A stretch of 37,471 bases of DNA from Thelocarpon superellum (Eukaryota). The notes beneath the pieces were generated by a model. That model was not told the origin of the DNA. It saw only the letters and a list, made by a program, of their open reading frames with translations, and did no database searches. This document shows, in pieces, positions 1-37,471 of the stretch (the stretch's first letter is position 1; every line of letters starts with the position of its first letter). A program made the translations under genes and the position numbers. Location of the stretch: positions 62,001 to 99,471 of the forward strand of contig JAPEUG010000011.1 of NCBI GenBank assembly GCA_026025795.1. Reading direction: 5' to 3'.

Positions 1-2962
1 TCGTCGCGACCACGAAGCGACAGCAGGCGAGAGGAGGAGAGAAGTCGGACGGCCACGGGCGGCGACGACTCGCGAGTGAACGGCAGTCTTGTGAAACCGC
101 GGTATGCATTGGGTCAGGCGCAAACGCGCGACCGGCAGTGGCCAGCGGCGAAACAATGGACGATTGGGGTAAGAAGCATCGCCTGGTATAGTTGAATGGA
201 CATGGATCTCCACCCGAGGAGTAAGACTTCGACGTCATCATTCAGTCTTGGGCCCTCGGTGAGGAAAGAGGTAGATACCCTGACGGAGCGGTCCGGTGGC
301 AATAATCGCGCTTTCGACCGTGCGAACAATGGTTGGTCTTCTTACAGCGTGCGGAGCTTGCGGAGTTCGTGGCGTGAACATAACGTCCAAGCCGCTCGGT
401 CTGCTCTTCACATGTTGCGTAGGGTTTCTCCTTGCGCCGGCCGTGCCAATGGTCTGTAGAGGGAGTGTCACGTCTGCGCTGTGCGCGTACTCGTTACATG
501 TGAACCAGACAAGGTTCTGTTACCACCATCACGCCACATTCCAGTGCTTTCCCCGCACACCTCGACAACGCGCACATCTACACCCACCAAGGGCTGGAGG
601 CCGAGGCTTTCCTACCTGACCGTCCAATGACTGCCACCCCTGGCTGCTTATCAACCGCCACCATGCCAACATGAGAGCTAGTTGTCGGCGGGGTGTTGAC
701 CGTACAGCTAGACCTGCTTCTTCGTTACATCTTGCATCGCTAGTCGAAGATATGGCTGGTGTCTAAGTATAGACAGATACGAGACGCACAACTGTGGGCC
801 TCGCATGACGGAGTAAATTCCTGCTGCTCCACGACGACGACCTCGATCGTGGCAACGACAGAGAATGAAGTCTCGTCTCTTGACGCTGTGACGCCGCCAA
901 GATCGCGCCCACGAAACGCTACCTTTCAGTTATGACAACATCACACTTTGCAACAAACGATTGAAGATGGATGGACTCTTTCGACGTCACAGGCCCGTCA
1001 TTCTACGACGATGATCACCCTACCGAAATTGCGACGCCGATAAGTAAAGGAACTCCGCCAATCACGCTCGTTAAGAAGTCCTTTCGCCAACGCGCGCGCG
1101 CTCTAGTAGTGTGACTTGTGTGTCTCTAATCCGGCAGACCTACCCGCCACCATAACAACATGCCCCATTCGCTGCCAGTCTTTCTCGCCTCCGGAAAGGC
1201 GGTGCTTCGTTTCTACTCTTAGCTCGGAGTCACGACCTCGCGATCTGTGTTTGTCCCACTACCTTGCGCGCTGAGAGTCTACCCGTCGCAAGGAGATTGA
1301 TTTCTCGTCATGCCATGTCGGGGAAATAGAAAATTGAGCAAGCAATTTCTCCGATTCTTCGTCGCAGGGATTTGTGCGGGACAAGCCAAGAGGCGCTCCG
1401 TGCCGTCGGATGTGATTGGTTTACCACGTCGACCCATTGCGGCTCTTCCTGGGATGAGAAGTGCCGCAAAAGGGTTCTAGCATGGTCTATCTTTGCTTGG
1501 GCCTACGACAAAAGAGTTTTGCACTTGTAGTGAATCAAGTCTATTCTGTGAATAGGAGTAGCTGCCTGAACGTACAGAGCATGTGCAAGGTAACAAACAT
1601 CAACATCACCCTCCTGGACACTTCTATGGAGGTCGAGGTAACCATTGCGGAAACGCAGGGAGAAACAAATACTGTGCTTTGTACAAAGTAGTCGCCCGGT
1701 GCTTGCGAGACAAAGAAAGCCGATCCGTGGACCATGGCAGCTACTAAATGCTTGTGAGCTTTTACCGGGAAACCCCTGAACTAAGAGGCATCGCTGAGGA
1801 GAACGACGGGCCTCCGCTAGGTGCCACGACGCAGCAAATGACACGGAGTCACTTCATCTTGCCAGCGCGTACTTTTGGCCTGGTGCAAGGTTGGTTTATG
1901 CGAATAAGAGGTGGTGGCGTTGGTGGCGCTGGCTCTCATCTCATCGCCGTCAAGGCATTGATCGCCAGTCAACGAAAACCGATCCCTCTGTCCGCAGATT
2001 GGTTTATGCACTCCAAGGTCCCGTTGACTTCTCCTGCTTGCGGCCGTCAATGTTCAGTGAGGCAAATTCCCTTCGGTGGGTCTTTTGTGATGGCTCTTTG
2101 AGTCTACGGCGCTGGATCAAGTCATCTGCGACGAGGGTAAGGAGGCTCAGCAAGTCATGTCTCAAACTCTTTGTTGCTTCAATCTCCAGCCACACGACCT
2201 CTCCGTACTAAAAACACGTCTATGAATAGGTCTTCGGACAAGGGCATCCTTTTGCTACACACTATTGTGTTTCGTATACCACTATTCGTTACAAATGTCT
2301 CGGCCTTGTCACGGCATTTTCCCGGCGTCACCTGGACCCCTGGGGCTGTAGGCTGTTCGAGTCGTCATCAGATAGGTGTCGTTCTATCCGCTTCCTTGTT
2401 TCACTTGGGACTTGCGCTCAGGTCTTCGGTAGATGTGCGGCGGAATGCGCCCCACCAAACCCCTGCACTGCGTTGTAGTCCATATAGGAGTTGATTGGAA
2501 TCGATACTATCGCCACTGGTGGATGCACAGCGAAAGGCTTCCCATGTCAACAAGTTAGCCGCCGCAGTGGCTGTGGCGGCTGTAGCGGCCGTGGAACCGC
2601 GCCAGCCCATCTAATACCGGCGAACAAGAACCCGATAGCATACGTGTAGTCACGATGCTGTGGGCTGTCCAGCTGGGAATTCGTAGAATTGTTCACCGAG
2701 GATGAATAAAGAATAGCAACAGACGAAAGATGGCAGATTGGAACAGACTGCGATTGGTGAACCAGCAACGAACAAGGCATCAGAAGGTGTATATTATTCC
2801 AGGGTTGAAGTCTTCTGCCCTGCGCTGGACCTCGAAACGGACAGTGTCATTTCGAACCGATTCAACGATACTTGCAGCCGACCCAGGATCAAAGATCGAC
2901 TGCTCTGCTTCCTCCACTTCCGTTTTCTCTCGCACACCACCATTACGAAACAGTCGCACGGA

Positions 2963-3517
2963 ATGGAACAACACGCTCTGCCCTGGGTGTGGGAGCAGCT
3001 CTACTACCTCACCAAACTCCACATGTATAGCACGGCGTCGTGGGGACGGATCGCGGAGATCATGCACGAATCATATGGCATGGACCTCACCAAGTTTGAG
3101 GCCGAAGCGATGTTTAGAGAAGTGTGCGACATCTCTCCGGACTTGGCAGCGGCAGTGGATGCTTTGGGCGACGACCATATCGAGATCACAAGCATGCTGG
3201 AACGATGGAGCCTGACCGGGATCGAGCTCAAGGGCTTGCGGGATGTGCGAAAGAATTGGTGAAGAAGTCGAGAGTTACTGAAGGAGAGAGGGAGCTCCCG
3301 GCGTTCATGGCCGAAGTGCTGCGTAAAAGAAGCGAAGTGGAAAGAGGATGGCGGGAACGAAGCGGAAAAGAGGCATGCGAAATTAGAAGCTCGGGAGAAG
3401 ATGCCTTTCCCAAACCTTTGCAGGAGGGCTGCCGGTGGCAACGGCGCTGCCACTGTCAGAGTCGAGAACGGAGGGCTTTCCATACCACGATTCCTGGCTG
3501 ACAGAATATCTGAATAG
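2963..3517 (+). pseudogene. Possible disrupted hypothetical gene with Myb/HTH-like N-terminus
   Basis: MEQHALPWVWEQLYYL...ASWGRIAEIMHESYGMDLTKFEAEAMF has Myb/SANT-like W spacing. The frame stops at TGA 3260-3262, but charged helical sequence continues in a shifted frame (ELVKKSRV...RGWRER) and again in the original frame (EAEKRHAKLEAREK...TAG 3515-3517). No family recognised. Confidence 0.25.
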
Positions 3518-3759
3518 AAATTCAGGAGCCCTCCCCATTGCACGAGGTGCCCCTCGATATCTCAAGCTCTTTAGTGGAAGGGAAACACGTGAACTTCTGT
3601 CAATTTCCAAGTCAGCTAGATGAGTGCCCGAAACGGTGCAGGACGCTCAGGGAAATAGATTATCTCGTTTTCGTTCAAGACAGCAAATATCCTGCTTCCT
3701 CGGATATTCTCTGAGGAAGCAGTCCTGACCCTAACTTTCACGCCTCTAACTCCGCGAGG

Positions 3760-4392
3760 TCACAAACCATCTCCCCAGATACCTACTACGCTCATGACAA
3801 AGCCTAGGCCCGAGATGCCTGCCCTGACCGCTTGTGCAAGCTGGAATTGCTCCATCCCTTTCCTAATCTCCTCCCCGTTGACCGATGCGTCGACCGCCTC
3901 GGCACGCCGTTTGCCTTTGACAACCCCACGCACATCTTGACTGAGCCAAAAGTCTGCACCTGCCCCGATCGCGACGGTGAGAGCGGTCCAGATGAGATAC
4001 GGGTGCCGGCCGCGTCGTGGTGAGAGGCCGTACGCAAGGACCAGAGACGTTGCCGAGACAGCGGAGAGAGTGCGAAGGTGCGTCAGTCCCACGGACTGCA
4101 GGCGAGCAAAGGAGTATTGTGCTATGAATGCGGTCAGCATCCTAAGCCCCATGGCCGGGGGACGTAATGTGCATACCTTGAGTGGCCGATGGCAGGGCGA
4201 GCAGCGATGGCACGGTCAGAGTTGCCAGTGAATACGAGAGCCCCTAGATGTTGGCGGCCGTCCATCAGCTCGTCGTTCCAATGTCGACCTGAACGTCGCA
4301 TCCGCCTCCTGAGAGTGCAGGGAGCTTACCGTCAGGATGCCGAGGCTGACGGAGCCCACGAACTTGCAAGTTGCGATACTACCTTGCACCAT
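3760..4392 (-). CDS. ATG33: Atg33-like small membrane protein (mitophagy-related family), 163 aa, 3 exons
   Basis: Exons 4392-4330, 4243-4177 and 4121-3760 with GTAAGC/GTATGC donors and TAG acceptors. Spliced start MVQGSIATCKFVGSVSLGILTGLSYSLATLTVPSLLALPSA, plus RHPYLIWT, VNGEEIR and terminal VVGIWGDG motifs, match what I recall of fungal Atg33-like proteins. Confidence 0.75.
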
Positions 4393-4994
4393 CGTGATTG
4401 AGGTGCGCGTACGAGCAGGTCCGGAAATGGTGTCTGCAGTGCAAGTACCTGATGTCGATTAAGTGGAGTAGCGGAGGGAGAGAGACGGACGGTCTACGCC
4501 GGCGCTACAGCTGTGCATGACGTCCGCCGTCGTGCTGGCTACGCACGCGCAATCCGGGCCACTTCGGAATGAAAGGCCCAAAACGCTGCCCGCGCACTAG
4601 CTATTCCCACCTTTTCTTTTCGCCCGTTATATATCTCGGGGCGTATCATCAGCCCTTATCACAGACGCCCACAAAGAATCCTACATTTGCTGTCGAGTCC
4701 ATTCTATTTATGCTACTTGCGTCACGTGCCTAGTCGGACCTTGTGGGCACCGGGCTGGCAATCGCGCTAATATACTACCGACGGCCCGTGGAGATGGGGA
4801 AGCTACAGCGACCTGCCTTAGTGAGACGGGAACAGTGTCAACTCCAGCACGATGGCGAGTCCTGCGGGACTTACTGCATCTCCAAACCATCTCTTCTTTC
4901 CGTCCACCTCTATATTATCTCAATAGTACCGTGCCTACCGCATCATCTGGGGGCTGGTTCACCACAAGTATATACTGTGTGATTGCCTGCCATC

Positions 4995-6171
4995 ATGTCG
5001 CTTCCCAAATCTGCCTACGTATCTGACGTCTGGAGAGATGGCATCTTCGGTACGTTTTGCCGAGGTCCAACAACTCTGCCTTTGCCCCTCACCTATCCCC
5101 AGAATTGGACGGCCAGGAGGATGTTCGCGGGAGACTAATCTCGCCCACCTAGACAACAAGGTCGTTTTTTGTACGGGCGGAGCAGGATCGATATGCAGTG
5201 CCCAGGTGCGGGCGATGGTGAGCTTGGGATGCGATGCATGCATCGTCGGACGCAACGTCGAGAAGACCGAGCGCGTGGCCAAGGACATTGCGACCGCCCG
5301 GCCCGGCGCCAGGGTGCTCGGCTTTGGCTCGATCGACGTGAGGAAGGTCGAGAGCTTGCAAGACGCGGTCGAGCGGTGCGTGCAGGCCCTGGGCGGTATC
5401 GATTTCTTGATTGCCGGCGCCGCGGGCAACTTCCTCAGTCCCATCACGCAACTATCGACCAACGCCTTCAAATCCGTCATGGACATTGATGTGCTGGGCT
5501 CTTATAACACCGTCAAGGCGGCCATGCCATACTTGCTACAGTCGGCGGCCAAGCATCGGAGTGATGGCACGACCGGTGCGTGCCCCTCCCTTTCCGCGAC
5601 GCGCGTCGAGCGTGCTCGTCGTGCCCACCACTAACCCCCGCGGCAGCTCCCCCTGGCGGCACCGGTGGCCGCATCATCTTTGTCAGTGCGACGATGCATT
5701 ATAGCGGAGTGCCGCTCCAGACGCACGTATCCGTGGCCAAAGCCGGAGTGGATGCCATGTCCAATGCGCTCGCCATCGAGATGGGCCCGCGGGGCTTGAC
5801 GTCCAATGTCATCGCGCCGGGACCGATCGCGGCAACGGAGGGAATGGATCGGCTCTCGCGGAAAGAGGACCTGGCAAAGTTGTATGCCCGCGTACCGCTA
5901 GGCCGCTTTGGTACGGTCGCGGAGATCGCCAATGCGACGGTCTTCCTCTTTTCCGACGCCGGGAACTACGTCAACGGGGAGGTCCTCGTCGGTAAGTGGT
6001 GTGCCTCATGGCGGTGCCGGGCAACGCACGCTAATTTCCGGGTTGATAGTGGATGGCGCGGCGTGGCGGACACACGGCGGCGATCCCGGGTCAGGCTTCG
6101 AATATCCTGACTTCCTGCTCAGGGATGAAGTGGTCACAGGGGTCAAGGGTGGAAAGAAGGCCAAGCTGTGA
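4995..6171 (+). CDS. SPS19: Peroxisomal 2,4-dienoyl-CoA reductase (SDR family), 314 aa, 4 exons
   Basis: Exons 4995-5049, 5153-5575, 5647-5991 and 6050-6171. N-terminus MSLPKSAYVSDVWRDGIFDNKVVFCTGGAGSIC; motifs GAAGNF, NAFKSVMDIDVLGSYN, AKAGVDA, NVIAPGPI and TEGMDRL; C-terminal PTS1 -AKL. Confidence 0.93.
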
Positions 6172-6484
6172 TGTGCGCGCTCGTGCCCTTGTACCTCGAA
6201 GTTGCAATGATCAACGTTTGTTCCGACCGCCCGGAATGTCCGGCTAGCCTGCGGGCTGAAGGGGAGTTTTACGATGACTAACCAGGCTAACGATAGCACG
6301 TCCGCTCGTCTATGAGGACGCGTAGTATTATCCGCAGCCGCCACAGCAGCCCGTGCAGCCTCTCTCCAACGCCGAGTAGAGAGAGGCTTCCTAGTAACTA
6401 CTTGGTAGAAGTTGCACAGCACCCTATAGCTCCATCACCGACGGCCTCCTCCGTCCCTCAGTCCCTAGGGGGAGCAGCCAAGTT

Positions 6485-6514
6485 ACTCGTCACTCGTCAC
6501 TCGTCACTCGTCAC
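6485..6514. repeat. Heptamer tandem repeat (ACTCGTC)x4
   Basis: Read directly. Lies about 100 bp upstream of the ATG at 6611. Confidence 0.9.
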
Positions 6515-6610
6515 CTCGTAACTCGATCGTACCGCCACGCGAATCCCAATAATCGACCCGTCTCGTAGCACGCCGCTGGGACCGGGACCCTCCCAAATCG
6601 CGTTGAGGAG

Positions 6611-8290
6611 ATGCCTTCGCCAGCTGCGAACGCCGACCTCGCCCACATGGAGGACTCCATCGTCTCCGTGGAAGGCCCGGTCGGCACGATCAAAGCTCCC
6701 AATGGCCGGACGGCCGAACCTTTGGTCAGTTTCGAGAGTGGCTCGCTCGAGGAGTTGCAACAACAACTCCGACAGCTCCTCGAGGGACACACCAACGAGG
6801 CCGATCCGGCCTTTGTGACAGGCACTTTTGCTATCAGCGCCGACGCCGTCATCCGCATCGCTCGCCCCGTGCCTGAGACGACGGAGAACACGTCGTTGTT
6901 GGACCCGAGCCTCCGGCCAGACCAGCCTGAGAAAGCGACTGCCACACCACCCTTCAATCGCGGCCGACGCGGCAAGACGGTACACGAGGATATCGTCGCC
7001 GGCCGCGTCCTGACCGAGGTCGACACGCCGGCGGAGCGGACCAAGTCACAGCGCGGCATCGCCAAGGCCATCGTCGCCGCCGTCGGGCAGATCGATGGTT
7101 TTGCCTACGGCGTACGGAACGAATGGGAATCCAAAAAGGATGGCCATCGATTCCAGTACGCGTGTCAGGACTCGCTGCAGAACAAAGACCGGAAACGAAA
7201 CACCCTCCGCATCCGCAAGGTCGTGAAGGATCCCGACGCGCCTGGGGCGGGGTCGTGTAAGTCTCTGCCCTCCCCTTCTTCGTTCGTGATCGGCACGATG
7301 GCTGACTTTGCGTCCTTCCTCCAGCGTCGATGCTACCGACCTACGACTGCGGTGGCCTCCTCACCATCAAATTTTCCACCGCCCGGGCGAAGATCGATGT
7401 CATCTACGGACATGCCGCGATCCACCAAACCGTCGCCGCGCGGAGAGACCCTACCCGCAAGGGTGAGAAACAAGGGTCCAAGCCGTCGACGCCTACCTCG
7501 GCTACGACCCAGCCGCCGATGCCCGAGGGCCCCACCTCTACTCCATACTTCTTGCCCAAGCAGACGCCGTCAGAACAGCAGGTAACGCTCGTGCCGGAAC
7601 CGATGGACTATCAACCACACCCCGCCTCGCTGCTCGTACCCACGGGTTTCGATGCCACCGCGACGCCATTCGGTGACGCGCCACCCTTCATGGCGCAGCC
7701 CTTCATGCCCCTTGAGCCACCGCCCCCAAACCCCTTCTTCACGGCCAATGGCACACCCTTGCAAGAAGGCGTTTTCGAGCATCGGCCCGATCTCACAGAG
7801 CCGTGGAAGCCGTTGAAGACAACGACGACGCCCACACCCACCCCAGTGAAAGAAAAGGCGCCGACGACGGAGAAGCGGAAACGGGCGACGGGCATTGTGC
7901 GTTCGCGGAAAGGCTGCACGACGTGTCGGCAGCGGCGGATCAAGGTGGATGGGCTCCCCCTTCCAGACCGCAGGAGCGTATTTGACTTGACCATAGTGTG
8001 ATGAGGGACATCCCATCTGTATCAACTGCTCCAAGAGCCGTCGAGAATGCTCCTACGCGAGCCCCGACGTGTCATCGGCCATGTCGTCGCCCGGCACGAC
8101 GCAAAGTCTTCCCTCAGCGGGGCCGGAGAGCGTGGCGTCAAATCCGGGCCCGGGTGATGGGCACAACTGGCAGCCCCTCCCAACCGACTCTGAGCCGACG
8201 CCGGAGGTCTACCCGGCCCAGGATCTTTCTGCAGGTATCAATGTAGACGAGCGCTTGATGCAATTGCTGAATTCGACAGCGGTGCCTTGA
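6611..8290 (+). CDS. Zn(II)2Cys6 binuclear cluster protein (putative transcription factor), ~519 aa, 3 exons
   Basis: Exons 6611-7256, 7325-7944 and 7997-8290. Splicing intron 2 gives RSRKGCTTCRQRRIK|CDEGHPICINCSKSRRECSY, a canonical CX2CX6CX6CX2CX6C. Intron 1 is GTAAGT...GCTGAC...CCAG. Confidence 0.85.
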
Positions 8291-9688
8291 GCGCGTGGAA
8301 ATCGCAGATATCGCGGATCCCATGGACCGGCCACGAGGCCGCGCCCGTCGTGCTCGGGCGCTCACGAGCTGGAGGACGACCGAGGTGAGGCCGTGCCTGC
8401 CATGCGCCGTGCGACCGAGCTAATCTCCACGAAGCTCGAAGCTTGATGGAGCGTACCAGAGATCTAGCGTCTTCATCCTCTCATCCTCTTTGCAAGAGCT
8501 ACTGCTACAACTAGGCGAATAGAAGTTAATGGGCTTTCTTGTCAGCGGGACGGCCAATATGTAGAGCATGGATGGTGGTGATGGATGGCCATGCACGCCT
8601 TTGGATGCTCGATCTGAGGCCGACCCGCGACCAAAATCTACACCTGCGGGTCCTCGAGACCGTTGAATGAACCCCTGAAAAGGAGAGCGCAGGCTTTGTG
8701 AAAGTAACGGTCCTGACATGTCACGGCGCATGCCGGGATCAGATGAATCTCGAGCCTCACGATAGAGCGCCTGTGCGAGGAAAGGAAATCATCGGCTTGT
8801 CGCAAATAGGTGAGACTAGGCCGATTTCGCCCGCATCTCTCCTGGGCGCACGCGGCCGCGAATGTAAAAGGCATGCCATTCATCGTATTGTCGAGCAAAG
8901 GGATCCGCCAACACGGCTCCAAAGGAATCTCAGTTCCTCGGCATCAGCGCCGTACGGATACCGGAGCAGTAATTTTCAGCGTCTCCGGTGGCGGCATGCA
9001 TGGGTATTTGGGCGGATGATCAACGCCCAACACCGGTACTGGTAGACGCGCCAAGGCTGAGCGAGGCGCAGCCAAAGCCAAGTGGTGCCTGGTTGTGATC
9101 TGGCAAGCGGGAAGCATCCGCACCAGCCACCCCCCAAAGACCGCGGAGCAGGCTTACGTCGATGGTACAAGTCCTCGTACTCGTAGAACTTGGGCGCGCC
9201 TCCGCCTTCGGCTACTTGGCCCGGCGCCAGAAATAGACCCCTCTCAGCAACGGTCGGCGCGGGCCTGTGACTGTGGAGCCCCCCCTAGTATGAGATTGTG
9301 AGCAGAATCATTGATCTTCCATCGGCACTTATTGCTGCTACGTACGACGTATGACGGATGAGGCACTTCACAGTCCACGGCTAGCATTTTCATTCTGACG
9401 CGCAACCACCCACCCGCGCCCGCCTGACAGGATTTGCTCGTGCGAGAGGGTTCGCGATCGCCACCGCGCCGCTGACCGCTGCCCAACCGGCCATCGGCGC
9501 TGACACCGCCTACTGTGTCAACACTTTGCACCGCTTTGCCCCTACAAGACCGCCCGCTCTCCTCCGCCACGAGCCTCACCGCACGTCTTATCTTCCTCCG
9601 TGTCGAACCGTACCGTGCGCCCATCACCGCTGCTTCCCTCCGCGACCCGGAGCACCGCGGTGCTCAGGTTTGATGAGACTCGCTCATC

Positions 9689-11491
9689 ATGGCGGTCTGC
9701 AACACCACGCTCGAAGAGCAATACAGTGCGTTCCGCACGTCCAGCTCAACGTGAAGTCTGATGCTGACCCTACGTTCTAGTCAATGAGATCCCCTGGTCC
9801 CATGGCATGACCTTTCATCATATCGGCTTGATCGTGTCCGCCTTCTTCGCCGCCTTCGCAACGGTGCTGTCATCATATCTGATCTTCATGCATGCTACAC
9901 ATTACTCCAAACCATACATACAGAAACAGTGAGTGACCGTCGACCCCGCTCCTTATGGATGGACCCATGCTAAGCCATCTTGGTCGAATAGCATCATTCG
10001 CCTGCTCTTCATCGTCCCCATCTACTCCGTCGTCTCTTTCCTCTCATATCTCTACTATCGGCATGCCGTTTATTTTGAAGTCTTGATGGGCTGCTATGAG
10101 GCCTTTGCCATCGCCAGCTTCTTCACGCTTCTGTGCCACTACATTGCGCCCAACCTGCATTCCCAGAAGGAATACTTCCGCGGCATCAAGCCGAAGAAAT
10201 GGGTCATCCCGCTTCCCTGGTTCCAAAAATGCACCGGCGGCGAGCACGGATTTCTGCGAACGCCAAGGAGCGGTCTGACCTGGTTCAATGTAAGCTCTCC
10301 CTACCCGGTGGAGGGGATGTGGAAAGTCTCACCGATGTATGTGTGAGATAGGTCGTCTTCCTGGGCGTCTTTCAATACTGCTTCATCCGCGTCTTGATGA
10401 CCTTCGTCGCCACGATCTCGCAGGCAACCGGTCGATACTGCGAGGCGTCCCTTAGCCCGGCCTTTGCGCACGTCTGGGTAAGGCTCTAACGTGGGCGGCA
10501 CCACGCTGAGAGCTGCATGGCTAAGCGTCGTTAGGTCTTGGTCTTTGAGGCGGTGGCCGTGACCGTGGCAATGTACTGCCTGATCCAGTTCTACATCCAG
10601 ACCAAGGAAGACCTTGCCCCCTTCAAGCCTTTGCTCAAGGTCATTTGCATCAAGCTGGTCATCTTCTTCTCCTTTTGGCAAACGGTAGGCAACCACGCTC
10701 TCGGCGCAGGGAACCCGGGGCTGATCAGACCCATGCAGCTGCTCGTGTCCATCCTCACGTCGACGCATATCCTCACTCCCTCGGACAAGATCAATTACTC
10801 CGACTACAAAGTCGGCATCCCGGCCATGATGCTATGTGTCGAGATGGCCATCTTCGCTGTCATGCACATGTTCGCTTTTTCGTGGCGGGAGTTCCGTGTG
10901 TCAGAGGTGTCGGCGTATTATGAGGGCAACACGAGCTACCAGGGCGGGTTCCTCGGCTGGCATGCGTTGCTGGATGCATACAATCTGTGGGATATTGTCA
11001 AGGCTGTGGGCCGAAGCTTCCGCTGGCTGTTCGTCGGCCGCCGAAGCCGGCTCGACGACGTGAGCTACAAGAATACACCGGGCGATCTCAGCCTGGAGCC
11101 GACGCGGAACCAGACCGAGTACGCTGGCGCCGGGGCGGGGAGTTATGCTCCGGGGACCGAGGGCTCCTCGTCCAAGCCGGGGGCCTACCAAGCCCTTCAC
11201 GATGACGATACCGATGACATCTACCACCGAGGCCAATATGGCGGACCGGGGCCGCGACCCAGCATGGCAGGCGGGCGCATGGCGTCGGCTGATGTCGGCG
11301 ACCAGGGTGGACCTCAGCGGTGGGAGGCGAATGGCCAGGCCAACCCGGACCACCTCACGGCCGCTCATCCTGGACCTGGAACGGTCAATCACGGCTCCTC
11401 TCAGGCACCACCTAGCTACCCAGGACCTACTCAGCCGCCAGGGCCATCGCAGGCCATGCACTGGAACACGGGTGGTGGACCGCCCGTGTAG
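9689..11491 (+). CDS. TMEM184/OST-alpha (DUF300) family multi-pass membrane protein, ~503 aa, 6 exons
   Basis: Exons 9689-9725, 9781-9928, 9992-10289, 10352-10477, 10535-10684 and 10739-11491 total 1512 nt in frame. Motifs HATHYSKPYIQKHIIRLLFIVPIYS, CYEAFAIASFF, RTPRSGLTWFN, IKLVIFFSFWQ and LCVEMAIFAVMHMFAF. Confidence 0.9.
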
Positions 11492-12613
11492 CATCTCCAC
11501 ATCGACTAGCATTTTGCACGGGTTCCTTTTCCCCACAGCTGCTCCAGTGTCTGGGATAGACGAGAGCGTTTACGAATTTGCAATCCACCATGCGTGACCA
11601 GAATCCTCTGGTCTGTTCTGGCTTGGAAGGAGGTTTGTCAACGGCGATAAGAGGCGGACGACGCAGCACATCCCCATTTGTGGAAAGGGGTATGATGTCT
11701 TCATATGAGGGTGTATCGAGTAGTTGGCGTAAACCTCGTGGTGGTCGGGGGCGGAGTATTCTTTTTGGAAAATCCAGAATCTGAATGATCACGTTTGAAA
11801 TCTGGGCAAGATCGAACCTCGAGGAGCAAGTAGACGTCAGACCAGGGCCTAGCACAGTTGAGTAGGCATCATATATTCCTGAAGATCTAAGAAGTCGCTG
11901 GCGGCGATGACCAATTACGTATGAGTCCGCGGGGCATTTGGACGTGAACAGGCCGGTTGAACTAGCCACCAGAAATCCCAGAAGCGAGAAGTTTGCCCCC
12001 TTCCTTCTCCATACCGGTCCCCCTCTCGCACACCCCACCCCTCTCCCTGCCCTCGCACACATGTGGTAAAACGGACGTATGTGTATGAGACTTCTTAGCC
12101 AGGTCGTTAACGTATTCGTCGAAGGTGGAGGCGAGGGCGGGGCACCACGTACGAAGTACGACAGCCATCGAACCCTACCCGTACCACGACGCCCTGACCC
12201 GGATACGGGGTGGTGGCGGCGGCGCGGTGCGCGAATGGCACGAGACACGAGTCGCCGCTAAAATCCGTGGAGGATCGCGCCCCAATTTCGGCGACTGCCA
12301 GTCGAGCCCGCCAACCCCACTACTGGTATGACTAGTATATTATCACCACCCACTACTTCGAGAGAATACTGCTCAACAACAAATTTATCTTGCCTCGCCT
12401 CCTCCCCGAGCAGGCCAATCCAGAAACGACAGACGCCAACGAGACGCCATCTTTGCACCGGGCAGATTCGATCGCCCTACGCAAGTCTCTGCTCGACCAA
12501 TTCTTTGAATCTGACGCCGTATCGGAACAAAGACCTGCTGCAACACCCTCTCACCGCCTCCACTCGTGCATCACGCCCCCCCTCTCTCGGGCAGTAAGGG
12601 AACCGTAGCGCTG

Positions 12614-12882
12614 ATGAGAGATTCGCCCACCGTCTATACTTCCCAGGTACTTGAGATGCCTCTTCCCACCCTCTCGTGGCACGGGCTAGCGTCCGATGGC
12701 CGTCCTTCCTTGGACCTGGTCCCCCGCGGTCTTTTCCTCGATGGCACGCTGACGCTCAACCTAGGACTACATTTCAGGTAACTGGCGTGCCGTCGACCAA
12801 TCGATCCATCACCATCACCATCACCATGATCTCTGACCATGATGGATGTATAGATCACCTGTGGAAGGCCTCGGTAAATTAA
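12614..12882 (+). CDS. Arginine attenuator peptide (AAP) uORF, 24 aa, 3 exons
   Basis: Exons 12614-12646 (MRDSPTVYTSQ), 12765-12777 (GACTACATTTCAG) and 12854-12882 give MRDSPTVYTSQDYISDHLWKASVN*. It aligns without gaps to N. crassa arg-2 AAP as I recall it (MNGRPSVFTSQDYLSDHLWRALNA). Both introns are GT...CTGAC...TAG. The stop lies 31 nt before the CPA1 ATG. Confidence 0.95.
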
Positions 12883-12913
12883 GCTCGACCACGTTCCCGC
12901 CAACTCTCTCAAC

Positions 12914-14496
12914 ATGTTCAAGCATATCCCCAGCCTGACGGTATTGCGACCCCCTGCCCGGGCCGCGCTGAGCTCGAAGCCGCGCCACCACGTACGAAGC
13001 CTAGCCACTGTGGAGGTCACAACACCTCGACAGATGCCCGCCAGACGAACGCGAGCCACGCCGGCTGCTGATGACCGGGCGACGTTCACGATAAGGGTAT
13101 GCCCCCTTCGGGAGGACGGCAGATGATGATATCTTCACTAGGTGCTGACTCGTGGCTGGTAGGATGGTCCCGTCTTCCATGGCCGCTCCTTCGGCGCCCG
13201 GAACAACATCTCGGGCGAGGCGGTCTTCACCACGTCCCTAGTCGGCTACCCGGAATCCTTGACCGACCCATCGTACCGCGGACAGATCTTGGTATTTACG
13301 CAGCCACTGATCGGCAACTATGGCGTGCCCTCTTCGGCCAAGGATGAGTTCGGACTGCTCAAGTACTTTGAGTCGCCCACCATCCAAGCGGTCGGAGTGG
13401 TCGTGGCCGATGTGGCGGAGCAGTACAGCCACTGGACGGCGGTGGAAAGCCTGAGCGACTGGTGTGCCCGAGAAGGCGTGCCTGCCATCTCGGGCGTGGA
13501 TACACGCGCCATCGTGACGTACCTGCGGGAACAGGGATCGTCGCTGGCTCGCATCACCATCGGCGAGGAGTACGATGCCGATCAAGACGAGGCCTTTGTG
13601 GACCCCGAGCAGATCAATCTCGTCCGCAAGGTCAGCACCAAGGCGCCCTTCCATGTCAATTCTCCCTCCGGGGATCTCCACGTGGCTGTCATCGACTGCG
13701 GCGTCAAGGAAAACATCTTGCGGAGCCTCGTGGGGCGTGGCGCCAGCGTCACGGCGTTCCCCTATGACTACCCCATTCACAAGGTGGCCCACCATTTTGA
13801 TGGGATCTTCATGTCAGTGCTTGTACCCGCCGTGATCGATGGTCTTCCCGCTGACGATATCCAGCTCGAATGGGCCCGGTGACCCGACGCATTGTCAAGA
13901 CACGGTGTATCACTTGCGCAAGTTGATGGGATCCTCCCAAGTGCCCATCATGGGCATCTGCCTTGGTCACCAACTGCTCGCGCTTGCGACGGGTGCGCGT
14001 ACGATCAAGCTGAAATATGGCAATCGGGCCCACAACATCCCTGCGCTGGATCTCACGACGGGACGATGCCACATCACGTCGCAGAACCATGGATACGCCG
14101 TGGATGCCGCGACGCTGTCGAACGAATGGAAGGAGTATTTCGTGAACCTGAACGATTCCAGCAACGAGGGTCCGTATCTCTAGCCCTGTCATCCCTATCG
14201 CCCATCGTGACTGACCCCCACCAGGCCTCATCCACAAGTCTCGCCCGATCTTCTCCACGCAGTTCCACCCCGAAGCCAAGGGCGGGCCACAGGACTCGTC
14301 ATACCTCTTCGACTCCTACCTGGACAGCGTGCGCAAGTACAAGCGATCGCAAGCCGTGTTCCAGCCCCAGCGCGACAGCCGGCCCAGCCCCTTACTGGTC
14401 GACCTCCTGGCTAAGGACCGCGTAGGCGTCCAGCCGCCTTCGCTGGCCAGCCAGCCCCTGACTCCTGCGTCTGCCACCGCCGCCGTGGCCGCTTAA
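12914..14496 (+). CDS. CPA1: Carbamoyl-phosphate synthase arginine-specific small chain, mitochondrial precursor, 469 aa, 4 exons
   Basis: Exons 12914-13096, 13163-13812, 13865-14169 and 14225-14496. Motifs [41 protein letters not shown] (catalytic Cys), SQNHGYAVD and QFHPEA. Arg-rich, acid-poor N-terminal presequence. Orthologue of arg-2. Confidence 0.97.
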
Positions 14497-14676
14497 GTGT
14501 CTTTTCCTTCCCACCGTAGTTGCACGATCCAGTTTGACATGGACACGATATGCAAGTAATCCGGCAGCTAGTCAAGATATCCGTATACCAGAGATCAGAG
14601 GTCTGTCCGTAGCATTGACGACGTGCGGATAGTCACGTCGAAATCCGTCCGCCCCTAGTGCTACCTCGGGCTCCGC

Positions 14677-16386
14677 TCACCACGCCGTAAGATCACCAAC
14701 CTCCGCCTCGCCAAACAGGCTATTCTGCTGCGCCGAGCCCACCCCGAGCCGACCCTCGACCGCCTCCTCCCCATCCATGCCCTGTGCGGCCGTCGACGTA
14801 CCCCCTAGGGACAACGGTAAAGGCAGTGGCGACCGCTCCATAATATCCGGCAGGACCTCGTGGAGAAAAGCCAGGATATGCGCATTGACCTGCTCGAACT
14901 GGAGCAGGAAGGCGTCGTGGCCCTCGGGGGAGTCGATGGTGCGGAGTCGCGCGTCGGGGATCCCGTCCGCGAGCGCCTGTTGCTCTGCGAAAGTGAAGAG
15001 GCCGTCGGACTCGATCCCGATCACGAGCGTGGGTTGCGAGATTTGGCCGAGGGCGTCGGACACGGGCGTGGCTGACGTGCTGGGTGCCCGGCCCCGTGAT
15101 ACGTCGTGCGTGTCGAGTTTGCGCGTGATTGCTATGTAGCAGTTGCTGTCGAAGCGGTGCACAAACTTTGTTCCTTGGTACCGGAGGTATGACTGTGCGG
15201 AGAAGGGCGGCGCGGGGAGAGCGGCGCGTGTGGTGGCAGGAGAGGGGGTGGTGGGTGGTTGCGCGGCACTGCTGAACTGTGGGTCTGCGGCTGCTTGGGG
15301 GGTGGAGGAGGAGGAGGAGGAGGGGAGAGGTTGGGGCTGGCCATCGATGCTGCTCGGTCGTGCGGCCTTGGCGCTCTTGTGCCCGTCGTTGTGCACGGCC
15401 CAGTGGCCCTCGGAAGGTGTTGATGGTCTGCTAGGTTGCTGGTTCTCGTGGATGGTCTGTTGGCGGGATGGATCAGGCGCGTTGCGGCCGAAGCGCGCTT
15501 CGAATGAGTTCCGGCTGCGGTATGTCAAGAGCGCGGACATGCGCGCTGCTCCGAGGCCGGTCGAAGGGGGGTCGTCAAAGGAGTAGTATCCGTCATCATA
15601 TTTGGGGTCTGAGTAGATGCTCTGGCGCTGAGCTTCTCCCCAGCTGATCCCCCATGCGCTGTGCTGGCTCGACGTCGCGATTGGCACGATCGCACGGACG
15701 TACTCTTTTCCAAAGTAGGCCCACTCCAGCACCAACATGCCCCCCATCGATCCGCCAATGGCCACGGCCACTTGACGGATCCCTAGATCGTCGAGGAGTA
15801 GTTTGTGGAGACTGCGGCGCAATATCAGCACGAGGATCGAGGTGATGGCGGGGAAGAGATGGAGCAACATACTTGACGTCGTCCCGGATCGTGGTCAGGG
15901 GAAATTCGGGTCCGTAACGGCCCTGGCTCGGGTCTCCGGCCTTGTAGGTGACGGGGCTCGCGGTGCCATAGGGACTGCCCATACTATTCACGCATACCAC
16001 GTAGAAGCGGGCGATGTCGAAGGCTCGTCCGAGTCCACCAAGCAACGGACCCCACCAATCGCTGACGTCCGCGCTGCCGGTCAAGGCGTGGCAGATGACC
16101 ATAGCATTGTCACCGGTGGGGGACAGCCTGCCCCGCGTGGTGTAGGCGACAGGAACATTGTACAGCGTCGCTCCCGATTCAAGGGTGAACGAGGGAATGA
16201 CGGCAATTTCTTGTTTCTGGACTAAGGTCGAATAGGGGTTCTCGGGCTGGGATGAGACTCGTGCTGACACAGGCTGTGAGTTAGAACCCTACAAATGTGG
16301 AGGGGTTGGGACAGGAGGGTCAAGATAGGCGTACGATATGATCGTTTTGTCCCCTTAGTAGTGTCATTGGTATTAATTGTCGGCAT
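14677..16386 (-). CDS. MET2: Homoserine O-acetyltransferase, ~525 aa, 3 exons
   Basis: Exons 16386-16335, 16263-15873 and 15811-14677. Motifs VICHALTGSADV, GGSMGGM (nucleophile Ser), GLGAARMSALLTYRS, FDSNCYI, SDGLF and SPEGHDAFLL. Confidence 0.95.
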
Positions 16387-18028
16387 GGTTTTGATTGTAG
16401 CGCCGCCTGAGACACAAATCTGTCGGTATGGTGTTCGTCATCCATTGCAGCCATCCATTCCCTTGCACCATGCTCTCAGTGGTATGATGTGACGGGCGTT
16501 TAGCAAAATTCGACAGGCGTGCAATGACGCCTACGCACGTGCCTTGGATGTTTATCGATCACAGTAAGGCGTGGCGGTTGTGTGGCGTTTGTGTTAGCGG
16601 GCTCGTATAGCTTACAATCAGAGGGACCCCCAATACCTACGACACAGGTGCGTCGGCAGGAGGAACCCGACGAATCCTCGCGCTTGCTCTGGCCGCCGCT
16701 ATTCTGCGGTACTAACCTCGCGGCATATTCCAATCACTTACTCCCTCGAATCGTCCAATATCATTCGCGTGACGCGCGACTATTGGAAATAATCGCCAGA
16801 ATTCGTTCACCTTACTACGTCGGCCACACAGCGTTCGTGACGCCGGCAAGCTCCTTGACGGGGCTTGCCTGGGGTCCGCTAGGAGTATCAGGGCCCCCCT
16901 GTGGAACCTTGGGACGGACTAGCATCACGTGCTAGAAATCCCTCCGCGGGCAATTCAAGTGTTGGTTCCCAACTTACCTAAGTCGTAGGTAAGAGGATTT
17001 GCAACGCGTCAGCTGAACGAAACAAAGAAGGTACGCCGTTCAGTGGATGATGGTGTGATCTCGAGACAGGACTGTAGTGGTTGAATGGATCTAGCCCACG
17101 AGACAAGCTCACGGCACCTGGAGTCGGCACGTTGCGAAGTGGCGGCAGGATGTCAAACGTGCCGGACTGCGTCAGCGGATGGGATCAGTCTACGCCACTG
17201 CCGAGGCAGCCAGCTGGGGCGAGGCTCGCTAGCCCGGACGCGCATCTGCCGGGACCTTCTCAATGTGGCAGCTGGCTGAACGACCAGCAGCAACACCCTG
17301 TGCACCGTGGCTAGTTCCCGCTCTTCTGCACACGCACATTCCCGTCCTCTCAGCCCACACGGCATGATGTCCGGGAGCTGGTCTCGGCGTCACGGCCTGT
17401 TGGCTCGCCGACTGCGGCCCAGATCATCACGCAATCGCCGCCCCGTTGGCCGGGGGCGCCCGGGTCTCACTCGCATCGCCCATAGCAAGAGCCAGCAGCT
17501 GGCCACCCTACGGCCCTAGCTGCGAGGGTTTCCCATGATACCTTCCCAATCATGTTGCACATTGTTCACCCCTGCCCGTAGCCTGGGTTGGATGGTACGG
17601 AACCGGGGCCGCATCTGCTGCAGCGACCACCAGATGCCCCATCCGACCGATCTGGTGCACAAGCATTGGCTTGTGCGGAAGAGGAGCGATGGCGCCCCCC
17701 CGCTCCCCCACCCCCGACCACACGCGCGAGATGATGTGCGGCGGGGTCGTCTTGTCCTTCGCCTTCGGAGAAGCCCTTTCTGGTCTTAGCCTCCCATCTG
17801 CCGTGGACGCGCCTGTCTCGCAGGAGCATTCGCACATGGCACGAGCTGTCTTGTCCTTCGATATATTAATCCACCCGCAACCTCGTCATGAACTTCCATG
17901 TCAGGTGAAAGGCCGTTCATTTCCCCGTCTTTCGTCCTCATTTCCTGCGCCGTGCAACCGGCACCGGGAGTCCTGTGCGTCGCTCGTCACCAGTCCCATA
18001 TCGCCAGAGGGATAGCATTGCCGACATC

Positions 18029-20032
18029 ATGCGTTCCCTCACTACCCTAGCCGTCAGCGCCGCCATCTTGGGCGCTGCGGCCGCGCAATACTTTCCGCCC
18101 ACGCCGTTTGATGTGACCACGTTACAGTCCAGGTTTCATCCTGGGGTGTCCCTTTCCTACAAAGAGGTATGTGGCGCTGTGCGCCTTGCCAAAGGAACCC
18201 CGTTCCTCGAGGAGAGGGCGACTCTGACGGACAATAGCCCGGAATCTGTGAAACGACGCCAGGGGTGAAATCGTTTAGCGGATATGTCAATCTGCCGCCA
18301 AACATCTTGGCCGACGTGAATGAGACGCAGCCGTACAACATCAGCTATTTCTTTTGGTACTTTGAATCGCGCAAAGACCCGGCGAATGCGCCCTTGTCCA
18401 TCTGGTTGAATGGTGGTCCGGGGTCTAGTTCGTTGATCGGACTCTTGTCGGAGAATGGACCGTGTCGAGTCAATCATGATTCCAACAGCACCGAGCTGAA
18501 CCCATGGTCGTGGAACAACGAGGTCAACATGCTGTACATCGATCAGCCAGTGCAGGTCGGCTTCTCTTACGACCAGGTCTTCAACGGCACCGTCGATCAG
18601 GTCTCGGGCGAAGTGACGCTGTCGAACTTCACCGACGGCGTGCCGCAGCCGAACAACACCTTCTTCGTGGGCAGCTTCCCCAGCCAGGACACCAAGGCCA
18701 CGGCCAACTCGACGGTCAACGGGGCCCATGCGCTGTGGCACTTTGCCCAGACGTGGTTCGAGGAGTTTCCAGACTACAAGCCCAACGACGACAAGATCAG
18801 CGTCTGGGCCGAGTCGGTGAGCGTCATCGACGCGATCTGGGTGAAGCATGGCTAACAGGATTCAGTATGGCGGACGGTATGGACCGGCGTACACGGCCTT
18901 CTTCCAGGAGCAGAACGACAAGATTAGCAACGGCACGCTCTCGGACGCTTACTACATCCATCTGGACACGTTGGGCATCGTCAATGGCTGTGTGGATCTG
19001 CTGACGCAGGCGGTATCCTATCCGACCATCGCGTACAACAACACGTACGGCATCGAGGCTATCAACCAGTCGTCGTACGAAGCCGCGCTAGAAGCCTTTC
19101 ACCAGCCCGGCGGATGTCGCGACCAGATCCTCAAGTGCCGGTCGCTGGCGGCCGAGGCCGACCCAAACAGCTTCGGCAACAACCCGGACGTGGATAATGC
19201 GTGTCGGGCAGCGGGTGACTACTGCTCGGACAAGGTGGAAGGCGCATACTTTTCGGCGAATCGGGGATATTACGACATCGCTCATCTGAACCCCGACCCC
19301 TTTCCCCCAAGCTATTTCATCGGGTATCTGAACAATCACTGGGTGCAGGGCGCGTTGGGCGTGCCGGTCAACTACACGGAGAGCGTCAACTCGGTGGGCA
19401 ACGCGTTTGACCAGACGGGCGATTACGCCCGCGGCGGCTTCCTCGAAGACCTGAGCTTTCTCTTGGACAGCGGCGTCAAAGTGGCGCTAGTGTACGGGGA
19501 CCGGGACTACGCCTGCAACTGTGAGTGATGCTGCTTCCCGAGCGTGATGTGCGCTGACCAGGGCACAGGGATTGGAGGTGAGCAGGTCAGCCTTGCGGTC
19601 AACTACTCCAAGTCGGATGAGTTCCACGCGGCCGGGTACACGGACATCGAGGTCAATTCATCGTACGTGGGGGGACAGGTGCGGCAGCATGGGAACTTTT
19701 CCTTCTCACGTGTCTTCGAGTCGGGCCATGAAGTGCCGGCCTACCAGCCCGAGACGGCCTACCAGATCTTCATGCGAGCCCTGACGAACCGCGACATCGC
19801 ATCGGGCACCACGTCGACCAACGCCCTGCCCGACTTCTCCACCACGGGCCCGCCGACGACGTTTCAAGTCAAGAATGCGGTGCCCGCGTCGCCTCCGCCT
19901 GAATGCTACATCTGGTCGCCGTCGACTTGCACCGATGCGCAAGTCGCAGCGTTGCAGAATGGAACGGCCGTGGTCGAGGATTTCTTTGTGACAGGTGTGG
20001 CGAGTTCGGCATCAGCGAGCGATGTTCAGTGA
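18029..20032 (+). CDS. Secreted serine carboxypeptidase, peptidase S10 (carboxypeptidase S1-like), ~611 aa, 4 exons
   Basis: Exons 18029-18166, 18238-18816, 18866-19520 and 19569-20032. Signal peptide [24 protein letters not shown]; motifs [30 protein letters not shown] (catalytic Ser next to intron 2), GDRDYACNW and [10 protein letters not shown]. Confidence 0.95.
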
Positions 20033-20516
20033 TGGGAAGCATACGAGCAGACTCGATACATTGCGGGTCGATTGCGGGTTGGTGGGAGTTATGTTGGCAT
20101 TTCCAACGTACATGGACCCAGGACATTAATCTCTCCGAATCCTTCATGATGCTGTCGAAGGGGTACAAAACGATCATGGAGTGATCGTCTGCCACTAGCC
20201 GCCGTTGAAGTGATCGACCTGATGAATCAGCCAAGGTCAGGATCGGCTCGATCGTGCGGCTGATTCGCGACCTTCGCCCGCCTTCGCTACGGGGCCACCG
20301 TGGGCACCATGGGCACTAGTTACTTGGCCCAACCCGTCCCCGCCCGTCCGCGTCCGGGGCCTCCTAAGGGAAACCGGAGCCGGACAGGCGCACTAAGGTA
20401 TGAGACCAACCGACACGCCGCGCGCACACGGACGGGCACACGCACGGACGGACGGACCCACAGGCAAGACGTGGGTCCCCTCCCCCAGTCTGCGTCATCG
20501 AGCCAGCAGCCAGCTG

Positions 20517-20557
20517 CGGATTACGGATGACGGATGACGGATGACGGATTACGGATG
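20517..20557. repeat. Heptamer tandem repeat CGGAT(G/T)A, ~6 copies
   Basis: CGGATTA, (CGGATGA)x3, CGGATTA, CGGATG. About 290 bp upstream of the ATG at 20851. Confidence 0.9.
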
Positions 20558-20850
20558 CCCGGAAGCTGCTGTGCAGTGTGCAGTCTGGACATGAGTACTC
20601 GTAGAGCCCTACGACCATAGCTCTCTGTACCAGAATGAACCACCCATCTACCTCGCTGCCCTTCTGCGTAATGTGACGCGCCACCCCGGTTGACCTCATT
20701 CCAACCGCTGGGTAGCGGCACGACGTGCGTATCGCCGCGTCGGCCCAACCCACTGGCCCACACTCTCGTCCCAGGCCCGGATGGCATGACCGTTGATCCG
20801 CTCGCCGAGTGCTCGACGTCCTCGCTCCACGAGCGTCGCGGTCCGTCATC

Positions 20851-23021
20851 ATGGCCAGCGCCGATGCATGGGAGAAGACCAAGTCGACGAGCAAGAAGGG
20901 CTTCGACAAGGTGTGGCAGTCGCTCGACGTCCTGGGGAAGCCGGTCAACAAACTCTCCAACAAACTGGGGGCCGAGGCATTCTGGCCCACGACCCTGGAC
21001 AAGGAGAGTGATAAGGCGGCCCGGATCCTGAAGAGCTTCTGCAGTACGTTGGCGCACCTCGCACCCTCGGATCGTGGTCGTGGCTGACTGACGCAGAGGA
21101 TGGTTTCTACGACGACAAGGACAAGCTGGAGCATTCCAACAAGGCATTGAAGAGGATTCCACAAGCTGTGAGTAGCTCATCACGACCGAAGATCAAGACT
21201 GATGAGAACGAGGTGATTGCCCGCGCCAAAGGATTGGCCGTCTTCACCACTATGCGTACGGGTCTCTGGATCTCTGGGAGCGGTGGTAGTGGCGTGCTCG
21301 TGGCACGGCTTCCGGACGGATCATGGTCACCACCATCGGGAATCCTCATTCACACCCTGGGACTAGGGTTCCTGGCGGGCATCGACATCTATGACTGCGT
21401 GCTGGTCATCAATTCCGAGACGGCCCTGGATGCCTTCACCAAGGTCCGATGCACGGTGGGTGGCGAGGTCAGCGCCGTAGCCGGTCCCGTCGGGGTCGGT
21501 GGGATCCTCGACAGCGAGGTGCACAAACGACAGCAGCCGGTCTTCTCCTACCTCAAGAGCCGCGGACTCTACGCCGGCGTGCAGATCGACGGCACGGTGG
21601 TGATTGAGCGAGCGGACGAGAACGAGCGCTTTTACGGAGAGAAGATCAAGGCGCTGGACATCTTGAAGGGGAAAGTCCGGCATCCGCCGTGGGAGATTGA
21701 GACCTTGTTGGAGACGATCAAGGTGATGCAGGGCGATTCGGACGTGCTGCCGGGTCGACTGCTCTCCGAACCGACGCCGGGAGACATGGAGCTGGACCAT
21801 TCGGGAGCGAATGGCGAGAAGCCGTTTGGCATTCCAGACGTTGACGACCCAGATCCGTTTGGAGTGCGAGCCCTTGAGAAAGAGGGCTTGGCCATCCGCG
21901 AAGCGGGTTCCCGATCGAGACCATCCAGCGACCAATTCGAGTTTCGACCTTCGCCGACGTCGCCCATCTTCAACACGTTCAATCGACAGAGCATGGAAAG
22001 TGCGCGCAGGAAGAGCCGTCAGAGTCTCGGTCGGTTGAGTGTCGATCGGGGGATTCAGACGGAGGAAATCCCAGCGATGGTGAAGGTGGCGCCCGAGCCG
22101 GAGCAGTCCGTTCCGAATGGAGTCCATGACGAGCCCGAACAAGAGCACGACGAGGTCGACAAGCAATACGAATCCATCTCACTCCAAGACAATACGGCCG
22201 ACACTTCTCACCCTCGTTCCCACCCCCATTCCCACCCACACCCACCTCATTCCGACCCGCAGTCACACCTGGGGCCGCCCCCGGCCGAGATAAAAGAAGA
22301 GGAAGAATTCGAGAACCCGACCGAGAACGAGAACGAAAGCGAGAACGTGAACGAGAACGTGAACGTGGTGACAGTGGCAGCGCAAAAGCCCACCTTGATC
22401 TCCAAGGCACGCCTCGTCACCATTCCTAAACGCATCCCGCCCGCTTTACCACCCAGGAGTCCCGCGCGATCGAGACGGGATGGCCTCGCGAGGGGCGATG
22501 AGCGCGACTCGCCCTCTGTCTCGCCGCGGTCTTCGTCGCTGCTTTCGCCCTCGCCTCTGTCGGTTCCGCTCACCGAGGAAGAAGGACCGCACCATTTCTC
22601 GAATGGGACGGATGTCGGGACTTCTACTTCTCCTTCAACATCGGCCGCCGCTACCGAGACGGAGGGAGACGGAAAGACCGAGAAAGAATCCGACGAGACA
22701 ACGCCACAGACACAGACACAGACCCAGAGACAGTCACGCGAAATAGGAGGAGAAGGAGAAGGGGTAGGACTGGGATTGGGACTGCATCTAGGACCGGGAC
22801 AGGGAGACGTGGGGGTTTCAACAACAGCGGCAACGACAGCGGCAGAAGAATTCCATTCCGTGCCGGGCACACCTACGCCTACGGAAGACTTGCACGCGAC
22901 CGCATACTCTCCTCCTCATTCCCCCTCTCTTACTTCTTCCTCTACCGCCCCCTTCCCTTCTCCTACTTTCAATCATTCTCATCCTCATGTTGACGGGGAA
23001 ACGGGAACGGTGCAAATGTGA
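20851..23021 (+). CDS. Ysc84/SYLF (DUF500) domain protein with long low-complexity C-terminus and no visible SH3, ~690 aa
   Basis: Exons 20851-21043, 21097-21167 and 21213-23021 (the second intron is in frame and inferred). Motifs GAEAFWPTTLDKESDKAARILKSFC, AKGLAVFTTMRTGLWISGSGGSGVL, WSPPSGI, SAVAGPVG and YLKSRGLYAGVQIDGTVVIERADENERFYG. Confidence 0.9.
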
Positions 23022-23051
23022 ATGGTGGAGGTATGACTACGCTTGTATTAC

Positions 23052-23985
23052 CTACTTTTCACTTCCTTCTCTTCTATTTCTTGCTAATTCCATCTGAGCC
23101 TTTGCATCGACCGTTTCAGGGTCGTCTGTGCCCTTGATTGCCGCATAACCTGCAAAGGCTCGTGGAAATATGCAAATGATTCCTCGTGTCTCCGTGACTG
23201 TCGACCAAAGAGGCCAAGATTGTAAAGTGTGGCCAAAGTCGACTTGTGCTGCGATCCTAGCGCCTTTTCCTCCCCACCAGCGCCCGCTTGTACATGGCTT
23301 CGGCCTCGGTCGTCTTTCCCTGGTCCAAGTAGAGATTGCCCAGATTATTGACTGTATCCAGAGTCGACAGGTGGTCAGGCCCAAGCGCCTTCTCCATCCC
23401 TGCCAGTGCCCGCTGGTACATGGCCTCGGCCTCGGCCGTCTTTCCCTGGTCCAAGTAGAGATTTCCCAGCTCATTGAAAGCATCCAACAGTTCAATGCCC
23501 TTCTCGTCCTTAAGCGTCACCACGACTTTTCCATTGAAGTGGAAAAAAATTGATTTGCATCTGGCAGAAGCCGAAGCTGCATTATCCAGAACTCCTCTCT
23601 CTTAGGAAATGCAAATCCAATGGAAGTGACGGCCAACCAAGCATGCTCATGTCTCATATGAGAAATCAACATCCCTTGGCACCACGTATGAACAACCGGA
23701 TGCACACCATATGAATCTGAGTCTTGCTTCGCTTCGGTCAGGGCACAGGCCAGGAGCGTACGCACAGTTCTCCTGAAATGCAGCTTGCTGCGAACGGCCC
23801 CTGCGAACCACGCGGGTGGATTTGACCATGTGCGAAGATCAGGATTGATCTCGTTGTTCAAGAGACCGAAACCTGATGTCCCAGTCGATGAGGAGGGCCC
23901 ACAGTTGAAGCATCTTCGCAGCAGCCTCATCCTTTTGCTCGGTGGCTCTGTAGGAAATGGTCCAGGTGGTGTAGACTATGAGGCC
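23052..23985 (-). pseudogene. Frameshifted, 5'-truncated fungal NLR-like (NB-ARC/NACHT-TPR) relic with kinesin-light-chain-type TPRs
   Basis: Fragments in shifting frames: YTTWTISY...AAKMLQLWA; PAWF...SYGVHPVVHTWC...LRLLPDA; NELGNLYLDQGKTAEAEAMYQRALAGMEKALGPDHLSTLDTVNNLGNLYLDQGK; RAFAGYAAIKGTDDPETVDA. About four frame changes. No P-loop seen. Confidence 0.8.
23281..23469. repeat. Two near-identical TPR-coding segments with 126-bp (42-codon) period
   Basis: 23281-23343 versus 23407-23469, sharing e.g. GTCTTTCCCTGGTCCAAGTAGAGATT. Confidence 0.85.
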
Positions 23986-24427
23986 GGGAGCTCCACGCCT
24001 CGCCGCGAGGATAGGAGAGGTCATGTGAAAGTCACGTGATGCGGCAAGTGATCTGGTCCGCTGTATGTAAATCGAGTCCTGCTGTGAGCTAGCAGAGCCC
24101 CAGTGTTCAACTTGAGTAACACAGGGAGGCTAGGAATAGGTCTATGAGCCCTAAGGAGCCTCAGAGTCAACTCCTATTGACAACATCTACCGTCTCTGCC
24201 TAGCTGTAGGCCTCGTTGTCACACGGGCGCCGAGACAGTCTCCCACTCAAAACAGGTGACACGTGAGGCCTTGTTCAGACTCATGACTGCAATCAAACCC
24301 AAATACTACTGTCTTGCAACCCGACGTTATCGACAATGCGGAAGGTTTGACAATACCATTGTTGAAAGATGACATGATCTGCTATGGGTCACAGGAAAGC
24401 GTAATGGTGATGCCGCTTCAAGGGCTC

Positions 24428-24775
24428 CTACATAAGCCGGGAGACGCCGTTGAGTGGTCACGTGAACAAGATTGCCTAGCTAAGGATGGGCTACTTATTG
24501 TTCCGGCCAGATGCCGGCTACCTGGAGACCTACACGCACTCGATAATAGGAACCCAGCCTGCAGTTGGTAACCCTGCTAGAATCTTCCGCCTCAGGGCCA
24601 CAATGCTTTTTATGATAAACGATGTATTATTTGACGCTGGAGGCTGAACCAGAGCTCTAGGCACATGCTCAACTGGGCAGCCCCAAGCAGAGCTTCCGAT
24701 AGTAGCAGCCGCAAGAGCAATCAGCGCGTTCCAAATAGCCGCGAACACAGTAGGGCGTTGGCCCCGGCCTCACAT
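24428..24775 (-). pseudogene. Possible mutationally decayed secreted-protein gene
   Basis: ATG at 24775 followed by TGA, then a signal-peptide-like stretch (VFAAIWNALIALAAATIGSSAWG). Six further in-frame TAG/TGA stops between 24532 and 24428. No family recognised. Confidence 0.3.
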
Positions 24776-24865
24776 CAACCACAGATTACCACGTCCAGAT
24801 AGATACTCGCATAACAAGATAATCACAAATTCACACCCCCAGCTGACCCAAAGTACAGACACAAC

Positions 24866-24889
24866 GATGATGATGATGATGATGATGAT
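24866..24889. repeat. (GAT)8 microsatellite
   Basis: Read directly. Confidence 0.95.
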
Positions 24890-25042
24890 AGAACTAATCA
24901 GAGCGGGGATTAGGTTCGTTCCTCCTGAGTGACAACCCCCTACTACCACATACCTACAATACAGTACAGGACGATGTAATCAACGTCGAAGCAGTATTCA
25001 AAGACGGGCTTCGCCGTGCTAGATTTAGCAGTTCCAGTATTA

Positions 25043-25150
25043 TCATCATCTTCATCCTCATCCTCATCCTCATCCTCATCCTCATCCTCATCCTCATCAT
25101 CCCCCTCCTCCTCCTCCTCCTCCTCCTCCTCCTCCTCATCATCATCATCA
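25043..25150. repeat. Compound microsatellite (TCA)/(TCATCC)n/(TCC)n/(TCA)n
   Basis: Read directly. Lies 135-240 bp beyond the THO2 stop codon. Confidence 0.95.
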
Positions 25151-25284
25151 CGAGTGTCAAGGAGCACGCTCGAGTATGAGGAGGAGCATCGTGGAGTATC
25201 AAGCGCATCCATCATGAAGCTAACAATACAAGAACACTAGTAGCACACGACTCTCCCCCCTCGACAATCATTTCCTGGCGATCG

Positions 25285-28200
25285 TCAAGGGCCACTCCGG
25301 CGCACCCGCTTCGCCCCCTCTCCCCTCTCGTTGTTCCCGCCCTCCCCGGCTCCCTTCCCACCTCGCTCCACGGCCCCCACACCCAACGACGGCTCATCTC
25401 CCTGTGACGGACCTCCACCGCCGCCCCCTCGCCCCCGCTTGCGCGTATTCATCCCCCCGTTGGTCGCGTGCGGGTTGGAAGAAGGGGGAAGGGAGCCGTG
25501 CGGATCGTAGTCTCGGGGATCTCGTCGACTGGGTGGAGGAGGGTGAGAGTGAGAGTGAGGATGGGCGTGGGGCAGGGAGAGGTCGTTGCCGTGATTGGCA
25601 TTGCTGCGGCGCTCCATCATCCCCAGGTGCCCGTGACCCAGATCACGCGGGTCCATGCGGCGGTCACGGTCGCGGTCGCGGTCGCGGTCTCGCTCCCGCT
25701 CTCGATCCCGATCCCGATCCCGGTCCCGATCCCGGTCGCGCTCCCGCTCTCTCATCTCATCCCGCCCGCCTCTTCGGCCCCCGTGGGGTTCTTCTCGCTC
25801 TCGATCTCGCTCGCGTTCCCGTTCCCGTTCTCGTATCGGGTTCGCTCCGCTCCGTCGATCGCGTCCGTCGCGCCCGTCGCGCCCCTCACGCTCGTCACGA
25901 TGCCCGCGATCTCGTTCGCGATCTGGCTCGCGCTCGCGCTCGCGTTCACGCTCTCGGTCTCGGTCTCGGTCTCGGTCCCGCGGACTATGAGATCGCGATG
26001 TCCGCGTCGCTCGGGTCGATCGGCGCCCTTCCTCGTGACCACGTCCGCTTCGGCTTGATGATCGTTCCTCCTCATATGGACCGGCGCCATTGCTTCGGCC
26101 ACCTAGCAAGTCGGGCCGTGCGGGAATGGCCGGTGCTGCACCCGGTTCCGCCAGTGTCGCTCCGCTAGATCGAGTGGCCCGTCCACGAATGCTGGTTCCA
26201 CGGTCGTCTCGACTCGGCACCGGTGGAGACCCTCCCTGTTGGAGCATGCCCTGGAGCCCAGCGAATCGTTTGTCGCCACGGTTGCGATCCGCGGTCGATG
26301 CCGGTCCCGTCGGTGCGTTTCTGGTCATCGCACCGGCCGGTCCTACCGGACTGGGTGGTTTGTGCTGGCTTGATCGAGGACCGGACGGAGGCGCCGTCGC
26401 CAGGCGAGGAAGCAAAGCCGCTTCTTGACTAGCTGCGTTTCGGTCATCGGGCGATTGTCGAATACCCTTCAATCGATCCGGATGGACTCCGCCCAGATCA
26501 CTTGCTTGGGATGGAGCGGCATTCGCGGACGCTGCGGCCGGCGCATTCGCCGATGACGGCGCGACCAAGGTCGCCCCCTGCCGTTGAGATGATCGGGTAG
26601 ATGATGGCCCCGTTGGCGGCGCCCGATCTGTCGCCGCGACTTCTTTAGCGGGTTCGTGCTCTAGGCGCGTATTTGGAGGAGACGCCGCCCCCCCGCCGCG
26701 GCCGCCCCGCGTGCTCCCACCAGTATTACGACGGGGGCCCGACGGGATGTCGGCGGATGGTCCGGGATTGAGGCGCCCATAGTTTGGATCATGTTGCGGA
26801 TGAGTAGGTCGAGCATGATTCAGTCGACCATGGTCCGGGTCCGTCGGGCGTGGCGGTAGTGAGCTTGAGTTGAACAGTTCGCGGGGTCGGTCACCGCGAG
26901 GGCCCGTCGGAGGGCGCGAGTCCTCGTGGCCGGGCCGCACGCCATGATCTCGATTGTCGCCAGCAGCCGCTCCAGATGTGGAACGGTCGTCCACTCGTCG
27001 CGGTGATGTCGGACGGGACGATCGATCTCGCCGCTCTCCCGGACCGTTGGCGTCGGCCGTGATCAACGCTGCTCGATCCGGATGTGCCGGGATGCCTGGC
27101 CGTGGCGGAGCCATGGGAGAGTCGCGCGCTGGAGGATCCAGCGATCGCACGCCATTGGGATTATCATGCGCTCGGTCACGCGCCGCTCGATCATTCCACT
27201 CGCCATTCCTCGGCATCGACCGAGCGTCTCGTGGAGCAAGACCATTCACCCGATCGTTGGGCCCCCGACGTTCATGCTCTCGTTCCTCGTTCCGCAGGGG
27301 CTCTCGCCGATCTCTCCCATCTCTCGCATCTCGCTCGGGACCCATCGGCCTCTCGGGCGTCTGTCGCTCCGGCCCACGACGAAGAGCGTCCGGTCCCGCG
27401 AGGCGCCGGTCGTGAGGATGATCCCGACCATGATCGGGAAAGCGTGCATCGCGAACGTCACGTGGGTCTTTTCGATCGCTGACTCGTCGATCGCCACTGC
27501 GGGCCGATGCGGGATAGCCTTCAGGTCGATTTGGAAGCGAATGCTGAGGTCGGATGTTCGTTGACGTCGCAGGGACTCGACCGACCTCGGCGCGTCCAGG
27601 TGGCTGTGACGCGGGTGGGTCTGGAACTGGCGTGCTTGCAGCAGGTGCCTTGGACTCCGCTTGAGAACTGAAGCCGGAGTCTCCGGCCGGCGTGGTGGCC
27701 ACCTCTGTCGTGCTCGTGGCGGTACTCGACGTTTCGGGGAATGCTGGACGGGCCGCTGTAGTCCCTGGGTTGGCCGGCGATGGATCGCTGGCGGGGGGTC
27801 CGGTTGATAGAACGGTCACGCCTTTGGTCTTGGCATCATTGATCTCGCCGTCTTCGGCGTCGGTTGGATCGGTTGGCGTAGTGTCCAGCGCACCATTCAC
27901 CCTGCGTGTCCATCAGATAGGTCCGGCGCTATCGTGAACGTGAGGTCGACTCACTTGGGAACTTGCGACGGCTGGAAGGCCGGGGCGGTGGCATTCAAGC
28001 CCTTGTTCGCCCCTGGGTCTGACTGCGGCGTGACCGACCGTGGTGCATTCGCGTTCGCGTCTCGGACCGCGGCCACGGTCTCGATCTCCAGGGCGTCAGC
28101 CGACCCGTCACGCTCGCACGGAAGACGACTCACCAGGTTGAAAGCTTGCGGCAACATCCACTGCTTCTCGCGCCGCTTCAGATTCCCCAAGACTGAGGTC

Positions 28201-31200
28201 GCGGCAATCTTCAGGTCCTCGCGTTTCTCCGACGCAATCAGCTCCGTCACGCTCGCGAGCTGGTCGCGGCCAGTCCAGTTGACGGCGGGAAAGTACTGCG
28301 CGATGCTCTTGAGCACGATGATGGCGTTGCGGATGTGCATGTACTCGCCGCCGGTGAGACAGCCCTTGAGCACGGCGTTGAGGTTCTTGTGCCACTTGTA
28401 CAGCAGCCGGCGGTAGTCCTCGTACTCCATGAAGCTCTCAGGTACCTGCGTGCGCGACAGTTTCTTGGCGAAGCCCAGCAGCTCCTTCTTGCCGCCGAAA
28501 GCCTCCTTCTCATACGCCGCTCGATCACCGTGCCAGCGCGTGAGATCCTTCAGAAGCTCATTCAAGAACCGTCCAAGATTCTCCGCCTCACGCGCCGTGC
28601 AGATGAAGATAATGTTCGACAGCCGGTGTTCGCGGAAGAAATGGTCGATGATGCCGACCGTTCGGAAATTGCTGGTGCCGGCCGCGTGAAGGGTCTTGAG
28701 CATCTTGAAACAGAAGAGGGCGTCCGGGGGAGAGAGCAAGAGACGAGGTAGGAAACAATGCTGGATGAGGGCCAGGTTCAGCGTGTCCCACTTGCCATAA
28801 AAGTCGGCAAACCATCGATCCTTCTCCTTGGACAGGCGCGTCTTGGTGCGGGAGAAGGCTTGGATGTGCGTCTTGAGCTCGTCGCGCAGGTGATCCTGCA
28901 TGTCCGTGAGTCGTTTCTTCTCCTTCTCCTTGGTTGCCGTGCCCGCCACGCTCAGATCCGACCGATCATCCTTGACGGTGATCCATCGATGCTTGAGGCG
29001 CGTCATGGCATCATCGTAGCTCTTGGTGTGGACCTGGACGTCGTAGAGCGAGAGTTGCCAGAAGGTGGCGTAGAAGGGAAGGCTCAGGTCGGCCCAAGTC
29101 TCCGGCGGTAGCGTCGGGCGCAGCTCGTCCATGACCACCCGGAGCACCGGATGCCAGGGTTCGTCGACGCGAGATTGCTCGGGCGATGCGGAGGCCTCAG
29201 CCTTCTCTCCGTTAGCCGCCGCTACACTTTCGCTCGTGGTGGCCGCCTCGTCGGGAGCGGCCGCGGGCGCTTCGGACGAGACGGTCACAGCAGTGGAGCC
29301 GAGCTCCTCGACCATCTGTACGTCGCCGTCGCCGTCAACGTCCACGGTCGGATGTGCGCCCTCGCGGTCGTGTCGCTCCATCTCCGCGACGATGCTGGGC
29401 CGACTGATCCAGAAGGCTACGCCGGGCTCCAGGCCATAGTCCAGGATGAGCTTGGCCACGCGCGGCACGATGGCGTCGAACTCGCGCACCGACAGATTGC
29501 TGCGGAGGAGATCCAGGTACTGGGCTAGGACGCGATAAATCTCGTCGTAGAGATTGCCCAGCAGCTTCAGGTGCGCGTCGGGCTCGGGGACGCCGAAGAC
29601 GCACGTCTGGAGCTCCTGGGCGATGGCGATCAAGAGCGGGCCGACCAGTTTGGGCTCGGTCAGGGACTTCATCAGACGCCTGGCTGTGGTGCGTGACTCG
29701 TGTCGCTTGTCGAGCAGTTGCAGCAGGGTCTGCTGCCGCAACAGCTCGCCCCCGGCCATGGCGAGCGTCTGGGCTTCGTTCAGGTTGGCGTCGGGCACGA
29801 TGCCGGCCATGGCGGTGATGATTTCTTTCAGCACGATGAGGTCGACGGAGTTGCTTCGCTTGAGCTGGTCCGTCACGTACTGCAGGATCGGGGTGGAGCT
29901 CATGGTGGACTGGTAGCGCTTGAAGACGCGGCCGGCGAAGAGCGAGAGCGCGCCCAGCCATTTGCTGGTGAGCATGCCGTCGGCCTGCACGCGATTGCGG
30001 CCCTTGCCTCCGAGAGAGCTCATGAGCGACCAGGTCAGGACGTCGTAGCCCAGATAGGTGAAGTACCGGGCACACTCGACCACGACCTCGACCAGATTGT
30101 CGTAAGCCTCGATCTGACTCAAGGCGACGGAGAAGACGATGCCGGGTGAGGCGTAGGCGACCTTGGCGAGGGCGCGGGCCATCATCTTCACGTTGGTCTT
30201 GCTGATGCGCTTCAGCACATCCTTGGTCTCGAGCCGCGCCTGTTCGAAGGCAGCCTTGACGTCGGGCAAGCGCGAAGTAGCGCCGCCGTACCACTCGGCG
30301 TAGATGGCGTAGCGCGTGCTGGTGCTGAAGTGCTTCAAAAGATCGTACACCTCGTTGACCACGCCGGGGCTGGTCTTGGTCAGACTCAGGGCAGGCACGA
30401 GGATGCGTTTGCAGAGGTCGATCCAGCGCGCGTGGTTGGCCGGGCTCGGGTCTTCCACCAGGCTCATCTTGCCGATGCGGGTCAGCTTGCAGATCAGGGC
30501 GGGGTCCCGACCGACCTTGACGCCGGAGTAGTTGAGCAAGCTGCCGCAGAGGGTGAAGACGTCGTCCACGTTGGCGCATCGTGGGATTTGATCGGACCAG
30601 TCATCCCAATAGAAGCGGTAGTCGGTCGGCTCACTCGCGTCCTCCTTGTCAGGCAACGCCCAGCGCAACACGCGGCGCCCCGGTGGTTGGACCACACGGA
30701 TGGTGCCCTTGAGCGCGCCGGCCGTATCCGACTCCGCGGTCCGGCTGGCCGACTGGAGGTCGGCTCGATCCTGGAGGACCCGCAGCGGTTGGTAGATGTC
30801 ACTGAGGCAGACGTGGAGGATGCGGTGGAGGTATTCGGGGATCTCGGGGAAGGCATCCGGCAGCCAGGGGAAGCGGCCGAGGATGAAGAGGGCCTCGGGG
30901 AGGGCGCCTATGCATAAGAGGCTCTTCAACAGCTGCACCTTCTGATCCGATGGCTCCGGCAGCTTCTCCTTCTCCTCAGCCTTGATGGGCTTGTCGACCG
31001 TGGCGTCAGCCTTGGTCGCTGGCGCGCCACGACTGCCATCCACCTCGCGTGCCCGACCCGCGGCCGGGTAGGTGTCATCCGTCAGCGCGCCAGCCATCAT
31101 CAAGGCATTGCTGGCGCCTCCACCCGGTCGGTTCAGCTTCTCGCGTGCCGCCTTCTCACGCAGCTTCTCTTCCTTGACGGCCTCCATCTCCTCATCGGCC

Positions 31201-32774
31201 GGAACCAGGTGGGGGTAGAGGTCACGTAACGAGATGAAGCCGATCTTGATCAGCAGGGCCGCTAGGTAGATGAGATTGACTGGGAGGACGTCGGAGGGGT
31301 CGCGGGCGGAGGACGCGTAAAACCGGAGCTTAAAGCCCAGCAGCTGGGCGGCAACGCGATTGCCTCGGGGCGGGAGGCAGCCCGTGGCACGGATCCATTC
31401 GAGATCGGCGGCATCGGCGGCATCGTGCTCGGCCGGGTCACCTTGCACCCGCTCGGCGTTCAGTTCGAAGAAGGCGACCGCACCAACGTCGCGGACGCGG
31501 TCCCAGAAGGCACGATCCCGTGTGGCACGGAGTTGGGCACGGGCATGCTGGGCCGCCTCGGTCTCCGGCCCGGCGTGCGGGTCGATGGTACCTGGCGCAG
31601 CCCAGGGCGGCAAGGTGCTCAGCGGGTGGGCAATCGTCTCGAGGCCATCGCACCGTCGCGGACGAGGCCACCAGGAGCTAGTGCGGAGCAGTTTGACAAA
31701 GAAGCGATACTGCTTGACCAAGACGGAGGCGAAGACGTCGAGGGTGACGTCGAGCACACGTCCCACGTCGAGGTCGAAGGCGCCGATGAGAGCCTTGACG
31801 CGTTCAAACGTCTCCTCGACCACATCGCTCGTCGGCGCTTCGTTCGCACTGGTGGTGAAGAGTTCGGTGATGAGCTTGGAATAGCCTTCGCTCTCCTCGC
31901 GCAGGAGGTTGTAGTTGGACTGGCGGTAGAGGAGATTGGTCGTCTTGCGGATGCTGACGCGCGAAAAGGTACTGCGGATCATACCCAGGGCGTGCAGGAG
32001 GGGGGCATCAAGATGCTGGCGGATGAGCACGGGGGAGAGGGTGGTGGCGAAGAGGAGGCTCTGAAGCCGGGGGGCGGCATACTTGGGCAGATCGTATTCA
32101 GTGAGGACGGTGATGCAGTCGAGGAATACCAGGCCGGGATTCCAGGGGGCATCTTCGGCGGAGGATGGCTCTGGGTGTTCTTGAGCTTCTCCGATGATCT
32201 CCTTGACCACGGCTCCGGCGTCGGCGGCTGGGATGCGGCCATACAGCGCGCCGCGGATGAGTTCTTGGAAGATGGTGTCCAAGACGACGGCATTCTCGTC
32301 CATGCGCGCCTGGATCCCGCGCTCGACCATCATCTTCCGACCGGACTCCTTCCACCATGAAGCATCGGCGTGGGTTAGGTACTCCCAGTAATAGGGAGGC
32401 GGTTCCGGTAGTGGTTCCTCTTGGGCGGCCCGCTCGTCACCTGCCGGCCTCTCTCCGGTCGGTGCCGTGGTCTGGCTCTGTGGCGGAGGTAGCATCATCT
32501 CTGTAGCGGACGGCGCCGCCGGCGTCGGGGCATTAGGGATGGATGGGGTGACGGGACTTCCAGGGTGTGAGCTGGCCGCACTTCGACCCCCACGACTTTG
32601 TCGTCGACCGCCGCCAGTCCCCGGGCCACTCCCACGGTTCCCGTGCTCAGAGTCGCGCGTGTGCTGAGCAAGGTTGGTATTACCGGGACGGAAGGGTGGA
32701 GGCCGGTTGGAGCCGTCGTTGGTTGAATCTTGGGAGTAGGTACGGTCCCCTCTCTTGCGCTTCCCGGGCGCCAT
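25285..32774 (-). CDS. THO2: THO complex subunit 2 (Tho2/Rlr1), ~2460 aa, 3 exons
   Basis: Start MAPGKRKR at 32774. Exons 32774-28134, 28085-27955 and 27901-25285 (the first intron is in frame and inferred). Motifs LYRQSNYNLLREESEGYSKL, LIGAFDLDVGRVLDV, AQLLGFK, LKRISKTNVK, QIEAYDNL, CTAREAENLGRFL and EYMHIRNAIIVL. Long R/D/E-rich disordered tail. Confidence 0.97.
25659..25980 (-). repeat. Coding hexamer repeats encoding RD/RE dipeptide tracts in the Tho2 tail
   Basis: CGCGGT, CCCGAT, CTCGGT and CTCGCG runs on the + strand translate on the - strand as RDRDRDRERERE. Confidence 0.9.
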
Positions 32775-33978
32775 GCGCGTGGGCACGATGAACGCCGGTG
32801 CGGCCGGTGGGACCGACGGTGCAGCGAGCAAGCGGCGCGGTGACGTTCAGACGTAGATCATGCCTTGCAACGGACCGGCGCGATAGCGGGAGATGTAGTC
32901 ATGCCTTGCGAGACGCGGTGGGTGGGCAGCCTACTGAGGCAGATGAAGGTGATGAGATGGAGGTCATGTCCGAAAGGTCGCAGTGTGGAGGAGATGTGAT
33001 GATGTGACGATGCTGACGACAGATGATTAAGGAACGGCGGTAGTTGGGAGAGTGCGGGGCAACGGCGTGACGCAGCAGCGTCGGAGGAAGGTTGTTGGTC
33101 GTTCCTCTCACGACTGTCACCGACCTTTCAATAGCTTTTTGTCTGCTGGCATCGCGGACCTCAGGCCAATCACGACGCTCTTGGCCATTGGGCGGCGGCG
33201 GTCGCTGTCGCCGGGTAAGCTGTGGTGACGCCTGTCCCGCCGTCTTCACCAACGACGAGATCTATCGAGCTCCGGCCAAGCGGCAATAAAAGGCGGACTC
33301 GACCGTCGACAGCACGGTTGTTGTTGGTGCACGCTAGCCAGTCGGACACGCAGCATCAACGGCCATCGTATGCCCGACTCTGTTCTCTGCCAAGGGTCCG
33401 TTAGCCCGTCCGGAGTGTCGAGTCCCGTGAATGTGCTCGGCAGACAAGACTACGACGCCCGAGTCGTATCCAGTAGTTCGCAGAGTAGACACACCAACGC
33501 TGACTACGCTACGAGATGCCTGTACAGCTCACGGGTTTAGACGACAATGAATATGAGTATTCGTACTTGCTCTACTCGTAGCCCAGACACGACGCCCCGA
33601 ACATCTCTCATGAGTGAACAAGGCACGCAAAACAGACACAGTCAAGTCGGTCAAGAAGCTACAATAGCCTCATGGAGAAGAAGAGACGCAACGTGGGAGG
33701 ATGTTGCCAGGCTGACTAAATATCCGTTCCCAACCCTTCGCTCTTCGATGAGTGACCATGGTCACGAGATCCGCTATCTCCACCTGAGACCGAACCGTCG
33801 CGGAGCTCTCCATGACCGGCGCCGTCCATGATGCGCAATCACGCGGAAAACAATCTTTTGGTCGCCGAGACATCGGCAGCGGTCGCTCGAGCGAACGAAG
33901 TGGGCGTTCGGTAATATGGACAACACGAAGAGTAGAAATCGAGAGAACGCCAGCGGAAATACCCAATCATGCCCTCAT

Positions 33979-35532
33979 CTATCGCACTTGCATCGTCTGC
34001 GGGCCGTGCGCCGAGGCCATCACACCAGACGGCGCCTTGCTGCGGTACCCGTTGAGCCCGAAGCGGCTGAGTTGGCGTTTGAGGCGGGTCATCTTATTGT
34101 CGCCGCCGGCGACGCCCTGGCTCGACCCGGACCGGGAGCCGGAGCCGTCGCTCGAGTGGATGGGATGCTCCAAGCGCCGTGATTCCGTTCGCTGCGTTCG
34201 CGACGCCGGCCGAGGCGGACGTCCGTTTGTCGCTGCGGGACCCGGCGCCGTGAACGCCGTACTGATGCCCAACTTCCGCTCCACCGCCTCTTGCAGCTCC
34301 CGCATGCGCTGGGATTCTTCCCGCTCCGACGTGGTCTGCCGGAGGAGTGACGGCTGTTCCGAAGAGTGCGACGTCATCACCCGGCTCCCGCCGGTCATGC
34401 TGCCCGGCCCCATCTTGACATCCGCCACGGATGTCGGCGCGTCGTACGTCGCCAGACTGGGCAGCGGTGGGAGCGCACGGTTGAGATCGACCTCGGGCGC
34501 GACAAAGGCATCGAGCTTCGGCTCGGCCGCGGCACGGAGTGACTGGCTGGAGCCCGGTCGGCGCAGGGAGCCACCGCGCCACCACGGCGTCGTCTGGCCC
34601 TCATTGGAAGTGTAGGAGCTCCGCAGCGAGTTGTTTGACGAGCGAGGGCGGATGTATTCGACGATGCTGCGGCCGCGGGACGCCGGGCGATCTTGCTCGG
34701 CGCGGCGTCGGGCCAGTTCCTCCGCCATCCAGGCTCGGGCTCGAGCGTCGGCTTGTGCCGTCGCCGTGGCCTTGGCCTCCGCGTCGGCCGCGTCGTGGTA
34801 CTCCGCCGGGGTGTGACTGTGCGAGGGCATGGTCGTGATTCCCGTCGACTTGGAGTGGCGCGCCGACGTCGCCCACGTGTTGGTGCTGGCCGTCGTGCTG
34901 GTGGATGAATCGAAGGTCGGAGCGGCCGTCTGGGGACGCTCGAGGCCGGCCGCGGGTCCTTGATCGAGCTGGCCGCACGAGGTACTCCGACTGCGGTTCA
35001 CGCTCTGCGAGCGCGACTTGGTCGTCTCGCGGAAGCTATTGGCCGCGTTCCGTGGCACGTATTTGAAGGTCGAGGCCGACGGGCCCGCGCTCGACACATC
35101 GCTCCCATCGATCCGGTCACCGTGCCGTGAGGACAGCCAGCGCTTCGGGGCCGAGCTCTCGGCCCGCTGCGACTGCGTCCGGCCCGGTTGGTTGCTGACG
35201 CGTCCCCAGGCCTCGCTCTGCTTCAACGCCGGCGGCCCCTCGCTCGTCGGATCGTGGGCTTCCAAGATGAAGAGACACGCGTGGCGTAGGTTGGCCTGCG
35301 TCTCCGGCGTGAGCGGTCGACGATCGATGTAGGGCGAGGGTGGGTTGAAGTCGAGCGAGGAGACGGACCCGGTCTCGGCCGGGTCCACCGGCCCCGCCGG
35401 GTCGACCGCGGTGGTCGTCAACTTCTGCTGCAGTGTCAGTGGTACGAATTGAGGCAACACGCGAGAGACGAGAGTTGTCAGCGGGGGATGGCTCACCAGA
35501 GTTCTGAAGTTGAATGAGAGCTTGCGTTTCAT
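33979..35532 (-). CDS. Hypothetical S/T/R-rich protein, ~494 aa if the intron at 35496-35428 is spliced
   Basis: Long ORF with GC3-rich codons. Start MKRKLSFNFRTL is followed by GTGAGC...ACTGAC...CAG. Short structured-looking patches NLRHACLFIL, ARAWMAEEL and VDLNRALPPLPSL. No domain recognised. Confidence 0.75.
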   Translation of the reverse strand: MKRKLSFNFRTLVSHPPLTTLVSRVLPQFVPLTLQQKLTTTAVDPAGPVDPAETGSVSSLDFNPPSPYIDRRPLTPETQANLRHACLFILEAHDPTSEGPPALKQSEAWGRVSNQPGRTQSQRAESSAPKRWLSSRHGDRIDGSDVSSAGPSASTFKYVPRNAANSFRETTKSRSQSVNRSRSTSCGQLDQGPAAGLERPQTAAPTFDSSTSTTASTNTWATSARHSKSTGITTMPSHSHTPAEYHDAADAEAKATATAQADARARAWMAEELARRRAEQDRPASRGRSIVEYIRPRSSNNSLRSSYTSNEGQTTPWWRGGSLRRPGSSQSLRAAAEPKLDAFVAPEVDLNRALPPLPSLATYDAPTSVADVKMGPGSMTGGSRVMTSHSSEQPSLLRQTTSEREESQRMRELQEAVERKLGISTAFTAPGPAATNGRPPRPASRTQRTESRRLEHPIHSSDGSGSRSGSSQGVAGGDNKMTRLKRQLSRFGLNGYRSKAPSGVMASAHGPQTMQVR

Positions 35533-36843
35533 GATCAAGATGGGTGGTGTTGGCCCACAGAAGCGCGTTGCTGGAAGTCGTGTGGCGTGAACGAAACAGT
35601 TGTCACAATGGGCTCAGGTTCCCGAAGTCGAAACACCTTCCAAGTGCAGCCGTGGCGGTATTCTCAACGGCCGGCCGCTTTCATGTCCTGGTTTGAGTCC
35701 TGGTCGGGGCCGTAGTCGTGGTCTGGTGCTGGCCGGGCAGTCACGGCGATGGGAAGAAGAAACGATGAACGACCGGGCGGCGGGATGCCTCCGTCTTCTA
35801 TTGAGGCACGGGGAGTACAAGTACAGGACGGGAGTGGTTCGGGCTGGACCGCGGTCGAGTGAGGCCGCTCCGGTGGGCCACACGGTGTCAGTGCCACTGG
35901 ACGCGGCGCAGCGCATGCAACTGGTCACGGAACCGGAACGGGCGCAGGACGGGCAACGCTTGGACCGGCGCGGTGGTGGGCGTACACTACGAGCGCGACC
36001 ACGGCGAGTACTCGTGCGACCAGCGGCCAGGTACCTCCCGCACGGCGCGAACGGCCAGTGAACGGCTACCGTCGACCTGCTTCTTGTTGAATGGCGTGTT
36101 TAGAGGGAAAAAAGTACCAACGGCCGCACGGTCGGAGGGAGGTAAGGCCCGATCATTGGCCCGTCCCACAACGGCCCCCGTCCGGGTGGGAGCCGAACAA
36201 GTCGCGCATCACGCCCGCGCCGACTCGCCGCCGCGCGGGCTAAGGCCCAGAGGGGCATGGCTGCACTGTCCCCACCGTAGCGGAATGGGGCATCGCTTGA
36301 TCAAGTGCCGAGCGTTGCACCAATCCCTTCGTCCGTCCTCGCCGCCTCCCTCCTTGGCACTTTGGAAGACCTGCACGCGGACCAGACCAGACGGCGGCGG
36401 ACCTCCCGCTACTGCGCGAGCGCAGCTGGACAGGAAGCCTCCCCCGACTCCCTCCCCCTAACCCCTGGTCAGACGTGGGGAAGGCCCACGGCGCGTCCGG
36501 TTTCGCTTCCCAATCGTTTCATAGCCCATCGACCATACAATCTCCTGCGTCATCTCGCTCTCCGCGCTACCCGGCGCCAGAGCGACCTCATCTCGATCGG
36601 TTTCAGACGCGACGTTGAAGTTGCGCCAATTAAATACTTCTGAGGGATGATGCATGATGAATCCGCTGGCCTGAATAGCCCTTGCGTATCGGAACGCGTC
36701 GGATCCGGAGAGACGGCACATTGGCGGGGAAGAGCAAAGAGCGACGAAGGCGCACACCGGAAGTCGCGACTCCACAAATGGCAGCTGCGTTAGCCAGCGT
36801 GGCGCGGATCGGATCCTCCTCCTCGAGTGGACGAGGTCGACGG

Positions 36844-36844
<1 letters not shown>

Positions 36845-36881
<37 letters not shown>
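36845..36881. repeat. Poly-G homopolymer, 37 nt
   Basis: Read directly. Confidence 0.95.
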
Positions 36882-36882
<1 letters not shown>

Positions 36883-37471
36883 CGAGCGTGGCGTGAGTGG
36901 TGTTCGCAAGCCGGGGCAACTGTTGTGGTGGTATAACTGCTCGAGATTATTATTGCTCGTCGATTTGCGTAAAATTTGGGCCGGCCGCGAGCCTAATTAG
37001 CAGTGCAGATTGCACACTTCCCACATATCACGGGTCGTGCGAGGACAAGTCGCAAATCTCAATGTGACGGGCGCTCCAGAGGGTGACACGGCCAACACCT
37101 GGTGGCGTCGTCTAGCCTTAGGTTAGGTAATCTAACGATGAAATGTCTCGGTGCCGATTCAGCCAAGCGAATGTTCGAATCTTAGCTGGACTGGGGCCTG
37201 TCCGGCTACATGCACCCATTTCTTCCAGCTGGCCATGGTAACACCCGGCAACCGCCACGATCCGGCCGCCTAGTGGTCGTCTATCATTTCGATCTCTCCC
37301 CAGTCGCGGCTGCAATTACCGTCCGGGAATTCACGTTGGGAAGCGGACGGTGGGCGTTTGTTTCCCGTCGATCGGAAGGGTTCGTATCCGGATGCAGGTC
37401 GATCTGAAACATGTGGTTTCATCTCGATCTGTGCTGACTGCCGGATCGGTGTTGTCGCAGTGCCGTCGATC

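Follow-up and report, generated by a model that had tools for sequence, protein, structure and literature searches.

Feedback by arginine on CPA1/arg-2, exerted through a leader peptide that stalls the ribosome, belongs to textbook biology, and the locus described here adds one orthologue to it. The 24-residue arg-2 peptide is described in PMC7038982 as stalling ribosomes in response to arginine; by the same account the D12N change eliminates this response, and Asp-12 is in contact with uL4 inside the tunnel. The CPA1/arg-2 orthologues are presented, in PMC7049704, as regulated by the upstream open reading frame (uORF) for the arginine attenuator peptide (AAP) and as substrates of nonsense-mediated decay (NMD). 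A passage of PMC5487733 on Neurospora places ribosome footprints within the arg-2 uORF, and the same attenuation model is restated in extracts of PMC2075485, PMC5640933, PMC9604717 and PMC12230235.

The window, that is the whole stretch of 37,471 nucleotides from Thelocarpon superellum analysed here, carries a uORF split into three exons that is confirmed, by comparison with known and related peptides, as the AAP (Pfam PF08252 Leader_CPA1) of a CPA1/arg-2 orthologue. The feature is real, is correctly delineated, and is an ordinary orthologue of a textbook element. In the preferred reading, to which a probability of about 0.9 is assigned, the three exons would be spliced constitutively into a 24-codon uORF encoding the AAP of a filamentous-ascomycete CPA1/arg-2 gene.

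The leader uORF and the CPA1 gene

The uORF lies on the forward strand, and its three exons (12614-12646, 12765-12777 and 12854-12882), joined by script from the letters of the window, gave 75 nt, namely 24 codons followed by TAA. The re-joining reproduced exactly every exon and intron coordinate, and the peptide, that the sequence-only reading had proposed. Exon 1 (12614-12646, 33 nt) starts with the ATG and ends with CAG, covering codons 1-11 with T-S-Q at the end. It is followed by intron 1 (12647-12764, 118 nt, phase 0, GTACTT...CTGAC...CTAG) and by the micro-exon of 13 nt (12765-12777), which holds the codons of D12, Y13, I14 and S15 together with the first base of D16. Intron 2 (12778-12853, 76 nt, phase 1, GTAACT...CTGAC...ATAG) contains a CATCAC repeat, located within 12806-12882, and chance ATGs. 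Exon 3 (12854-12882, 29 nt) provides the remainder of D16, the residues H-L-W-K-A-S-V-N and the TAA. A spacer of 31 nt (12883-12913) separates this stop, ending at 12882, from the CPA1 ATG at 12914, the same distance as had been stated from the sequence alone.

Each uORF intron presents one match to CTRAY, in both cases CTGAC (12749-12753 and 12833-12837), located 12 and 17 nt before the respective acceptor, and in the three coding-region introns of CPA1 the CTGAC is placed alike. The G usual at position +5 is missing from both uORF donors of the window (GTACTT and GTAACT). The micro-exon was further studied by means of a pattern composed of AG, a 13-nt exon coding D-Y-x-S plus G, and GT. On the forward strand of the window (37,471 bases) the pattern has a single occurrence, at 12765, and on the reverse strand none; the matches produced by chance are estimated at about 0.002 per window, and the occurrence at 12765 exceeds chance. 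Because two introns around a 13-nt exon cut the frame, the uORF is hidden from any scan for open reading frames and, as had been noticed, is absent from every list of them.

The gene downstream is the CPA1/arg-2 orthologue, encoding the small subunit of the arginine-specific carbamoyl-phosphate synthetase (12914-14496, forward strand, 469 aa). Its four exons (12914-13096, 13163-13812, 13865-14169 and 14225-14496) join into a coding sequence of 1410 nt with a single, terminal stop, and are separated by the coding-region introns J1 (13097-13162), J2 (13813-13864) and J3 (14170-14224). Exon 2 (13163-13812) contains PF00988, the small-chain domain of carbamoyl-phosphate synthetase, matched at 1.7e-44, and then the start of PF00117, the class-I amidotransferase domain. 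The neighbours are ordinary fungal genes: upstream, on the same strand, a Solute_trans_a gene ending near 11491, and downstream, past 14677 and on the other strand, an alpha/beta hydrolase, with Ysc84 and THO2 beyond. The gap of about 1.1 kb between the Solute_trans_a gene and the uORF leaves room for a promoter and a leader; no Gcn4/CPC1-type TGASTCA or TGACTC was found in 11500-12700. An ATG frame of 89 codons (12328-12597) stops 17 nt before the uORF ATG, and no ATG is present between 12329 and 12613; the frame would constitute a further uORF only if transcription started upstream of 12328. With a start downstream of that position, the AUG of the AAP would be the first one on the mRNA.

The identity of the peptide was approached through its orthologues. 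Searching the contiguous stretch that contains exon 3 alone gave PF08252 as the sole Pfam match (profile positions 16-22, E 0.065), with 13.1 bits, below the gathering cut-off of 18.5 bits; this score refers to the exon-3 stretch alone. Seven contiguous orthologous peptides reached 45.2-57.4 bits on the same profile, the lowest value being that of locus L010 (45.2) and the other six ranging from 45.7 to 57.4. The L010 peptide is identical to that of the window at 20 of 24 residues (1-2, 5-6 and 9-24), and matches a single PDB chain, 2xl1_A, ARGININE ATTENUATOR PEPTIDE, at E 2.9e-07. Compared by eye with 2xl1_A, the window peptide has 13 identities in the 19 residues displayed and 10 of 11 in positions 9-19. 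The proposal of an AAP uORF in front of a CPA1/arg-2 orthologue is upheld. An exact look-up of six contiguous orthologous AAPs in 15 billion predicted proteins found none of them, which fits the earlier expectation that automated annotation would probably miss this AAP.

The three-exon layout among related loci

Relatives were collected by scanning metagenome contigs with CPA1 exon 2; 285 stretches matched, 138 of these encode a relative, and the best 80 of the 138, which are 82-94% identical over that exon, were kept. In the 80 loci (402,870 nt) the micro-exon pattern was found 61 times on the gene strand, one per locus, and not once on the opposite strand. Loci with too little upstream sequence (L007, L008, L011, L013, L053 and L066) or beginning inside intron 2 (L045 and L054) were excluded, and six transcript-like ones (L003, L009, L010, L038, L040 and L064) were counted apart, leaving 66 informative genomic loci. 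Both intron positions and the 13-nt exon are identical in 63 of these, comprising the 61 loci with the canonical AG-13 nt-GT exon and two, L044 and L063, with a GC donor; the 63 loci are not independent and, grouped by peptide together with intron lengths, amount to 45 distinct types (46 counting the window). In all 63, codon 11 is followed directly by intron 1, and codon 16 is interrupted by intron 2 behind its first base; exon 1 measures 33 nt, ends in CAG or CAA and is followed by GT. Lengths are variable, from 55 to 334 nt for intron 1, from 48 to 152 nt for intron 2 and, among the 46 distinct loci, from 31 to 110 nt (median 57) for the spacer between the uORF stop and the main ATG. When the window was aligned with its four closest loci, conservation was confined to the start context, the three exons and the splice sites, the introns being unalignable. 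The division that the sequence-only reading had described is confirmed, the micro-exon coding D12-Y13-I14-S15, and the three-exon split is the ancestral layout of this fungal group rather than a device peculiar to Thelocarpon superellum.

Three loci depart from this arrangement. L047 (2538-2750) and L048 have lost intron 2, so that the micro-exon is fused to exon 3, and their intron 1 is displaced by one base in the 3' direction, splitting codon 12 behind its first base. L076 (2590-2720) has no uORF intron; its contiguous uORF carries D16S and ends in C, and its CPA1 copy also lacks J2 and J3. This locus, which shares its contig-name prefix with L078, where the uORF is split normally, could be a processed (retro-copied) paralogue or represent an intron-poor lineage.

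Six short contigs of mRNA size (1.7-2.1 kb) that reach the leader are intron-free; the uORF is contiguous in all six, and the coding-region introns present in their nearest genomic relatives are missing too. They are the contigs treated as transcript-like. No poly(A) was seen at their ends, and in principle they could come from intron-poor genomes instead. They begin 48-278 nt upstream of the AAP ATG. The contiguous uORF of L038 (61-135) equals the joined three exons of the genomic locus L016 (2324-2692) in 75 of 75 bases. It can be added that the CPA1 coding regions of L016 and L038 are only about 79% identical, which suggests that the uORF is conserved at synonymous sites as well. From these relatives we infer that both uORF introns of the window are probably spliced and that transcription probably starts upstream of the uORF.

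Residue usage was counted in 35 distinct related peptides, gathered with search patterns in which Q11, Y13, S15 and W19, and the residue classes at 12 and 18, are preset. At each of positions 9-24 the window peptide carries the residue that prevails among these relatives, including D12 (34 of 35), K20 (34), A21 (28), S22 (25), V23 (21) and N24 (27). The retention of the key residues D12, Y13 and W19, claimed from the sequence alone, holds in the window peptide. The peptide had also been regarded as a variant on account of K20, the SVN end and the MRDSPT start. K20 and the SVN end are not special, each being the majority state among the relatives; in the start, D3 (in none of the 35) and S4 (in 3 of 35) are indeed unusual, and they are the only unusual residues of the peptide. 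The exact window peptide is absent among the 70 peptides derived from the relatives.

Natural variants at residues commonly regarded as core occur in several relatives. D16A is found in L030 (2586-2690), the nearest relative by CPA1; H17Q in L012, L024, L025, L031-L033, L035 and L061; H17A, together with the GC donor, in L063 (774-870); D12E, also with a GC donor, in L044 (2553-2720); and S10R in L071, L072, L074 and L075.

Start contexts, predicted attenuation and splicing of the leader

The two start codons differ in their surroundings. The uORF ATG of the window is preceded by GCGCTG (12608-12613), a weak context with C at -3, and the CPA1 ATG by CTCAAC, with A at -3. Among the 46 distinct loci, position -3 of the uORF AUG is a pyrimidine in all 46 (C in 38, T in 8), and that of the main AUG is a purine in 45. 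A weak uORF start context accompanied by leaky scanning is a feature of the Neurospora arg-2 system, and C at -3 of the uORF against A at -3 of the main AUG would fit leaky scanning past the uORF. The six bases before the uORF ATG are conserved well beyond what a merely weak context would require. GCGC at -6 to -3 recurs across the majority of the 46 distinct loci and does not vary among the five aligned sequences, and a CACCG about 10 nt upstream is conserved as well.

By analogy with Neurospora and yeast, arginine would act on the CPA1 mRNA of Thelocarpon superellum as follows. Owing to the weak uORF AUG (C at -3), some scanning ribosomes would bypass it and initiate at the CPA1 AUG (A at -3), and in those that translate the uORF the nascent peptide would lie in the exit tunnel, its D12 close to uL4. 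When arginine is high, the peptide would arrest its ribosome on the stop codon of the uORF; this ribosome would block the scanning ones and reduce CPA1 synthesis, and the mRNA with the stalled uORF would become a target of NMD. Both stalling and NMD are thus predicted for this species from the mechanism established in Neurospora and yeast.

The sequence-only reading had further suggested that splicing of the leader could be a second control on arginine sensing, on the grounds that skipping of the micro-exon removes key residues and shifts the frame. The consequence of skipping was described accurately: D12-S15 are deleted and a frame of 18 codons results, which shares only the first 11 residues with the AAP and stops 5 nt before the normal stop. 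Two side observations touch on this question. The first is the persistence of the uORF introns. Presence of the coding-region introns was scored by the distances between conserved motifs, given that tblastn reads through short introns; J2 is present in 5 of the 80 loci, J3 in 39 of the 77 that could be scored, and 15 of the 56 micro-exon loci scored for J1 lack it, L020 among these 15 giving an inconsistent distance. The uORF introns thus outlast those of the coding region, for which preferential loss of 3' introns could be the explanation.

The second observation is a strong synonymous bias at codons 22-23 (12872-12877 in the window). In 32 distinct loci, the window and 31 relatives, the codon of Val23 is GTA in 15, GTG in 11, GTC in 6 and GTT in none. 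For comparison, valine codons of CPA1 exon 2 in the same loci are GTA in 6% and GTR in 25%, and Val7 of the same uORF is encoded by GTC in 15, GTT in 5 and GTA in 1. The bias at codon 23 has a binomial p of about 5e-11, a value that ignores the relatedness of the loci. Ser22 is encoded by TCA in 21 of the 32, and Ser10 never is. Followed by A, a GTA or GTG at codon 23 creates TAA or TGA in the +1 (micro-exon-skipped) frame, and this is the stop located 5 nt before that of the uORF. The possibility that GTRAAY at codons 23-24 serves as an alternative donor, by which the AAP would be spliced in frame onto CPA1 exon 2, was considered and rejected; GTA or GTG is kept in L021, L029, L036, L046 and L071, which lack that coding-region intron. 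It might be speculated that leaders with the micro-exon skipped, or spliced in part, are frequent enough to be of consequence, that the rare GTA/GTG at codon 23 (with TCA at 22) is kept for the sake of the stop in the skipped frame, and that the persistence of the introns reflects a role of splicing; this we consider unlikely. If it were true, the stop would prevent the uORF of a mis-spliced or skipped leader from overlapping and silencing CPA1, and the persistence of the uORF introns would reflect splicing that sets the share of arginine-sensitive mRNA. Intron persistence and codon bias are modest side observations, and the counts on which they are based ignore the relatedness of the loci.

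A regulated splicing of the leader, in which the micro-exon is skipped or intron 1 or 2 is retained to give an arginine-blind uORF and an altered response of CPA1, can be weighed against these data. Alternative splicing in fungi consists mostly of intron retention, with less exon skipping, and retention would be the likelier of the two forms here. Such regulation could exploit the loss of D12-S15 and the frameshift caused by skipping. It would also agree with the persistence of the uORF introns in 63 of 66 loci, much above that of the coding-region introns, with the donor after the micro-exon, which has a full consensus (GTATGT, GTACGT or GTAAGT) in 1 of 46 loci against 31 of 46 for intron 1, and with the GTA or GTG at codon 23 in 26 of 32 distinct loci, giving TAA or TGA in the skipped frame. 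However, the micro-exon is included in all six transcript-like contigs, with no skipped or retained form among them, a point of little weight inasmuch as assemblies keep the main isoform only; and beyond the splice signals the introns cannot be aligned even among the closest relatives. Survival of 5' introns is expected anyway from the 3' bias of intron loss, which favours them. Moreover, the early stop is not general: the skipped frame ends before the main ATG in 34 of 47 distinct loci and runs over it in the remaining 13. L047/L048 and L076, which have no separate micro-exon, still have GTG as codon 23. Splicing as a second arginine control is unsupported, and regulation of this kind is judged very unlikely. 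Retention of intron 2 would add uORFs starting at the ATGs at 12826, 12839, 12842 and 12846, none of which is conserved in the closest relatives.

It is scarcely credible that the leader remains unspliced, with transcription starting inside intron 1 or 2 and the contiguous 18-codon frame at 12826-12882 as the real uORF. This frame is open, starts with an ATG, contains I-S-D-H followed by the exon-3 residues, ends in DHLWKASVN like the AAP and needs no splicing. It was rejected because the T-S-Q-D-Y part is missing and because its ATG and I-S-D-H belong to an unconserved part of the intron that the four closest relatives do not have. Conservation across 63 loci covers exon 1 and the micro-exon together with the splice sites of both, and the transcript-like contigs begin 48-278 nt ahead of the AAP start codon.

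Comparison with known systems

The value of the locus for annotation lies in showing that a functional, deeply conserved uORF can escape scans for open reading frames. The conserved 13-nt exon between AG and GT offers a handy marker of the AAP in fungal genomes, and the persistence of the uORF introns and the synonymous bias at codons 22-23 could interest students of the element. A full-text literature search, in a collection without the likeliest papers on intron positions, did not find introns or a micro-exon in the AAP uORF, or alternative splicing of the leader. Both the cDNA and the genomic sequence of arg-2 have been available for a long time, and for this reason the three-exon layout is taken as known.

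The uORF of Saccharomyces cerevisiae CPA1 has K after W, as the window does, and is contiguous, with no introns. It belongs to the same family and occupies the same position and, according to PMC7049704, shows arginine-dependent stalling and NMD alike. The proteins encoded downstream differ: that of yeast is cytosolic, whereas the CPA1 of the window seems to carry an N-terminal extension of basic character, as is usual for mitochondrial presequences. A more distant likeness is offered by uORF2 of hCMV gp48 and the uORF of AdoMetDC, where, as with the AAP, a short peptide arrests the ribosome that is making it, at termination or close to it, and obstructs scanning, according to PMC7038982 and PMC2075485; these have unrelated sequences, effectors and genes, and no family relationship with the AAP.

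The closest described system is the AAP of Neurospora crassa arg-2 (PDB 2xl1 chain A), likewise of 24 residues and located in the leader of the gene for the small subunit of the arginine-specific carbamoyl-phosphate synthetase. Both peptides have D12, Y13, D16, H17 and W19. At 14 the window peptide has I for L, at 20 K for R and at 8 Y for F, and residues 2-4 and 6 and the tail differ as well; with the exception of D3, all these differences are within the variation of the relatives. Among these, the peptide of L065 is identical to 2xl1 at 18 of the 19 residues displayed, as counted by eye, and its uORF is interrupted by the same two introns around a 13-nt exon. Hence, with a peptide nearly identical to that of Neurospora encoded in the split form, a Neurospora-type gene very probably has the three-exon layout found in Thelocarpon superellum.
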